Source: an uncultured Vibrio sp. (GTDB lineage: Bacteria; Pseudomonadota; Gammaproteobacteria; Enterobacterales; Vibrionaceae). Taken from it: DNA of 64,000 bases. The stretch is taken from assembly GCA_965140755.1 (NCBI GenBank), contig OZ223360.1, positions 13,280-77,279 of the forward strand, read 5' to 3'. Shown piece by piece: positions 1-64,000 of this stretch. A program made the position numbers and the translations under genes. The notes under the pieces were generated by a model. The model made no database searches. It worked only from the letters and a program-made list of their open reading frames with translations, and was not told the DNA's origin. How positions within the stretch are numbered: position 1 is the first letter of the stretch; each line of letters begins with the position of its first letter.

Positions 1-366
1 GTTTTTGCAATTGTCACAGGCATTGGCTACGGTGATGTGTCGCTGTTTTTGTCCTCCATATTCGCTGTACTGGGTGTCGCGTTTATCGCCCAATGGTCGA
101 TCTTGAGTAATATCACCGCAAGCTTTTTGATCTTCTTCGTATTTCCATATCGCGTCGGGGATCGGATCAAAGTCGTCGATAAAGATGAAGACATCAGCGG
201 TGAGATTCAAGAGATCAGCATGTTTCATGTGTTGATCAAGCACGAAAACGGCAACCTTATCACTTATCCAAATAACCAGATATTACAGAAAGCAGTATTA
301 AAACTGGCAAAAAGCAAACCCGTCACGAATAAAAGTAAGTCTCGAATTTACACTCGCAGAAAGTAA
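1..366 (+). CDS. Small-conductance mechanosensitive channel (MscS family), 5'-truncated by the window edge
   Basis: Frame 1 is open from base 1 (VFAIVTGIGYGDVSLF...). TM segment followed by the MscS core motif FPYRVGDRIKV...GEIQEISMFHVLI...LITYPNN. Confidence 0.85.
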   Translation, partial: VFAIVTGIGYGDVSLFLSSIFAVLGVAFIAQWSILSNITASFLIFFVFPYRVGDRIKVVDKDEDISGEIQEISMFHVLIKHENGNLITYPNNQILQKAVLKLAKSKPVTNKSKSRIYTRRK

Positions 367-458
367 TCACTTTCTTATCGAACAATGATGTCTCAGAGAC
401 TTATTATAGAAATTGCTCAGCTGATACTGATCCTTCTACAAAACACATTGTTGTGGAA

Positions 459-489
459 AAAGCCCCGAGAGTTCGCTCTACGGGGCTTT
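459..489. terminator. Bidirectional intrinsic terminator between convergent mscS and mppA-like genes
   Basis: AAAGCCCCG (459-467) / CGGGGCTTT (481-489) inverted repeat. Confidence 0.7.
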
Positions 490-493
490 CTAT

Positions 494-2119
494 TTACTTT
501 TTAATATAGAGGTCTTTTGAGTAAATACGGCCTTCTACGTTATTTTTAGCAAAGCCGCCAACGTTGGGACGAACTAATCTCGCCTGCATGTAATAGTAGA
601 TTGGGGCGATAGGAACATCTGCCGCGATCAGTTTTTCCGCTTCATCGTAGTACGCCTGACGCTTTTTATCGTCTGTGGTCGCTAGCGCATTCTCCATTGC
701 CTGATCATATTCTTTGCTTTTGTAACGCGCAAAATTCCCTGAAGAATCCGATCGCAACAAACTCAAGAATGTCGACGCTTCATTGTAATCGCCACACCAA
801 GAGGCGCGCATTACATCAAAATTACCTTGTTTACGCGCCACTAAATACGATTTCCACTCTTGGTTTTCCAACTCTACCTGCACGTCTAAGTTTTCACTGA
901 GCATAGAGGCAATAGCCACAGCAATGGCTTTATTTGACTCACTCGTATTGTAAAGAAGTTTAAAATCGAGCGGCTTATCTTTTCCATACCCCGCCTCTTT
1001 TAGTAGTTGGCGAGCTTTTTCATCACGCTGCTGCTGAGTCCATTTGCTGTACTCTGGCTGAGTCGCATCAAAACCAGCCGTATATTGGTGAGCAAATGTG
1101 TACGCTGGTAAGTTACCAACTTGGGTGACGCCATTGGTAATAACATCTCGCAGGATTGAATAAGACACGGCCTGGCGAACTCTGACATCATCAAACGGAG
1201 GACGCGTGGTATTAAACGCATAATAATACGTACACAGTAGTGGCACTACCGTATACGCCCCCTGATACTCTTGTTCAAGCTTCTGTGCCATATGAGTGGG
1301 TACATCAGAGGTGATATCCACTTCTCCAGCCACATAGCGGTTAATCGATGCATTTTGATTCTCAAACGGGATGTAAGTCACTTTGGTGAGATGAGTATCG
1401 TCTGCATCCCAATAATTCGGGTTTTTCTTCAATTCAATACGTTCATTGATGACCCATTTATCGAGCACAAATGCGCCATTACCAACAAATTGTTGCGGAT
1501 CACTCCACGGCTTGGCCCCCTGCTCCACTGTCGCTTTGTGTACGGGCATCATTGATGTGTGACCTGTCATTGCCACAAAGTATGGGACTTTACTTTCTAG
1601 CTCGAAACGAAGTGTATATTTATCTAACGCCTCAACACCTAGCTTTTCGACTGGTAGCTTACCTTCTGCAACACTCGTAATGTTCTTGATGCTTGTCATC
1701 TCAAGATACCAAACATTCGGTGACGCCAATTTTGGGTCCACTGCTCGTCTTAACGCGTAAACGAAATCCTCCGCCGTCACCGGATCGCCGTTTGACCATT
1801 TTGCGTCTTTACGTAGATGGAAAACGAATGTTTGGTTATCGTCCGTTTCCCAAGACTGAGCAACACCAGGAACAATATTGCCATTACGATCTTGAATAAC
1901 CAGACCCTCAAATAAGTCTCGCAATATGTGCATTTCAGGCATGCCCTCAGCCTTTGCCGGATCGAGAGTCGCCGCTTCTGCGTCATTAGCTCGCACTAAA
2001 ACTTGCTCAGCAGCTAGTTGAATGTTTTTAGGTATCCCATCTGCAAACGCCGATGTCGTTACGACAGAGGTTAAAAGAGAGGAAACAAGCAAAGTCATCG
2101 AGTGTTTTTTAATATCCAT
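494..2119 (-). CDS. mppA: Periplasmic oligopeptide/murein-tripeptide binding protein (OppA/MppA family, SBP class 5)
   Basis: Signal peptide; motifs TLDP, LFEGLV, PGVAQSWE, WSNGDPVTAEDFVY, GNGAFVL, WCGDY. Divergent from mpaA, which favours MppA over generic OppA. Confidence 0.8.
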   Translation of the reverse strand: MDIKKHSMTLLVSSLLTSVVTTSAFADGIPKNIQLAAEQVLVRANDAEAATLDPAKAEGMPEMHILRDLFEGLVIQDRNGNIVPGVAQSWETDDNQTFVFHLRKDAKWSNGDPVTAEDFVYALRRAVDPKLASPNVWYLEMTSIKNITSVAEGKLPVEKLGVEALDKYTLRFELESKVPYFVAMTGHTSMMPVHKATVEQGAKPWSDPQQFVGNGAFVLDKWVINERIELKKNPNYWDADDTHLTKVTYIPFENQNASINRYVAGEVDITSDVPTHMAQKLEQEYQGAYTVVPLLCTYYYAFNTTRPPFDDVRVRQAVSYSILRDVITNGVTQVGNLPAYTFAHQYTAGFDATQPEYSKWTQQQRDEKARQLLKEAGYGKDKPLDFKLLYNTSESNKAIAVAIASMLSENLDVQVELENQEWKSYLVARKQGNFDVMRASWCGDYNEASTFLSLLRSDSSGNFARYKSKEYDQAMENALATTDDKKRQAYYDEAEKLIAADVPIAPIYYYMQARLVRPNVGGFAKNNVEGRIYSKDLYIKK

Positions 2120-2249
2120 ATCGTTTTTAGTTCTCCTAACTCGTCTTTTGAAGCCAGCGCCACAATTAACAATACAACCATTGACGAAATTTAACAGTTC
2201 GGTTTATCTAAGTAATTAAAATTAATACTACTTCATTTGCTAGGAGATT

Positions 2250-2963
2250 GTGGTGAGTCTAATTCCAAGAACGGAAAGAGCGGCATTTTTAATTAAGCCC
2301 AAAACCTACGGAAAATCCGTTTTGGGCGCTCCCTTGCTTTACTTCCCTGCACAGGTAGACAGTAAATCACGAGGCTTGATTTTAGCGGGAACGCACGGCG
2401 ATGAGACAGCATCTATTACAGGTTTATCATGTGCGTTGAGAAGTTTGCCAGAAAACGGCTTACATCACGACGTCGTATTATCTATGAACCCTGATGGCAA
2501 TCAACTAGGTACCAGAGCAAACGCTAATCAAGTCGATCTTAATCGTGCGTTTCCAACCAAAAACTGGACTGAGCATGGCACTGTGTATCGTTGGAGCTCT
2601 CACACGCCGGTGCGGGACGTAAAAGTGAAAACGGGTAGCAAGAGTCAACGAGAGCCTGAAGTCGCCGCGCTGATCAGTCTCATCGAAGAAAGACAACCAA
2701 AGTTTGTGGTCTCCTTCCATGAACCATTGGCTTTTGTAGATGACCCTCAATTTTCTGAATTAGCAAAATGGCTCGGTCAGCAATTCGACCTGCCACTAGT
2801 CGATGATGTGGATTACGAAACTCCGGGATCATTTGGCACTTGGTGTAGTGAACGCGACCTACCATGTATCACTCTGGAATTACCAGCCGTGTCCTCTGAT
2901 TTAACTATAGAGCAGTACCTTCCCGCGATTATCGCCTTACTTAAGTATGAGCCCGTAAGCTAA
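2250..2963 (+). CDS. mpaA: Murein tripeptide amidase MpaA (M14 zinc carboxypeptidase)
   Basis: GTHGDE zinc motif, NPDG, RANANQVDLNRAFP, SFHEP, TPGSFGTW, ITLELP. Confidence 0.9.
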   Translation: MVSLIPRTERAAFLIKPKTYGKSVLGAPLLYFPAQVDSKSRGLILAGTHGDETASITGLSCALRSLPENGLHHDVVLSMNPDGNQLGTRANANQVDLNRAFPTKNWTEHGTVYRWSSHTPVRDVKVKTGSKSQREPEVAALISLIEERQPKFVVSFHEPLAFVDDPQFSELAKWLGQQFDLPLVDDVDYETPGSFGTWCSERDLPCITLELPAVSSDLTIEQYLPAIIALLKYEPVS

Positions 2964-3025
2964 CGTTTTACCACCAAATCAGCTTTTCATTATCGACTTT
3001 GAAAAATAGAGAGAGATGGATGTAA

Positions 3026-3038
3026 TTTACAGTGTAAA
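3026..3038. other. parS2 centromere-like site
   Basis: Exact TTTACAGTGTAAA palindrome matching the Vibrio chrII parS2 consensus TTTACAnTGTAAA. Confidence 0.85.
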
Positions 3039-3190
3039 GCGCACTGATATCAGCGGAGTTATACAACACTATTCTTTCCAGCTAAGTAGTGCCAGCATTG
3101 GTTGAACGAAAGCCCAGCTCGGTTTGATACTCGATAAAGCCAGAGTGCGATACGTAAACGTAAGAATTTAGGTGATACAAAAACGGCTGC

Positions 3191-4861
3191 CTAAGAGATT
3201 ATGGATTCTTGTTCAAGACTTGCGGACACATTGATTTCGTATTGATTAAATTGAAATGCGCATCCACCGTGGGTGCGTTTTGTTGTCACTTGCTCATTAT
3301 TAAACTGTACGGTTACCCGAGAAAAAACGTGTTCTTTCGCGACCACCGTGTTTTCTGTTAATGCAAGTTCAAGCTCTGCCTCTGTCTGATCAAGTTTCAA
3401 CTTTAACTCTTCTAGTAGGCGATTATTTTGGATTTTCAAATTTTCTAACTCTGCACGTTCTTCTTCAGTGCGTTCGAGTTTTGGCCGCTTTTTGTATTCT
3501 AGCTCTCTGCGGATGACATCCATAATTCCGGCCTGGGCATTTTTGTATTGTTCTTTTAGGCTGCCAACACGCTCCTTATACAAGGAATAGTTAGTGAACG
3601 CTTCAACCTTGGTTGCTGTATCACCCTCTACGCCCAACTGCAAACACAAAACACCTTTCGCTACCTTGGCATAACCTCCACTCAATGTGCCATGTTCGCC
3701 ACTGGCATCCAGAACCGTCAGGTTCTTGCCACAAATGATGTCGTTATTCATGCTATGTAGTGCGATCTCAATATCTTGATCTGCAGATAATTCGCTATAT
3801 TGCGCATAATTAGCCCGTATTGCGCCTTTAGTTTTTACACGACAACTTCTTGGTTGACCATCACTTACCGTATGGCCAATAATCCCTTTGCCAACCAGAA
3901 CGTCATCAAGAGCTTGAACATTCGCTGACTCAATAAATCCACCTACCGTGATTGAACCTGTGGCTTGAACTATCATGCCTGGCTCAATGTTACCGCCAAT
4001 GATCAAATTTCCTTTAAATTTGATATGGCCGGTGTTGATGCCAACATTATTGAGGCACAGCGCGTTGTCGACTTCAATTGTCTTGTTCTTTATCAGTGGA
4101 GTACCAGAGGTTGATGCAATGAGAAGATTTGGATCGCTTTGACTAACTTCACTCCCTCTACCTGGTTTGAGATCGGTATCTTTCCCGTCTTGCGCTGGTA
4201 GAACTCGGCCTTGGACCGTAAAACCAGATGTACCTTTTGTCGCTGGCGTACGGCGCATGAGTTCATCACCAACATTGACAGAAATTGTTTCACCGAGATT
4301 TCTTAAATCTATTTTGTCACTGCTCGATTGGCCATGTTTTGGCTTGAGTATACGTTTGGTGATGTCTTTAACCAGAGGAGTAAAAATGGCGTCAGTACCT
4401 TTAACTGGTGGTTTACCAACGGCTACAGGTTGTGTGAATGTTGCACCAGGCTTAAGTTGATTGCTCACCATCATAACTTTCTTTAGCGCAAGTTTGTTGA
4501 TCCCTTTCGTCACCTTTGCTTGTGCAAGAGCGAGAACAATCTCTTCACCTCGTAATCCTCGTCCACCATAAGCGCCGGTAACGGTGATACTTGCAAGCAA
4601 ATCGTTATTGGACAACTCAACGTTAATGTGAGCATTTTTCTTCTGAGCGATCACGATGCCTTTGTAAGCCTGAGAGTCTCGTATCCCCACACAATCAATA
4701 AATCGGCAGACCTCAGCTTCCTCAACAAATAATGAGCCTGCACTCATCAATGTAAGCTGCGCAGGTAATTCTTTTCTGTCGAACTCACCTACCAAATCTT
4801 GCGAAAGGCGGGCTATTATCCGTGTTTTGTCTTCAGACCACTCAAGACACCGTTTCCACAT
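3191..4861 (-). CDS. DUF342 / FapA-family protein (flagellar assembly protein A-like)
   Basis: VAVGKPPVKGTDA, IDLRNLGETISV, GHIKFKGNLIIGGNIEPGMIVQATGSITVGGFIESA beta-helix repeats, C-terminal coiled coil. Confidence 0.8.
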   Translation of the reverse strand: MWKRCLEWSEDKTRIIARLSQDLVGEFDRKELPAQLTLMSAGSLFVEEAEVCRFIDCVGIRDSQAYKGIVIAQKKNAHINVELSNNDLLASITVTGAYGGRGLRGEEIVLALAQAKVTKGINKLALKKVMMVSNQLKPGATFTQPVAVGKPPVKGTDAIFTPLVKDITKRILKPKHGQSSSDKIDLRNLGETISVNVGDELMRRTPATKGTSGFTVQGRVLPAQDGKDTDLKPGRGSEVSQSDPNLLIASTSGTPLIKNKTIEVDNALCLNNVGINTGHIKFKGNLIIGGNIEPGMIVQATGSITVGGFIESANVQALDDVLVGKGIIGHTVSDGQPRSCRVKTKGAIRANYAQYSELSADQDIEIALHSMNNDIICGKNLTVLDASGEHGTLSGGYAKVAKGVLCLQLGVEGDTATKVEAFTNYSLYKERVGSLKEQYKNAQAGIMDVIRRELEYKKRPKLERTEEERAELENLKIQNNRLLEELKLKLDQTEAELELALTENTVVAKEHVFSRVTVQFNNEQVTTKRTHGGCAFQFNQYEINVSASLEQESIIS

Positions 4862-5048
4862 AGAGATACCATTTTGCTGAACATCAACGTCTTTAGTCTA
4901 ACTAAAAATGTTTTTTCAACAAACTGAACCGTTTTAAGAATCGGGCTTACGTCACTAACAGTGGGAGAAATATCCATTTCAACAAGTTGGTGAATCTACA
5001 CATCAAATAAATCTGTGCCAGTCCCAGTCTGGCAAATACAAAAGGAGA

Positions 5049-5124
5049 TTTACAGTGTAAACCTCCTCTCAACACATTTTAATTTACAGTGTAAATCTAA
5101 TTAAAATCTGTTTTACAGTGTAAA
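5049..5124. repeat. Cluster of three parS2 sites (5049-5061, 5083-5095, 5112-5124)
   Basis: Three exact TTTACAGTGTAAA palindromes within 76 bp. Confidence 0.9.
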
Positions 5125-7134
5125 TTGTTTCAAAAGCAGCTGAACTTCGTTTCGAATCTCTTGCTCTACTTTCTTGCGTCCTGTCATTTTAAATTGCTTT
5201 GCACAGCTTTCCCAATCATAGTTTAGGAACAGCTTACAGATCATTAAGTCGGAAACCGCTACTAAGCCATTTTTCAATAGCCACTGTTTTAACCACACAA
5301 ACACAGATTCGTAACTACCACCACCTAGAGCGTAATTACGAATAAGCGTAAGTTGGCAAGGATGAAGAGCGACACCCATTCTTGGCGCATTAAGTAAACT
5401 TCGATATAAACGAGGCTCTAACTTCGAGTAAAGCTGATCAGCGCTAAGAGAAAGAAACTCGCGCAAAATGAGTTCCGCGTTATTAATCCAAGTTTGTGGT
5501 TTATTGGCTACCTGTCTGGCCATCAATAAAGAGTAACACCCACTTGCAGCGTCGCGCATCGTACCAAGACGAATCGGTTGGTAACCGACACTGTTCCAAA
5601 AGCGCAACAGTTCATCGGTCAAACCAAAGCTGGTGGAAAGGTAATTGACATGAGAAGGAAGAGATTGCTCAAGTTGAGAAAGCATTCTCTTGCCGAGTCC
5701 TTTATTTTGTAACTCAGGATGAACGGCAATACGCATAATACGGGCCGTTGAAAGCTTCCCCACATCCGGCATACCGAGTTGGTTTATGATCGTTATTGGC
5801 GTTAAATGGCCTGGCGGGCGACGTCTCCCAAGTTGAATATCAGAAATAATCGTATCATCTAAACGCCCTTCTTCGACCGTCATGATGACACCAACTATTT
5901 TATTTTCGCTCCTGGCCACATAAATAGAACTACAGTCATCTTGAAGCAAGTGAATCAGATCATTTGGTGACGTTTGATAATGCGCGTTCACCAAAAGAGC
6001 AAAACATTCTCGCAGTAAACTCGGATTAGAAACCAGTTCGTGCTTTGCAATTTTTTCAAGCTGGGTCTTTGCCGAAGCCACCAATGAAGAGTCGGTCAGT
6101 TCAGCATCCAGTACAAACGCCTGATACAGCCATGACTCCAGAAAATCGCTTTCACTCCAGCGGATCGGTTGTTGAAGGTGACATGATTTCATTCCAGATC
6201 TTTGCTTTTTCAACCAATCAACAAACTTGAGTGTGAACCCACGACCGCAACCTTCATAGCCGTGAATGGTGCTAGAAAATACGAGACGATGATAATGCGC
6301 AGTTATCTGCTGCAACATGGGAACAGGAATTGCCGCAGCTTCATCAACAAGTAATAAGTCACATTCTGGTAGCGAAGCAAGTAACTCGTCAGGTGCGATA
6401 AATTGTATGCTCCCCTCGCCCGCTATAAACCTGTCTTTTCTGACACGTTGACCCTTTAGTAATACTCGTTGTGCATGTAAGAAAACCGGTTCTACCGCTT
6501 TAATAGAGGGTGCGGTTACTAACACATGTAACGGCTGATTCTGTAGTAAGTTAGCGCACGCGATACCAAGGGCGCTACTTTTTCCTCGGCCACGGTCTGC
6601 GGTTAAAACTAAAGGTCTTTTTCGGTGCCCTGTTACCACTTTTTCAATTGCGGCAACGGCCTGTGCTTGCTGTGCGTATTGAGATATTTTACTGGTAGAT
6701 TCAAAACTTGCTAACTCGGGCAATGCTTGATGTTGTTCTAAGACGTATAGCTTTTGCCACTGAGTCGTCATCCATTGATGAGCATAATTTGATGGTTCAA
6801 TATCACTGATAGCAACAATCAGAATGCCGCCACCGACTAATGACCCCAGTGCCGCTGAGAAGCTGTTCGCATCAAAATGATTACGCGCATCGTAGACAAG
6901 CACATCACATTCTCTTCCTAATAACATATGGCCTTGTTTGGAAGATACTGAAAAAGCGTCTCCTAACGCCCACTCACCAACACAAAACCAACGCAGTTGC
7001 TGGTGAGTTTGATAGAACGAAGCGATAAGTTCGTCTTGCCAATGGCCATCGCCCTGGATAGCCACGCCTATACGTTGGAAAGACTGAAATGCCTTTTGTT
7101 GAAGTAAAGCAAGAAACTCAGTTTGTGTGTGCAT
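5113..7134 (-). CDS. tmcA: tRNA(Met) cytidine acetyltransferase TmcA
   Basis: Helicase-like LTADRGRGKSSALG, LLLVDEAAAIP, FSSTIHGYEGCGRGF motifs plus GNAT RIMRIAVHPELQNKGLGK. Start reassigned to the ATG at 7134 (MHTQTEF); the ORF-track extension to 7215 looks non-coding. Confidence 0.92.
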   Translation of the reverse strand: MHTQTEFLALLQQKAFQSFQRIGVAIQGDGHWQDELIASFYQTHQQLRWFCVGEWALGDAFSVSSKQGHMLLGRECDVLVYDARNHFDANSFSAALGSLVGGGILIVAISDIEPSNYAHQWMTTQWQKLYVLEQHQALPELASFESTSKISQYAQQAQAVAAIEKVVTGHRKRPLVLTADRGRGKSSALGIACANLLQNQPLHVLVTAPSIKAVEPVFLHAQRVLLKGQRVRKDRFIAGEGSIQFIAPDELLASLPECDLLLVDEAAAIPVPMLQQITAHYHRLVFSSTIHGYEGCGRGFTLKFVDWLKKQRSGMKSCHLQQPIRWSESDFLESWLYQAFVLDAELTDSSLVASAKTQLEKIAKHELVSNPSLLRECFALLVNAHYQTSPNDLIHLLQDDCSSIYVARSENKIVGVIMTVEEGRLDDTIISDIQLGRRRPPGHLTPITIINQLGMPDVGKLSTARIMRIAVHPELQNKGLGKRMLSQLEQSLPSHVNYLSTSFGLTDELLRFWNSVGYQPIRLGTMRDAASGCYSLLMARQVANKPQTWINNAELILREFLSLSADQLYSKLEPRLYRSLLNAPRMGVALHPCQLTLIRNYALGGGSYESVFVWLKQWLLKNGLVAVSDLMICKLFLNYDWESCAKQFKMTGRKKVEQEIRNEVQLLLKQFTL

Positions 7135-7215
7135 TTTATATACCCAAGGTTTAACCAACGTCATATTACCACAACTTAAACAGGCTACTGAGCAGCAACC
7201 AAAACCAGCGGGCAT

Positions 7216-7238
7216 AAAAAAACCGCCCGAAGGCGGTT
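7216..7238 (-). terminator. Intrinsic terminator after parB2
   Basis: AACCGCC-cgaa-GGCGGTT hairpin with an A-run on the + strand (U-tract on the - strand). Confidence 0.75.
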
Positions 7239-7254
7239 GAAGTTTTGATTAACG

Positions 7255-8229
7255 TTATTGCAATTTGCTGTGAACAAAAGCAAGAATTTCTTCCATCAAA
7301 CTGTCATCTACTTTTTTAAGGTTCAGTGCTAAATTACTACCTTTGCGGCTGTAACTCGCGCGACCTTTTATCAAATCAACTTTGTCAGCCTTCGGCGATG
7401 GTTTGACTGGCGATAATTCAGTAATCCAACTTTCTAGGCTTTCCGTGACTTCTTTAGTCAATCTCGCAACACCTTGTGCTGTACTACGCTGCCACAAGAA
7501 TCCTTCCGCCGTACGACACTTATCTAATAACCCTTGCTGGTGTTCAGGGCTTAAGTTAGTGAACTGCTTGTGCAATTTAACAATTGTTGGACGGCCGAGA
7601 TCGCCTACATTGGGATACGCTTGAAGCAATTCTAGTGGTAGCGAGGCCGCTTTTAATGCACCACTCACCAATGCTTCACTGCACTGGAACATTTTAGCTA
7701 GTGCTTTTTGGTCTTCTGCTTCACCACTATCTAGCTTAGCCTGCATCTCCTTACCTTTTTCATAAAGTGAAAGCGGCTTATGAGCATTTGCGACATCAGA
7801 TAAGAATTTAGCATGATTAGAATTAATGTTGTTGCCAACATAAACCAGAAAATCCTGCTCAGCCAAGATACAAGATTTACGACGACGACTACCGTCTAAA
7901 ACTTCAATCTTGCCATCCTGAGTACGACGACCAACCGCTGGATATTGCTGGCCACGCTCTTTTAACGTAACTAATACATCCGATAAAGCGTGCTCATTCA
8001 AAAAAGACTGTTCACGTGCGTTATCAACAAAAACGGTTGTTTCTGACTCAACCTTATCGGCAGGTATACGAACCAATTCGAATTGAACGGTATTCTCGCC
8101 CGCTACCGCTAACTCAATTGTTTGTGTTTTTTCTTTTGCAGCGGTTTGCGCTTCTTGAGGTGTTGCCACACGACGTTTATTGGTTTTACCAAATAATTTT
8201 GCGTTTAATTCAGACGTTTTCAAAGCCAT
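7255..8229 (-). CDS. parB: Chromosome II partitioning protein ParB2
   Basis: ParB arginine patch VLDGSRRR, QQYPAVGR, HTH region; follows parA and lies next to oriCII. Confidence 0.95.
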   Translation of the reverse strand: MALKTSELNAKLFGKTNKRRVATPQEAQTAAKEKTQTIELAVAGENTVQFELVRIPADKVESETTVFVDNAREQSFLNEHALSDVLVTLKERGQQYPAVGRRTQDGKIEVLDGSRRRKSCILAEQDFLVYVGNNINSNHAKFLSDVANAHKPLSLYEKGKEMQAKLDSGEAEDQKALAKMFQCSEALVSGALKAASLPLELLQAYPNVGDLGRPTIVKLHKQFTNLSPEHQQGLLDKCRTAEGFLWQRSTAQGVARLTKEVTESLESWITELSPVKPSPKADKVDLIKGRASYSRKGSNLALNLKKVDDSLMEEILAFVHSKLQ

Positions 8230-8236
8230 TTACTTA

Positions 8237-9454
8237 TTACCCCTGATTCAATGACGGCCAATTAGAGTGCAATACGCGCTCAAGTTCAAGTGAGCTCTTA
8301 TGAACAGCGTCTTGAGCGGTTGCGAGCGTTTTCTTACCACCTTCAAAATCACTCACGGTAAGGTCAAATACCGTACTGTAAGTGTCAGCACAGGTTTCAA
8401 ACGCTCGGCTACGCGGAATAGTAGCCATCATAACTTGGTCACCTAGAAGATAGTTCATTTCAGTTAAAACAGAAACTTGCTTCTTATTGTCGTCCTCAAA
8501 CATGGTTGGCATCAAGCGTACAAACTCAAGACCATTCCAATCTTCTGGGAACATTTCGTATACCGTTGGTAAATGCTGGAAGAAGTTTACTGTCGAAGCC
8601 CAGTCAAGACGTTTAGCGGCACAAGGAATCAATAATGCGTTAGAAGCGTACATTGCATTCCAAACCAACGGGTCCACGTGTGGGCCGGTATCAATCATGA
8701 TGATATCAAAGTCGTCTGCAATTTTGTCGATAAGCTGCTCTTTCAACAAACGAACAATATCAAGAGATGGGTCTTCAGATAGTGTCTGCCATGCTTCTGC
8801 GTTGAACATCGCATCTTCAGGAAACGCAGAAATTGACTTTAAGTTCGGATATTGCGTTGGAAGTAGCACATTTTTACGCAAGAACTCGCTATCAATTTCT
8901 ACGCCGTCTGGCACGTTACCTAACATAATATCAACAGCAGAATAGATATTATCATGCTCAGCGACACTGATTTGTGGATTTAGGAATAGACGCAGTGAAC
9001 CCTGTGGGTCCAAGTCAATCAAGCAAATGCGGTAGCGTTTATCTAAGTTAAGCGCTAAACAAGCGGCTAAATGCACAGCCGACATCGATTTACCTGTACC
9101 ACCCTTTTGGTTTTGTACGTTGATAACCCATGGCTTATTGCCATTATTTTTTTTACGCTCATGGAATTTAGGCACCTCAGCCGCATCCATAAGCATATGT
9201 GCCTCATCTAAGGTAATGGAATAATGATTGGCATTATTCTTAGTAAATTGATGACCTGCAGCTTCCATTTTGCCAATTGCGTCATCGAGTTTTCGGCGAG
9301 TCAAACCTGACCGGGTTTCCATCATTGCCTTAGACATTGGAGGGAAATAATTGTCACTTCGCTCTTCCAAAACAATCTCAATACGGTCAGCTTGAACCTG
9401 TTGTGTGAGTTCTGCTAACTCATGAAGATTGTCAATCGTTTTTTCTCTTTTCAT
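8237..9454 (-). CDS. parA: Chromosome II partitioning ATPase ParA2 (type Ia, N-terminal HTH)
   Basis: Deviant Walker A QKGGTGKS, IDLDPQGS, IMIDTGPH. Start at ATG 9454 (MKREKT) gives 405 aa. Confidence 0.95.
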   Translation of the reverse strand: MKREKTIDNLHELAELTQQVQADRIEIVLEERSDNYFPPMSKAMMETRSGLTRRKLDDAIGKMEAAGHQFTKNNANHYSITLDEAHMLMDAAEVPKFHERKKNNGNKPWVINVQNQKGGTGKSMSAVHLAACLALNLDKRYRICLIDLDPQGSLRLFLNPQISVAEHDNIYSAVDIMLGNVPDGVEIDSEFLRKNVLLPTQYPNLKSISAFPEDAMFNAEAWQTLSEDPSLDIVRLLKEQLIDKIADDFDIIMIDTGPHVDPLVWNAMYASNALLIPCAAKRLDWASTVNFFQHLPTVYEMFPEDWNGLEFVRLMPTMFEDDNKKQVSVLTEMNYLLGDQVMMATIPRSRAFETCADTYSTVFDLTVSDFEGGKKTLATAQDAVHKSSLELERVLHSNWPSLNQG

Positions 9455-9673
9455 GCCAAATTCCGTTGAAAGGATATCTGATTGCAATTGTACAGCACCG
9501 AACACCAAAAACAACAAAAAGGTGAACAAACATTTTGAATAACAATCACATATAAAAACTTTAAAATCTACAATTTTATGAATTATGGCGAAAAGCATAC
9601 CAAAATGTAATCAAACAACTTCGAATAAATACATTGCTAACACCATACATTTAAAGTGTTACAGCGTCACACA

Positions 9674-9686
9674 TTTACAATGTAAA
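9674..9686. other. parS2 site upstream of parAB2 (equivalent to parS2-B in rctA)
   Basis: Exact TTTACAATGTAAA about 220 bp upstream of the parA2 start and 12 bp from a 39-mer-like element. Confidence 0.85.
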
Positions 9687-9698
9687 TTAAAATTTATA

Positions 9699-9737
9699 CG
9701 GAACGATTATAGTCGCCAGCTAAATTACGGATTATGT
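9699..9737 (+). promoter_or_regulatory. rctA-type 39-mer inhibitory RctB-binding site (candidate)
   Basis: CGGAACGATT + 19-bp spacer + CGGATTATGT, the A-box/19-bp/B-box layout of V. cholerae 39-mers. Confidence 0.6.
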
Positions 9738-9846
9738 AAAATCAATACTTGGATACTTCAAGATAGATAAACTCGAAAAAGCTTCCTACACAGAGGGGAC
9801 TTGATCTGCGTCCGAAGCAATAAACATCGATATTAAATAAACACTC

Positions 9847-10256
9847 CGGACAAATGATCAAGGTGTGCTCTTGATCATTTGTCCGAGTTAGAACCGAGTA
9901 ATGAAAGCATGATCAAGGAAAACGACGGGATAGCTTAAGTGAACAAAGGTCAGGCTAAGCGATCAAACTCACGGAAAAATGATCAAGTGAACAGTTTTCC
10001 CGGAAGCATGCTTTTTATCCGCTATTTTACGGGCGAATGCAGACATGCTGGGACATTCAGAGAAAAGGGCTCGGAACGATGAAATGAAAACATTGAATTT
10101 GTTAAGTTCAACTATGATGATCATGCTTCCTATATTTTGCGTAGGTAGAGTATTTACAGGCCTGAGATTGAAATGTGATGAGTTTTTCAACACATGAATA
10201 ATTTACCAGCAAAATTAGACTTTAATCTGACATCATAGTTAAGCTTGATCATTGTT
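9847..10256. repeat. incII control-region iterons (11/12-mers with GATC core) in both orientations
   Basis: TGATCA-core iterons at about 9855, 9872, 9905-9915 (reverse TGATCATGCTT), 9980, 10118-10128 (TGATCATGCTT) and 10246-10256. Confidence 0.8.
10001..10039 (+). promoter_or_regulatory. Central 39-mer RctB-binding site
   Basis: CGGAAGCATG (the A-box as recalled from the V. cholerae 39-mer) + 19-bp spacer + CGGGCGAATG. Confidence 0.75.
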
Positions 10257-10323
10257 CCGGGGTAAAGTGGTTCATAAAAATCACGTTAAAAACACTTTGG
10301 TCGATCAAACAAACGTTGATTTC

Positions 10324-10332
10324 TGTGGATAA
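10324..10332 (-). promoter_or_regulatory. DnaA box of oriCII
   Basis: TGTGGATAA is the reverse complement of the consensus TTATCCACA, immediately before the iteron array. Confidence 0.9.
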
Positions 10333-10346
10333 CCTGTACAAATCAC

Positions 10347-10473
10347 ATGATCATCGTTTCAAGAACATTTTGATCATCTTTTCAGAAGCTTAATGATCAT
10401 GCTTACCAGAGAATGTGATCATGCTTTCAACATATTGTTGATCATCGTTTCGTGATAACCATGATCATAGATC
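10347..10473 (+). repeat. oriCII-min array of six 12-mer iterons
   Basis: TGATCAT cores at 10348, 10371, 10394, 10416, 10439, 10462 (spacing 23, 23, 22, 23, 23 bp); each contains a Dam GATC. Confidence 0.95.
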
Positions 10474-10501
10474 CAAAAGGGTATGTAGAAGTTACCTTTA
10501 A

Positions 10502-10514
10502 TAACAACACGTTA
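10502..10514 (+). promoter_or_regulatory. IHF-like binding site in oriCII
   Basis: TAACAACACGTTA vs consensus WATCAANNNNTTR (one mismatch), between the iterons and the AT-rich region as expected. Confidence 0.6.
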
Positions 10515-10529
10515 CAAAGGATTAAAACG

Positions 10530-10632
10530 CCAGATCATTAGATCATATAATCAATTAAGATCATAATAATCAAAAAGATCAGTTATTTAAAAAAAGAGAT
10601 TTTTTCTTTATTTATGATCTGATTTTCTTTAT
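10530..10632. other. AT-rich DNA unwinding element of oriCII
   Basis: Very AT-rich tract with repeated AGATCA/ATCA motifs between the IHF-like site and the rctB promoter. Confidence 0.8.
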
Positions 10633-10635
10633 TCT

Positions 10636-10664
10636 TCGGAACCATAGCACAACTACGGCTAGTG
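10636..10664 (+). promoter_or_regulatory. 29-mer RctB autorepression site at the rctB promoter
   Basis: TCGGAACCATAGCACAACTACGGCTAGTG, 15 bp before the rctB ATG; resembles the V. cholerae 29-mer (a shortened 39-mer) as recalled. Confidence 0.7.
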
Positions 10665-10679
10665 TGACCTGGATCTAAA

Positions 10680-12650
10680 ATGACAGCTGATGAAAAAATT
10701 CTGATTAAAGCACCGAGAAGTCACAAAGATGGGCATCTTTTTGAAGTGCACGAATCTTCTGCAGATTGGGTAGAACAATACCAACACTTCAAAGGGGTGA
10801 CCAAAAGTATCTTAGAATTGCTTAATCTGATCTCATTGAGAGGTTTCAGCAGTAAAGATGGGCTCGTATCAACCACTGAAATTGTTGAAGCCACAGATGG
10901 TCATTTGACGCGAGCGGCACTTCAACAGCGTTTGCGAGCAGCTGTGAACATTGGTTTGTTTACTCAAACCCCAGTTCGTTTTGAAGAAGGATTGGCGGGA
11001 AAAACCATGCTACACAAGTTTGTTAACCCCAATAAGCTTATTTCCGCTTTGGGTGCAACGAGCTTAGTCACCGAAAAAGTCCGTCAGAATGAAAAACAAA
11101 AGCGCTCAAAGGCACTAGCACAGACACAAGTAAACAAACGCTTGCTGACCGAACATGGCTTAAATACCCCCCCAACGATGAAAGATGAAGCGGATCAGTT
11201 TGTCGTCTCTCCAACTAATTGGGCAGGGATCATCGATCAAGCACTGGCGCCACCACGCACACGCAAAAGCTATCAAAAATCTATGGTTTCTATTTCTGGC
11301 ACGAAAGCAGTGATAGAAACACGATCTTCAAAAAATATCATGACAGTGGATGATCTGATGACCTTGTTTGCTCTGTTTACCTTAACCGTGCAATACCATG
11401 ATCATCACAAAGATCAGTACCAGCTTGATGCCGCTCATGTACCAAACAAAACACCGCTGTATATTACCGATATCCTTTCGTTACGCGGCAAAAAGGACAG
11501 TGGACCGGCGCGCGATTCCATTCGGGACAGCATCGATAGAATTGAGTTTACCGACTTCCAGTTACATGAACTAACAGGCCGTTGGTTGAGCGAAAATATG
11601 CCGGAAGGTTTTAAAAGTGATCGATTCCGTTTTCTCGCTCGAACGATCACGGCGTCAGAAGAAGCTCCTGTTGAAGGTAGCGATGGAGAGATCCGGATTA
11701 AACCCAATTTGTATATATTGGTTTGGGAACCGTCGTTTTATGAGGAGCTACTCACCCGCGATTATTTCTTCCTATTTCCACCAGAGATTCTGAAACAGCA
11801 TACTTTAGTGTTTCAGATGTATTCATTTTTTCGGAGCCGTATGGTTCGGCGCCATACCGATTGCATGTTGCTTAGTGAATTGAATCAGAAGTTAGCGCGC
11901 AACATTGAATGGCGCCGATTTTCCATGGATCTTATTCGGGAGCTGAAGCGATTGTCTGATGGAAAAGGGACAGAAGATCTTTTTATCGTTAATTTATGGG
12001 GTTATCACCTGACGATCGAAACCATGATCGAGAATGGAAAGATCAAGGATTATCAGATCGATATCAAGTGTGATGTTGAGGAAGTTTTACGCTACTCACG
12101 TGCTCGTACCACGAACGCAGGTAAGCGTAACATGGCTCCTACGTTACCAAACCCACTTCGTAATGAGATGGTAAGCAGACAACAGCTAGAAGAGCTCTCA
12201 GGCATCATTGACGGCGAATTTGAGCCTATTCAGCGTAAAGCACCGTCTCCTCGCGGGAATTTAGGGCGCAGGATCAAGCAAAGAAAGCACCTGGTCGAGA
12301 TTAATGCAGATGAAATTACCATTACTCTATCCAAGTATACCTCACCAGAGGCTCTGGAACGCAGTGTAACGGCGTTATCTGCAATGACAGGGCATTCGTA
12401 TGCTTCGATTAAAGAAGAGTGTTCTGAGTACATTGAGAAGCTTGACTGGTTAAGAGTTGGAGATGAACCTCTACCCTACGAGACACTGAGTAAGACCGTA
12501 GAACTGTTCAACACACAAAATGATCTAAAACATCTTACTATTGAGCGTCTAATTGCAGGTTTAGCGGTTCGTCGCAAGGTCTGTAGACAAATCTATGATG
12601 GTCATATGGATGAAATGGTATACCGCGCACTTGATGAAATGGCCATTTAA
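10680..12650 (+). CDS. rctB: Chromosome II replication initiator RctB
   Basis: 656 aa; N-terminus ILIKAPRSHKDGHLFEV; position next to the iteron origin and divergent from parAB2. Confidence 0.95.
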   Translation: MTADEKILIKAPRSHKDGHLFEVHESSADWVEQYQHFKGVTKSILELLNLISLRGFSSKDGLVSTTEIVEATDGHLTRAALQQRLRAAVNIGLFTQTPVRFEEGLAGKTMLHKFVNPNKLISALGATSLVTEKVRQNEKQKRSKALAQTQVNKRLLTEHGLNTPPTMKDEADQFVVSPTNWAGIIDQALAPPRTRKSYQKSMVSISGTKAVIETRSSKNIMTVDDLMTLFALFTLTVQYHDHHKDQYQLDAAHVPNKTPLYITDILSLRGKKDSGPARDSIRDSIDRIEFTDFQLHELTGRWLSENMPEGFKSDRFRFLARTITASEEAPVEGSDGEIRIKPNLYILVWEPSFYEELLTRDYFFLFPPEILKQHTLVFQMYSFFRSRMVRRHTDCMLLSELNQKLARNIEWRRFSMDLIRELKRLSDGKGTEDLFIVNLWGYHLTIETMIENGKIKDYQIDIKCDVEEVLRYSRARTTNAGKRNMAPTLPNPLRNEMVSRQQLEELSGIIDGEFEPIQRKAPSPRGNLGRRIKQRKHLVEINADEITITLSKYTSPEALERSVTALSAMTGHSYASIKEECSEYIEKLDWLRVGDEPLPYETLSKTVELFNTQNDLKHLTIERLIAGLAVRRKVCRQIYDGHMDEMVYRALDEMAI

Positions 12651-12824
12651 TATCAAGTCGTTGTATGCACCGAGACCGATTAATGTGACTCATTGATTTT
12701 AAATGTAAATATATGTTTCGATAATAGAAAACAGACTTAACTTTAACAAAATGATGACACAGCCTCTCTGAGTCGGGACTAAGCTTAATCCCGAATAGAC
12801 AACCTTTTGTCCTTTCTGATGATT

Positions 12825-12903
12825 AATAGATAGGCTCATATTATTGTTACATTCATTCTGAATAGACTTCGCGAGTTTCTGCTTAGGGAACTCGCTTTTT
12901 TTT
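12825..12903 (+). ncRNA. Candidate VadR-like small RNA (5' end approximate)
   Basis: Short non-coding unit downstream of rctB ending in a GCGAGTT/AACTCGC hairpin plus T8 (12871-12903). Two VxrB(WigR)-like boxes upstream (12743-12758, 12798-12813). Syntenic with V. cholerae vadR. The sRNA sequence itself was not verified. Confidence 0.5.
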
Positions 12904-13431
12904 ATCCAAAATTCAGACAGGCCTTGATCAGTTTTCCGGCTTAATGAGGTAAACCTTGATCATGCTTCCGATGTTCATATCACATCGAGATCTGATCTTG
13001 CCAAGTACTCAATTCCATTACGCTGCCTCGGTCCATTGTTTTACCAAGGGAGTTGGCTCATTTTTAACTAAGTTACCAAAAGGAAGATCTGGGTTGGGGG
13101 ATGGTCGATATGAGGCTGACGAATTCCACTGCATTAAAATCACTATTATCAGTGAAGTGACTCGAAAGTTAAGTGAAACAAAAAGAAGTTTATGGTGTAC
13201 GTTTAAAACGTCTAAGAGGAAGAAAATGAGAGCTGGATCAGCACACTTTTCTTAAGGGTAATTATTCAAATCTAATCTTAATTTGTCCCTTTGGCAAAAC
13301 TTAAATGATGTATCTATTAATGAGTTAGTGAAAGGTCGGGAGGGGTCACATTTCCCTACAGTTTTTCTTACCACACCCGATGGGGTTTGCTATAGATTAC
13401 TCATCGAAAACATGGTGTGTTCGGAGGAAAT

Positions 13432-13629
13432 ATGTCCATTAATTCTATCGACCATGAAGAAATGAGTAACATCGCTCACAAGTGGGAACTACCTGAAGAA
13501 GAATCCGTTGTGCAGCCTGACAAAACCGTGAAATCGGCAGAAGCCAGAAGACGCATTGAGGCACTTCGTGAAATCCGTGAAAGCGGTTTGACGATGGAAG
13601 AAGCCAGAGAACTGGGTTTGATTCACTGA
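13432..13629 (+). CDS. Small conserved hypothetical protein (65 aa)
   Basis: GGAGG RBS before ATG 13432; acidic helical protein ending EARRRIEALREIRESGL; terminator follows. Confidence 0.75.
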   Translation: MSINSIDHEEMSNIAHKWELPEEESVVQPDKTVKSAEARRRIEALREIRESGLTMEEARELGLIH

Positions 13630-13658
13630 TTTATCTTTGTCACCAACTCTCAATGTAT

Positions 13659-13683
13659 AGGGTAGCGCTTTGCTACCCTTTTT
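13659..13683 (+). terminator. Intrinsic terminator
   Basis: AGGGTAGC/GCTACCCT stem followed by a T-tract. Confidence 0.75.
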
Positions 13684-13805
13684 AATTTTTGGACTATCAC
13701 ATCAACGTCTATTGGTTGAACTTTAGTCAGCACTTCTCTTTTATGAAACATTCACCGGTCAATCACGTAATCAAAGCGCGCTGTCACTTTATTGAGCGAG
13801 AGCTG

Positions 13806-13818
13806 TTTACAGTGTAAA
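13806..13818. other. parS2 site
   Basis: Exact TTTACAGTGTAAA. Confidence 0.85.
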
Positions 13819-14010
13819 TGGCGTTTGCAAAACATGATGTTATCGGGTGCTCTGCAAGGGATATTTATTAGCAGCCGAACGCGTTGAAATTTGATGCGAT
13901 ATTGAACGCAGTAGTTTGAAATTGATCAAGTTAAGTGCGTTTCTATTCTCCAATTGCGAGTCGGTATGCTATAGTGCGCGGCTAGTATTTAACGTACCCT
14001 GAGGCTGTGA

Positions 14011-14220
14011 ATGTCGTTTAATCTATCCCTATTGCCGCCTGATGAAAAAAACAAAATCGAGCTGGATAAGCAAGCGTCGTTTTTGGTTTGGAAACTCAGA
14101 GAGACCAAATCGGGTCCAGAAGCAATAGATGAGCAATTGTCTAAGATTAACGATGCTGATGAAAAAGCGTTTTTCCAGCAATCGGTGGAAAAGTACAAGC
14201 GAGTAATGGGTGTCGCGTAA
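14011..14220 (+). CDS. DUF3283-like small protein (N-terminus resembles DNA Pol III theta, HolE)
   Basis: 69 aa, MSFNLSLLPPDEKNKIELDKQASFLVWK...; GAGG RBS. Confidence 0.75.
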   Translation: MSFNLSLLPPDEKNKIELDKQASFLVWKLRETKSGPEAIDEQLSKINDADEKAFFQQSVEKYKRVMGVA

Positions 14221-14357
14221 CGCGAATCGTGGCTCTGGTGTGAATCAATGCGGCGAATGAGATAACCTCCCCATTCCTCTGCAAAGCGAAAATTGAAAAG
14301 GTTTCGCTTTTTGCTAAAATCCTTCGCATTAAATTTGAATTTAGAGAGAACATCCCG

Positions 14358-15074
14358 ATGGGAAGAAGTTTTGAAGTGCGCAAAGCCTCTATGGCGAAAA
14401 CTGCAGGCGCAAAAATTAAAGTTTATTCCAAATACGGTAAAGAAATTTACATGTGTGCGAAAAATGGCGGTGCAGACCCAGACATGAACTTGTCTCTTAA
14501 GCACCTGATCGCCAAAGCGAAAAAAGACCAAGTTCCTGCACACGTTATCGACAAAGCGATTGATAAAGCGAGTGGCGGTGGCGGTGAAGATTACGCTCCT
14601 GCACGCTACGAAGGCTTTGGCCCTGGCGGTACCAGTGTGATTGTTGACTGTCTAACTGACAACGGCAACCGTACGTTCCAAGATGTACGCCAATGCTTTG
14701 TTAAAGTCGGTGCGAAAATTGGTGTTGAAGGTTCTGTATCTCACATGTTCGATCACCAAGCGGTATTCCAGTTCAAAGGCGATGATGATGAAATCATACT
14801 GGAAACGCTAATGATGGATGATGTCGATGTTACTGACGTTGAGCTGGAAGACGGCGTGATTACCGTATTTGCACCTCACACCGAGTTCTTCAAGACTAAA
14901 ACGGCGCTTAACGGCGCATTCCCAGATCTAACGATTGATGTGGAAGAAATTACTTTCGTTCCTCAAACTCAAACGCCAATCGCGGGTGAAGATGCAGAGA
15001 AATTCCAGAAGTTCTTAGATCTTCTAGATGACTGTGATGATGTTCAGCAGGTTTACCACAACGCTGAGATGTAA
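14358..15074 (+). CDS. YebC/PmpR (TACO1) family protein
   Basis: [54 protein letters not shown]. Confidence 0.93.
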
Positions 15075-15094
15075 TTCGTTCGCGAATTCAATTG

Positions 15095-15122
15095 AAAAGG
15101 CTTCCTTCGGGAAGCCTTTTTT
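15095..15122 (+). terminator. Intrinsic terminator after yebC-like gene
   Basis: AAAAGGCTTCC-ttcg-GGAAGCCTTTTTT, cUUCGg tetraloop. Confidence 0.85.
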
Positions 15123-15172
15123 GATCGTGTCAAGAATGAGTCTGAAATCTCATTGCTTGATAGCTCAATACT

Positions 15173-15222
15173 ACCATTTATCCGTGTCAGTACCCATTCA
15201 CTCCGCAAAAAGACCGTTGGTC
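15173..15222 (+). promoter_or_regulatory. Three LytTR-type direct repeats at 20-bp period (putative operator of the downstream operon)
   Basis: ACCATTTATC (15173), CCCATTCACT (15193), ACCGTTGGTC (15213). The third is one mismatch from the AlgR box ACCGTTCGTC. Confidence 0.55.
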
Positions 15223-15296
15223 GCATACCTCGGCAGGGGAGGGCAGCTTTCCTTAATCTGAAACCATCTAACCACTTTTGATCAAGGACAGTTACC

Positions 15297-15965
15297 ATGA
15301 TGGTTTTCAATTCACACTTCGCTTCAAGATCCAAATTATTCACTACCTTGTTTATTGTTCTCGCATTGAGCAGTAGTTTCGCATTTGCCAACCCAACGGA
15401 ATCATTACTTCACCGGTTTCATCAAGCTGAACAAGGCAATTCAGACATGGTAGATAGCGTTCATGACGAGTTATCTACTCTGCTTGAGCAGCAAGGAGCA
15501 ACGCCTTTGACCTTGGTATATCTCGGTTGTACCCAAACACTGCAAGGTCGGGATGCGTTTATGCCTTGGAATAAGATGAAGTTCACTGAGCGAGGGCTCG
15601 CGACGATACAAAAAGGTTTGGATTTAATGGCCCACCAGCCACTACCCATTCAAGAGCAGCAGCGCTTACAAGGCTTACCTGAATACCTGCTAGCAACTGC
15701 GATGGCTGCGACGACTTATACTGCGCTGCCTGATATGTTCAACCAGTTCGAGCGAGGTTATGAGCTGTACCTTGCTTTGTTCAACGACCCAAGCTTCCGC
15801 CAACAGTCTTTTTCCTCCACCGCATGGATTTACCGTTACGCAATTGAGGCCGCTTTGCGCGCCGATGATACAACGCAGGCCAAAGCTTGGTTAGCGGAGA
15901 TGGAGCGCTTAGGTTATGACAATGTTGAAACGCAAGGCGCCAAGACACTGCTCGCGAAACATTAA
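15297..15965 (+). CDS. Secreted alpha-helical (TPR-like) protein of unknown function, first gene of the export operon
   Basis: Sec signal ending AFA/N; helical pattern YLGCTQTLQGRDAFMPWNKMKFTERGLATIQKGL. Confidence 0.75.
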   Translation: MMVFNSHFASRSKLFTTLFIVLALSSSFAFANPTESLLHRFHQAEQGNSDMVDSVHDELSTLLEQQGATPLTLVYLGCTQTLQGRDAFMPWNKMKFTERGLATIQKGLDLMAHQPLPIQEQQRLQGLPEYLLATAMAATTYTALPDMFNQFERGYELYLALFNDPSFRQQSFSSTAWIYRYAIEAALRADDTTQAKAWLAEMERLGYDNVETQGAKTLLAKH

Positions 15966-15974
15966 GGAACCGTT

Positions 15975-16673
15975 ATGATCACTTTCAATCAACTCAGTCG
16001 TGATTATGTGCTAGGAAACCAGACGGTTCATGCTCTGCGAAAAGTGTCAGGGGAAGTGTTTGCCGGAGAGATGCTGGCGCTGTGTGGCCCTTCTGGCTCG
16101 GGCAAAAGTACACTGTTGAATATTCTTGGCATGCTGGATACGCATTATCACGGGCAAGTGACCTTTAAAGGAAGCACGTACCCAACTGGACAGATGCAGG
16201 CCGCGAAAATGCGCCGTGAAAAGCTCGGTTTTGTATTCCAAAAATTCAATTTAGTACCAGTGATGACGGCGTTAGAGAATGTGGCCTATCCGCTGCATCT
16301 CAACGGTTTTTCCAAAGCTGAACAAACCAGGCTCGCGAGAAAAATGCTTGAACATGTGGGTCTTGAGGAATGCATTCATCATATGCCAGATAACTTGTCG
16401 GGTGGCCAGCAGCAACGTGTCGCTATTGCGCGTGCTTTGGTCCACAAACCGGCACTAGTGATTGCAGATGAACCCACCGCGAGTCTGGATAGCCAAAGCG
16501 CTAACAAGGTGATCGACATTATGAAAGGATTAGGGCACGAAATGGGCACCACCTTTATTATCGCGACCCACGACCCACGAATGGCATCCCGCTGTGATCG
16601 CACCATTGAGTTAGTGGACGGAAAGATTACTCATACTCATCAAAGTGTTGAGGAGGTTTCATGGGCAAGTTAA
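15975..16673 (+). CDS. ABC transporter ATP-binding protein (LolD/MacB-like)
   Basis: Walker A GPSGSGKST, GFVFQKFNL, LSGGQQQRVAIARAL, ADEPTASLD, ATHD. Confidence 0.92.
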   Translation: MITFNQLSRDYVLGNQTVHALRKVSGEVFAGEMLALCGPSGSGKSTLLNILGMLDTHYHGQVTFKGSTYPTGQMQAAKMRREKLGFVFQKFNLVPVMTALENVAYPLHLNGFSKAEQTRLARKMLEHVGLEECIHHMPDNLSGGQQQRVAIARALVHKPALVIADEPTASLDSQSANKVIDIMKGLGHEMGTTFIIATHDPRMASRCDRTIELVDGKITHTHQSVEEVSWAS

Positions 16674-17929
16674 TCCCAGTTTCTATTCGTCTCACGTGGC
16701 TGAACTTACAACGTAACCGGCGCCGCAGCCTGCTTTCGATACTTATTGTCGCGATTGCTGTCTTTGCCCTGGCGAGTGCGGGCGGCTTTGGCCTTTACAC
16801 CTATGATAGCTTGAAAGAGTCTACCGCGCGTGATACCGGACACTTAACCCTAACAACGCCAGGATACTTCACAAAAGAAGAAGAGGTGTCACTTAGTAAT
16901 GGACTGAGCCACGCTGATGATATTACCAACCTACTGATAGGTATTAATGAAGTACGAGGAGTACAACCGCGTGTGGAGTTCAGCGGATTGATTTCCAACG
17001 GTACCAAGTCAGCGATTTTCATCGGTATGGGCGTGAATGATCGAGAGTTCGATATGAAAGGGCCATTTCTGGATGTACGAGAAGGGCAAACGCTGTCCAA
17101 TATTCATGCTTCACGTTATGACCCGGCGGAGCCGGAAGTGATGTTAGGTGTGGATCTCGCCAGTAATCTTAGCGTGACAATCGGCGACTGGATCACCTTA
17201 CTGGCGACAACGACAGACGGAGCATTGAACGCATATGATTTCAAGGTTCGTGGTATCTACTCAACAGGCGTTCCAGAGTTAGATAAACGCCAGCTTTATG
17301 TGCATATCGACAGTGCGCAATCTTTGCTTGGTTCAGACAAAGTCAGCACGTTATCGGTCTTCTTATTCGATACCAACTTGACGGCAAAAGTCGAACAACA
17401 AGTGGCGGTGCTGCTTGCAAATCAAAAGCAGTATTTTGCTAACCAAGAAGTTGAAATCACACCATGGCAAGAACGGGCGTTCTTCTATCTCAAAGTCAAG
17501 GGGTTGTACGATCGCATCTTCGGTATCATGGGAGCGGTAATGGCGCTGGTGGTGTTTGTTGCCTTGTTCAATACCATGACCATGTCTGTTACAGAGCGTA
17601 CGCGTGAGATTGGTACTTTATCTGCATTGGGTAGCTATCCGCGCGAAATCATAGCCAGTTTCTTAAAAGAGGCGGGGCTGCTTGCTGTGCTAGGCAGCTT
17701 AATTGGTGGGCTGTTCACCGCCATTGTAACGGTCTTGTTGATGGTGATAGATGTGCAGATGCCGCCACCGCCGGGACGCACAGAAGGATATCCGCTCAAT
17801 ATTTACTTCTCGTGGGAGTTAGTTGCGCTAGCCGGTTTCGCCGTACTGATTATTTGTTTGGCTGCGGCGTTTTTCTCGGCACGCAAGGGGGTGAACAAAC
17901 CCATTACGGAGGCACTGATTTATGTTTAA
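16661..17929 (+). CDS. FtsX/LolE/MacB-type ABC permease
   Basis: N-terminal TM, large periplasmic loop, NTMTMSVTERTREIGTLSALG motif, three C-terminal TMs; overlaps the ATPase gene. Confidence 0.9.
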   Translation: MGKLIPVSIRLTWLNLQRNRRRSLLSILIVAIAVFALASAGGFGLYTYDSLKESTARDTGHLTLTTPGYFTKEEEVSLSNGLSHADDITNLLIGINEVRGVQPRVEFSGLISNGTKSAIFIGMGVNDREFDMKGPFLDVREGQTLSNIHASRYDPAEPEVMLGVDLASNLSVTIGDWITLLATTTDGALNAYDFKVRGIYSTGVPELDKRQLYVHIDSAQSLLGSDKVSTLSVFLFDTNLTAKVEQQVAVLLANQKQYFANQEVEITPWQERAFFYLKVKGLYDRIFGIMGAVMALVVFVALFNTMTMSVTERTREIGTLSALGSYPREIIASFLKEAGLLAVLGSLIGGLFTAIVTVLLMVIDVQMPPPPGRTEGYPLNIYFSWELVALAGFAVLIICLAAAFFSARKGVNKPITEALIYV

Positions 17930-18695
17930 TTTTAAACCAATAACGTCACTGGCGCTGTTAGTCTTCTGCGGGGCGGTTTCCGCGAATGATCAAGCTTTGG
18001 ATACACAACAAGTGGTGCAATTAATGGAAAAAGCCGACAGTTACCGTTTGCAGGTTCAATCTTCCAAAGTGGTCTCTTTAGTGCGCTTGTACCAAGATCA
18101 AGCGTTGGATAAGACCCGCCTATACCACGTTTATACTCGCCCGAACCGCGAGTCACTGGTGGTATTTAAATCGGCTGTCGAAGCGGGGCAAAAAATGCTG
18201 ATGATGGGTGATAATTACTGGCTGCAAATGCCCAAAAGCCGCCGCCCGATTCGCATTACACCAATACAAAAGCTCCTGGGTGAAGCATCGATTGGGGATA
18301 TATCCACGCTCACCTGGAGTCAGGATTATCAAGGTGAGTGGAAAGCGACCGAAACCATCTCCGTGAGCGCTCATAGCATTCCTGCATACCATCTCGTGCT
18401 GACCGCCAAAACCGCAGGAGCGAGTTATCAGAAAATCGATTTGTGGTTAGCAAAACGTGATGGGTTCCCAATCAAAGCAGATCTCTATTTACGCTCTGGC
18501 AAACTCGCTAAGCAAGCTTACTACAGCCGAGCAACGAATAAGGCGCAAGATTACGTCAGCGAGATGACTTTATTAGACAGTATCCAACCAAGCAAAAAGA
18601 CCGTGATTGAGTACCAAGAGATTGTCCCATGGCAGTTGGATAACAAGTTTTACAACCCTAGCTATTTGCCAAAAGTGAATACCTCGCAATTGTAG
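17922..18695 (+). CDS. LolA-like periplasmic outer-membrane lipoprotein-sorting protein
   Basis: Signal peptide; GQKMLMMGDNYWLQMPKSRRPIRI, KLLGEASIGDI, YQKIDLWL, YLRSGKLAK pattern typical of the LolA_like family. Confidence 0.8.
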   Translation: MFNFKPITSLALLVFCGAVSANDQALDTQQVVQLMEKADSYRLQVQSSKVVSLVRLYQDQALDKTRLYHVYTRPNRESLVVFKSAVEAGQKMLMMGDNYWLQMPKSRRPIRITPIQKLLGEASIGDISTLTWSQDYQGEWKATETISVSAHSIPAYHLVLTAKTAGASYQKIDLWLAKRDGFPIKADLYLRSGKLAKQAYYSRATNKAQDYVSEMTLLDSIQPSKKTVIEYQEIVPWQLDNKFYNPSYLPKVNTSQL

Positions 18696-18714
18696 GTTGC
18701 AGAGAGGAGTAAAT

Positions 18715-20022
18715 ATGAGAATCCGGTCTACTCACATCTCGAGCCTGATTGCTTTGGCCTTAGCTTCGCCAGTATTAGCGGATAACGTACTGAGTCTCGA
18801 GTGGGATTGGGCACTGAGCTACGAGACAGCCAAGCAACGCGATACCAACTTTATGGTCTCGCAAGGCCACGCTCACGATTCGCTTGATGCATTACTCGAT
18901 GTGCAAATGAAGTACCAAAACATCAGCGGATTATTCTCATTCTATAGTCAGGGTTTGTATCTGAATGAGTATGACAATAGCAAATGGTGGAAGGAAGCCG
19001 ACCATCAATTTTTCGTTCGAGAGCTTGCTTGGCAGGGCGAATGGAAAGTCCGTAACAATACATTCGATGTTAGCTTAGGTAAATTGCGCGTCGATTGGGG
19101 CGTGGGGTACGCCTATCGTCTTTTGGATTTATTCAAACCCTACCGACAAAATCCAGTTGGTTTGGTGGCAGAAGAAGGGGCGGGTGTTTTTTCTATTTCG
19201 CACTACGATATGGCGGGTGAATGGACTTTGATTGCCACGAACTCTAGTTGGGGGCAACAAGATCGAAGTGCACTGGATAAAGCGGCCGAGCAGCAAGGTG
19301 TTGGCGTGCGTCGTTATTTGCTGGTGGATGACACTGAATACCAATGGATTGGTTATTACGATGATGTTCGGCGCGGCTTACTTGGAGCCAGTGCCATTAC
19401 GGTTTGGGATGAGTCAATTGCCATGCACAGTTCTCTGCTGTGGCAAAAACAGAGTGTCGGTTATCAAATGCTTGATCAGTTGGAACAACCTGTTTCTGTT
19501 GAGAATCAAGGCAGTGCCTTTCAAGCATTGGTTGGACTCAACTGGGCCAATCATGCAGGGCATAACGTAATCGCAGAGTATTGGTATGACAGCCGTGCGT
19601 GGTCAACAAGCGAATGGGAGAAGGCGATGAGCCGTGGTGAGTTACTCTCTCAATCACCCGCAACACGGCTGCTTGCGAGCAGTTACACGCAAGGCTTACA
19701 GCATGCCAATATTGTGCAACATAACCTGATGTTGCATTGGCGCTGGGATATTGAGGCTTGGATAGCGTGGCGTGGTGCGACCAATATGACAACGGATATG
19801 AACTGGTTAGGTGATATTACACCAACACTCGATATCATGATCTCACCACAAGATGGCGGTGCTATTGTCACTCAATGGATAAATTATCAATGGATTGATA
19901 CTGGCGACCAAAGCGTAGAACTGGAAGCTGCTGCACGATTTTTATCTGGAGATAACCAATCTGCATATGCGCAGATCAATGATAAATATATGATTGTCTT
20001 TAATATAAAAGGGAAATTCTAA
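18715..20022 (+). CDS. Putative outer-membrane beta-barrel protein
   Basis: Signal peptide, aromatic-rich amphipathic strands (FDVSLGKLRVDWGVG), C-terminal Phe (IVFNIKGKF). Start placed at ATG 18715 after GAGGAG. Confidence 0.65.
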   Translation: MRIRSTHISSLIALALASPVLADNVLSLEWDWALSYETAKQRDTNFMVSQGHAHDSLDALLDVQMKYQNISGLFSFYSQGLYLNEYDNSKWWKEADHQFFVRELAWQGEWKVRNNTFDVSLGKLRVDWGVGYAYRLLDLFKPYRQNPVGLVAEEGAGVFSISHYDMAGEWTLIATNSSWGQQDRSALDKAAEQQGVGVRRYLLVDDTEYQWIGYYDDVRRGLLGASAITVWDESIAMHSSLLWQKQSVGYQMLDQLEQPVSVENQGSAFQALVGLNWANHAGHNVIAEYWYDSRAWSTSEWEKAMSRGELLSQSPATRLLASSYTQGLQHANIVQHNLMLHWRWDIEAWIAWRGATNMTTDMNWLGDITPTLDIMISPQDGGAIVTQWINYQWIDTGDQSVELEAAARFLSGDNQSAYAQINDKYMIVFNIKGKF

Positions 20023-21045
20023 ATGTTTTCAGGGAAGTCAATGGATAAAGGTGGATGGCGACGAAGTGTGGTGGAGACCTCTTTGTTTTGCCTCTTTATT
20101 GCTGTGATGACGCTTTTTGTATGGGGCGGACCGCTGTACATTCATTTGCTGGTTAGTTTTGGCTTTGGCTATTCGGCTATTTTCTTCTCTTGGTTGATCG
20201 ACAAGCTCTTTCCAACCATCCCGCGTGTAATAGAAATTGCCATTTCGCTCACCGCATGTTTGCTGGTTGGTGTGATCAATGCGCAGTTTTGGCTGGGTGA
20301 TTACTTTGGTATCTCAGGCATGCTCCCTATCGGTTTGATGGGGTTGTTATTCAGTGCAATGTGTTTTTTCTATTTTCACTCGCGAGAGAAGCAGGCCATC
20401 GCACAACGTGAGCTGGAAACCATCAAGCTCGAGAAAGCGGAGCAAGAACGCGCCTTATTACTTAGCCAGTTGAAACAGATGCAAAGTCAGATTGAGCCAC
20501 ATTTCTTGTTTAATACCTTGGCAAACATCAGTGCGTTAATGTCGCAAGACGTGGATAAGGCCAGAAAGATGCTTGATCAGCTAACCGCGTTATTGCGTGC
20601 CACATTAAAAAGTTCACGTGAACAACAAACCACCATCGACAATGAAGCCGCATTGATCGACGCTTACCTTGCGATCCAACAAATTCGCTTAGGTGATCGT
20701 TTGTGTTACTCCATTGAAGTGGAAGAAGAGTTAGGGCAGCTAGAACTGCCACCCATGATGCTGCAACCCTTAATTGAGAATGCCATTATTCATGGTATCG
20801 AACCGAAGCGAGAGGGTGGAGAAGTGAGCCTGCGGATCAAATGTGAAAACCGGATACTTGCAATTGAAGTTCGGGACACTGGGGTTGGGCTGAACCACGC
20901 TAGTCAACATTGTGGATCGGGTATTGGGCTTAGCAACTTAAAGCAGCGAGTTGATGCTCTGTTTGCAGGCAAAGGTAAGGTGTTGATCAGTGAACTTGCC
21001 GAGGGTGGTGTCAGTGTCCGTTTAAGCTGGCCAATTGAGTGGTAA
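20023..21045 (+). CDS. LytS/YehU-type sensor histidine kinase with short multi-TM N-terminus
   Basis: [17 protein letters not shown]-box, [13 protein letters not shown]-box, [14 protein letters not shown]; about four closely spaced TM helices. Confidence 0.92.
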
Positions 21046-21067
21046 TCATAATCAAGGAGTTGGGGAA

Positions 21068-21859
21068 ATGAAGACTGGTATTACGGCCATCATTGCCGAC
21101 GATGAGCCGCTATTAAGGCGGCATTTGGATAAAAGCCTCGCTGATGTATGGCCAGAACTGGAAGTGATCGCAAAAGTCGCGGACGGTGAGCAGGCTTGGA
21201 GTGCCATTCAACATAATCAACCTGATATCGCTTTTCTTGATATTCGCATGCCCGTTTTAGACGGAGTGACTCTGGCGCAAAAAATAAATGGTATGGTGAA
21301 TCCACCTTTGATCGTTTTTGTTACCGCATATGACGATTACGCGATTAAAGCGTTTGAACAAAATGCGGCAGATTACTTACTCAAACCCATCTCGGATGAT
21401 CGTTTGCAAACCACGTGTGAGCGCGTTCAAGCTCGTCTTGCCAATCTAGGGCAACACAACAGCAATATGCAGATGAATAGTTTATTAGATCAGCTTCAGC
21501 AACTATCAGCCCCCAAAACGCCTCAATACCTGCAATGGATTAAAGCGACTCAGGGTGAAGACATTCACTTGATTGCCACATCAGATGTACTCTATTTCAA
21601 GGCAGAAGAGAAATACGTCTCCGTTTATGCGCATCAGGGGCAGGGGGCGGTTATGGAATATCTGATTCGCACATCGTTAAAAGAACTGATGCAACAACTT
21701 AATCCCGAACAGTTTTGGCAAGTGCATCGCTCAACGGTGGTTCAGGTGTGCAAAATCAATAAAGTAAATAAAGATTTTACCGGACGAATGTTTGTCCATA
21801 TTGGTGATAATAAACTGGCGGTCAGCCGAGCCTCGCAAAGTTTATTCAAGGGAATGTAA
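21068..21859 (+). CDS. LytTR-family response regulator
   Basis: Receiver [30 protein letters not shown]; LytTR domain [14 protein letters not shown]. Confidence 0.93.
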
Positions 21860-21887
21860 CCTTTACTTAGTAAGTCACTGCTGATTC

Positions 21888-21900
21888 TTTACACTGTAAA
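21888..21900. other. parS2 site
   Basis: Exact TTTACACTGTAAA, 29 bp after the LytTR gene. Confidence 0.8.
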
Positions 21901-22048
21901 CCCGGTCATGATTTCATTCAAAATGTATTGATCTCACCTTTACGAAATTGAACCGAAGCTCGGCATCTGACGGGATTAGTCTCTTATTGTCACTTTCTCG
22001 AGTAGAGTTTGGATTAGGCATTATATCTCAAGTGATTTTAAGTACGTA

Positions 22049-22435
22049 TTAACGTGAACATTGATTGGTGCCGCAGCGGGACTTGCCAGTGAGCCAGTAA
22101 GAAATGCGGTATCTGTTGTTAGCGAATTTAATATACAGCCAATCGGAAACGGGGCGAATCAAAGGCCAGCGTAATGGTGCATAAAGCCAACCTCTCCCCA
22201 CCAGCTGCCATGCGCGATAGGTGACGTCTAAGCCGAAAAGTAAATTACCGCAGTCGTCCAAAGCGTGGAGTACGGTATTTGCTTTGGCGGCATCGATTTG
22301 AGGGTATTCAGAGAAGGCGTCGCTATAAATATCGACGCTACGAATATACTGATGCGTATCGTGCTTTGTTAATGCCCTCATCTCTTTGGCACAAAGTGGG
22401 CAGGTACCATCATAAAATATGGTGAGCTTTGTCAT
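22049..22435 (-). CDS. DUF393 / DCC-family thiol-disulfide oxidoreductase
   Basis: IFYDGTCPLC motif, FANNRYRIS. Confidence 0.88.
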   Translation of the reverse strand: MTKLTIFYDGTCPLCAKEMRALTKHDTHQYIRSVDIYSDAFSEYPQIDAAKANTVLHALDDCGNLLFGLDVTYRAWQLVGRGWLYAPLRWPLIRPVSDWLYIKFANNRYRISYWLTGKSRCGTNQCSR

Positions 22436-22891
22436 GGCTACTCCTTATATTCCTCTAAGAATACCGAATTACTTACCCTGTTCATACGTTGTATCAGTGA
22501 GAGGGATTTAAACCTAATCCATTTTCTGTTTTCAGGTGCGGTGTACGAGTACGGAATTAATCAATCGAGCTTTAAGTTATAGATTTCATGAATATCATTG
22601 AAATAAAGACAGTTTTTGTCGATATGCTATAATCTGTTTTCGCTAAAGTGGTCATTTTCGTTGTTGCTTGAGAGTTTCCCTGGATTCGGCTTGATTAAAC
22701 GTCCATAAGTAAACTACGCGATAACGTCCCCTTCCGCTTACATTTTAATGCGCTCTGATAGAGTCTGTCGCGCATTTGTAAGCTCTTTAGAATATTTTTG
22801 AAAACATCAGTGAGAATGTTTGCTATTGGAACAAGGTTAAATTAACACTCAATCATTATGGAGGATGAAGAGAACAACAATAAGAGGTGAT

Positions 22892-24118
22892 ATGAATCAT
22901 ATAATATCTATCGGGGCTCTGGAGTCCTTCATGGTTGCGATCAGTGTGCTTTTCCTAGGACATTTCGTAAATGCCAAGCTGCCAATTTTAAATAAGTTCA
23001 ACATACCAGAGCCTATTGTGGGCGGTCTTATCGTAGCCTGTCTGATTACGACACTTCATTTCTACGGCATCGATTTAGAGTTCGATCTTCCGTTACAAAA
23101 CACGTTTATGTTGATGTTTTTTTCAACCGTCGGCTTAGCGGCAAATTACACCCAACTGATGAAGGGTGGAGCCAAAGTTTTTATCTTCTTAGCGGTGGCT
23201 TCATTTTACATCATCATCCAGAATGGCGTGGGCGTTTCACTGGCAGCAGCTCTTGGCTTAGATCCATTAATGGGGCTGATTGCCGGCTCAATAACGCTTT
23301 CTGGTGGGCATGGAACAGGAGCGGCCTGGTCTCAAACCTTCCAAGATGTGTATGGATTGAATAACGTTTTGGAAATCGCGATGGCGTCGGCCACATTTGG
23401 CTTGATCATTGGCGGTATTATCGGCAGCCCGATGGCAGAACGTTTGGTGGATAAGCATGGTATCGAATCGGAATATGGCCGCAGCGCCAAGACGCATGAA
23501 AAATTCCCGGAATTGGTGACCTACAACGAATACGAAGAAGACAAAGTAACGGCGAAAAAAGTGGTTGAGAAGCTGTTCTTTTTACTGATTTGTGTCACTG
23601 GCGCCAAATACTTAGAGCAATGGGTAAATACGTTCGAAATCTCATGGTTAATGATCCCTGATTTTGTGTATGCCTTGTTTATTGGCGTGGTTGTGACCAA
23701 CTTCCTGGAAGTGACCAAGATACGTAAGTTGGATGCAGAAACGGTGGATATGCTCGGTACCGTGTCACTATCCCTGTTTCTGGCTATGGCGTTAATGAGC
23801 TTGAAACTGTGGAATATATTCGATTTGGCTATTCCATTTTTAGTGATTCTGGCTGTGCAGTCTGCGGTACTGGCAATTTTTACCTACTATGTGACCTTTA
23901 AAGTTATGGGGCGTAACTATGATGCTGCGGTCATTGCTGGTGGTCACTGTGGTTTTGGTTTGGGTGCCACGCCAACAGCGGTAATGAACATGGGGTCTAT
24001 CGTTAATCGTTATGGGCCATCACCTCAGGCATTTATGGTGGTACCCATTGTCGGCGCTTTCTTTATCGACATCGTCAACTTGGTCATCCTGCAAGGGTAC
24101 ATATCCTTTCTGGGCTAA
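22892..24118 (+). CDS. gltS: Sodium/glutamate symporter GltS
   Basis: IPEPIVGGL, GSITLSGGHGTGAAW, ATFGLIIGGIIG, GHCGFGLGATPTAV. Start at ATG 22892 after GAGG. Confidence 0.92.
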   Translation: MNHIISIGALESFMVAISVLFLGHFVNAKLPILNKFNIPEPIVGGLIVACLITTLHFYGIDLEFDLPLQNTFMLMFFSTVGLAANYTQLMKGGAKVFIFLAVASFYIIIQNGVGVSLAAALGLDPLMGLIAGSITLSGGHGTGAAWSQTFQDVYGLNNVLEIAMASATFGLIIGGIIGSPMAERLVDKHGIESEYGRSAKTHEKFPELVTYNEYEEDKVTAKKVVEKLFFLLICVTGAKYLEQWVNTFEISWLMIPDFVYALFIGVVVTNFLEVTKIRKLDAETVDMLGTVSLSLFLAMALMSLKLWNIFDLAIPFLVILAVQSAVLAIFTYYVTFKVMGRNYDAAVIAGGHCGFGLGATPTAVMNMGSIVNRYGPSPQAFMVVPIVGAFFIDIVNLVILQGYISFLG

Positions 24119-24135
24119 GAGAGCAGGGGAGTGAT

Positions 24136-24170
24136 AAAAATGGTCACAACCAAAGTTGTGGCCATTTTTT
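24136..24170. terminator. Bidirectional terminator between gltS and the ytrA-like operon
   Basis: AAAAATGGTCACAAC/GTTGTGGCCATTTTT inverted repeat. Confidence 0.7.
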
Positions 24171-24200
24171 GTTTTTGAGTTCAGCGTCGGGCTTCTATCG

Positions 24201-25031
24201 CTATTGAATGGTTCGGCTGATTCTGAGGCTTGCCGCCCAAGCTAATACGCCAATAAAGGCATAAATACCAAGATTAGTGTTTCCAACCTCTGCAAACGCA
24301 TCCAGTGGATTCGGCGCGATGATAGCATGGAAAGGTAGGTAGAATATCTCAGAGAAAAACTGATCCATGCCGTAGTAACCAAACATCGCGATTGGCATCC
24401 AGCGCAGCGCATAAATGGCGATAAACAAGATCACCAGCGGAGAGTTTACTTTTTGTGAGATGGCCATGGTTGTCAGAGCCAAAGGCAGCAGTAAAAATCC
24501 AGCCAATCCCATTCTTAACAGAAACTCGCCCCAATGCAGCAATACGTACCCTATTGATGAGTAATGATATAAGAAATCGATCTGATGGTCGGTGGTTACA
24601 TTCAGCGACCACAACATCACATCGGCAATGATGACCAGGAAAGAGCACACCAGAGGAATCACCAGCAGGCCGAAAACGAGCTTTACTACGTGCACCTGAA
24701 CATCGCTGATCGGCATACTACGCCAGAACATGATACTGCCTTCTGAACGCTCTTTACGTAGCGTTCTCGGGAAGTATAGTGTACCCAGCAGAATAGAAAG
24801 TAAGCCGGCACCGCCAGCAATAAATGAACTTAATTCTTCTCCCAGTTGCTTTTGGATGCCATCAGCATTACCACCAATACTCATTTGGAAAAAGAAGTTT
24901 TGCTGAAGGTTCGAGTTGCTTATTAAACCAATAAACAACAAGGTCCCACACACAAACATAAAAAAGGGCACGCGAGACACGAGAGGGTTTTCTAGCCTCT
25001 CTTTATTTAACATCGTCATTATCGAATGCAT
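24201..25031 (-). CDS. ABC-2 type permease
   Basis: About six TMs, LRKERSEGSIMFWRSMPISD motif; translationally coupled to the ATPase. Confidence 0.8.
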   Translation of the reverse strand: MHSIMTMLNKERLENPLVSRVPFFMFVCGTLLFIGLISNSNLQQNFFFQMSIGGNADGIQKQLGEELSSFIAGGAGLLSILLGTLYFPRTLRKERSEGSIMFWRSMPISDVQVHVVKLVFGLLVIPLVCSFLVIIADVMLWSLNVTTDHQIDFLYHYSSIGYVLLHWGEFLLRMGLAGFLLLPLALTTMAISQKVNSPLVILFIAIYALRWMPIAMFGYYGMDQFFSEIFYLPFHAIIAPNPLDAFAEVGNTNLGIYAFIGVLAWAASLRISRTIQ

Positions 25032-25888
25032 TAATCAGCCCCCTTTTGCAACGCGAGAAACAGATCTGACAGTGTTACACCGTGAATGTCACCCAAACCT
25101 TCGACTTGTGCCGCGTACTTTGAAGGTAGCAGCCATTTGGTTGTGCCAAGTCCCTTTTGCGAAGCAAGCGGGTGCATTGCCTCAATTTGCAGACGAAATG
25201 AGTCATTGGCATCAAGGATAAAGTAATCCTCGTGGATACTATCCATCGACGTTTGCAAAACAGAATGACCGTGTTTGAGGATCAGAACATCTGTTAACAG
25301 ATGCTCAATTTCAGAAACTTCATGGCTGGCGATGATCAAGACTCGATCGCCATCGTGAAACCATTCTAAGAGGTGACGATAGAAGGTATCCCGGTAAACT
25401 AAGTCTAAACCGAGAGTCGGCTCATCAAGGATCAGTATTTGCGTATTGGTCGCGATGACTATCGCCAGATGCAGCTGCACTTTCATCCCTTTCGACAAAG
25501 TGCGAATGCGAGATTTTGATTTGACATCCGTCTGGTGAAGTATCGCATCAGCTTTGTGGCGATCGAAGCCTGGGTGAACCCCCTCGGTATAGGTCAATAG
25601 CTGCTCGACCGTCATCCAGTCTGGCAGCACGTTAACATCTGAGATATACGACAAGTGCTGCATAATTTTGTGGCGCTGCATGATCGGTTCATAGCCGTTG
25701 ATGCGGATCGTTCCTTTATATTCATGTGCGCCTAGCAGAGCGTTAATTAACGTCGACTTACCAGCACCATTGTGACCGAGTAAACCGAGCACCTGACCAG
25801 GATGCAAGTCAAAACTGATATCGTGTAGTGTTTCTCCTTGGTGGCTATAGTGTTTGGAGAGGTGCTTTACACTGACTGTTGGGTTCAT
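25031..25888 (-). CDS. ABC transporter ATP-binding protein (YtrB-like)
   Basis: GHNGAGKST, LSKGMKVQL, ILDEPTLGLD, IASH. Confidence 0.9.
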   Translation of the reverse strand: MNPTVSVKHLSKHYSHQGETLHDISFDLHPGQVLGLLGHNGAGKSTLINALLGAHEYKGTIRINGYEPIMQRHKIMQHLSYISDVNVLPDWMTVEQLLTYTEGVHPGFDRHKADAILHQTDVKSKSRIRTLSKGMKVQLHLAIVIATNTQILILDEPTLGLDLVYRDTFYRHLLEWFHDGDRVLIIASHEVSEIEHLLTDVLILKHGHSVLQTSMDSIHEDYFILDANDSFRLQIEAMHPLASQKGLGTTKWLLPSKYAAQVEGLGDIHGVTLSDLFLALQKGAD

Positions 25889-26256
25889 TGGTCACCTTTA
25901 ATTTGTAATTTGAGTTGTAGGATAAGCTCATCGAGCGACATATCCAGGTGCTTTAGTGTTTCGGCTATCTGAGGGATCTGTTCATTGAGAAAGCGTTTTT
26001 TTTCTGTGGCTAATAAGCGTTGTTTTGCTCCAGTTGAGACAAACATACCTTGACCAGGTTTCTTCTCCACCACGCCTTGCTCAACCAAGAGCTGGTAGCC
26101 TTTCATGACAGTAAGGTGGTTGATTTTCATATCAGCAGCGACGCGACGTACAGAAGGCAACGCTTCACCCTCTTTCCAAGTCTCTTGTAGTATTTGCTGA
26201 GTGAGCAGGTCAGCCAACTGACGGAAAATGGGTTGGCGATCATGCCACTGTTTCAT
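25885..26256 (-). CDS. GntR-family regulator, YtrA subfamily
   Basis: QPIFRQL, GEALPSVRRVAADMKINHLTVMKGYQLL, KPGQGMFV; 123 aa from ATG 26256. Confidence 0.9.
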   Translation of the reverse strand: MKQWHDRQPIFRQLADLLTQQILQETWKEGEALPSVRRVAADMKINHLTVMKGYQLLVEQGVVEKKPGQGMFVSTGAKQRLLATEKKRFLNEQIPQIAETLKHLDMSLDELILQLKLQIKGDQ

Positions 26257-26279
26257 GATGAAACCCTTTGGCCAAATTA

Positions 26280-26301
26280 GTGTTATATATAGGTATAACA
26301 C
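26280..26301. promoter_or_regulatory. Palindromic operator of the YtrA-like regulator
   Basis: GTGTTATA-tatagg-TATAACAC, perfect 8-bp arms, 24 bp upstream of the start. Confidence 0.7.
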
Positions 26302-26350
26302 CTTGGGATTTGGATGGAAAGGCTTGCACGAAGATGAGTGGGGATTAAAT

Positions 26351-26377
26351 AAAAACCCGTGAGTGATCACGGGTTTT
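26351..26377 (-). terminator. Intrinsic terminator after nagB
   Basis: AAAACCCGTGA/TCACGGGTTTT hairpin. Confidence 0.75.
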
Positions 26378-26411
26378 GTATTTCTAGCGTGAGTGAAAAG
26401 TCTAGCGACCC

Positions 26412-27212
26412 TTAGAAGCCCTTGATGTTTTCTGCTTCTAGCTCAGAGAAGTATTTTACTGTCTTCACTTTTAGCTCTTGCTGAGAAGGCTCATCACATA
26501 CGATCACGGCTTTCGGGTGCAGTTGAAGCGCTGAGACTGTCCAAAGGTGGTTAACGCAGCCTTCTACTGCTGCTTCAAGAGCAAGTGCTTTGTTATGGCC
26601 TGTCACTAGGATCATCACCTCTTCAGAATCTAGAAGAGTACCAACACCGATCGTCAGTGCGTATTTTGGAACTTGATTAATGTCGCCGTCAAAGAAACGA
26701 GAGTTCGCGATACGAGTATCTTCCGTCAGAGTTTTGATTCGAGTACGAGAAGAAAGTGACGATGCTGGCTCGTTGAACGCAATATGACCGTCGTTACCTA
26801 CACCACCCATGAACAAATTGATTTTACCGTAAGATTTGATCTTATCTTCGTAGCGCTTGCACTCTGCGTCGTGATCTTCGGTATTACCGTTTAGCAGGTT
26901 GATATTTTCTTCTTTAATATCAATGTGGTTGAAGAAGTTGCTGTACATGAATGAACGGTAAGATTCAGGGTGATCTGCAGGGATACCAATATATTCATCC
27001 ATGTTGAAAGTCACAACGTGCTTAAAGCTCACTTCACCCGCTTTATGTAGTTCAATTAATGCGTTGTAAGTTGCTAGAGGAGTGCCACCAGTAGGTAGAC
27101 CCAGAACGAATGGACGTTCAGCAGTAGGTTGGAAATCGTTGATGCGTTTTGCGATGTGTGCTGCTGCCCACTTACCTACTTGTGCTGCTTGAGTTAACGG
27201 GATAAGTCTCAT
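26412..27212 (-). CDS. nagB: Glucosamine-6-phosphate deaminase
   Basis: [39 protein letters not shown]; 266 aa. Confidence 0.97.
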
Positions 27213-27251
27213 TTTGTGCCCCTAGTTATTGAATTTAAGATGTTCTGAAAC

Positions 27252-27274
27252 ATTAATTCGCATTATAAAATAAG
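27252..27274. promoter_or_regulatory. NagC operator candidate
   Basis: aTTAATTC-n7-AAAATAAg matches the 23-bp NagC pattern, 40 bp upstream of nagB. Confidence 0.6.
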
Positions 27275-27590
27275 TTGTCAGCGACTGCCATTGTTTTAGG
27301 TCAAAAATTTGCTCTTTCTTTAACCAGTGTTGTTTTTATCAACAAATAAGCCAAATTATGACTCTGCAAAGGATCTGTTTCGATTTTGGCTTCTTATTAT
27401 CTTAGAGTGTATTGAGGTAAATTTCATGGCTGAAATTAAGTTTTTATCACGTAGGAATACAGTGCTGGTACGGAAGAGGTAACGAGTATCGCAAGACATG
27501 AAGATCTTTTGCTTTGGGGCAACCTCGAATATGGCGAGGTGCAAATTCCTTATCCATAATTAAGAGGTGTGTATTGGTGAGGAAATCGCT

Positions 27591-27842
27591 ATGAAAAACG
27601 AATTAGATCCAAGCAAAGTATTATCGGCATACGAAAATGTGATGGACAACGGCACCCCAACTGAGTTTGGTAAGATCTATGAAGGGGTTGAGGCGTTTTC
27701 TGATTATGATGGTTACAACGTATTTTTGCGAGGAAACGGTGTTGAGTTAAAGGTTGGTTTCCACAATACGTATCACCTTGAGTACGAGCAGGAACACCTG
27801 AAGGAGAGTTTCTTGAAAAAGATTGCGATGCTTGCCAAGTAG
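27591..27842 (+). CDS. DUF3081-like small protein
   Basis: MKNELDPSKVLSAYENVM...EGVEAFSDYDGYNVFLRGNGVELKVGFHNTYHLEY; GAGG RBS. Confidence 0.75.
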   Translation: MKNELDPSKVLSAYENVMDNGTPTEFGKIYEGVEAFSDYDGYNVFLRGNGVELKVGFHNTYHLEYEQEHLKESFLKKIAMLAK

Positions 27843-27991
27843 ACCTGTATGGTTTGATGTGCAAATAAAGCCCTCGGGAGAACGCGACCTTGGGCTTTAG
27901 GAGAAGAAAAAATCACAAACGTTCACTCTTAAGGAGAATGTACGCGTGTCTAAGTCTTCGACTTAACTATCGATTAATTGATACTGATAAA

Positions 27992-28346
27992 TTAATCGTC
28001 TTCAACCAAACTCTCTTCCGTGTAGTCTTCCGCCGCTTCAGGTTTATTGCGTCCGTTTAGCGTATGGAAGCGCTTACGACCACGAGCGAGTTGAGTGTAT
28101 TTTAACCACGTACGCTCAATTTTGGTTTTTGCTTTGCCTGGGTGCTCTAACACCTTAACGAAGTGTTTCTCTTCGCTGTTTTCCGGTGTTAGCTCGCCAG
28201 TTTCCAGACCAAGCATTGTATCCCCATAAATTGTTAGGATTTCCTCTTCTGCAAGAGTAAAATCACCAGACTTTGCAAATCCGCGTGGGAATTTTACGTT
28301 ATCGTAAAAATCGTTTTTTGCCATGACGGAATTCAGTGTCAGACAT
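27992..28346 (-). CDS. maoP: MaoP/YifE (DUF413) macrodomain Ori protein, with apparent +1 frameshift
   Basis: MSDTEFRHGKKRF from ATG 28346 joins FYDNVKFPRGFAKSGDFT... if one A is removed from the A5 run at 28306-28310. Confidence 0.8.
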
Positions 28347-28495
28347 GTCAACAGCCTCTGTAACCGTTATTGATGAATGTAATGAACTAAGGCGAAAATT
28401 AGGCGTAAAGCTAACAAAAGAAAAAACAAATTTTTTTTATCGTCATGATTTTAATTAGTTGTTAATCTGGTTTGATATTAACCAGGAGATGGTTT

Positions 28496-29391
28496 ATGGA
28501 TGTAAAGGTCTTTCGAACATTTTTAGAGCTGGCAAGGGTTCGTCACTTTGGACGTGCCGCTGAGAAACTTGTATATTACCCAAGCTGCTGTGAGTGCTCG
28601 CATCAAGCAACTGGAAAGTTATTTCGATACTCAATTGTTTATTCGTGATCGCAATAACATTAAGTTAACCTCTGCGGGTGAGCGTTTGATCAGTTATGCC
28701 GAGGTGATGGTCACTACATTGCAGCAAGCCAAGCTTGAACTGTCACTCGATGATGGCAAAGCGCTGCAACTTACCTTAGGTGGTACACCAAATATTTGGG
28801 ATGCGTATCTACAGAACTGCTTGAGTGTGGTCACCGATTCTTTCGGCGGCTATGGCTTTATGGCGGAAGTCATGGGACGCGAAATGCTCAGCCGTAGTTT
28901 GCTGGAGCGCACTCTGGATATGGCATTTGCTTTTGACCAGATAAAAGCGGATGAGCTGAACTGTAAAAAAGTGGCTGATGTTGTGCTTGTTTTGGTATCG
29001 ACCGAACAAGATTCGCTAGATACGGTATTTGATAAAAAATACGTATACGTTGACTGGGGGCACCCGTTTTGCTTCTGAGCATTCTGAGCGCCACCCGAAA
29101 ATCCCGGCACCGTTCTTACGGACCTCAACTGCGCGTATTGCACTGGACTTTATTCTAGAAAAGGGTGGGGCCGCCTACTTACCGATATCTCTTGTTGAGC
29201 CATTTATTGCTAATGGGCAGCTCTACAAGGTGTCTGGAGTGGAAGACTGGCATCGCCCTATTTACTTGAGCTATCGCAAAGCGAGTTCGTCTGTGGACGC
29301 GATTCAACAGGTTGAAGAGATTGTTAAGGATATTGATCCGCTTACCGCTTACAGCTTGCAGCAAATAGGATCGGGATTGTCTGACGAATAA
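28496..29391 (+). CDS. hdfR: LysR-family regulator HdfR, with two apparent +1 frameshifts
   Basis: MDVKVFRTFLELARVRHFGRAAE / LYITQAAVSARIKQLE / VYVDWGTRF; extra bases at AAA 28565-28567 and G5 29056-29060. Divergent from maoP as in E. coli. Confidence 0.8.
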
Positions 29392-29423
29392 GCCATTCTT
29401 TGCTGTGAATTGAACAAAAAATG

Positions 29424-29454
29424 AAAGCCCCTGACGTGATATCAGGGGCTTTTT
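29424..29454. terminator. Bidirectional terminator
   Basis: AAAGCCCCTGA/TCAGGGGCTTT inverted repeat. Confidence 0.75.
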
Positions 29455-29494
29455 CATGAAAACTTGGTTGTACGTTAAGTTGCATGAGGAAGAA

Positions 29495-29650
29495 TTAAGA
29501 TAAAGTCTTGTTCAACACGTTGTCCAGAGCGGCTTTGCTTGCGCCCGATAGCACGAGCGAAACACTTGCTGCCAATAGAGCTAATCCAAATTCATAACCG
29601 TTGTTTGCTAGGAACAAACCATTTTCGAAGTTAGAGCAAAGAGCAGCAAT
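29495..29650 (-). pseudogene. 3' remnant of a DoxX-family membrane protein gene (not in ORF track)
   Basis: Start-less frame translating to ...NFENGLFLANNGYEFGLALLAASVSLVLSGASKAALDNVLNKTLS*, the DoxX C-terminal signature. Confidence 0.7.
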
Positions 29651-29743
29651 GCTAGATAGGTGGTGTTTAGACCCAAAAATAGAGCACGGGTGTGCTCTAT
29701 TATTTTGTTGTTAAAGAGGGGAAGGTTTGTTCGGGAACCACAG

Positions 29744-29947
29744 TTAGAGATTCATCAAACTTTCAAGCGACTCCTCTACATTATTGTAGTGATAGGTTCT
29801 GATGTTACCCCCATCGGTCGTATTAATTTGAATTTCTGAAATCTCGTTTTTTGCATCTCGCTCAATTATTCCGATAGAATGATCAACGGATTTACTCGTA
29901 ATAACCTTTTGGTTTCTAAGCACAATTACGCATGTATGCAAGTCCAT
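29744..29947 (-). CDS. Small hypothetical protein (67 aa)
   Basis: AAGGG RBS; terminator hairpin AATAGAGCAC/GTGCTCTATT at 29678-29701. Confidence 0.65.
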   Translation of the reverse strand: MDLHTCVIVLRNQKVITSKSVDHSIGIIERDAKNEISEIQINTTDGGNIRTYHYNNVEESLESLMNL

Positions 29948-30127
29948 AGTAATTCCCTTTTAGCCGACGTTGTTGTGATGTTCTGGTCTTAACTTTAGTG
30001 TAGAAATACACTAACGCCAACTAATCTCAAGATTGAGTTCCGAAAATGGCTAACTTCAGTAAACGCCTAGTTCTACAATGAACATATAACCCATTGAGTT
30101 GCTCGTTAGAATCGTGCAGGCAAGGAC

Positions 30128-31501
30128 ATGAACATGCTTATACACCCCTACACGTCATTGACGTTTGAGCAGTGTCAGAAGGCGCGTATGACGCGTGATA
30201 GTCGTTTTGACGGCCGATTCTATATTGGCGTGAAAACGACGGGAATTTTCTGTCGACCAATCTGTCCGGCTAATTTACCAAAAGAAGAAAATGTCGAATA
30301 TTTTACTGATAAAACGCAGGCGATTAATGCAGGTTACCGTCCTTGTTTGCGCTGTCGCCCAGATAGTGCGCCAGGTTCGTGGGCATGGAAGGGAGTGGAA
30401 ACCACGTTTCAACGCGCTATCTCAATGATTGATAACGGGGAGTTGTATCACCATTCGATTGGTGAACTTGCAGAGCGCATAGGGATCTCTGATCGTTACT
30501 TAAGAATGTTGTTCGATCAGTATCTGGGCATGTCGCCCAAGCAATATGCTCAGTATCAGCAATTGATGTTTGCTAAACAGTTACTGCATTCGAGTTCTAT
30601 GTCGGTTACTGAGGTGGGCTTTGCGGCTGGTTTTAACAGCACGCGTCGGTTTAATGATGCTTTTCAAAAGTTTCTCAAGTTAACACCGTCTCAGGTAAGA
30701 CGGAATGAGTTTGAAAAAATGGTAACGAACCGAATCGTGTTTCCCTTTCGTGGTGACTTTAACTGGCAGCATATGTTGAATTTTTATCGCTTGAGGGCAA
30801 TAGAAGGGATGGAAGTGCTGACTGAAACCAGCTATAGCCGTACGGTTTGTATCTCAGGGAGTAAAGCGTGGTTTAAAGCGACCAAAGGTGAAACTCATCT
30901 AGAACTGGATTTCGAAATTGAAGACGTAGCCAAACTGCATACGCTGGTTACCCGCGTTCGTCGAATGTTTGATCTTGACGCTGATATTTGCGCGATAGAA
31001 CGGCATCTCAACTATGTTGCCCCAGGGATTGTGAAGAACCACGGAGTTCGTATTCCTGGCGTGTGGAACACATGGGAAGCGGGTGTTCGGGCAATTTTAG
31101 GCCAGCAAGTTTCAGTTAAAGCGGCGATTGGTCAGTTGAACCTGTTGGTAGAAAAACTCAGCGCAGAAGGAGAAGCTCGTTACTTTCCTGAGCCAATTGA
31201 CATCGTGAATGCGGATGTGAGTTTTTTACGCATGCCTCAAAGTCGTAAGAAAACGTTGGTGACCTTTGCACAATTTATGTTGGATAATCCTCGAGCGGAA
31301 CCGCAGAAATGGCTAGAAGTTAAAGGCATTGGCCCCTGGACGGTGAGTTATGCCCGTCTTCGGGGAGAGTCTCAACCTGACTGTTTTTTACATAACGACC
31401 TAGTTGTTAAAAAGGCCATGCAGCGCTACCCGTCACTCAATAATCATACGGCTTCTCCTTGGGGTAGTTATGCAACTTTTCATTTATGGAATCAATCATG
31501 A
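30128..31501 (+). CDS. alkA: Ada(N)-AraC-AlkA fusion, 3-methyladenine DNA glycosylase II
   Basis: Ada Zn motifs FCRPICP and PCLRCRP, AraC HTH, AILGQQVSV, HhH GIGPWT. Confidence 0.9.
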   Translation: MNMLIHPYTSLTFEQCQKARMTRDSRFDGRFYIGVKTTGIFCRPICPANLPKEENVEYFTDKTQAINAGYRPCLRCRPDSAPGSWAWKGVETTFQRAISMIDNGELYHHSIGELAERIGISDRYLRMLFDQYLGMSPKQYAQYQQLMFAKQLLHSSSMSVTEVGFAAGFNSTRRFNDAFQKFLKLTPSQVRRNEFEKMVTNRIVFPFRGDFNWQHMLNFYRLRAIEGMEVLTETSYSRTVCISGSKAWFKATKGETHLELDFEIEDVAKLHTLVTRVRRMFDLDADICAIERHLNYVAPGIVKNHGVRIPGVWNTWEAGVRAILGQQVSVKAAIGQLNLLVEKLSAEGEARYFPEPIDIVNADVSFLRMPQSRKKTLVTFAQFMLDNPRAEPQKWLEVKGIGPWTVSYARLRGESQPDCFLHNDLVVKKAMQRYPSLNNHTASPWGSYATFHLWNQS

Positions 31502-31983
31502 AAACAAACTATACCGAAATGCCCAGCCCGCTAGGAACCGTGACTATACAGGCCAACTCTGATGGCCTACTTGGTATTTGGTTTGAAACCTATACGACAA
31601 AACCGGATGACTTGGGTGAGCGCAACGATCATCATCCTGTCCTCAATCAGACGGTTGTTCAGTTAGGAGAGTACTTTTCTGGGTTAAGGAATGAATTTGA
31701 TCTGCCCCTAGCTGCGGCAGGGACGCACTTCCAAAATCAGGTTTGGCATGCACTGACAACCATTCCTTACGGAGAGACATGGAGCTATCAACAGCTTGCG
31801 GATGCAATAGGTAATCCTAAAGCCGTGCGTGCTGTGGGCATGGCCAATGGCAAAAACCCCATTTCTATCGTTGTTCCCTGCCATCGTGTTATCGGTAAAA
31901 GTGGCAAATTGAGTGGCTATGCTGGTGGAGTTGAGCGCAAGCAGCAATTATTGGCTTTGGAACAGGGCAAACCTCTGTTGTGA
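31498..31983 (+). CDS. ogt: Methylated-DNA-protein-cysteine methyltransferase
   Basis: Active site PCHRVIG, IPYGETWSY, AVRAVG; ATGA overlap with alkA. Confidence 0.92.
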   Translation: MKTNYTEMPSPLGTVTIQANSDGLLGIWFETYTTKPDDLGERNDHHPVLNQTVVQLGEYFSGLRNEFDLPLAAAGTHFQNQVWHALTTIPYGETWSYQQLADAIGNPKAVRAVGMANGKNPISIVVPCHRVIGKSGKLSGYAGGVERKQQLLALEQGKPLL

Positions 31984-32088
31984 CTGTGATGAGTGGGGTT
32001 GTATTCCTAGGCTGAATTGAACTGATAAAAAAGCCCCGAGACAATGGCTCGGGGCTGTAGCGTTTGGAGTTCTGACTCCGAAGTCGCT

Positions 32089-32697
32089 TTATACTTCCTG
32101 AGGCTTGGGTTGGTAACGGCCAGGCTTGTGGTTCATGGCAAGAATCAGGTTAATGATGATAGCTCCCATCACAGATAGAGCGATGATGTAAACATCGACA
32201 ATAAACAGAGACATGACGACGATAGCACAATCCAACGCCATCTGTACTTTACCCGCGCGGATACCGAAGCGTTCTTGTAGAAACAGTGCCAGAATGTTAA
32301 AGCCGCCAAGGCTCATCTTATGGCGAAAGATGACCAGCATGCCCATCCCGATCAAACCACCGCCTAGAAGGGCTGCATACACCATATCGATTCTGGAAAT
32401 TTCAATAACATGATGCAGGTGGTCTACCGCGAAAGAGACAATCGTCACCGCAATAAACGTATTGATGGAAAAACGCCAGCCCATACGTGTTACCGACAGA
32501 ATGTAAAACGGCAGGTTAAGAGCAAAAAAGATTTGACCAAAACTGTAGTCACTCACTTTGGTGAGGAATATCGCTAAACCGGCCGTGCCGCCAGTCAGTA
32601 GTCCGACTTTGCTGAAAATAATAACCCCCAGCGACACTAACGCACTACCAAGCGTCAGTGCCAAGAGGTTCTCTCTAAGACTATGATCTTTGTCCAT
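32089..32697 (-). CDS. YitT-family membrane protein
   Basis: LLTGGTAGLA, FALNLPFY, SLGGFNILA. Confidence 0.85.
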   Translation of the reverse strand: MDKDHSLRENLLALTLGSALVSLGVIIFSKVGLLTGGTAGLAIFLTKVSDYSFGQIFFALNLPFYILSVTRMGWRFSINTFIAVTIVSFAVDHLHHVIEISRIDMVYAALLGGGLIGMGMLVIFRHKMSLGGFNILALFLQERFGIRAGKVQMALDCAIVVMSLFIVDVYIIALSVMGAIIINLILAMNHKPGRYQPKPQEV

Positions 32698-33045
32698 AAA
32701 AGTTTTTCCTTGGTTTAAACCCTTCCAGCCACACTAGTCGCCAGGTTTAGGGATACGGTCGCCAAAATGGCCACCAAATTTATTTAATGTATTTGACAGA
32801 ACCAGATGACTTTTAGCTGTAGGACAAGCGGGCGGTGGTTGGCAATACTTTCGGAAAACAACCTATCCTTAGTAAGCGTTCTCTACCTCATTGTCTCTAA
32901 ACCAACATAAGTTGTGGTTACTTGCGCATAAAATGTCTTGAAAAGTGACCAATGTCGAGTTTTCAACAAACATTGAACTTTTGTTAATCTGTTTAACATA
33001 ATGTACACGTTGTAAAGTTGAGCGAAAAAGACGAAAGGAAAAGTC

Positions 33046-33441
33046 ATGATAAAGCGAGTTGGAGAAGCAGAAATTAAACCTTTGCACCGGCTGAGCTGTC
33101 ATTGTGGAGCGGTGGAACTAGAGCTTTCACTACCTAATGGCATTGAAAAGCCAAGACGATGTGATTGCTCGATGTGCCGCCGTCGTGGCGCCATTGTGGC
33201 TTCAGTGCCCCTAAGTGGCATTAGAATTGTTAAAGGAGAAGAAAAGCTTACGCTTTATCAATTCAATACCCATACCGCAAAGCATTATTTCTGTAGTGAA
33301 TGTGGTATTTATACCCATCACCAGCGTCGCTCAGATCCTACTGAGTATGGCTACAATGTCGGGTGTCTTGACGGTGTAAATCCCTACGACTTGGGAGAGA
33401 TTGAAGTGATGGATGGCGTCAACCATCCATCAGACAGGTAA
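33046..33441 (+). CDS. GFA / CENP-V family Zn-binding protein
   Basis: CHCG, CDCSMC, HYFCSECGIYTHH. Confidence 0.88.
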   Translation: MIKRVGEAEIKPLHRLSCHCGAVELELSLPNGIEKPRRCDCSMCRRRGAIVASVPLSGIRIVKGEEKLTLYQFNTHTAKHYFCSECGIYTHHQRRSDPTEYGYNVGCLDGVNPYDLGEIEVMDGVNHPSDR

Positions 33442-33443
33442 CG

Positions 33444-34880
33444 TTAGTGAAATAAGCCACCATTCAGCCAAATATGTGCAGCGATGCTAGTGGCATACCC
33501 CAGCGCAATCACGGGTGTCCACTTCAGGTGGCCAAAGAAAGTGTATTGACCACGTGCTGCGCCCATTAACGCGACGCCAGCTGCCGATCCGATTGAGAGC
33601 AAACTACCACCGACACCTGCAGTGAGCGTGACCAGCAGCCAGTTGCCTACAGACATGTCTGGCTGCATGGTCAGTACGGCAAACATCACCGGAATGTTAT
33701 CCACGATGGCTGAAAGTATGCCGACCATGACGTTCGCCCACATTGGATTCCATTCGGTGTACATCACGCTAGACACCAACTCCAGATAGCCAAGTAAGCT
33801 TAGTCCACCAACGCACATTACGACTCCGTAGAAGAAGAGTAATGTATCCCACTCCGCACGTGAGACACGATGGAAAACATCAAATGGAACGACGGAACCG
33901 ATACGCTTTAGAGCTTGCTCATCCCCGTTGGCAATGGCGATTGCCGTTTTTTTCGCTAAAGACTGCCTGAGTGTTCGACGCAAGAAATAACCAAAAAATT
34001 GCAAGTAAGCTAAGCCCATCATCATGCCTATAACGGGAGGGAAGTGCAGCACGGCGTGGAAAGAAACGGCGGTAGCGATGGTTAGAATGAATAAAAGAAC
34101 AATACGCCTCGCACCGCGTTTAAGTTCCACATGCTCATGTTTAGTATTTGGTCTGGTATTCGGCACAAACAGCGACATCAAAAAAGCGGGGACTAAATAA
34201 TTGACCAGAGAGGGGACAAACAAAGGAATAAATTCAGCAAAACTGACATGACCCGCCTGCCAGACCATTAGCGTCGTGATATCACCAAAAGGGCTGAATG
34301 CACCGCCAGCGTTGGCTGCGATGACAATATTGATGCAGGCCAGGTTGACGAATTTCGGGTTGTCGCCAGACACTTTCATTACAACCGCGCACATCAACAG
34401 TGCTGTTGTTAAGTTGTCTGCTATTGGAGAAATAATGAATGCGAGGAAGCCTGTCAACCAAAACAATTTTTTAAAGCAGAACCCTTTACCCACCATCCAT
34501 GCTTGTAAGGCATCAAAGAGTCTCCGCTCTTCCATTGCGTTGATATAAGTCATCGCCACCAACAGAAACAGCAATAATTCTGCGTACTCAAGCAAGTTGT
34601 GCTCTAACGCAGCCTTAGCAATGTCCTGTTGGTTGTGTTGCGTGAAGGTGTATCCGATTAGAATCCAAATTAACCCAGCGGCGAGTAGTACCGGTTTGGA
34701 TTTTCTCATCTTGAGATACTCTTCCAGCATAACCAGAGCATAAGCGATGGAAAACAGAACCAGAGCGGTGTAGCCAACGGTAGAGTTTACTAAGTTGAGA
34801 TCATTGGTGATCGCTGCCATGCTGGAGCTTGAGAACAACAAACAACAGAAAGCCGCAATTGGGTAGATTGGCATAGACAT
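33444..34880 (-). CDS. nhaD: Na+/H+ antiporter NhaD
   Basis: LVMLEE, ISPIADNLTT, ANAGGAFSPFGDITT, SAIVDNIP, GGSLLSIGSAAGVALM. Confidence 0.92.
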   Translation of the reverse strand: MSMPIYPIAAFCCLLFSSSSMAAITNDLNLVNSTVGYTALVLFSIAYALVMLEEYLKMRKSKPVLLAAGLIWILIGYTFTQHNQQDIAKAALEHNLLEYAELLLFLLVAMTYINAMEERRLFDALQAWMVGKGFCFKKLFWLTGFLAFIISPIADNLTTALLMCAVVMKVSGDNPKFVNLACINIVIAANAGGAFSPFGDITTLMVWQAGHVSFAEFIPLFVPSLVNYLVPAFLMSLFVPNTRPNTKHEHVELKRGARRIVLLFILTIATAVSFHAVLHFPPVIGMMMGLAYLQFFGYFLRRTLRQSLAKKTAIAIANGDEQALKRIGSVVPFDVFHRVSRAEWDTLLFFYGVVMCVGGLSLLGYLELVSSVMYTEWNPMWANVMVGILSAIVDNIPVMFAVLTMQPDMSVGNWLLVTLTAGVGGSLLSIGSAAGVALMGAARGQYTFFGHLKWTPVIALGYATSIAAHIWLNGGLFH

Positions 34881-34975
34881 TTCTCCCTTGTCTTGTTGGA
34901 GAAATAGTAGCCATAAATGAAGGGGTTAGTTGTGAGAAAGCTCGAATTAACGGTAGGAGCCGGATAATCTTGCCA

Positions 34976-35092
34976 CTATTTTCTTAGTGACACGATACCC
35001 GCCACACAACATAGAATGGCCGCGGCATACAAACCGTAAGTCAGCCAATGGCTTATTTCTAAAAAAGGAGTAAGTCCTTGAGATGCCCACAT
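34976..35092 (-). CDS. Unannotated 38-aa single-TM small protein upstream of nhaD
   Basis: MWASQGLTPFLEISHWLTYGLYAAAILCCVAGIVSLRK*, GGAGG RBS at 35097-35101. Confidence 0.55.
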   Translation of the reverse strand: MWASQGLTPFLEISHWLTYGLYAAAILCCVAGIVSLRK

Positions 35093-35281
35093 ACAGCCTC
35101 CGTTAAATGAGCAGTGTTTTATTACTTAGGTCAATCTAACGGAAATACTCGATGTTTTTTGTGAGTATCGACAAAATTATTGAGGCTCAAGGAGCTAAAT
35201 TTTAGCCAGTGAGAGCTTTCTCTCATTTTTAGCTTGCCCAACGAAATTCTCAGAGCAAGCTATGACTTATATTTAATTGAT

Positions 35282-36307
35282 TTATCTTAGTAATAATTTT
35301 CTAAGTGGTGAAGTATCAATGCCTTTGACACAGAGTAATGTGGTGACGATGGTGGTTGAGTAAATAAACACATCTTTAGCCAAATCTCGTAGTCCGAGAA
35401 TACCTGCCACATTCATCATCACAATGATCACCAGTAGGTGACTAACGTAGATACCTAAAATGCTTGGCGACCATTTTAACACCCATGGCATGTTGCCAAA
35501 GTTGGGGTGAGAAAGCAGCCACATGAAAATACCGAGTGACCAAATCACAGTTCCAAATAAGAAATCATGCGTGTTAAACACGACGTTGTACTGCATCAAG
35601 CCATACGCCTCTCCGAAATGAAGCATCATGCCTATCACGATCAGGAGCAAGGCCTTGCTGTGCGAACATTGCCATTGCTTCTCTCTGGTCAGATAACCAA
35701 GTACAACCAGTAAGGTACTAAAGAAAGGACCATTACGAGTGAAAAAGGGAGAGGGCAGTTCAGTTAACGTAGAATAACTCCCCGCTAGAACGCCATATAC
35801 GTACAGCAATAATGCGATGGGTAGTAGCAGTTGTGACAGTCTGACTCTGACTAAAAAAGCGATCAGCGACACGGCCATAACGAGTGCTGGCAGGAACCAT
35901 AAATGTACCAGTCCTCCTTCGAGGAAAGAGTTAATCGGGGATAACATCAGATAATCCCAGTAACCTTGTCGCTCTGCTAAGTAACCTGCTTCAGAGACTG
36001 TCTGCCATTGGAACGGTACCAATAAACAAATCACACTCCACACCACCCATATCCTGATTAACGGTTTTGAATAACGTTTGACTGTTTCGATTGGAATAGT
36101 GCTGAGCTTTGGCTGAATCAAGTAGCCTGAAATAAGGAAAAACAAAGGAACCGCAAACCGTGACATCTGATTAAGCATGTAACCGACCCACGGTACGTCA
36201 TCCCAGTGCCAGTAAGTAAGTGCCATCTGGCAGTGAAGGCCGACGATAGCTAACATGGCGATGATTCGAGCAAATTCTAAGCTCGCTATCTTTTTGTTTG
36301 TTCCCAT
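35282..36307 (-). CDS. Acyltransferase_3 family membrane O-acyltransferase
   Basis: SLEFARIIAMLAIVGLH, RFAVPLFFLISGYL, HLWFLPAL, SILGIYVSH. Start at ATG 36307. Confidence 0.85.
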   Translation of the reverse strand: MGTNKKIASLEFARIIAMLAIVGLHCQMALTYWHWDDVPWVGYMLNQMSRFAVPLFFLISGYLIQPKLSTIPIETVKRYSKPLIRIWVVWSVICLLVPFQWQTVSEAGYLAERQGYWDYLMLSPINSFLEGGLVHLWFLPALVMAVSLIAFLVRVRLSQLLLPIALLLYVYGVLAGSYSTLTELPSPFFTRNGPFFSTLLVVLGYLTREKQWQCSHSKALLLIVIGMMLHFGEAYGLMQYNVVFNTHDFLFGTVIWSLGIFMWLLSHPNFGNMPWVLKWSPSILGIYVSHLLVIIVMMNVAGILGLRDLAKDVFIYSTTIVTTLLCVKGIDTSPLRKLLLR

Positions 36308-36559
36308 AACTGGTTTACCTGAAGAGGAATTATGCAGCGAAATTAACAGTTTGCGCATAACGGTATGCGTGAAGAGATCAACTAATACGGTCTTCGAAAC
36401 AGGCAATGTCTGAAATTCAGACCCATTTCAAACTTCTTGTCTCATTTGTACATTGAGGTGATTAATATCCCCCGACCAGTCTAGTCGAACTGTCCGAGAA
36501 TTGGTTTTACCAGAATAGGAATACTTGCATAAAAGTACGATCGTGCTAAAAATACCGTT

Positions 36560-37150
36560 ATGAAGAAAGGAAAAGTAACCAAAGAGTTTATTCTGCAGCG
36601 CGCTTTTGAGATTGCCAGTGAGCAGGGATTAGAGAGCCTGACTATTGGTGAGCTAGCAAAACAGTGTGGGATGTCGAAAAGTGGCCTGTTCGCCCATTTT
36701 AACTCTAAGCTGAACTTACAGCTTTCGGTATTAGAGTATGCGAATCAAGTGTTCACCTTACGTGTGATATCGCCTGTGCGAGAGCTAGGGGATGAGCACA
36801 TAGAGAGAAAAATCCGTGGGTTGTTAGATTCCTGGATGACCTGGAATCACTCTTTTCAGGGTAGCTGCATGTTTCTTGATGCGTGGAATGATACGGCAGA
36901 GGAAGACTGTCCGTTGCAAGCCGCATTGAGAAAGTCCATCAATACGTGGCTAGACTACTTAGAAATACAAATCGTGAAAGGTAAAGAAAGTCGTGAGTTT
37001 TCAAGCCATTTAGATACAAAACAAGCAACATTTGATTTGTATGGACAATACCTAAGCGCGCATGTGTTTTACTCGATTAAAGGCGAGGCCGAGAGTCAGA
37101 GATTGTTCTGGCAAGGTATTAATAACTTGTTTGCTCGTTGGAAGGGCTAA
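36560..37150 (+). CDS. TetR/AcrR-family regulator
   Basis: GLESLTIGELAKQCGMSKSGLFAHFNSK HTH. Confidence 0.92.
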   Translation: MKKGKVTKEFILQRAFEIASEQGLESLTIGELAKQCGMSKSGLFAHFNSKLNLQLSVLEYANQVFTLRVISPVRELGDEHIERKIRGLLDSWMTWNHSFQGSCMFLDAWNDTAEEDCPLQAALRKSINTWLDYLEIQIVKGKESREFSSHLDTKQATFDLYGQYLSAHVFYSIKGEAESQRLFWQGINNLFARWKG

Positions 37151-37282
37151 GCCTCCGATTTAATTCAATTAGAACACGCACACATTAAACATTTAGAGAG
37201 GGCGGCAGAGTTCGTCCTTTTTTACCAGCATAAAAAGCACGACCGTTCTATTTTATTTATGCTGCTAGCAAAGGAAAAGATC

Positions 37283-38141
37283 ATGAGTGATAAAATTTAC
37301 TTTAACACCTCGCAGCGTTTTAGCGTCAAGCGTAGCTTGGTTAATATCAGTACCCGTCTGCACCACACTCTGGCACCATCACACGCCAAAAATACCGCAA
37401 GAAAGCTGCTTCTGACACCTGTACGCACTAAGCCGAAAAATGCGCAGCCACACGGCTTGGTTCAAGGGGAGATCAAAGGTTTTGATGGTGTGATTAAAAC
37501 TTATTCTCTTGGCTCCGGCCCTATTTGGATTCTGACTCACGGTTGGTCGGGTACGGCGAGCCAGTTTTTTTCCTTTGATGGAGCACATAGCTTCTAAAGG
37601 CTTTACTGCATTGGCTTATGACCATCCTGCGCATGGTGAGAGCGAAGGTCAATACGGCCACATTCCCGGGTTTATTCGCGGTCTGGAAGATGTGTTGGAT
37701 TCAGTTGGCGAGATTGCTGGTTTGATCGGGCACAGCATGGGAACGGCTTCTGCACTTGAGTGTCGACACAGCAAGCTGGAGAACAAGCCATTTTTGCTCA
37801 TCGCTCCGGTTCTAAACTATGTAGAAAACCTGTTTGGCAGTATTGCGCGATCGGGCTATTCCATGAAACTGTTCAATGCGGTGGTATCCGAAGTGGAAGC
37901 GCAGTTTGATTACCCGTTGCAGTCGATTGACCCGCTTAATCGCCTTTCTGAGCGTGAGTCAGTGACTATCATTGTTCATGATGAACAAGACAAGTTCACC
38001 AAACACAGTATCTCCGCGAAAGCGGCACAGGATATCGCTAATGTTGAGTTGGTTACCACGCAAGGGCAAGGCCATGGGCGAGTCATGAAGTGCGAGCAAG
38101 TATTCCAAAGCTTTGAACGCTTAATTGAGCTGCAAGCGTAG
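37283..38141 (+). CDS. Alpha/beta hydrolase, with apparent +1 frameshift
   Basis: HGWSGTASQFF joins PLMEHIA...DHPAHG...GHSMG if one T is removed from the T7 run at 37565-37571. Confidence 0.8.
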
Positions 38142-38362
38142 CGATTTTATAAAAACAAGAGCCAATAGTCGTTAGGTTAAAAACGGTCAATTTATCAACT
38201 CTATAGTGCTTAAATACTCACCTGCTCTGATGTGCTTCGCATGGTTTGCAAACCTGGTTATGAATCTGTTTGTCACTAATGTTCAATTAGAAGGCTTTAT
38301 GGGCTTGAGTCGTGGAGAAAAACAGGGTAAAAAAGGTCAGATTTTTAATGAGGGAACTGATA

Positions 38363-38647
38363 ATGAGTATCAAGGAAAACAGCTATTTTGCAGGCGGTGT
38401 GAAGTCACTAGGTTTTAGTCAACACGAACAAGAAGTGAGTGTCGGTGTGATGCTTCCGGGAGAGTATACGTTTGGTACGCAAGCTCCAGAGCGAATGACC
38501 GTAGTAAAAGGTGCCCTTATTGTTAAACGTGTAGGTGAAGCTGACTGGACAACATACAACAGCGGTGAGTCATTCGACGTTGAAGGCAACTCATCGTTTG
38601 AGCTACAAGTTAAAGATGCGACAGCGTACTTGTGTGAATATCTATAA
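38363..38647 (+). CDS. ppnP: Pyrimidine/purine nucleoside phosphorylase
   Basis: NSYFAGGVKSLGF, SVGVMLPGEYTFGT, AYLCEY; 94 aa. Confidence 0.9.
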   Translation: MSIKENSYFAGGVKSLGFSQHEQEVSVGVMLPGEYTFGTQAPERMTVVKGALIVKRVGEADWTTYNSGESFDVEGNSSFELQVKDATAYLCEYL

Positions 38648-38737
38648 AACACGGTCTTGAGCAGCGAATTGAAGCCACCTTCGGGTGGTTTTTTGTGTGT
38701 ATACTTAGTGTGTACTCATCAATCCAAGGAGGACGTG

Positions 38738-39022
38738 ATGTCAGTACAACGCAAACATACCGATCTTCCTCCACGTTATGAGGCAACCGACTTTACTACA
38801 GATCAAAGGCAACGTTTTACTGCGGTAGCGAATGCTGCGCAAAAGCGGAGAGAGTTGTACAAAAGCGCACTAGAGAAAAAGTTAGTGGGTAAATTGAGTC
38901 GACAAGCCTTCAAACCTAATGAGGTTTCACATCAAAGAAAATCCAGCCGAGCCAGCCAAGTCATCTGGTTGCTGGTTATTCTACACGTGGGTTTATGGGT
39001 AATGTATAGCTTCGCTTATTAG
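38738..39022 (+). CDS. Hypothetical protein with C-terminal TM anchor (94 aa)
   Basis: GGAGG RBS before ATG 38738; basic helical body; terminal hydrophobic helix VIWLLVILHVGLWVMYSFAY. Confidence 0.65.
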   Translation: MSVQRKHTDLPPRYEATDFTTDQRQRFTAVANAAQKRRELYKSALEKKLVGKLSRQAFKPNEVSHQRKSSRASQVIWLLVILHVGLWVMYSFAY

Positions 39023-39048
39023 CATCATTTAAGTATTCGCTCGCCAAC

Positions 39049-39830
39049 TTAATAAGCCTCTCCGATTTCTGGTTGATGCAATTGTTGGTTGTTCAACTTT
39101 TCTACCTGCGCACAATGTTCATAATACGCGTACTGATTTTTTCCGCTGTGTTTTGCTACATACATGGCTTTGTCTGCACATCGAATCAGTTCAGATAAAT
39201 CGTTGGCATCTTGTTTATAAATTGCCACGCCTACACTCATCGTAATGTCATTAATAAGGTCGTAATCCAGGGAGTGGTTTGAGAATAAATTGACGATGCG
39301 TTTTAACACCTCATCCAAACTTTCTTTGTTGGGCACATCGTGAAGCAGCAGCACAAATTCATCACCTGCAAATCGAGCGATGGAATAATCATTCTTAGGG
39401 GAAGTCTGTCCAGAAAAGTGATGCCGAAAAAAATAAAGAATATGTAGGTGCAGCTAAAGAGCAGTCCGACTTTAAACTCGTTGATAAGAATGAGTGTCGC
39501 GACGATCGGGTACAGCCATAACATTTTTCCTGAAGGTGCATCATTAAAAAGTAGCAGCAGTAAACCTTCTAACATGAGCACCGAGCTTAATAGCAAGTCG
39601 GCATACTGGTGATGCTTTTGTACTTTTATCATATAGCCAATCGCAAAGCAGGCTACCGCAGATAGAGAATGGAGCAAACACAGCCCCCACTGTTCTTCCA
39701 ACGCTTGAACGAGTGCACCATACACTAGGCAGGTGGCAGCGATACTGGAGCATACAAAAACAATCTTCTTTTTTCTTGTTGCGCGGATATCCGCCATTTC
39801 TTCTAAACGTGCTCCAGCCAGTGTCGACAT
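39049..39830 (-). pseudogene. Membrane diguanylate-cyclase-type gene with internal out-of-frame deletion
   Basis: N-terminal TM region (to LDRLP) abuts, in another frame, KNDYSIARFAGDEFVLLL...ADKAMYVAKHSGKN. The first half of the GGDEF domain is absent. Confidence 0.75.
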
Positions 39831-40247
39831 CTTCTATCCTTACTTAATCGTTTTCCCTTTATTCTAGTGGTTAACTGAACGGCAGATAGAATAAAAGTTC
39901 GGTTATCTGTGATGTAAATCATTTTGAATGTGACGATGAGTGATTGAATTAACGTTAGATTTTTTAAATGAAGATGATGTCTAGCGTTGGTGGCTATGCG
40001 CTCTTAAGTTATTGTTTTTTTATTATACTTGAAGAAACCGCCTTTCATACTGTCAATGAATACCATCGTGAGATAGAAAATATTACCCTGAGCGATGAAA
40101 TTCTGTTGTTGTTGTGTGCTGAATGCGAATAGAATTTGCGCTACCACGTATTTGTTGGGTCAATCCACAAGTCCCAATTGTTATTTTTATAAACTGCTTC
40201 ACGGTTTTCTGTGAAGCAGTTTTTCATTGTGTGAAGGTTTATCAACT

Positions 40248-41588
40248 ATGCCTAAAAGCCAGAAAATCAACCAGCGTATGTCCATCGTGACATTAGCTTG
40301 GCCGATACTCGTGGAAATTTTGCTAAGGACGGCTTTAGGAACCAGTGATGTATTCATGTTGAGTAGCTACTCAGATAAGGCGGTGTCGGCTGTTGGGGTT
40401 ATCACCCAATTGACGTTTTTTCTCATCGTTGTCTCAACATTTGTCAGTAGCGGTACCGGCATTTTAATTGCTCAGTACAACGGCGCAGACCGAGAGAAAG
40501 ACTCGGTCGATGTCGGTGTCGCGAGTATTGTTTTGTCGGTGCTTGTGGGTATTTTACTCAGCGTGATAGCGGTACTTGGTGCGATATTCTTCTTACCATA
40601 CTATGGGCTTGAAGCTCAGGTCGAGCAGTACGCTCGGGAATATTTGCTCATCAGTGGCGTGATGACGTTCAACGTTACCATTGGTATTGTACTTACCACG
40701 ATTCTGCGCAGTCATGGCTACTCTCGGTCCCCAATGGTGGTTAACCTGCTCAGTGGCGTGTTAAACATTGCAGGTAACTACATCGCCTTGTATCAGCCGT
40801 TTGATTTGCCTGTTTATGGCGTAGAAGGCGTGGCTGTTGCAACCGTTGTGAGCCAAGTCGTTGGTACATTGATGTTAGTGTTTATTTTGAAGCGAACCAA
40901 CATCGAAATGCCAATGTCGACGATGAAGCAAGTACCTGCTGATATCTATAAAAAAATCTTAAAAATAGGTGGTATGAATGCAGGTGAGGTGCTGTCTTAC
41001 AACGTCGCTCAAATCTGTATCATTTACTTTGTGGTACAGATGGGCACAGCATCACTGGCAGCATTTACTTATGCGCAGAACATAGCGCGTTTTTCCTTTG
41101 CCTTTGCTCTTGCGATTGGTCAGGCAGCACAAATTCAAACGGGTTATTACATTGGTAAGGGCTGGGTGAGCAGCATCCTCAAACGTCTTCAGGTTTATTT
41201 CTTGGTTGGCTTTGTTGCCTCTACGGCTGCGACGACAATGATCTACCTGTTTAGAGAAGAAATTCTCCGAGTGTTTACTGACCAGCCTGAAATTCTTGCT
41301 CTGGCCGGCTCATTGGTTCTGGGTTCTATTCTGTTGGAAGCCGGGCGTGTCTTTAACCTGATCTTCATTGCTGGTTTAAAAGGTGCTGGCGACATCAAAT
41401 TCCCGGTACAGATTGGCATTTTGAGCATGTGGGGGTTAGGCGTGCTGTTTTCTTACCTTTTTGGTATTCATATGGGCTACGGCGTAATGGGGGCCTGGAT
41501 GGCGATTGCGTTGGATGAATGGGTTCGCGGCATCATCATGGCTAAGCGTTGGCGCTCACAAGTGTGGACCAAATTTAAAGTCAGTTAA
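40248..41588 (+). CDS. MATE-family efflux transporter
   Basis: LAWPILVE, SDKAVSAVG, GLKGAGD, GAWMAIALDEWVRG; about 12 TMs. Confidence 0.88.
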   Translation: MPKSQKINQRMSIVTLAWPILVEILLRTALGTSDVFMLSSYSDKAVSAVGVITQLTFFLIVVSTFVSSGTGILIAQYNGADREKDSVDVGVASIVLSVLVGILLSVIAVLGAIFFLPYYGLEAQVEQYAREYLLISGVMTFNVTIGIVLTTILRSHGYSRSPMVVNLLSGVLNIAGNYIALYQPFDLPVYGVEGVAVATVVSQVVGTLMLVFILKRTNIEMPMSTMKQVPADIYKKILKIGGMNAGEVLSYNVAQICIIYFVVQMGTASLAAFTYAQNIARFSFAFALAIGQAAQIQTGYYIGKGWVSSILKRLQVYFLVGFVASTAATTMIYLFREEILRVFTDQPEILALAGSLVLGSILLEAGRVFNLIFIAGLKGAGDIKFPVQIGILSMWGLGVLFSYLFGIHMGYGVMGAWMAIALDEWVRGIIMAKRWRSQVWTKFKVS

Positions 41589-41693
41589 ATGAGTCATTAC
41601 CGATAGGGATGAGGTTACCCATTCTTGGTCTGAAACGTAAAAGGCACTGAATTCAGTGCCTTTTTAGTATCCCTATATTTAACCTTACCGGGT

Positions 41694-43373
41694 TTAAAAT
41701 TCACAATCCGCATGGAAGCTCATGCGTTCTTTGCTGTATGGATGATCCAGTTCCAGCATTTCAGCATGCAGGTGCAAGCGATTCGCCTTCTCGCCATACA
41801 GGCCATCACCAACCATAGGCATATTTAAGCCCATGTGATGCGCACTGTGGACGCGCAGTTGGTGAGTTCGGCCAGTTTTAGGGTACATGTATACCTTGCT
41901 ACGGCCGTTTTTGACTTCAATCAACTGCCAGTGCGTCTCTGCTGGTTTACCATGCTCAAAGCACACCAATTGGCGCGGGCGATCTTCTGGGTCGCCGCGC
42001 ATGGGCAATGAGATGTCACCCTCGCAATCCTTGAGTTCACCTTCCAGCAAAGCCATATAGCGTTTTTGTACGCCGCGAGCCATGAACTGCTTCTGTAAGC
42101 TCTTATTGGCGCGTTTGGTCAGCGCAAACACCAAAATGCCTGATGTTGCCATGTCTAAACGATGAATAACAAAAGGCCCTTCAACGTCAGGGAACATCGT
42201 CTGTAGCCTTGTGTACGCCGAATCTTTGATGGTTTTTCCCGGTACAGAAAGCAAACCTGATGGCTTGTTTACGACGACCATGGCCTGATCCTGAAACAGA
42301 ATTTCCAGCTCTTTATCTTCTGCCCAATTTTCAGCCAGCGGGTTTGGTTCGACGTTCATCCCTTGCAGCATATGCCCTAGTATTGGTTGGCACTTACTGT
42401 TGCATGATGGGTAAAACTTTTTGTGCTGGCGTACTTCGGACTTTGGCGATTCCCCCCACCAGAACTCAGCAAGCGCCAAAGGTTTAAAGCCATGTTTAAA
42501 CGCGTATTGAAGCAGTTTCGGCGCGGCACATTCACCTGCGCCTGCTGGTGGCACTGGATTGTTGGTGTTGGCAAAAATATCCACTAAATCCCGTTCTTCG
42601 TCTAAGCCGTTAAGAAATCGGTATTGTTTGTGCAGTTTGTGCTGCAGGGCATTAGATAGTGTTTTACGGCGCTGTTTAAGGTCTGATAGTTGGCGTTTTA
42701 AAGCGGCTAAACGCTGCTCTTTCACTGTCAGTTTTTCCTCCCACGCCATCTTGAGGTATTTGAGTGTGTTTTTCTCAGCCACACTTTGTTTACCCAACTC
42801 GTCTAACAAGGTTTGTAGTTCATCGGGATTCAGTGTTTGCTCACCCTGTTTACGCTGAAGTTTTCGATTCGCGCGACCTTCTATCATGACTTGGCGTTGC
42901 GTATGCTCTTCTTGCTGGTATGTGGCGCGATCCGCTTGAATCTCTGCTTTTAGTTCAATGAACTCTGGGTTTGCCGCAAACTGTTTGCAGTCGGTATTGA
43001 TAGCATTGATGGCGTCGGTTTCTGCACGGAAAAAACCTTCATCTGCCAGCATGTCATACACTGGCGGTACAAACCCAGGCAGCAAGTTTTGATCGGCGAT
43101 CTTACCGGAGAAAGCACTGAGATAACCTAACTCGCCTTTTGTATTTTGCACCAAAAGTACCCCGAACATTTTGCCGCGTCCCGCTTGCTCATCCTCTAGT
43201 CCGAAGTCATGTTCAAAGTCGCTTTGCGTGAGTAAGTGTTGTTGCAGCTGTTCAGCGGCTAATACGCATAGAGGATGTGGTGTGTAATAGAACGGAAACG
43301 TAAACTGCTTTGGTAACTCATAACCAGAAATATCGGCAGTAAAACGAGTAAAACAATGTTCAGGCGAGTGCAT
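41694..43373 (-). CDS. RluA-family pseudouridine synthase, long form with N-terminal extension and coiled coil
   Basis: VVNKPSGLLSVP, VIHRLDMATSG, KTGRTHQLRVH, GDGLYG, LHLHA. Confidence 0.9.
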   Translation of the reverse strand: MHSPEHCFTRFTADISGYELPKQFTFPFYYTPHPLCVLAAEQLQQHLLTQSDFEHDFGLEDEQAGRGKMFGVLLVQNTKGELGYLSAFSGKIADQNLLPGFVPPVYDMLADEGFFRAETDAINAINTDCKQFAANPEFIELKAEIQADRATYQQEEHTQRQVMIEGRANRKLQRKQGEQTLNPDELQTLLDELGKQSVAEKNTLKYLKMAWEEKLTVKEQRLAALKRQLSDLKQRRKTLSNALQHKLHKQYRFLNGLDEERDLVDIFANTNNPVPPAGAGECAAPKLLQYAFKHGFKPLALAEFWWGESPKSEVRQHKKFYPSCNSKCQPILGHMLQGMNVEPNPLAENWAEDKELEILFQDQAMVVVNKPSGLLSVPGKTIKDSAYTRLQTMFPDVEGPFVIHRLDMATSGILVFALTKRANKSLQKQFMARGVQKRYMALLEGELKDCEGDISLPMRGDPEDRPRQLVCFEHGKPAETHWQLIEVKNGRSKVYMYPKTGRTHQLRVHSAHHMGLNMPMVGDGLYGEKANRLHLHAEMLELDHPYSKERMSFHADCEF

Positions 43374-43521
43374 GGTGTGTATCCGCGAGCATAAAAATCG
43401 AGCGAGGATTGTACCTGTTTGAATCAGGATTGCTATATTAACAACGGTACTTGAGATTCACTCACGATCCTGTACCTTAAACGTAATCGCAGTTTTCCTT
43501 CCCTAATTAGAGTCTTAGTTC

Positions 43522-44325
43522 ATGTCACAAGCTAGCATTAAATTTATCGCCTCCGATATGGACGGCACGTTACTCGATCAGTACGGTCGTTTAGACCCTG
43601 AGTTCTTCGATGTGTTTTTACGATTAGAAGAAAAAGGGATTATGTTTTCGGCTGCCTCTGGTCGTCAGTACTATAGCTTGCGTGACACTTTCGCTCCGAT
43701 TCAAGACCGCATTCTGTACGTGGCAGAAAATGGCACTTTAGTGATACACAAAGATAAAGAGCTCTATAGCTGTACGATTCCGAAACCTGAAGTCGCTGAG
43801 ATAGTGAAAGCTGCGCGCTGTATTGAAGGGGCGCACATTGTTCTGTGTGGTAAGCGCTCGGCTTATATCGAGATTCAAGATCAAAAGACGTTGGAAGAGT
43901 TTCAAAAGTACTACCATCGTTGTGAAAACGTGGATGATTTGCTGGAAGTTGATGATGAGTTTATTAAAGTGGCAATTTGCCATTTTGAAGGCTCAGAGGA
44001 GCTAGTGTTCCCGTCGATGAACAGCCAGTTTGGTGACTCACACAAAGTGGTGGTCAGTGCAAAAATTTGGTTAGATGTGATGAACGCAAAAGCCTCCAAA
44101 GGAGCGGCCATTGAGTATCTGCAACAAACCATGAATTTTACGCCCGCAGAGACCATGACGTTTGGTGATTACCTGAATGATTTGGAGATGCTGCAAGTGA
44201 GTGAACACTCGTATGCGGTGGCCAATGCCCATGAAGAGATTAAGAAAGTCGCCCGTTTTTCTGCGCCAAGCAACCAGGAGTCTGGCGTACTCGCTGTGCT
44301 GAAAGAGAAATTTCTGTCCGACTAG
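43522..44325 (+). CDS. Cof-type HAD-IIB phosphatase
   Basis: ASDMDGTLL, ASGRQ, SKGAA, FGDYLNDLEML. Confidence 0.92.
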   Translation: MSQASIKFIASDMDGTLLDQYGRLDPEFFDVFLRLEEKGIMFSAASGRQYYSLRDTFAPIQDRILYVAENGTLVIHKDKELYSCTIPKPEVAEIVKAARCIEGAHIVLCGKRSAYIEIQDQKTLEEFQKYYHRCENVDDLLEVDDEFIKVAICHFEGSEELVFPSMNSQFGDSHKVVVSAKIWLDVMNAKASKGAAIEYLQQTMNFTPAETMTFGDYLNDLEMLQVSEHSYAVANAHEEIKKVARFSAPSNQESGVLAVLKEKFLSD

Positions 44326-44406
44326 GTGGACTCATCCCCACTGGTAATGCAAAAGCCCCGCTTGTTGAAGAGCGGGGCTTTTATATGAATGAGCGTTAAC
44401 TCTGTT

Positions 44407-45504
44407 CTATCGGTGGAATTTCATCTTATACATGCGCTTATCGGCGATATTGATAAGAAAGTCTATATTGTCGCTATCCATCGGATATCGCGCGATACCA
44501 ATGCTGGTCGAAAGCTGATAGGCGTTTTCCGCTTTTAGGACAGGATCATCAAACACGGCATTAATATGCTGTTTGATTTCATCTTCATCGATGACTTTGT
44601 CCTCAACGACGATAGCGAATTCATCACCACCCATTCGGTAAGTGGTAAAATAATTGATCTCCATCGACGTTAGCCGACTAGCGATAGCACGTAAAACTTT
44701 GTCGCCTGCTTGATGCCCGTGAGTATCATTTATCTTTTTAAATCCGTTTAAGTCCAGAATACAAAGGTAAAACGTTTTTTTTTGTTGCATGTTTTTTCTA
44801 AGCGTCACAAACAGCGCACTTCGGTTGCCAAGCCTAGTTAGAGGATCGCTGAGGGCCAATTTTCTGTGGAAACTTGATTCGCGGTAAAAGAAGTAAATAA
44901 GTGAGAGTGTCGATAAAACAAACGTCGCAAACAGCATATATTGTGCTTGTACTAGTCGCTGTGTTTCACCTTTTTGTGCCTCATATACTTTGCTGGTGAG
45001 TCGGAAGTTTTGATTTACAAAATCCACTAAGTCCAAGTACAGCGTTTGAGTTGAGCGATAAAACTGAGCTGCTGCTTGACGATCGCCGGTTCTCGCCTCG
45101 ACAAGAAAAGGTTCCAGATCTTTAAACTGTTCGAAGAGTTCTACAAAATACTGCTGGATATTGTTACGCGAAAAGAAAGTGTATGCGTCATCACTGTTGA
45201 TGAGTAAATCAAAGCGACTCCATGCGAGTTCATACTGCAGCTCTGCTCCATTGATATCTTGAATGTTGTCATCGAGCCTACGTGCTTCCCCAACCAGTTC
45301 AGACAGTTCTTTAGAAAGCTGAAACAAAAACCACGTGGCTTGCTTTTGCTCATCAGTAAAGTTTTGCGCTAATGCACGAGTTTGTTGAAGCAACATGACA
45401 TTTGCAAGTAATAAAGAGGTAGCAAAGACTAACAGCAGTGCTTTGCTGAGTGTCGTATATCGCCACTTTTGGGCTATAATTGGGTAGGTGTCTGATAACT
45501 TCAT
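44407..45504 (-). CDS. Two-TM diguanylate cyclase with DcpA-like periplasmic domain
   Basis: SDPLTRLGNR, DLNGFKKINDTHGH, RMGGDEF; periplasmic W58-x7-E66. Confidence 0.9.
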   Translation of the reverse strand: MKLSDTYPIIAQKWRYTTLSKALLLVFATSLLLANVMLLQQTRALAQNFTDEQKQATWFLFQLSKELSELVGEARRLDDNIQDINGAELQYELAWSRFDLLINSDDAYTFFSRNNIQQYFVELFEQFKDLEPFLVEARTGDRQAAAQFYRSTQTLYLDLVDFVNQNFRLTSKVYEAQKGETQRLVQAQYMLFATFVLSTLSLIYFFYRESSFHRKLALSDPLTRLGNRSALFVTLRKNMQQKKTFYLCILDLNGFKKINDTHGHQAGDKVLRAIASRLTSMEINYFTTYRMGGDEFAIVVEDKVIDEDEIKQHINAVFDDPVLKAENAYQLSTSIGIARYPMDSDNIDFLINIADKRMYKMKFHR

Positions 45505-45977
45505 TATTTCTTTATCAATTTAATATTATTCACCTGCCAGACCATTTGAGCATGGTATGCCGAGCGATTTAATTCTGGGTACAGGTTTAGCGGATATACA
45601 ATCCAATATGGGCCTTTGTCTCTGATCTTTATGTAATGTTGGTCTTTTTGATAGGCCAGTATCGGTTGATATTTAACAATATCTGGCCGAGTAACAACCG
45701 CGTGGTAATTGTTTAAACCACCGATATCGATTTTTTCTGGAATATCACCGTACACGTGAGTTAGTAAGGTACTCAGTTTTACACCAGTATACTCTGACTC
45801 CCCTTTACTCCAGGGTAATTCGGTGGTGTAAGTGGTTGAGGGTAACGATTGAATTTCTTCTAACTCCAGCGTAATACTGGATTTTTGCGGACCGTTACTA
45901 AATGAAACGGTATGTGCAGAAATGAGGGGGGCAAAACACAGCAAGCCTAATACGAGTATCTTTTTCATTCTATTCAT
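45504..45977 (-). CDS. PruR-like periplasmic sulfite-oxidase-fold (pterin-binding) protein
   Basis: Signal peptide; TELPW, GVKLSTLL, LNNY, RDKGPYWIVYP, MVWQV; TAATG coupling with the cyclase gene. Confidence 0.75.
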   Translation of the reverse strand: MNRMKKILVLGLLCFAPLISAHTVSFSNGPQKSSITLELEEIQSLPSTTYTTELPWSKGESEYTGVKLSTLLTHVYGDIPEKIDIGGLNNYHAVVTRPDIVKYQPILAYQKDQHYIKIRDKGPYWIVYPLNLYPELNRSAYHAQMVWQVNNIKLIKK

Positions 45978-46369
45978 TTTGGAGTTTTATTCTTTTTTTG
46001 AGCTAGAGTAAGCGACGCTAGCGGTAGTTTTTTAAGTTTTTGATGATTTGAATAAATGGATAAGGTTGCAAAAATATATCGTGTTTGAAAAGTAACCTCA
46101 CGCTTACTTTACGTCAAGGTTATTGGGTGACTTCTTAAATAAATGAGCGATGAAGTGCTGTGATTGTAGGGATATGAGGGCTCTTAGCGTATTTTCAGTA
46201 CCATATAATACAAATAGGTCTAATTATCAATGGGTCATTGTTGGAATCAAATTAACATTTAACACGAATTGTTTAAATTTACTAATATTTGTGATTAATG
46301 AATATATATTCAAAAAGATAAAGCCACCTTAGTCAGGGTGGCTTTATTCTTACGTTATCTTTTATTTAC

Positions 46370-47209
46370 TTACTCGAACAAATACTTGGCATGAAAGTTC
46401 AAATGGTCATCAATAAAGCTCGAGATGAAGTAATAACTGTGATCATAACCTGGTTGCATTCGAAGCGTTAATTCTGAGTCATGCTTGTTTGCTGCAGCAA
46501 TGAGAACTTCAGGTTTAAGCTGTTCACTCAGGAACCCATCGGCGTCTCCCTGATCCACCAGAATAGCCAAAGGTGATTGAGCTTGCTTGAGTAGCTCACT
46601 CGCATCATATTGCTTCCAGTTTTCGATCTCGGTACCCAAATAAGCAGTAAAGGCCTTTTGACCCCAAGGACACTGCATAGGGTTACTGATAGGGCTAAAG
46701 GCTGAGATTGAGCGATACTGATCTGCATTCTTTAAGCCGATAGTCAGTGCACCATGCCCGCCCATGCTGTGGCCAGAAATAGACTTCACATCAGAAACCG
46801 GGAAATTGTTTTCAATGATTGCTGGGAGTTCTTTGGTGATGTAGTCATACATGAAGTAGTGCTGTGACCAAGGTGCCTGAGTTGCATTAAGATAAAAACC
46901 AGCTCCCTGACCGAGGTCGTAATTTTCATCATCTGCCACACCTTCTCCGCGAGGGCTGGTGTCAGGAGCAACAATGGCGATGCCAAGTTCTGCCGCCATA
47001 CGAAATGCGCCAGCTTTCTGCATGAAGTTTTCATCGCTACAGGTGAGACCGGATAACCAATATAGGACCGGGACCGGGTGAGATTTTGTCGCGTTTGGCG
47101 GCAAAAAAATAGCGAAGCGCATTTGGCAGTTAAGTGAACTGGATTCGTGTGTGTATTGTTTGTGCCAGCCACCAAAAACTTTGGTCTGACTAACGTTTTC
47201 AATCATCAT
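46370..47209 (-). CDS. frmB: S-formylglutathione hydrolase
   Basis: [32 protein letters not shown]. Confidence 0.92.
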
Positions 47210-47285
47210 GAATAAACTCTCAAGCAGCAGAAATTAGATTTAACAGATACAATAAGGCTCTCCCTAAGGAGAGCCTGCAGCGATA

Positions 47286-48452
<1,167 letters not shown>

Positions 48453-48820
48453 TCAATAGGTAGGCGTCGTAACTAAGCGTAGCTGAGCTTTCGTTTTTCG
48501 CCTGATGTTTTCTTAGTATTCATTCTATCTATTTCATTAGAAATGATAATCCGTCGTTTTTGAAAATGATTTTTACACATGCGTAATAATTGAGTGTGTT
48601 AAATCTGAGGGAAAACAAGGGGGTCTTGAGCTTGTTCATTCTTCTGCCCTACTTGTAGATTCGCTATTCATCAAAGTGCATTTGTTGTTTTGTTAGTGTT
48701 GATATATTTACATTTAATTAACTCTGAGGCGTTGAAATTTGAATTCAAAGGGAAGTTTCTCCCTGTCAGTGTTTGTGTGACAATGTTGTCGTTAATAAAT
48801 AGTTTGACAGGAATAGAGAA

Positions 48821-49690
48821 ATGGCGAATTGGGAGGGTGTCACGGAGTTTGTCGCCGTCGCAGAGACAAACAGTTTCACCGGTGCTGCAAATAAACTCAA
48901 AACATCAGTTGCGCAGATCAGTCGCCGAGTGTCCGCACTTGAACAACGCTTGGCCGTAAAGTTGTTGCATCGTACCACACGTAAAGTTTCTCTTTCTGAG
49001 GCGGGGCAGCTTTATTATCAGCAATGTAAACATCTGTTGGAAGGGTTAGAGCTCGCCGAGCTTGCCGTAACCCAAATGCAGGCAGAACCAAAAGGCTTGT
49101 TGCGGGTGACAGCACCAGTTACCTACGGTGAAATGAATCTTGCACCGCTATTACACCAGTTTATAGAGAAGTATCCGCAGGTGAATCTGGACTTGGTACT
49201 AACCAACCAACGACTTGATTTAATCGAAAAAGGGGTGGATGTTGCAATTCGTCTGGGACGATTACAAGACTCAAGTATGATTGCCAAGCGACTCTCTTCA
49301 CGCCAAATGCACGTCTGTGCGAGCCCTAACTATTTAGAACGATTTGGTGAACCTCATACACTCTCAGAGCTGGGGCGTCATCAGTGTTTGGTGGGTTCCG
49401 TTGATTACTGGCATTTCAAAGAGCAGAATAGAGAGAAGTCCTTACGAGTATCAGGACGAATCAAGTGCAACAGTGGTTTCGCTTTAGTGGATGCGGCAAA
49501 ACGAGCGCTTGGTTTGGTTCAGTTGCCGGATTATTACGTTCAAGAGGCGTTAGATAGCGGAGAGTTGGTCGAAGTGCTCAGTGATTACCGAGATGATCGT
49601 GAAGGTATTTGGGCGCTGTATCCACCAAGTCATAACTTGTCGCCTAAAGTTCGATTACTTATCGACTTTTTGGCGAAAGAGTTGGCGTGA
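48821..49690 (+). CDS. LysR-family regulator divergent from frmAB
   Basis: SFTGAANKLKTSVAQISRRVSALEQRLAVKLLHRTTRKVSL. Confidence 0.9.
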   Translation: MANWEGVTEFVAVAETNSFTGAANKLKTSVAQISRRVSALEQRLAVKLLHRTTRKVSLSEAGQLYYQQCKHLLEGLELAELAVTQMQAEPKGLLRVTAPVTYGEMNLAPLLHQFIEKYPQVNLDLVLTNQRLDLIEKGVDVAIRLGRLQDSSMIAKRLSSRQMHVCASPNYLERFGEPHTLSELGRHQCLVGSVDYWHFKEQNREKSLRVSGRIKCNSGFALVDAAKRALGLVQLPDYYVQEALDSGELVEVLSDYRDDREGIWALYPPSHNLSPKVRLLIDFLAKELA

Positions 49691-49798
49691 ACAGCGCATC
49701 AGGTAGCAAAGCGTTAATTAAAAAGGTAGATAGCGAAGAATCGACCTTTCAAAATTTACAAAGTTGGCAATAGAGCAGTCTTATCGCTGCTTTCAAGA

Positions 49799-50581
49799 TT
49801 AAGAGGGGTAGTTATGGTAACCCAATTGCTCTGAAATATTTTTGCCTGCTTGATGTAACAAGCCAACATACTCTTCCATTCTCTCTTCTTCAAAGCGAAT
49901 AACAGGGAATGAAATAGAAAGACCCGCAATAATTTGACCAAAGCGATTGTAAACCGGGGCCGCAATACAGCGAAGGCCTGGCTCTTGCTCTTCATTATCT
50001 TCTGCAAAGTGTTGAATGCGAACTTGTGCTAACTCTTCTAACACCTGCTCAGTGTTCTCTAGCGTCTTTTCTGTGTGTTTAATAAATTCCACATCGCTTA
50101 ACACATCGCGGATGAAACTTTCATCGCGATCAGAAAGTAACACTTTACCAATAGCAGTACTGTAAAGAGGGTTACGACGACCAATGCGCGATTGCATGCG
50201 TAGGTTGTAGCCAGAATCGATTTTGTGGATGTAAATGATGGCATTTTCATCCAGAGCACCTAGGTGCAAGGCTTCATTGGTTTGTTCTGAAATGTGGCGC
50301 ATTTCTTTATCGGCCAGTTCAATCAGATCGACATACTCAAGCGATTTCGACCCCAACTCAAATAGCTTAAGCGTTAGTGAATATTTATCGTCTTCACCTT
50401 CTTGTGATACATAGCCTAACGACTTCATTGTTTGTAAAAAACGATATGTGGTTGCTTTCGACATCATTAGTCGTTGGGAAAGATCAGATACGCCGATGGA
50501 TTTTTGCTCGCCTAACGCTTGAAGAATGTGAAACACTTTCAGTACTGATGAAACTGCTTCAGGTTGATTTGTAGTTTTCAT
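49799..50581 (-). CDS. kdgR: IclR-family repressor KdgR
   Basis: VSSVLKVFHILQAL, RIGRRNPLYSTAIGK, EDNEEQEPGLRCIAAP; divergent from kduD. Start at ATG 50581. Confidence 0.9.
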   Translation of the reverse strand: MKTTNQPEAVSSVLKVFHILQALGEQKSIGVSDLSQRLMMSKATTYRFLQTMKSLGYVSQEGEDDKYSLTLKLFELGSKSLEYVDLIELADKEMRHISEQTNEALHLGALDENAIIYIHKIDSGYNLRMQSRIGRRNPLYSTAIGKVLLSDRDESFIRDVLSDVEFIKHTEKTLENTEQVLEELAQVRIQHFAEDNEEQEPGLRCIAAPVYNRFGQIIAGLSISFPVIRFEEERMEEYVGLLHQAGKNISEQLGYHNYPS

Positions 50582-50714
50582 TGTTATCCTTGTGAATTTT
50601 TTGTTTGCTTCATTATATCTTATAAAATCTGTAGCACTAGTATTTATAAAATACCTTTTCAAAAATTTGGAATGAAACTGGGGTTCGGTTCAGAAAAATT
50701 GGATCGTAATCTAT

Positions 50715-50737
50715 TTTTTGAAACGTCTTTTCAAAAA
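50715..50737. promoter_or_regulatory. KdgR operator candidate
   Basis: TTTTTGAAA-cgtct-TTTCAAAAA palindrome between kdgR and kduD, resembling TGAAACnnnGTTTCA. Confidence 0.65.
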
Positions 50738-50835
50738 TAATTGAAACTAATTTCTTTTTTGTACAATATATGAGTGTAGAAAGTGACATGGCCAGTCGCC
50801 AAATCACGAATTATCTAATTATTGAGGAAAAAGAC

Positions 50836-51597
50836 ATGATTCTTGAGTCATTTAACCTTGGAGGCAAAGTAGCCATTGTTACTGGTTGTGACACTGGTCT
50901 TGGCCAAGGTATGGCGCTTGGTTTAGCAAAAGCCGGCTGTGATATCGTGGGCGTAAACATCACTGAACCGACAGAAACTATTGAGAAAATTGAAGCAGAA
51001 GGCCGTAAATTTGTTGATATCCGCGCTAACCTAATGACGTTGGATGACATCCCATCAATCGTTGATCGCGCAGTCACAGAGCTAGGCCGTATCGACATTT
51101 TGGTCAACAATGCTGGCATCATCCGCCGCGAAGATGCAATTGAGTTTTCTGAGCAAGACTGGGATGACGTAATGAACATCAATATCAAGTCGGTGTTCTT
51201 TATGTCTCAAGCAGTGGCAAAACAGTTCATCGCTCAAGGTGAAGGTGGCAAGATCATTAATATCGCATCGATGCTGTCTTTCCAGGGCGGTATCCGCGTT
51301 CCTTCATACACTGCCTCTAAGAGTGGAGTTATGGGTGTCACGCGCCTAATGGCGAACGAATGGGCAAGTCACGGCATTAATGTGAACGCGATTGCACCGG
51401 GTTACATGGCAACAAACAACACCGCAGCCCTACGTGCTGATGAGCAACGTAACAAGGAAATCGTCGATCGTATTCCTGCTGCTCGCTGGGGTGAGCCTGA
51501 AGATTTAGCTGGTCCTTGTGTATTTTTGGCTTCAAAAGCGGCGGACTACATCAATGGTTACACGCTCGCCGTTGACGGTGGCTGGTTAGCTCGCTAA
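50836..51597 (+). CDS. kduD: 2-dehydro-3-deoxy-D-gluconate 5-dehydrogenase
   Basis: VTGCDTGLGQG, NNAGIIRR, SFQGGIRVPSYTASK; 253 aa from ATG 50836. Confidence 0.95.
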   Translation: MILESFNLGGKVAIVTGCDTGLGQGMALGLAKAGCDIVGVNITEPTETIEKIEAEGRKFVDIRANLMTLDDIPSIVDRAVTELGRIDILVNNAGIIRREDAIEFSEQDWDDVMNINIKSVFFMSQAVAKQFIAQGEGGKIINIASMLSFQGGIRVPSYTASKSGVMGVTRLMANEWASHGINVNAIAPGYMATNNTAALRADEQRNKEIVDRIPAARWGEPEDLAGPCVFLASKAADYINGYTLAVDGGWLAR

Positions 51598-51612
51598 TCG
51601 ATTTGTGAGAAG

Positions 51613-52143
51613 TTGATTGTGGATACTGCAACATTAGCGCAAATATTAGGGTTTATTAGTTTTGGTTTGGGGTTCTCCGTCTTTTACCAGAAGAATGATA
51701 AACGCCTAAAAATCTTGATGCTAATTTTTAATCTCAATCATCTTCTCCATTTCTTATTGCTTGGTTCAATGATCTCAGCGCTTGGCGCGTTGTTGTCGGC
51801 AATGAGAACGACCACTGCGATATTTGTCTCGTCGAAGCGAGTTGCCGCTGCATTTATTGTTGTTAGTTTTGTGAGCGGCTTTTGGGCTGCAGAACAGTGG
51901 CGCGACATTTTGCCTATTCTTGGAACGGTTATCGGTACCTACTCCGTATTCTGCTTGTCGGGAATTCGGATGCGCGTGGGCTTTTTGCTCGGTGCGGCTT
52001 GTTGGCTGACCAATAATATTCTGGTGGGATCTATTGGAGGAACGCTACTGGAAATGACCGTGATCGTATTGAATTCAATGACAATCTATCGTTTGTATCA
52101 TCAGCGATCTGAACCGAAGCTAAATCAATCAGTTACTGGATGA
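51613..52143 (+). CDS. ygjV: YgjV-family inner membrane protein
   Basis: AQILGFISF...QKNDKRLK, WLTNNILVGSIGG; uronate-cluster context. Start uncertain. Confidence 0.75.
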   Translation: MIVDTATLAQILGFISFGLGFSVFYQKNDKRLKILMLIFNLNHLLHFLLLGSMISALGALLSAMRTTTAIFVSSKRVAAAFIVVSFVSGFWAAEQWRDILPILGTVIGTYSVFCLSGIRMRVGFLLGAACWLTNNILVGSIGGTLLEMTVIVLNSMTIYRLYHQRSEPKLNQSVTG

Positions 52144-52247
52144 ACCATGTCCTTGTCTAACTGAAAAACGGCCCGAAAGGTCAACAAGCCCTAAGAGTTT
52201 AATTTAAGAAACATTTTTGAATGCGGTTTGTTCCGCAGGAGTAACAC

Positions 52248-52884
52248 ATGAAAATTGCACTAATGATGGAAAACAGCCAAGCCGGGAAAAACGCAATGGT
52301 GGCTGGTGAACTAAACACTGTTGCTGGTGGCCTTGGTCACGAGGTATTTAACGTAGGCATGACGGATGAAAACGATCATCACCTAACGTACGTCCACTTA
52401 GGTATCATGGCGAGCATTCTACTGAATTCAAAAGCAGTAGACTTCGTGGTAACGGGTTGTGGTACCGGCCAAGGCGCCCTGATGTCAAGCAATCTGCATC
52501 CAGGCGTTGTGTGTGGCTACTGTCTGGAGCCATCAGATGCATTCCTGTTCAACCAAATCAACAACGGCAATGCTATTTCTCTGGCATTTGCGAAAGGCTT
52601 TGGTTGGGCTGGCGAACTGAACGTGCGTTACATCTTCGAAAAAGCATTCACAGGTGCTCGTGGTGAAGGTTACCCAATCGAGCGTGCAGCTCCACAGCAA
52701 GCCAATGCTGCGATTCTGAACGACGTGAAAGCCGCAGTTTCTAAAGATGTGGTTGAAAGGCTTACGTGCAATCGATCAAGAGCTAGTGAAAACAGCAGTA
52801 GGTAGTGCGCAGTTCCAAGATTGCTTCTTCGCACATTGCCAAGTGCCTGAAATCGCTGAATACGTGAAGTCTCTACTGGACTAA
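52248..52884 (+). CDS. RpiB/LacAB-fold 4-deoxy-5-keto-uronate isomerase (DhuI-like), with apparent +1 frameshift
   Basis: MKIALMMENSQA, TGCGTGQGA, NGNAISL. Removing one A from AAA at 52756-52758 extends the frame to GLRAIDQELVK...SLLD* at 52884. Confidence 0.78.
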
Positions 52885-52958
52885 TTACTTAATTTATCGG
52901 GAATTAAGTACAAGCCAGCCATTGTGCTGGCTTATTTTGTACCACTAAGGAGGCTCCC

Positions 52959-53888
52959 ATGAACCCAATCAGTCGCGTCGCTATCATCGGTGAATGTATG
53001 GTGGAGCTTAGGAAACACCTTGGCGTGCTACAGCAAGGCTTCGGTGGTGATACCCTCAATACTGCTGTTTATCTGTCTCGTTTAACCCAACAACATGGCG
53101 TCGAAACCTCCTATGTGACTGGGCTGGGGCACGATCCGTTTAGCCGCGAAATGCTGACGGCATGGCAGGACGAAGGTCTCAACACCGACATGGTCTACTT
53201 TTCTGAAGATAAATTGCCGGGCATTTATGCTATTGAAACTGCAGACGATGGTGAGCGGAGTTTCTTTTATTGGCGCGAAGATGCAGCCGCGAAATATTGG
53301 CTACGCGAACATGACTTCCAGTCTTTAGTAAAAGATATGTGCCAACATCAAATGATTTATCTGAGTGGTGTTAGCTTAGCAATTATCGCTGATGAACACC
53401 GCCAAACGCTGATCGATTTGCTGACCACCTGCCGTAACGAGGGTGTCACCATAGCGTTTGACAACAATTTCCGGCCAAAACTTTGGCCAAGTATAGAGTT
53501 GGCTCGTCGTTTCTACTCGAAAATCCTCAGTGTTACTGACATGGCATTTTTGACGTTTGATGATGAAGCCATGCTATGGGGTGACAAAGATGAATCCGAA
53601 GCTATTCGTCGCACCAAAAACTTTGGTGTGAAAGAGATCATTGTTAAGCGTGGCGCGGACGACTGTTTTGTCGTGACACAAGACCAACAGCATACGATCC
53701 CGGCATTGAAAGTAGACGCTGTAATCGATACCACGGCGGCTGGTGACTCTTTCAGTGCGGGGTATCTTGCAAAACGTATTCTAGGCGGAGACGTTGCTGC
53801 GTCTGCGCTGGCTGGACACAAAGTGGCTGGTTCCGTTATCCAACATCGCGGTGCAATCATTCCAAGCGAATCGATGCCGATTATTTAA
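52959..53888 (+). CDS. kdgK: 2-keto-3-deoxygluconate kinase
   Basis: IGECMVEL, GGDTLNTAVYL, DNNFRPKLW, DTTAAGDSFSAG. Confidence 0.93.
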   Translation: MNPISRVAIIGECMVELRKHLGVLQQGFGGDTLNTAVYLSRLTQQHGVETSYVTGLGHDPFSREMLTAWQDEGLNTDMVYFSEDKLPGIYAIETADDGERSFFYWREDAAAKYWLREHDFQSLVKDMCQHQMIYLSGVSLAIIADEHRQTLIDLLTTCRNEGVTIAFDNNFRPKLWPSIELARRFYSKILSVTDMAFLTFDDEAMLWGDKDESEAIRRTKNFGVKEIIVKRGADDCFVVTQDQQHTIPALKVDAVIDTTAAGDSFSAGYLAKRILGGDVAASALAGHKVAGSVIQHRGAIIPSESMPII

Positions 53889-53899
53889 GGAACGATGAA

Positions 53900-54523
53900 A
53901 TGAAAGACCTAAATCAACAACTTTCTGAAATTAAAGTAGTCCCTGTTATTGCAATTAAAGATGCAAGCAAGGCTGTAAAATTGGCTCAGGTATTGGTTGA
54001 GAACGGCCTGCCTTGTGCTGAAGTGACGTTTCGAACTGAAGATGCGGCACGCGCGATCAAAAATATGCGCGACGCGTACCCTGAGATGTTAATTGGCGCG
54101 GGTACTGTCTTAACCAGTGCTCAGGTGGATGAAGCGATTGAAGCTGGTGTCGATTTTATTGTTAGTCCGGGCTTTAACCCAACTACCGTTAAATACTGTC
54201 AGCAGCGAAATATCGCTATCGTACCTGGTGTAAATAATCCAAGCTTAGTTGAACAAGCGATGGAAATGGGGCTTCGTACCCTCAAGTTTTTCCCGGCAGA
54301 GCCCTCTGGTGGCACGGCGATGCTTAAAGCTCTGTCTGCAGTTTACCCGGTTAAATTCATGCCCACAGGTGGCGTGAGTCCAAGTAACGTAAAAGATTAT
54401 TTGGCCATTTCTTCGGTCTTAGCGTGTGGCGGAACCTGGATGGTGCCTGGCGATTTGATTGATAACGAACAATGGGACGAACTGGCAGCGCTGATTGGTG
54501 AAGTTGCAAGAGTTATTGAATAA
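53900..54523 (+). CDS. eda: KDPG aldolase
   Basis: EVTFRT, GAGTVL, VSPG, LKFFPA, FMPTGGV. Confidence 0.93.
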   Translation: MKDLNQQLSEIKVVPVIAIKDASKAVKLAQVLVENGLPCAEVTFRTEDAARAIKNMRDAYPEMLIGAGTVLTSAQVDEAIEAGVDFIVSPGFNPTTVKYCQQRNIAIVPGVNNPSLVEQAMEMGLRTLKFFPAEPSGGTAMLKALSAVYPVKFMPTGGVSPSNVKDYLAISSVLACGGTWMVPGDLIDNEQWDELAALIGEVARVIE

Positions 54524-54626
54524 TTTTCATTCTGCCGAGACGGAGAACTATCGCTGATAGTCAAACAAGTTATTAGGCAATATGTCCACGCCCGGCTCCA
54601 CCGGGCGTATTTTTAAACGTGAATTA

Positions 54627-55400
54627 CTATTGATTAGATTCCGCATCTTCACGCTTAATCACTTTATGCCCATCTTCTGAAACGCCTTGTTTCCAGTAGC
54701 TGCTGATGTAGATATTTTCACGCTCGACTTCTTTCTCATTACGGAAGTATTGGCGTAACGCTCGCATTGAGTCAAACTCACACGCACACCAAACGGCGAC
54801 ATTACCTTCTCGCCACTCTAACTCGCGAACGGCTTCTGCTAGATTCTGCCCTTCCGTCAACCAAATCAGCTCCATGCCTGCTGGAGCGTGCAGAGGTTGA
54901 ATGTCTGCGGCAGAGAGGACACTAATAACTGCGTAGCCTTTTGCTTCTTCAGATAAAGTGCGGATTTTGGCCGATAGAGCAGGGAGGGCGGTCATATCGG
55001 CTGCCATGAAAAACCATTCGGCGTCGGTGTTCAGGTTAGAAATACTACCCGGACCAACGATGTTGATGGTGTCTCCTTTTTGCGCGGCCATCGCCCAGCG
55101 AGCAGCGAATCCACATTGCAGATCTTGAGTCATATGGCGAACAAAGTCGACTTCAATACTGCATGTCTCGGGGTGGTAACGACGAATGGTATAGGTACGC
55201 ATCAATGGGCGCTTATCTTCCGCCACCGCATGCAAATCGGTACCACCCATTTCATTAAATAGCAGCTTAATGTAGCTCCCTTCACAGTCCACTGGAAATT
55301 GGCCTAGAGCCTCGCCCTGCAAAGTGAGACGCTGCATGTTCGGGGTGATAGTTTCGGTGTGTGTAACGACAAGTTCTTTAGGTTCAGGTTTCTTTTTCAT
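54627..55400 (-). CDS. Siderophore-interacting protein (ViuB/YqjH family)
   Basis: TPNMQRLTL, RTYTIR, VGPG, ADMTALPA, ISSYWK. Confidence 0.9.
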   Translation of the reverse strand: MKKKPEPKELVVTHTETITPNMQRLTLQGEALGQFPVDCEGSYIKLLFNEMGGTDLHAVAEDKRPLMRTYTIRRYHPETCSIEVDFVRHMTQDLQCGFAARWAMAAQKGDTINIVGPGSISNLNTDAEWFFMAADMTALPALSAKIRTLSEEAKGYAVISVLSAADIQPLHAPAGMELIWLTEGQNLAEAVRELEWREGNVAVWCACEFDSMRALRQYFRNEKEVERENIYISSYWKQGVSEDGHKVIKREDAESNQ

Positions 55401-55413
55401 CTTTACTATTCTC

Positions 55414-55436
55414 GATAATTATTCTCTTTCTCATTT
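55414..55436. promoter_or_regulatory. Fur box candidate
   Basis: GATAATTATTCTCTTTCTCATTT directly upstream of the siderophore-interacting protein start. Confidence 0.6.
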
Positions 55437-55586
55437 AAGAATATCAATATCTCTCTTGAGAGAGTAGTGTCTTTAAATAAATTTACACTGTGAATTGCCC
55501 TTGAAACCTGATCGAGATAACTCGATGATTCCATGACTGCCGACCAATCATGGAATCCTTCCGGAGAGACTCTGAATGATCTTCTT

Positions 55587-56171
55587 CTATAGCATTGGAA
55601 TTGTTGATAAAAGCAGCAACGCTGCCATGCCGTAATTAAACCCTTTTACACGTTTAGATGTGGTTAGCCAGCGCTGGAGTTGTATGCCCGCCGCGGTCCA
55701 GAAGGTGACAGAGGGCAGGTTGGCTAAGCAGAAGATACCCGCAATAAAAGTTAGCTCTAACCATGCGGCACCTGAGCTGTATACGGTGACAGCGGTGAGT
55801 GCCATCGACCAGCCTTTTGGATTTACCCACTGAAATGCGGCCGCACCGATAAAGGACATTGGCTTAAAATCACTTTTTGTTTCCGCTTTACCACTGGTGG
55901 CGATTTTATAAGTCAGATACAGCAAGTAACTTAAGCTGAGCGCTTTTAAAATCGTATGGGTCACCGGATACGCGTGAAACAAACCCATTAAGCCAATACC
56001 AACCAGTATGAGCATCGCACCAAAGCCAAAAGTAATCCCTAACATGTGTGGAATGGTACGTTTAAACCCGACGTTCGCACCTGATGTCATCAGCATGATA
56101 TTGTTCGGACCCGGCGTAAATGTCGATACAAAAGCAAAAAGTGCCAGCGCGCCTAATTGTTGGTATTCCAT
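55587..56171 (-). CDS. LysE-family amino-acid exporter
   Basis: FTPGPNNIML, FQWVNPKGW. Confidence 0.9.
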   Translation of the reverse strand: MEYQQLGALALFAFVSTFTPGPNNIMLMTSGANVGFKRTIPHMLGITFGFGAMLILVGIGLMGLFHAYPVTHTILKALSLSYLLYLTYKIATSGKAETKSDFKPMSFIGAAAFQWVNPKGWSMALTAVTVYSSGAAWLELTFIAGIFCLANLPSVTFWTAAGIQLQRWLTTSKRVKGFNYGMAALLLLSTIPML

Positions 56172-56297
56172 AGTTTTTCCTTACATCAAAACTTGTCCTA
56201 ACTGGACGTCATCTATGAAACAACTATAAGTAGAAACTCCATCAATATTGTGCTTTTATTGACCCTGTATGGATTAATTAAGCAATAAAACATCACT

Positions 56298-56738
56298 ATG
56301 GATAAATTTGACGAAAGAATATTGCAAGAGCTTAAGTTAGACGGAAGAATCTCCAATGTAGAGCTTTCTGAGCGAGTTGGGTTGTCACCTTCTGCGACGT
56401 TACGTCGGGTACAGGAATTAGAGCGCCAAGGTGTGATCAAAGGTTATCGCGCGGTTCTGGACAGTCAGCAACTGGGTGTCGGTTTTGTCGCCTATGTTTC
56501 GATTGGTTTATCCTCTCACTCGAAACAAGCACAACATGCTTTTGAAGATCACGTTCGTTTTGTGAAAGAAGTTGTTGAGTGTCATAACATCACCGGCGCG
56601 AACGAATATTTGCTGCGAGTCGAAACGAGAGACTTGGCCACCTATAAAGCGTTTCATGCGGGGGTTTTGGGGGAGTGTGAGCATGTGCAAGGCATTACAA
56701 CCATGGTGGTGATGGATACGCCCAAAGATGAGCGATGA
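56298..56738 (+). CDS. Lrp/AsnC-family regulator
   Basis: MDKFDERILQELKLDGRISNVELSERVGLSPSATLRRV; divergent from lysE-like gene. Confidence 0.92.
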   Translation: MDKFDERILQELKLDGRISNVELSERVGLSPSATLRRVQELERQGVIKGYRAVLDSQQLGVGFVAYVSIGLSSHSKQAQHAFEDHVRFVKEVVECHNITGANEYLLRVETRDLATYKAFHAGVLGECEHVQGITTMVVMDTPKDER

Positions 56739-56790
56739 TAATCAAAACTAATGCAGCACGTGAGCCTACATCGTCGGGACTCTGGTGAAG

Positions 56791-57102
56791 TTATTGATAA
56801 AACACCGCTAACCAAATTGTTTCTTGATCAGTATCGGTCCAGCTCACTTTATGTTTGGTGTATGCCGGGATATTAATATAATCGCCTGCGTCCAGACGTT
56901 TGACTGAACCATTCTCAAAGGTGAGTTCTCCCGCGCCTTTTATCACCAATACCCACTCGTTTTCATCCTGATCGTACCAGCCTTCTTCGGGTGACGTTTG
57001 CCCGTGAGACACAATGCGTTCAATACGCAGGTTTTCGTAACACAGCAAATCTTCAAATGTTTCTTCACTGAGGTCATGAGGTAAATCGTTAAACAGGTTC
57101 AT
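56791..57102 (-). CDS. Cupin-domain protein
   Basis: RIERIVSHGQTSP, WYDQDENEWV, YINIPAYTKHKVSWT. Confidence 0.85.
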   Translation of the reverse strand: MNLFNDLPHDLSEETFEDLLCYENLRIERIVSHGQTSPEEGWYDQDENEWVLVIKGAGELTFENGSVKRLDAGDYINIPAYTKHKVSWTDTDQETIWLAVFYQ

Positions 57103-57302
57103 CTTATTCCCTGGGGTCGTAAAGAGTCACATTCATCAAATGATAAACGATTTACTCTGATTTGACCTTCTTTAAGCGTGAGTCTTTAGGTGTACAAGAG
57201 CTTCTCACACGCACATTTTGCATTACAAGGTTGTGTATCATTTGCATAATTTGTTGATCAATTTGGCGTTTTCTCATACAGATTCGCTATATTTTTTACA
57301 AA

Positions 57303-57316
57303 TTGATTTCCGTCAA
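57303..57316. promoter_or_regulatory. FNR-like site upstream of ompW
   Basis: TTGAT-ttcc-GTCAA vs TTGATnnnnATCAA (one mismatch). Confidence 0.5.
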
Positions 57317-57465
57317 AATAGTAAGGTTTTTATGTGCTAGATTGCGCGCAGTTAGCAAATATAAATACCTGAGTTCATTAACACTTTGACTTTCCATTGG
57401 ATATATCAGTGTGTGATGAACACTCGATTGGGTACAAAAACGAAGCCCTACAAAAGGAAATAAAA

Positions 57466-58110
57466 ATGAAAAAAACAATCTGCAGTTTGGCAGTGGTTGC
57501 TGCGCTCGTGTCACCAAGTGTTTTCGCTCATAAACAAGGTGACTTCGTTCTTCGTGTTGGTGCGGCGTCTGTTGTTCCTAATGATAGCAGCGATAAGATT
57601 CTTGGTAGTTCAGAAGAGTTGAAGGTGGATTCTAACACTCAGCTTGGCCTGACATTTGGCTACATGTTTACAGACAACATCAGCTTCGAAGTGTTGGCGG
57701 CAACACCGTTTAGTCACGATATTTCCACAGATTTAGGCAATCTTGGCGATATCGCTGATACCAAACACCTGCCACCAACGTTTATGGTTCAGTACTACTT
57801 TGGCGAGCCACAAAGTAAGTTCCGTCCATACGTTGGTGCGGGTCTGAACTACACCGTCTTCTTTGATGAAGGCTTCAATGGTACTGGTAAAGCTAATGGC
57901 CTGTCGGATCTGAAACTGGATGATTCATTTGGTTTAGCAGCAAATGTAGGTGTGGACTACATGATCAACGATCAATGGTTCCTAAACGCGTCCGCGTGGT
58001 ATGCAAACATTGAAACAGAAGCGACCTATAAAGCGGGTGGCGTGAAGTATAAGACCGACGTAGAGATTAACCCTTGGGTATTTATGATCAGCGGTGGTTA
58101 CAAGTTTTAG
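57466..58110 (+). CDS. ompW: Outer membrane protein W
   Basis: EVLAATPFSHDI, HLPPTFMVQYYF, PYVGAGLNY, INPWVFMISGGYKF. Start at ATG 57466. Confidence 0.96.
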   Translation: MKKTICSLAVVAALVSPSVFAHKQGDFVLRVGAASVVPNDSSDKILGSSEELKVDSNTQLGLTFGYMFTDNISFEVLAATPFSHDISTDLGNLGDIADTKHLPPTFMVQYYFGEPQSKFRPYVGAGLNYTVFFDEGFNGTGKANGLSDLKLDDSFGLAANVGVDYMINDQWFLNASAWYANIETEATYKAGGVKYKTDVEINPWVFMISGGYKF

Positions 58111-58253
58111 AAAATAATCCGTAGTTTTCAGGTCTTTTGACCGCTAGCAATAATTACGATGCGGGATAGCATTTAACAGTTTTGGCATGACTTTAGGGGC
58201 GGTATTCGGGCACTGCCCCTTTTTTTTGGCTTCCACCTTCAAATCAGACTGAT

Positions 58254-58499
58254 TTAATCAAAAGTGACTTCGGTGAAGTGTGGGTTTGCCTTCAGCGCGC
58301 GCATCGTGAGAAGTTGTTCGGTCGGGAATGCAATATGTTCGCCGTCAACATCAAGAAACAAGCATTCCTGTCGCTGCATATCAAAACCGGTATCAAATGC
58401 TCTTCCCTGATGGCTTTCACCATTTTTCAGAGTAATTTCAACGGGTAGCTCAAACATACAGGCTATTTCAATAAAATCGTATTGATTGCAGGTCACCAT
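58254..58499 (-). CDS. rof: Rho-binding antiterminator Rof (YaeO) family
   Basis: CNQYDFIEIACM...VEITLKNGE...G.A.DT. Confidence 0.8.
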   Translation of the reverse strand: MVTCNQYDFIEIACMFELPVEITLKNGESHQGRAFDTGFDMQRQECLFLDVDGEHIAFPTEQLLTMRALKANPHFTEVTFD

Positions 58500-58689
58500 C
58501 GCAGTTCTCCTTCCACACCAAATCCACTTGTTTAAAGTATACCCTGTACAAACTGTTTGGTTTGAGATTCCACACCCGAAGGATGTCTTTCCACTGAAAC
58601 CTAATCTTCATTTTACGCCTCTACTTGGTCATGAAACAGACACATAATCGCGTTTAACTAAAAGCATCGTCGAGCAAACGTAAATAAAC

Positions 58690-59825
58690 ATGTCTGAAAC
58701 GACCCTAAAGAGCAGTCTTTTGAGCCGTGAGCGTAAATTAGCCTCACAGATTAAGCCGCAATCTTATACCGCGCAACTCGCGCATCGTATTCTTCACTCT
58801 CCCCAGTTCGAAAATGGCCGAGTCAAAAATGCCATGCCGAACGTGCCAAGCCATCAGTCGTTCTGGCAGGTTTGTTGGAGTTATTTGGGAGGCCGTGCAC
58901 CATTGTGTCCCAATGGACATTTACCTTACTCCCCAATCGTAAAAGATCAGTTTTTAAATCGTAGTGATGCTATGCGAGTAACCTGGCTGGGCCACTCAAC
59001 CATGCTGGTGGAAGTAAATGGGGGTTCGTATTCTGACTGATCCTGTTTTTGACTATGCTTCGCCACTGATCGCAAAAGCATGGTTTGAGCGCAATATCCC
59101 CAACACACATGCGAGAGAAAGTTTGCCTATCCCCGATATTATCGTGATCTCACACGATCACTATGATCACCTGGAGGCCTCAAGCATCCGTTTTTATGCT
59201 GATAAATCCGTGACGTTCTACGTTCCGCTTGGCGTCGGCAAACACCTGATCAAGTGGGGCGTGTGTGCTGATGATATTGTCGAATTCGACTGGTGGGAGA
59301 GTTTACAGTACGCCAATGTCGAGCTTATTTGTACGCCCGCTAACCCACAATTCAGGGCGAACTTATCTCGATAAAAACACCACCCTGTGGGCGTCATGGG
59401 TCATCAAAGGGCGAAGTGAAACACTCTACTTTAGTGGTGACAGTGCTTACGACCAGCATTTTGCCGACATCGCGCAACGGTGTGGACCAATCGACATTGC
59501 CTGTTTGGAAGTGGCGGCGGATGTGAAGCAAAATCAAGGCTATCCAGTCGAAAACTGGGGCCATATGCAAGCGCACCATACGGTTCAGGCATTCAAGGAT
59601 CTGCAGGCCAAAAAGCTATTGCCTGTTCACTGGGCGACCTATGAGTTGTTCACCCATAAATGGGATGAGCCAATTGAAGATTTGATTAACCACTGCCAAA
59701 ACGAGAGCATAACGTTTCTCACGCCCATGCCAGGAGAGAGTTTTTACGTTCAGAATGAAGTGAGAAACCGCACTTGGTGGCAGAAGGAACAAAGTGAAGA
59801 GTGCGTGAGAGGGATTGAAGTGTGA
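58690..59825 (+). CDS. Metallo-beta-lactamase-fold hydrolase (RomA/NAPE-PLD-like), with two apparent +1 frameshifts
   Basis: TWLGHST, ILTDPVF, SHDHYDHL, FSGDSAY, PVHWATY; extra bases at G5 59020-59024 and CCC 59344-59346. Confidence 0.8.
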
Positions 59826-59900
59826 TGTCACCCTTACTTAATCATTGAGATAGCGTTCATTCTGTTTGCCTTATCAAAATCATGTTGCAATAGCTGAAAC

Positions 59901-60326
59901 TTAGTCGATCATCACCTGAGGTTTGAGCTCCACAACATTCCCCTCAGGATCACTAATATAGAGTGAGCGTCCAAAACCTTGCGCACCGTAACGCTCGGAA
60001 AAATCCTCAGTTTGAATATCGTGTGTGTGTAGATATTGAATGAGTTCAGCTTCTTCAAACGGCGTAAGTTGCAGACAAAAGTGATCGACATTTCTGCCGT
60101 TTTGTTCTGGAGGTTTTCCTCCTAGCTTACCCAACTCACTGTCTACCGTAACGATATCAATCAATGCCGTTCCTGCTCTGAGCTGCGTTAATCCCAATTC
60201 CACGAGCTCCCTTTCTATCGGGCAACCGAGTATTTCTCGATAAAAGTGCAACATGGCATCGAGGTTCGTGGTTCTTAAAACAATATGATCGAGCGCTTTT
60301 ATTTCGATAGGGTTTTGAATAGGCAT
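59901..60326 (-). CDS. VOC/glyoxalase-family protein
   Basis: LDHIVLRT...FYREILG, VDHFCL, SLYISDPEGNVVEL. Confidence 0.88.
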   Translation of the reverse strand: MPIQNPIEIKALDHIVLRTTNLDAMLHFYREILGCPIERELVELGLTQLRAGTALIDIVTVDSELGKLGGKPPEQNGRNVDHFCLQLTPFEEAELIQYLHTHDIQTEDFSERYGAQGFGRSLYISDPEGNVVELKPQVMID

Positions 60327-60543
60327 GTGTTCCTCCTTTCTGATTGCTTTGAGATTAGTATAGTCAGTAAGCGGTCGGTTCTAACATCCAAATTAACTAA
60401 GGTGATGAATTGCTCAATTTAGCCAAAAAGATGAACTTATACGGAGTTCAATTCATTAATTTTGCTACTGTTAGCAGGGTTTAATCTAGTAGTTATAAGT
60501 ACAATGTATTGTAAATGCACGCTTGCTGAAAATGAGACGAATA

Positions 60544-61638
60544 ATGCTTTGGCAGAATAAATTAAAACAACAAAATCAAGAGCTAAGAAGTGAGATTGCC
60601 GCTCTACATGAAAAGTATGACCGCGATATGCAATCTATGCGGCAGCAGTTAGAGGCTTCTACACAAGAAATTGAGTCGTACAAACAAACGATAAAATTGA
60701 ACAAGCAAGTGATGTCATCTAGCCTCGAAGGGAGCGTAATGCTGGAAGCGATCAGGACTCAAATGGCGGCAAGTGCTGAAAATCTGCAAGCTGAAAATGA
60801 GGCGCTGAAGTTACTTGATGACATGTTCGCACAAACACATCAAGCATTGGCGCGTTTAGAAAATCGCGCTGAGAAAATCAGCTACCACGCAAATAGCAGT
60901 ATGGCTGTGGCTCAAAACTTAGACAGCACTGCGAGTTCAATCAACCAGTTTGTATCAACCATTAAAGAAATCTCCGATCAAACCAATTTGTTGGCGCTAA
61001 ATGCTGCGATAGAAGCCGCTAGAGCAGGAGAGTCGGGTCGAGGCTTTGCCGTGGTTGCGGATGAAGTGCGCGGCTTGGCTGGGAAAGCGCATGAGACAAG
61101 TGAGAAGATTGACCAGTTGGTTCATCAAATCGTTTCTCAAGTTCAAGCCATTAAAGAAGCCATTACAGAGAATCAGACCTGTGCAGAAGAGGTTTCAGCG
61201 TCTTCATCGCAAATTGGCTGTATTGTGAATGAAGTGGTTGTTAAATCAGAGCACATGCAAGAGGTTATTTTTCTCGCATCAACCCGCTCATTCTTGGATA
61301 CGGTGAAACTTGATCATGCCGTATGGAAGCAAAACTTGTACAAGTTGGTTGAAGCCGAAGCCTTTGAGGAGAAAGTTTCTGAGCATACTGGGTGTCGTTT
61401 AGGGAACTGGTATTACAGAGGGGCTGGTACTCAATATAAAGGGTTGCGTAGTTTCTCTATGTTAGAGGAGCCCCATAAGCAGGTTCACGAATATGGTAAA
61501 AATGCGCTTCTGTGCGGGAAAGCATCTGATTCCCTGGCAATGATCAACGCTATTCAATCGATGGAAAAGGCAAGTTGCGAAGTGGTTTATCAGATTGACA
61601 GTTTGTTGGATGACATTAATGCGACTAAGTTTGGCTAA
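60544..61638 (+). CDS. Soluble methyl-accepting chemotaxis protein with C-terminal CZB domain
   Basis: No TM; [31 protein letters not shown]; CZB motifs [22 protein letters not shown]. Start uncertain (60523-60544). Confidence 0.88.
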
Positions 61639-61807
61639 ATCAAGATAGTTCAGGCTAGGCTTTAATTTACTGCGTTTATAAGCAGACCGTCTGTTTGAAG
61701 GTCATTTTGTGACAATGCATCAAGATGGCCTTCTGATTTTCAGGCAAACCGATCGATCCCGAGAGACTCATCGTTTAGAACTGTTTGTGGCGTTCCAAGC
61801 TGCTAAA

Positions 61808-62137
61808 TTAACTTGCCAATGCACAAACGGCCTGCTGTACGCTACTGAAATGGATTTTGATGATGCATCTCTGCGCTAGACTAAACTCATGAGACTGAAT
61901 GAGTGTGGTAACTTCTTCGACTGACAATGTTTTGTCCTTTGGGAGCAGTGCAATTTGATTGGTGCTACCGTACTGCAAACTAAAAGTGCGGCCATGTGAA
62001 TCAATCACGAAGTCTTCTTGTCCCCAGATAAGTGCCTGGCATTCTGTTTGTAAGTCCGACTGCGAGTGCAGATAGATGAGCTCGTCATCGCCTTCCAGTT
62101 TTAATAAGCATGGCCATATTACGGTGTTTGGCGTCAT
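61808..62137 (-). CDS. DUF4144-like protein
   Basis: WPCLLKLEGDDELIYL...VIDSHG...QRCIIKIHF. Confidence 0.7.
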   Translation of the reverse strand: MTPNTVIWPCLLKLEGDDELIYLHSQSDLQTECQALIWGQEDFVIDSHGRTFSLQYGSTNQIALLPKDKTLSVEEVTTLIQSHEFSLAQRCIIKIHFSSVQQAVCALAS

Positions 62138-62162
62138 TCTACTGCCTCGTCGTTCACTGGCC

Positions 62163-62699
62163 TTAAAAGCCAGAGTTGGGTGTTTTCAAAAACTCAACTT
62201 CTTCTGGCGTGCTTTCTCTTCCCAGTATCGCATTGCGATGTGGGTAGCGTCCAAATTGGTCGATAATGGCTTTGTGTTTTAGCTCAAAATCGTAGTTCTT
62301 TTCAAGTCCTGGCGCGCGAAACAGTTTTTCCGCTTCCACATGGATGACACGCGATTCACTGTGCATGAACGGCATGTACAAAAAGCTACGCTGCTCGTGA
62401 TTAAGTGCTTTATGCAGACCGAGTCGAATGGCCTCTTGCGCTAATGAGAGCGCGAGCGGATCTTGCGCAAACGCTTTTGGTGTATTGCGGTATACATTCC
62501 GCGAAAACTGGTCGAGTACAATAATTTCGGCTAATCGCCCTTTTGCGCTGTCTCGCCAGCTAAATAGTTCGCAGCGAGCGGCTTGTTCTAGCACTGAGGA
62601 AAACCGAGATTCAATTTGTTTATCCAGTTCTGGATTGCTTTCGAACCAATTTTGAGGGGTCAGTTCTTCAAACCAAAACTTCATGATCGACAGGTACAT
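62163..62699 (-). CDS. DUF924-family protein
   Basis: FWFEE, IIVLDQFSRNVYR, FLYMPFMHSE, FGRYPHRNAILGR. Confidence 0.9.
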   Translation of the reverse strand: MYLSIMKFWFEELTPQNWFESNPELDKQIESRFSSVLEQAARCELFSWRDSAKGRLAEIIVLDQFSRNVYRNTPKAFAQDPLALSLAQEAIRLGLHKALNHEQRSFLYMPFMHSESRVIHVEAEKLFRAPGLEKNYDFELKHKAIIDQFGRYPHRNAILGRESTPEEVEFLKTPNSGF

Positions 62700-62728
62700 A
62701 CAGTGTCCTTTTGTTACCGAAAGTTTAT

Positions 62729-62767
62729 AACCAGGAGCCAGAAGTGTAAATTCTGGCTCCTGGTTTT
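62729..62767 (-). terminator. Terminator after the M3 peptidase gene
   Basis: Perfect 15-bp inverted repeat AACCAGGAGCCAGAA/TTCTGGCTCCTGGTT. Confidence 0.7.
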
Positions 62768-62768
62768 A

Positions 62769-64000
62769 TTATCGACCGTAAGTTTTTACAATATAGCGTT
62801 CAAAATCGTCACACATTTGCTCATCGGAGAGGGTGTTGCTCGCGAGCTCTTTACTTCCGTCGACGACTTTAATCGCCGCATTAAGCGATGCTACCGGTGC
62901 TCTCTCTCGTGTTTCAAGCGCTTTGATTTTCTGCTGCTGAACTTCCCAAGCTTGCGCGGGTGAAAGGTTACATACGTCTGCCAAGTACTTGGCATTAAAC
63001 CCTTCACCAGTCAGGCTGACAATGGTTTCATTGTGCGACAAGTGGTTGCCTGCATGCCAGTAGTGTTTTGCTAGCAGTGGGCCAATTTCTGGGTTGTCGG
63101 TCAAGTAGCCAAACTTATCCAGGAAGTAAGCACGCGTCTGATAAACCGCCATGTGCGCGAGTAAATAACCTTGATAAGCACAAGCTGATTCATCTGATAA
63201 GTAGGTGCGGAATTGCCAATAGCGGGCGAGGGCTGCATTCCAAGCCAAGGATTTGCTTTTCACAATCACGCGCAAGCTTGGTGATTCGCTCTGGCGTTAA
63301 TTCTTCATCATTTAGCTGATATAGCGCGCGCTCAAAATATGGCACAACTAAGATACTGCGCTCTTCATAGGCTTTGAATGGCTGACGGCTGTTGATCATC
63401 GATTGAATTATCTCATCTGGAACTGAGTTACCTTCATCATCCAGTGCGTACTGTTTTAGCCAATCTGCATCAGTGAGCAGGCTGTCACAGAACATAGATT
63501 GCGTTTCTGCATAAGCCATGGAGGTCGGTGCAAACTCCTGCGAAAAGCAAGGTGCATTCATTTTAACGTTGGCAAAGTGTGCTGCGTGACCGCCTTCGTG
63601 AAAAGCGTATTGATGCCATCGTAGCCGCTGCCCACTTGGTCTGGCTTGGCATTGCTGGTGAAGTTGACCTGCGCGGCAATCCATTCGCCTTGGTTGTAGA
63701 AAGAAGGAATCGGCCCATGGTAGAAGCGTTCGGGTATTTGCCTTTGCGATCGAGTAAATCTAGAGTCAGCGTTGCACCTGAGTAATCAATATTTAAACGA
63801 CCGAAGGATTCTACCCAGCGTCTCAGAGATTTTGAGAAAGGCACGTATGGGTCGAGATCACGCATCACGTCACCCGCGAACGAGTAAATAAAGTTGTGGC
63901 CAGTAAGCGCATTTTGACCTTTCTCTTTCGCCAAGTTTTCTAAGCTACTCAGGTGAGCATTTCGGGTACGTTGTTTCAAAATCTTCCAGAATGTCAAACA
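62769..64000 (-). CDS. M3-family oligopeptidase (5' part beyond the window), with three apparent frameshifts
   Basis: DLLDRKGKYPN, FHEGGHAAH (HExxH), AETQSMF, YQGYLLAHMAV recovered across three ORF-track fragments. Confidence 0.8.

Follow-up and report, generated by a model that had tools for sequence, protein, structure and literature searches.

The 64,000-nucleotide stretch of DNA analysed here (the window), from an uncultured Vibrio sp. (GCA_965140755.1 OZ223360.1:13280-77279), carries seven co-oriented ORFs on the + strand between positions 15297 and 21859, hereafter g1 to g7, each found where the initial annotation had placed it. The ORF reading also bears out the description of these genes as overlapping or closely spaced, the successive junctions from g1 to g7 measuring +9, -13, -8, +19, 0 (TAAATG) and +22 nt. 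As initially annotated, the start of g5 is ATG 18715, which has the RBS GAGGAG upstream and is where the orthologue alignments begin; on the same two grounds (RBS AAGGAG, alignment onset) the most likely start of g7 is ATG 21068 and not TTG 21035, where its open frame begins.

No convincing terminator was found inside the cassette, where the consensus scanner gave four terminator-like sites against 7.2 expected in shuffled sequences, and the packing of the genes suggests that all seven are transcribed as a single unit. A hairpin followed by a T-run lies at 15095..15122 (+ strand), 3' of yebC, and consists of AAAAGGCTTCC-TTCG-GGAAGCCTTTT and then TT. This element, identified by direct reading of the sequence and absent from the list of the consensus scanner, is predicted to shield the cassette from transcription entering upstream.

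Inner-membrane transporter and periplasmic proteins

The first gene, g1 (15297..15965, + strand), encodes a 222-aa protein that has no match in Pfam or NCBIfam. It is predicted to be a secreted, all-alpha, TPR-like periplasmic protein and not a lipoprotein, with a proposed role as scaffold or adaptor. Its AF2 model has a pLDDT of 92.0 and retrieves only generic TPR matches in Foldseek. All orthologues possess a signal peptide, and their alignment displays the conserved motif GRDAxMPWNKMK and the invariant residues P90, W91 and P145. The signal peptide and the model agree with the initial reading of g1 as a secreted helical protein. The accompanying suggestion that its product could be the exported cargo fares less well: a conserved TPR-like periplasmic protein is encoded in every cassette, including the distant ones, and is more likely a component of the system.

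The product of g2 (15975..16673, + strand) is an ABC ATPase of the MacB/LolD/DevA/FtsE class (PF00005 ABC_tran, 118 bits). Its best NCBIfam matches are LolD, MacB and DevA, every one under the cut-off; the LolD equivalog TIGR02211 gives 219 bits where 307.75 are required, and MacB, DevA and YbbA score about equally. The adjoining g3 (16661..17929, + strand) encodes a permease with the PF12704 MacB_PCD (57 bits) and PF02687 FtsX (72 bits) domains. According to its hydropathy profile, TM1 is followed by a periplasmic domain of ~240 aa (MacB_PCD) and by TM2-4 (FtsX). This topology, together with an ATPase of the MacB/LolD/FtsE clade, is that of a type VII (MacB/LolC-class) ABC transporter, as expected for a permease annotated as LolE/FtsX-like. 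The relatives of g3 by sequence in the PDB are YtrF, LolE, LolC, MacB and LolF, and its score for lolCE TIGR02212 is 92 bits, below the cut-off of 362.45. The permease is presumed to be a homodimer, since the cassette has no other permease gene.

The gene g4 (17922..18695, + strand) encodes a soluble periplasmic protein of the LolA superfamily, matching PF17131 LolA_like with 122.8 bits (cut-off 30 bits) and, over residues 32-251, the uncharacterised LolA-superfamily protein NE2245 (PDB 3buu, E 2e-23). These two matches place it in the LolA fold family, in line with its annotation as a LolA-like carrier. PF17131 is its sole match, PF03548 (LolA family) not being matched, and a lipobox occurs in just 3 of 95 orthologues.

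Outer-membrane barrel

No Pfam, NCBIfam or PDB sequence match was found for the product of g5 (18715..20022, + strand), even by profile against the PDB. Its confident AF2 model (pLDDT 84.8, pTM 0.80) contains 18 long strands, and the protein ends in Phe, which together support its annotation as a beta-barrel and point to an 18-stranded outer-membrane barrel of a family without name. Strand 5 is followed by a long, highly conserved loop, and strand 14 by a helical hairpin. The best Foldseek match is AlgE (E 2e-11, TM about 0.5), followed by OccD/OccK/OprD (1e-9 for OccD/OccK, with a similar TM); g5 shares with them the 18-strand fold and belongs to neither the alginate-export nor the OprD Pfam family. 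The AlgE/OprD match is too moderate to distinguish export from uptake. The family is small, with merely 264 representative clusters among 1.84 billion. The domain search detected no LolB, TolC or adaptor gene in the cassette, which leaves the barrel as its dedicated outer-membrane component, as had been anticipated.

Two-component system and promoter-region repeats

The kinase gene g6 (20023..21045, + strand) encodes a LytS-type histidine kinase (PF06580, 88.6 bits, and PF02518 HATPase_c). According to the hydropathy profile, its N-terminus consists of four TM helices and lacks a periplasmic domain. The LytS-type H-box PHFLFN contains His160 and precedes the HATPase_c domain. The response regulator g7 (21068..21859, + strand) combines PF00072 Response_reg (80.5 bits) with the DNA-binding domain PF04397 LytTR (75.1 bits), and its receiver Asp, within FLDIRMP, is Asp69 in 274-aa numbering. 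A PF06580 core with a multi-TM N-terminus in g6 and REC plus LytTR in g7 give this pair an AlgZ/AlgR-type domain layout, AlgZ having the same architecture as g6 (PMC4064291).

Upstream of g1, three direct repeats lie at 15173..15226 (+ strand), starting at 15173 (ACCATT), 15193 (CCCATT) and 15213 (ACCGTTGGTCGCAT), with a spacing of exactly 20 bp. The triple-repeat pattern occurs once in the window and in 0 of 100 shuffled sequences, and the two-box pattern has a single match in the whole 4.6-Mb genome. In Vibrionaceae loci the repeats are kept at about -120, -100 and -80 relative to the g1 start, with the consensus ACCaTTcActCc-N8-ACCaTTcgTCgCAt. The proximal motif is present in 63 of 72 Vibrionaceae cassettes and in 4 of 8 distant ones (background 0.02 per 230 nt). 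In the window the proximal box is CCGTTGGTC (Vibrionaceae consensus ACCaTTcgTCgCAt), which agrees at 8 of 9 positions with the AlgR box core CCGTTCGTC (PMC4064291). From their position, conservation and AlgR-box resemblance, we propose that the three repeats are the operator of g7. Their conservation from locus to locus, their uniqueness within the genome and their likeness to the AlgR box make autoregulation probable. Moreover, since the two-box pattern has only one genomic match, g6 and g7 apparently serve the transport operon alone.

Conservation and distribution

The gene-neighbourhood survey proposed with the initial annotation gave a clear result. The seven genes are colinear in all 12 Vibrio genomes in which the barrel was matched in full, and likewise at every one of 80 loci from Vibrio, Aliivibrio and Photobacterium except where a contig end interrupts them. 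This order recurs in 14 further gammaproteobacterial families, with a barrel that is only 21-28% identical. This co-conservation is far beyond chance and substantiates the view of the cassette as a self-contained unit. The flanking genes differ between loci, and no cargo-synthesis or biosynthetic partner gene was found travelling with the cassette in the surveyed loci. Among the 24 congeneric genomes searched, 15 carry the cassette, once as a decayed remnant and once with frameshifts; this distribution and its heterogeneous neighbours indicate that it is accessory. One genome has the cassette broken at the junction between g4 and g5 by about 7 kb, and therefore the two halves can be expressed separately, which counts against the single-operon reading.

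A search of the literature turned up no functional study of such a cassette and nothing beyond brief references to V. parahaemolyticus VPA0014-VPA0021; VPA0021 is reported to be differentially expressed in macrophage infection (PMC10469919). Nor was a characterised system of this composition found, in agreement with the initial assessment. The cassette is a widely conserved yet unstudied seven-gene kit with a new outer-membrane barrel.

Discussion

The analysis establishes the gene content of the system and the folds of its products, the co-conservation of its seven genes, the conservation of its putative operator and its distinctness from both Lol and MacAB-TolC. With slightly better than even confidence, we consider the seven genes to be one autoregulated operon encoding a complete route that takes a cargo, hydrophobic or amphipathic, from the inner to the outer membrane. 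We infer the cargo, the direction of transport, the physical contacts and the activating sign of regulation as follows. The g2/g3 pair would be a type VII (MacB/LolCDE-class) machine in which cytoplasmic ATP hydrolysis drives the large periplasmic domain (mechanotransmission), so that a greasy molecule, whether membrane-embedded or periplasmic, is expelled from the inner membrane at its outer face. In the periplasm this cargo would be taken up or shielded by g4, the soluble protein with the LolA fold, and the 18-strand barrel g5 would accept it for passage into or across the outer membrane, with the TPR-like g1 possibly scaffolding the periplasmic and outer-membrane parts. The kinase g6, with its membrane helices as sole sensor, may detect the cargo, membrane stress or the activity of the transporter and phosphorylate g7, which would bind the three phased repeats immediately 5' of the promoter, switching on the whole operon with the regulatory genes themselves. 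The predicted inducibility of the system and its accessory, self-contained nature lead us to favour the clearance of a compound that acts on the envelope, or the export of a lipid-like molecule under particular conditions, over housekeeping envelope biogenesis.

Flux sensing via transporter activity is established for BceAB-BceS, and it seems possible, if rather unlikely, that the cassette senses and detoxifies in the manner of a Bce module. The ABC transporter would then mainly serve to sense an antimicrobial directed at the envelope (peptide, bile or detergent) and to protect the cell from it, signalling its own flux to the sensor-less kinase, and g4, g5 and g1 would remove or sequester the compound instead of exporting an endogenous molecule. 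The co-encoding of a two-component system with a type VII ABC transporter, the four TM helices of g6 without periplasmic domain, the accessory distribution and the reported differential expression of VPA0021 in macrophage infection (PMC10469919) are consistent with this, as is the predicted autoregulation of an operon that is apparently the only target of the two-box pattern found in the genome. However, BceB-type permeases have 10 TM segments and OmpR-type regulators, against four and LytTR here. Bce modules, moreover, have been described in monoderms and work without a carrier or a barrel. This explanation overlaps with the export or clearance route preferred above, differing mainly in the identity of the cargo and the origin of the signal. 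We regard as distinctly improbable a dedicated Lol-type route in which one or a few specific lipoproteins, extracted by g2/g3 and transported by g4, are inserted by the barrel g5 or flipped by it to the cell surface. The architecture does parallel LolCDE/LolF-LolA, with LolC, LolE and LolF among the PDB relatives of g3 and a soluble LolA-superfamily protein resembling LolA in g4, but the cassette encodes no lipoprotein, g1 and g4 being without lipoboxes, and the flanking regions contain no conserved cargo gene. The LolCE, LolD and LolA thresholds are missed while canonical lolA, lolB and lolCE lie elsewhere in the genome, and an inducible accessory system would be unusual for lipoprotein sorting.

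The remaining readings rely on the fold of the barrel. OccD/OccK/OprD uptake channels are its closest folds after AlgE and operons for catabolic uptake are typically induced by their substrate, so that g5 might admit a hydrophobic nutrient or signal in the manner of FadL or OprD, with g4 ferrying it inward and the substrate inducing the operon through the two-component system. Type VII (MacB/FtsX) ABC transporters are not known to act as importers; there is neither an importer-type periplasmic solute-binding protein nor a conserved adjoining catabolic gene, and we judge such uptake very improbable. Even less credible, to the point of being hardly tenable, is an exopolysaccharide-type polymer port in which g1 and g5 play the parts of AlgK and AlgE, controlled by an AlgR-like regulator, and the ABC/LolA part is otherwise employed. 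AlgE as best fold match, a periplasmic TPR protein and an operator resembling AlgR boxes do recall alginate export; against this, no synthase, glycosyltransferase or polymer-modifying gene occurs in or beside any cassette, the alginate-export Pfam match is missing in g5, and the TPR and barrel likenesses are generic.

Comparison with known systems

As regards the Lol-like pathway of the initial annotation, the architecture stands and the family identity does not. Like LolCDE/LolDF-LolA-LolB, whose cargo is triacylated lipoproteins, the cassette has a type VII machine with a separate ATPase, a 4-TM permease with a large periplasmic domain and a soluble LolA-superfamily carrier, and its single permease gene is as in LolF systems. 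However, the LolD and LolCE cut-offs are missed (219 vs 307.75 and 92 vs 362.45 bits) and g4 is not a PF03548 protein; an 18-strand barrel, the candidate acceptor, stands in place of the lipoprotein LolB, and the cassette adds a TPR-like protein and its own two-component system, being accessory and predicted to be inducible. Identity with the housekeeping Lol pathway was also rejected on the location of the genome's own genes: lolC/lolE on contig C46 (TIGR02212, 313-314 bits per fragment), a PF03548 LolA on C52 and LolB on C43. MacAB-TolC was likewise rejected, as no HlyD-family adaptor and no TolC-type factor is found among the seven products or the immediate neighbours. The g3 permease does have the MacB core and the FtsX 4-TM organization of that class, for which mechanotransmission and expulsion from the periplasmic side are presumed, whereas here ATPase and permease are separate polypeptides and a LolA-like protein and a porin-like barrel replace adaptor and duct.

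The same genome harbours a paralogous five-gene cluster (contig C32), also uncharacterised, with a PF17131 LolA_like protein, FtsX/MacB_PCD permease, ABC ATPase and a ~410-aa family-less protein ending in Phe; its relatives include PDB 3bk5, 4z48 and 9tp6. It differs from the cassette in having two permease genes, another gene order, no TPR gene and no two-component system, and in sequence comparison its proteins show no significant similarity to g4 and g5.

On the regulatory side, AlgZ(FimS)/AlgR of Pseudomonas aeruginosa shares the LytS-type kinase core, preceded by four TM helices and lacking an obvious sensor domain, and the REC-LytTR regulator; a half-site of the putative operator resembles CCGTTCGTC. 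Unlike AlgZ/AlgR, the pair here lies inside a transport operon that it apparently serves exclusively, and its putative boxes form a phased array of three direct repeats with a 20-bp period. BceAB-BceRS also ties a type VII ABC transporter genetically to an intramembrane-sensing kinase and is inducible, but g3 is not a 10-TM permease like BceB, g7 is a LytTR and not an OmpR-type regulator, and that monoderm system is without carrier or barrel.

A parallel in design is AmeABCD of Castellaniella defragrans, whose deletion lowers tolerance to hydrophobic monoterpenes (PMC6394551), with the related DUF1302/DUF1329/BNR/RND-HAE3 clusters. These also combine an inner-membrane pump, a LolA-superfamily protein, their own barrel and an extra periplasmic protein. 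The AmeABCD motor is a proton-driven RND pump instead of an ABC transporter, its barrel is DUF1302, its carrier DUF1329 and its extra protein a beta-propeller and not a TPR protein, and it has no LytS/LytTR pair; no cassette product matches RND-HAE3, DUF1302 or DUF1329 in Pfam, so that the likeness is architectural only. By analogy, AmeABCD may serve as a functional precedent in which an inner-membrane pump, a LolA-superfamily protein and a dedicated barrel together confer tolerance to hydrophobic compounds (PMC6394551).

Organization of the seven-gene cassette

The initial annotation described seven co-oriented and tightly spaced genes at 15297-21859, and our ORF calls, together with Pfam and NCBIfam searches, agree with it, since the region holds seven ORFs that all run in the same direction. 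The first gene, g1 (15297-15965), belongs to no Pfam or NCBIfam family. It is followed by g2 (15975-16673), which has the Pfam domain ABC_tran and for which the LolD, MacB, DevA, YbbA and FtsE models of NCBIfam score roughly alike, every one below its cut-off. Next come the permease gene g3 (16661-17929; MacB_PCD and FtsX), g4 (17922-18695; PF17131 LolA_like, 122.8 bits) and g5 (start ATG at 18715), also without a family in either database. The last two genes are g6 (20023-21045; PF06580 His_kinase and HATPase_c) and g7 (start ATG at 21068; Response_reg and LytTR). The starts of g5 and g7 were set by ribosome-binding sites and by the onset of the orthologue alignment, and with them the successive junctions from g1 to g7 are +9, -13, -8, +19, 0 (TAAATG) and +22 nt. 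Directly upstream lies yebC, encoding a YebC/PmpR-family regulator (14358-15074), separated from the cassette by a strong hairpin terminator with a T-run (15095-15122); downstream there is a convergent DCC1-like gene. According to a terminator scanner, terminator-like sites are fewer within the cluster than in shuffled sequences. From the gene packing we infer that g1-g7 form a single operon.

Conservation and distribution

Co-conservation of all seven genes was confirmed by a neighbourhood survey covering 12 Vibrio genomes, 80 named loci and distant families. A full-length g5 match was accompanied by all seven genes in the same order in each of the 12 Vibrio genomes examined, and the 80 named loci of Vibrio, Aliivibrio and Photobacterium keep them colinear unless the contig ends. 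Distant g5 homologues occur in 14 of 399 other genomes of the class, belonging to 14 different families, where the order g1-g2-g3-g4-g5-g6-g7 is kept, with the two-component genes divergent in two cases. Relative to the window, these distant cassettes show only 21-28% identity in g5 and 37-55% in g2-g4. One gammaproteobacterial genome (G108) has three separate copies of the cassette core (L131, L145 and L146).

Of 24 other genomes sampled from the genus, 15 match g5. Among these 15, one (G003, locus L023) has frameshifts in g4 and g7 and another (G004) retains a decayed remnant, L026, where short fragments of g4, g5 and g7 alone remain. The cassette is dispensable, and some Vibrio lineages are losing it.

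The genes that flank the cassette vary. In only a minority of the 80 named loci is it adjoined by yebC, the DCC1-like gene and gltS, and the neighbours of the distant cassettes are mutually unrelated (TetR, LysR, hydrolases, phosphatidate phosphatase, phosphoketolase, Fic and PhzF-like). Inspection of the neighbours of both Vibrionaceae and distant cassettes revealed no cargo-synthesis gene travelling with it. Several other Vibrio genomes also have yebC beside the cassette, as does G033, a genome from another family of the same order, though on the other side. The break in the G033 cassette (L149/L025) falls precisely between g4 and g5 and spans about 7 kb: g1-g4 are followed by yebC, and g5-g6-g7 lie beyond a sodium:solute symporter and other genes. 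We considered whether this genome has a barrel-kinase-regulator module devoid of the ABC part, and rejected this because the same strand carries g1-g4 at a distance of about 7 kb.

The cassette is also present on Vibrio chromids and Plesiomonas megaplasmids, annotated there only as 'ABC transporter', 'outer membrane lipoprotein-sorting protein', 'hypothetical protein', 'histidine kinase' and 'LytTR family'. In Plesiomonas shigelloides plasmid p1 (NZ_CP062197.1, locus L150) and in NZ_CP027853.1 it resides on non-mobilizable megaplasmids of 300-400 kb, where a nanQ/sodium:solute symporter region adjoins it. Its barrel there is about 44% identical to g5 of the window, and a blastn search with the Plesiomonas cassette gave no nucleotide-level match in 5,426 complete E. 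coli genomes.

A second, paralogous cluster exists in the window's own genome, outside the window (contig C32, locus L110, 4541-9697, minus strand). It encodes a LolA_like protein (PF17131, 188 bits) whose PDB relatives are 9tp6, 3buu, 4z48 and 3bk5, two MacB_PCD+FtsX permeases, an ABC ATPase and a 410-aa protein without a family, which ends in ...RYSF and is probably another barrel. There is neither a TPR gene nor a two-component system in it. Pairwise similarity to the cassette was not significant for g5 against the 410-aa protein (BLASTP E 0.087; hhalign probability 2.5%) nor for g4 against the LolA_like protein.

Structural features of the envelope components

The product of the gene at 18715 had been proposed to be a beta-barrel, and the predicted structure supports this. 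The model of g5, built with 31 homologues, has 18 long strands and a C-terminal Phe (pLDDT 84.8, pTM 0.80), and we regard the assignment as a confident prediction. The best Foldseek match was AlgE (E 2e-11, TM about 0.5), followed by OccD/OccK/OprD channels, and the family profile matched none of the PDB sequences. The family has no name, and just 264 representative clusters match it, out of 1.84 billion. Its most conserved stretch, approximately LGKxRLDWGVGYGYRPLDxFKPYRRNPVG, lies within the long segment linking strand 5 to the next strand; strand parity would make this segment an extracellular loop able to fold into the lumen. Residues 298-329 form a helical hairpin after strand 14 and, judging by the strand order of the model, should face the periplasm.

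In the permease g3 a single TM helix is followed by a periplasmic domain of about 240 residues and then by three more TM helices, which is the topology of MacB/LolC (type VII ABC); its relatives of solved structure in the PDB are YtrF, LolE, LolC, MacB, LolF and FtsX. By sequence, g4 matches NE2245 (PDB 3buu, E 2e-23), a structural genomics entry titled 'uncharacterized LolA superfamily protein'. Since g4 bears a signal peptide and a lipobox is found in just 3 of 95 orthologues, it is a soluble protein of the periplasm. Every g1 orthologue also has a signal peptide and none a conserved lipobox. The g1 model, built with 24 orthologues, is all-alpha and TPR-like (pLDDT 92.0), and GRDAxMPWNKMK is the conserved core motif. 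As the fold search returned only generic TPR neighbours (best E 5e-3), no specific function was attributed to g1.

The two-component switch and its putative operator

Upstream of g1, (A/C)CC(A/G)TT boxes are found at 15173, 15193 and 15213. This triple-box pattern occurs nowhere else in the window and in 0 of 100 shuffles, and even its two-box version is unique in the entire 4.6-Mb genome. At orthologous loci the boxes precede the g1 start by about 120, 100 and 80 nt and are phased by exactly 20 bp, the consensus across the aligned loci being ACCaTTcActCc-N8-ACCaTTcgTCgCAt. Among Vibrionaceae loci, 63 of 72 have the proximal motif T[TC][CGT][AG]TCGCA ahead of g1, as do 4 of 8 distant cassettes; the background is 0.02 per 230 nt. 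Related phased repeats are visible at further distant loci. The cassette seems to possess a well-defined, putatively autoregulatory operator.

The N-terminus of the kinase g6 consists of four TM helices joined by short loops, and a LytS-type H-box (PHFLFN, His160) follows. AlgZ has the same four-TM, sensor-less N-terminus, and the core of the boxes resembles the published AlgR site CCGTTCGTC (PMC4064291). In g7 the receiver Asp lies within FLDIRMP. Comparison of g7 with the PDB gave receiver-domain matches only, which are uninformative on AlgR relatedness. Because of the AlgZ-like N-terminus, the AlgR-like core and the unique and conserved boxes, we read g6/g7 as an AlgZ/AlgR-like switch, the main and perhaps only target of which would be its own operon. 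As the boxes sit just upstream of the likely promoter, g7 would act as an activator.

Proposed role of the cassette

Type VII ABC transporters work by periplasmic mechanotransmission and not by moving substrate across the inner membrane, as established for MacB, LolCDE and FtsEX. We lean towards the view that the cassette is an inducible relay moving a hydrophobic or amphipathic cargo from the inner to the outer membrane. The g2/g3 pair would expel the molecule from the outer face of the inner membrane, g4 would shield it in the periplasm and g5 would take it into or through the outer membrane, with g1 scaffolding the assembly and g6/g7 inducing the operon in response to the cargo or to stress that it causes. 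The distribution is accessory, the design inducible, and no biosynthetic gene is linked to the cassette; on these grounds a housekeeping cargo seems to us less likely than an envelope-active compound that is exogenous or made only under some conditions. More tentatively, the cassette might define an undescribed class of trans-envelope transporter, in which a type VII motor passes a lipid-like cargo to a soluble LolA-fold carrier, a TPR scaffold and a dedicated 18-strand barrel of a new family then bring it to the surface, and an AlgZ-type intramembrane kinase reads transporter activity, as flux sensing in a diderm.

Other roles were weighed against the relay. A Bce-like function in sensing and detoxification seems unlikely, the four TM helices of g3 and the LytTR type of g7 speaking against it. 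It is improbable that the cassette serves as a dedicated route for lipoproteins and still more so that it is an uptake system, and a role as a polymer port would be very surprising.

For hydrophobic molecules that are neither lipoproteins nor LPS, passage through the periplasm is still an unsolved problem; Lol, Lpt, Mla and the tripartite pumps are the routes understood best. The cassette would represent a compact fifth design, in which an ABC motor is combined with a LolA-fold carrier, a TPR protein and a dedicated barrel. It would also supply a function for PF17131, a large branch of the LolA superfamily that lacks annotation, and for a nameless barrel family and, if the cargo is antimicrobial or host-derived, would bear on the envelope stress tolerance of marine and host-associated vibrios. 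With its own switch and a clear operator, and with genetically tractable hosts in V. natriegens, A. fischeri ES114, V. campbellii/harveyi and V. parahaemolyticus, the question is directly testable.

Comparison with known systems

The initial annotation knew of no described Vibrio system of this composition, and we found no functional study of the cassette in the literature searched. Its identification with VPA0014-VPA0021 of V. parahaemolyticus rests on matching composition and on a barrel orthologue in the species; the literature searched makes only passing mention of these genes. A STRING link is all that brings VPA0021 (LytTR regulator), VPA0018 (LolA domain) and VPA0015 (ABC ATPase) together in print, with VPA0021 listed as differentially expressed in macrophage infection (PMC10469919), and a supernatant proteome lists VPA0014 as 'uncharacterized protein' (PMC12797937). 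Orthologous components exist in A. fischeri ES114 (VF_A0735) and P. profundum (PBPRA0647), and the same searches found no paper on VF_A0734-0738 or PBPRA0647, passing mentions only of PF17131/NE2245/3BUU and a proteome list only for TP0789. The seven-gene module is real, strongly conserved and uncharacterised.

We place it among the type VII ABC envelope machines, as a combination of known superfamilies without a described counterpart. Of the self-contained Lol-like pathway proposed earlier, the barrel, the LolA-like protein and the type VII motor stand, but it is Lol-like in architecture only. The housekeeping Lol pathway was rejected since g2 and g3 fall far under the LolD and LolCE cut-offs, g4 is outside the LolA family, and lolA, lolB and lolC/E are found elsewhere in the genome. 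On contig C46 of that genome (about 60741-63884), each of the lolC and lolE matches is broken into two open frames (model positions 1-296 + 294-394 and 2-172 + 174-410). In a draft genome, and for genes that are essential, this points to frameshifts or errors of assembly. Nor is the cassette MacAB-TolC, because an HlyD-type adaptor, a TolC-type protein and a fused ATPase are all absent, or a Bce module, given its 4-TM permease and LytTR regulator. The absence of RND, DUF1302 and DUF1329 components likewise separates it from clusters of the AmeABCD type, known from Castellaniella defragrans. AmeABCD is the closest functional precedent, joining a pump to a LolA-superfamily protein and a barrel of its own, and tolerance to hydrophobic monoterpenes falls when it is deleted (PMC6394551).

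Follow-up and report, generated by a model that had tools for sequence, protein, structure and literature searches.

The stretch of DNA analysed here, which we refer to as the window, comprises 64,000 nucleotides of an uncultured Vibrio sp. (contig OZ223360.1, positions 13,280 to 77,279 of the forward strand). Between positions 44407 and 45977 it carries two genes, ORF-A and ORF-B, in which a pruR homolog is located directly upstream of a gene for a DcpA-type sensor with a one-base overlap. The genes and the elements that bound them are as follows.

45504..45977, reverse strand: ORF-A, a pruR/vpbA homolog of 157 aa
45915..45977, reverse strand: predicted Sec signal peptide, ORF-A residues 1-21, with a hydrophobic stretch at about residues 6-21 (direct reading)
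44407..45504, reverse strand: ORF-B, a CdgA/DcpA-type membrane diguanylate cyclase of 365 aa, GGDEF only
44350..44383, acting in both directions: two-way intrinsic terminator between the cyclase gene and the convergent HAD-hydrolase gene, with a 13-bp G+C-rich stem and a U run
46318..46347, reverse strand: terminator of the upstream frmB-like esterase gene, which insulates the pruR-cyclase operon
46089..46117, reverse strand: candidate promoter TTGACG-17-TACTTT, within an upstream block shared with V. parahaemolyticus

The ORF-A/ORF-B junction reads AAATAATGAAG (TAATG), so that the TAA stop codon of ORF-A and the ATG start codon of ORF-B share base 45504, in agreement with the coupling described in an earlier note on this DNA. 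The two genes constitute one translationally coupled operon, which is real and intact. ORF-A has a second ATG at 45968 that lines up with the V. parahaemolyticus start in an alignment of the intergenic regions, L002 being disregarded there because of its wrong orientation; this may be the true start, in which case the residue numbering used here shifts by 3. The terminator at 44350-44383 has a predicted energy of -25.8 kcal/mol (z -4.7). The flanking genes encode a pseudouridine synthase, a Cof-type HAD hydrolase, a frmB-like esterase, a frmA-like dehydrogenase and a LysR regulator, all of which are housekeeping genes with no evident functional link to the pruR-cyclase pair, and the module therefore consists of just two genes.

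The window shares conserved blocks upstream of ORF-A (46064-46140 and 46015-46035) with V. parahaemolyticus; TTGACG-17-TACTTT lies in one and TACCGCTAGC in another. TTGACG-17-TACTTT scores under the threshold of the sigma-70 scan, and we infer only that this block is a better promoter candidate than the promoter-like match at 46250..46223. That match was given no weight and is not evidence of a promoter, because the sigma-70 scan gave fewer sites in the window than in shuffled sequences. The VadR sRNA of V. cholerae targets the vca0075 leader (PMC7695739). With Rfam, the region 44200-46450 yielded no known leader or sRNA, its matches all being below threshold and on the terminator hairpins.

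When searched against the PDB, ORF-A matches PruR structures from V. vulnificus (7KOM, VV2_1280; E 3e-36), V. cholerae (7KP2; E 8e-22), A. tumefaciens (7KOS/7KOU; E 9e-17) and Klebsiella (7RKB; E 1e-15), with the matches spanning ORF-A residues 30-155; on sequence, the relationship to solved PruR structures is far beyond chance. The earlier note had described a small SUOX-fold-like periplasmic protein with N89-x-Y91, KGPxW and W147, a description borne out both by these four PruR structures and by a scripted check of N89, Y91, KGPYW at 121-125 and W147; ORF-A also has PW at residues 55-56. In HMMER alignments N89, Y91 and W147 correspond to N102, Y104 and W160 of A. tumefaciens PruR, and P55-W56 aligns with the PW of 7KOS. 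Ten residues do not vary among the 34 Vibrionaceae homologs aligned: P55, W56, N89, Y91, R119, G122, P123, W125, W147 and Q148. N102, Y104 and W160 of the A. tumefaciens protein sandwich and hydrogen-bond the pterin ring, which the equivalent N, Y and W also contact in the complexes from V. cholerae and Klebsiella, and where true SUOX enzymes bind molybdenum through a Cys the PW motif has Trp (Greenwich et al. 2024, PNAS, PMC11194511). Cleavage of the Sec signal is inferred to occur after ISA (ISA|HT), and both the signal and the length of 157 aa fit PruR proteins, which are secreted and of about 150 aa. These comparisons support the identification of ORF-A as a PruR-type putative pterin-binding protein with a degenerate SUOX fold.

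ORF-B has hydrophobic segments at residues ~18-40 and ~189-207, which leave a periplasmic loop of ~148 aa, within the ~138-150 aa expected of DcpA-type sensors, and it contains the following elements.

44941..45384, reverse strand: periplasmic sensor domain, ~residues 41-188, between TM1 and TM2, a predicted helical bundle
45307..45333, reverse strand: W58-x7-E66 (WFLFQLSKE), inside the invariant block QATWFL..L.KE
44419..44853, reverse strand: GGDEF catalytic domain, residues 218-362 (Pfam GGDEF, E 1.6e-32)
44617..44631, reverse strand: GGDEF active-site motif, residues 292-296, script-checked
44647..44658, reverse strand: position of the RxxD inhibitory site, occupied by INYF (residues 283-286), five residues upstream of GGDEF

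The residues and hydrophobic segments agree with the two-TM cyclase with a periplasmic W58-x7-E66 that the earlier note had proposed. W-x7-E is the defining signature of DcpA (PMC11194511), and the block QATWFL..L.KE that includes W58 and E66 is invariant in 30 aligned homologs, as is a WSRFDL block. An AF2 model of ORF-B (pLDDT 83) has a long helix running through TM1 into the periplasm, further helices leading to TM2, and a GGDEF fold, with helices predicted at residues 9-79, 84-110, 116-137, 142-166 and 172-217; residues 41-188 are all-helical with pLDDT mostly 63-92, as judged from the secondary structure. A Foldseek comparison of the full model with the PDB, a check proposed in the earlier note, matched GGDEF domains and gave nothing on the sensor bundle, and a PDB sequence search with residues 1-215 found no match to any solved structure. 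A phmmer search with the same residues against 1.84 billion representatives returned 41 clusters, most of them GGDEF-only, together with three GGDEF-EAL proteins (646-668 aa) and one HisKA/HATPase kinase (468 aa); the W-x7-E of one GGDEF-EAL relative and of the 468-aa kinase aligns with W58/E66. This set of proteins coincides exactly with the distribution published for the DcpA-type periplasmic domain.

The cyclase site is intact. D251, N259, D268, R290, GGDEF 292-296 and K362 are all present and are invariant in a 30-sequence alignment, so that ORF-B is predicted to be an active cyclase. Pfam found no EAL domain, and the protein stops 3 residues past the GGDEF domain, both as expected from the earlier reading of an intact GGDEF without EAL; the lack of EAL places ORF-B in the DGC-only (CdgA-type) subset rather than with DcpA proper. 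RxxD is found in ORF-B only at 75 and 138, within its periplasmic portion, and with INYF at 283-286 the reported absence of an I-site is also upheld. The weight attached to that absence was too great: RxxD occurs at the I-site position in none of the 30 related Vibrionaceae partners, nor in ORF-B, and among V. alginolyticus GGDEF-only proteins an I-site is found in only about one third (PMC10552763). The missing I-site is therefore no special feature of ORF-B, being common to the whole Vibrionaceae group examined and the majority state among V. alginolyticus GGDEF-only proteins.

PruR homologs are present in 70 of 151 sampled Vibrionaceae genomes, and a gene for a Wx7E protein of 337-393 aa comes immediately after the PruR gene in each of the 30 loci that were retrieved. 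This partner is GGDEF-only in 29 of the 30 loci, as judged from reading frames that end inside the locus, a count that leaves out L029, where the ORF runs off the locus end. Homologs of ORF-B are Vibrio GGDEF proteins of 340-390 aa, and its residues 1-215 are 80% identical to those of the V. parahaemolyticus protein, 51% to those of the V. vulnificus protein (~48% over the full length) and 37% to those of a protein from V. brasiliensis named CdgA by one source. The V. parahaemolyticus locus is syntenic, with frmA, esterase, pruR, cyclase and HAD hydrolase genes and the same one-base overlap, and in V. vulnificus the protein that adjoins the orthologous cyclase is that of 7KOM itself (E 2e-89 to 7KOM). 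The genome from which the window derives has a single PruR gene and a single pair.

Two features of these relatives may be recorded separately. After the V. parahaemolyticus cyclase there is an extra 134-aa ORF without a Pfam match (L035:5102-5506), at a place where the window has only the terminator. Degenerate GGDEF motifs (SSGSQF, YSGAQF, FANDQF, SSGGQF) were counted in 11 of 30 related partners, about a third, with L010, L014, L018, L019, L021, L022, L023, L026, L028 and L029 listed as such loci; in degenerate PruR-linked partners both the cyclase and the phosphodiesterase output are lacking.

The pair belongs to a published family, PruR-DcpA, known as VpbA-CdgA in V. cholerae; it is already known, and conceptually there is nothing new in it. 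Apart from the EAL domain, the PruR and DcpA-type sensor features tested for are present, the periplasmic helical bundle as a prediction. More than 5,500 pruR-dcpA pairs have been described (Greenwich et al. 2024, PNAS, PMC11194511), in a study that treats the subset with a cyclase domain alone and the WX7E motif and cites both VV2_1280 of V. vulnificus and VCA0075-CdgA of V. cholerae, and a 2026 review repeats the cyclase-only Vibrio pairs (PMC13259868). Recognition of the locus as PruR-DcpA-like in the earlier note was thus correct, given the PruR structures, the pocket that is invariant in 34 homologs, the W58/E66 alignment and the conserved pairing. Its novelty was overstated, since PMC11194511 describes cyclase-only partners in Vibrio, CdgA and the V. 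vulnificus pair among them, and PMC12422006 reports that CdgA is under pterin control.

The closest of the known systems are V. cholerae VpbA (VCA0075)-CdgA (VCA0074) and the V. vulnificus VV2_1280 pair, which like the window have a secreted PruR-type protein followed by a two-TM, Wx7E, GGDEF-only protein of ~365 aa, and which likewise lack RxxD. The crystallised V. vulnificus PruR (7KOM) is 43% identical to ORF-A. The window derives from a different species, a Harveyi-clade relative (80% to V. parahaemolyticus), and differs in having a one-base overlap where V. vulnificus has a 14-nt gap between the genes, and a single pair in its genome where V. cholerae has two (PMC11194511). A. tumefaciens PruR-DcpA (Atu3496-Atu3495) shares the PW, N, Y and W of a degenerate SUOX fold, the WX7E periplasmic domain, a predicted bundle in ORF-B, and the operon order. 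However, its PruR is similar to ORF-A only at E 9e-17, its DcpA has both GGDEF and EAL domains and acts mainly as a phosphodiesterase in complex with PruR-pterin, whereas ORF-B has no EAL, and A. tumefaciens has the reductase PruA, the signature of which was not found by motif search in the window's genome. [quoted passage not shown] The V. cholerae NspS-MbaA system has the same logic, with an upstream-encoded periplasmic ligand-binding protein docking on a c-di-GMP enzyme at its periplasmic domain (PMC11194511), although the proteins are unrelated to the window pair, having a polyamine-binding SBP fold and a GGDEF-EAL output.

Homology, residue conservation, topology, gene pairing and the intact catalytic site together make it very likely that the pair is the Vibrio ortholog of PruR-DcpA in its cyclase-only form; most likely, pterin-loaded PruR would dock on the periplasmic bundle and turn the cyclase down. 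Pterin binding, contact between the two proteins and the sign of regulation in this species would then follow those of the relatives. ORF-A would be exported by Sec; its Y91 and W147 would most likely clamp a pterin ring that N89 hydrogen-bonds. With its ligand in place, ORF-A would dock on the helical bundle of ORF-B, where W58 and E66 are predicted to lie on the first helix after TM1, and docking would shift the arrangement of the transmembrane and signalling helices and, through it, the way in which the two GGDEF domains pair. If the A. tumefaciens and V. cholerae systems are a guide, cyclase activity would fall when PruR carries a pterin, giving less c-di-GMP and biofilm matrix, and loss of PruR or pterin would raise both. 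As there is no EAL domain, the output can only be synthesis on or off, and as there is no RxxD, classical product inhibition is not expected.

The sign of regulation is a separate matter on which we lean towards the downward direction, with pterin-loaded PruR probably lowering the activity of this cyclase, as expected from the A. tumefaciens and V. cholerae results. In A. tumefaciens, PruR with PruA-made pterin turns cyclase activity down and phosphodiesterase activity up (PMC11194511), and according to a 2025 meeting report VpbA (VCA0075) of V. cholerae binds CdgA and has been crystallised in complex with it, and dihydroneopterin acts through VpbA-CdgA to reduce c-di-GMP and biofilm (PMC12422006). 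The statement in the earlier note that ligand and physiology are untested thus holds for this species and not for its relatives. The same module could operate with the opposite sign, such that pterin-bound PruR activates the cyclase and pterins promote biofilm here: measurements of the sign are limited to A. tumefaciens and, by meeting report, V. cholerae, the analogous NspS-MbaA system switches sign with its ligand (PMC11194511), and ORF-B shares only about 37% identity with the relative named CdgA. We consider this unlikely, as PruR with pterin lowers net c-di-GMP in both of the systems tested, and the interface motif and the pterin pocket are conserved.

Rather less probable is that ORF-A binds a ligand other than a pterin, for example another heteroaromatic metabolite, and reports this to the cyclase. 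Vibrio PruR proteins form sequence clusters separate from other PruR proteins, and neopterin adopts three alternative poses in crystals (PMC13259868), which suggests that neopterin is not the cognate ligand. The genome, moreover, yields no PruA/FolM signature: in a motif search for the pteridine reductase that the earlier note had proposed to look for, TGxxxRxG was not found in the 94.8%-complete genome, its Arg being present in none of ~15 SDR-like ORFs. Against a non-pterin ligand, N89, Y91 and W147, which correspond to the pterin-ring contacts seen in the complexes of V. cholerae and Klebsiella, do not vary, and the genome carries phhA-phhB, indicating that a tetrahydropterin cofactor is in use despite there being no obvious pteridine reductase. 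V. cholerae is also without PruA (PMC13259868).

The phhA and phhB genes are adjacent (G000:C32:187101-188181; L031, L032) and encode phenylalanine-4-hydroxylase (Biopterin_H) and pterin-4a-carbinolamine dehydratase. The gene for GTP cyclohydrolase I, folE (G000:C63:181793-182322; L037-L039), is present as three consecutive Pfam pieces in three frames, implying two frameshifts, neither of them at a long homopolymer; these could be an assembly error or a broken entry step to pterins and folate. A Pfam FolB (dihydroneopterin aldolase/epimerase) match, found in control genomes, was not obtained in this 94.8%-complete genome and is not taken as absent, and given that completeness we draw no conclusion from either folE or FolB. 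With no PruA/FolM-type signature found and folE reading as frameshifted in the assembly, we raise as a tentative and rather unlikely possibility that this Vibrio makes no pterin signal itself, and that the module would report pterins of a host or of neighbouring microbes, which would shut off the cyclase as an interspecies cue. The idea of a signal from others has been raised for V. cholerae in the 2026 review (PMC13259868).

Two further readings concern the proteins themselves. That ORF-B is catalytically silent, acting as a scaffold or receptor, is very improbable. It draws on the degenerate motifs, such as SSGSQF, of 11 of 30 related partners, on a C-terminus that ends KFHR without the usual GRN tail, and on V. 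alginolyticus cdgA (VA3903), which we think is the ortholog of ORF-B. VA3903 is a 365-aa protein with RxGGDEF and no I-site; its overexpression leaves Congo-red binding at wild-type level, and its deletion gives a mild drop in biofilm, to 60-90% of wild type (PMC10552763). However, RxGGDEF and the metal- and guanine-binding residues of ORF-B are intact and invariant within the clade, and V. cholerae CdgA is an established cyclase (PMC11194511). The notion that ORF-A is an enzymatic molybdenum-cofactor oxidoreductase domain (SUOX/YedY/MsrP-like) with only incidental adjacency to the cyclase, to which a weak Pfam Oxidored_molyb match lends itself, was rejected as having next to no chance of being right, since that match is sub-threshold (E 0.012, 15.7 bits against a cut-off of 24), the protein is of only 157 aa with a truncated pocket, the Trp of the PW motif replaces the Mo-coordinating Cys, the best matches are MoCo-free PruR structures, and the Wx7E partner is conserved in 30 of 30 loci, with the genes here sharing a base.

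The pair in the window is thus most readily viewed as the cyclase-only form of PruR-DcpA, a pterin-to-c-di-GMP module that is intact, single-copy and syntenic in a Harveyi-clade Vibrio. In the Vibrionaceae loci examined, a GGDEF-only partner without an I-site is the usual case. How pterins control a cyclase can be studied in such species against a simple background, free of a confounding phosphodiesterase half and of a second pair.

Elsewhere in the window, a 559-aa protein (41694-43373) has an RluA-type pseudouridine synthase domain at residues 365-512 only, its N-terminal 360 residues being without a Pfam match. At 46370-48434 and 48821-49690 are genes for the frmB-like esterase, the frmA-like class III alcohol dehydrogenase and a divergent LysR regulator; the frmB-like and frmA-like genes correspond to a formaldehyde detoxification pair, and the gene order is kept in V. 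parahaemolyticus.
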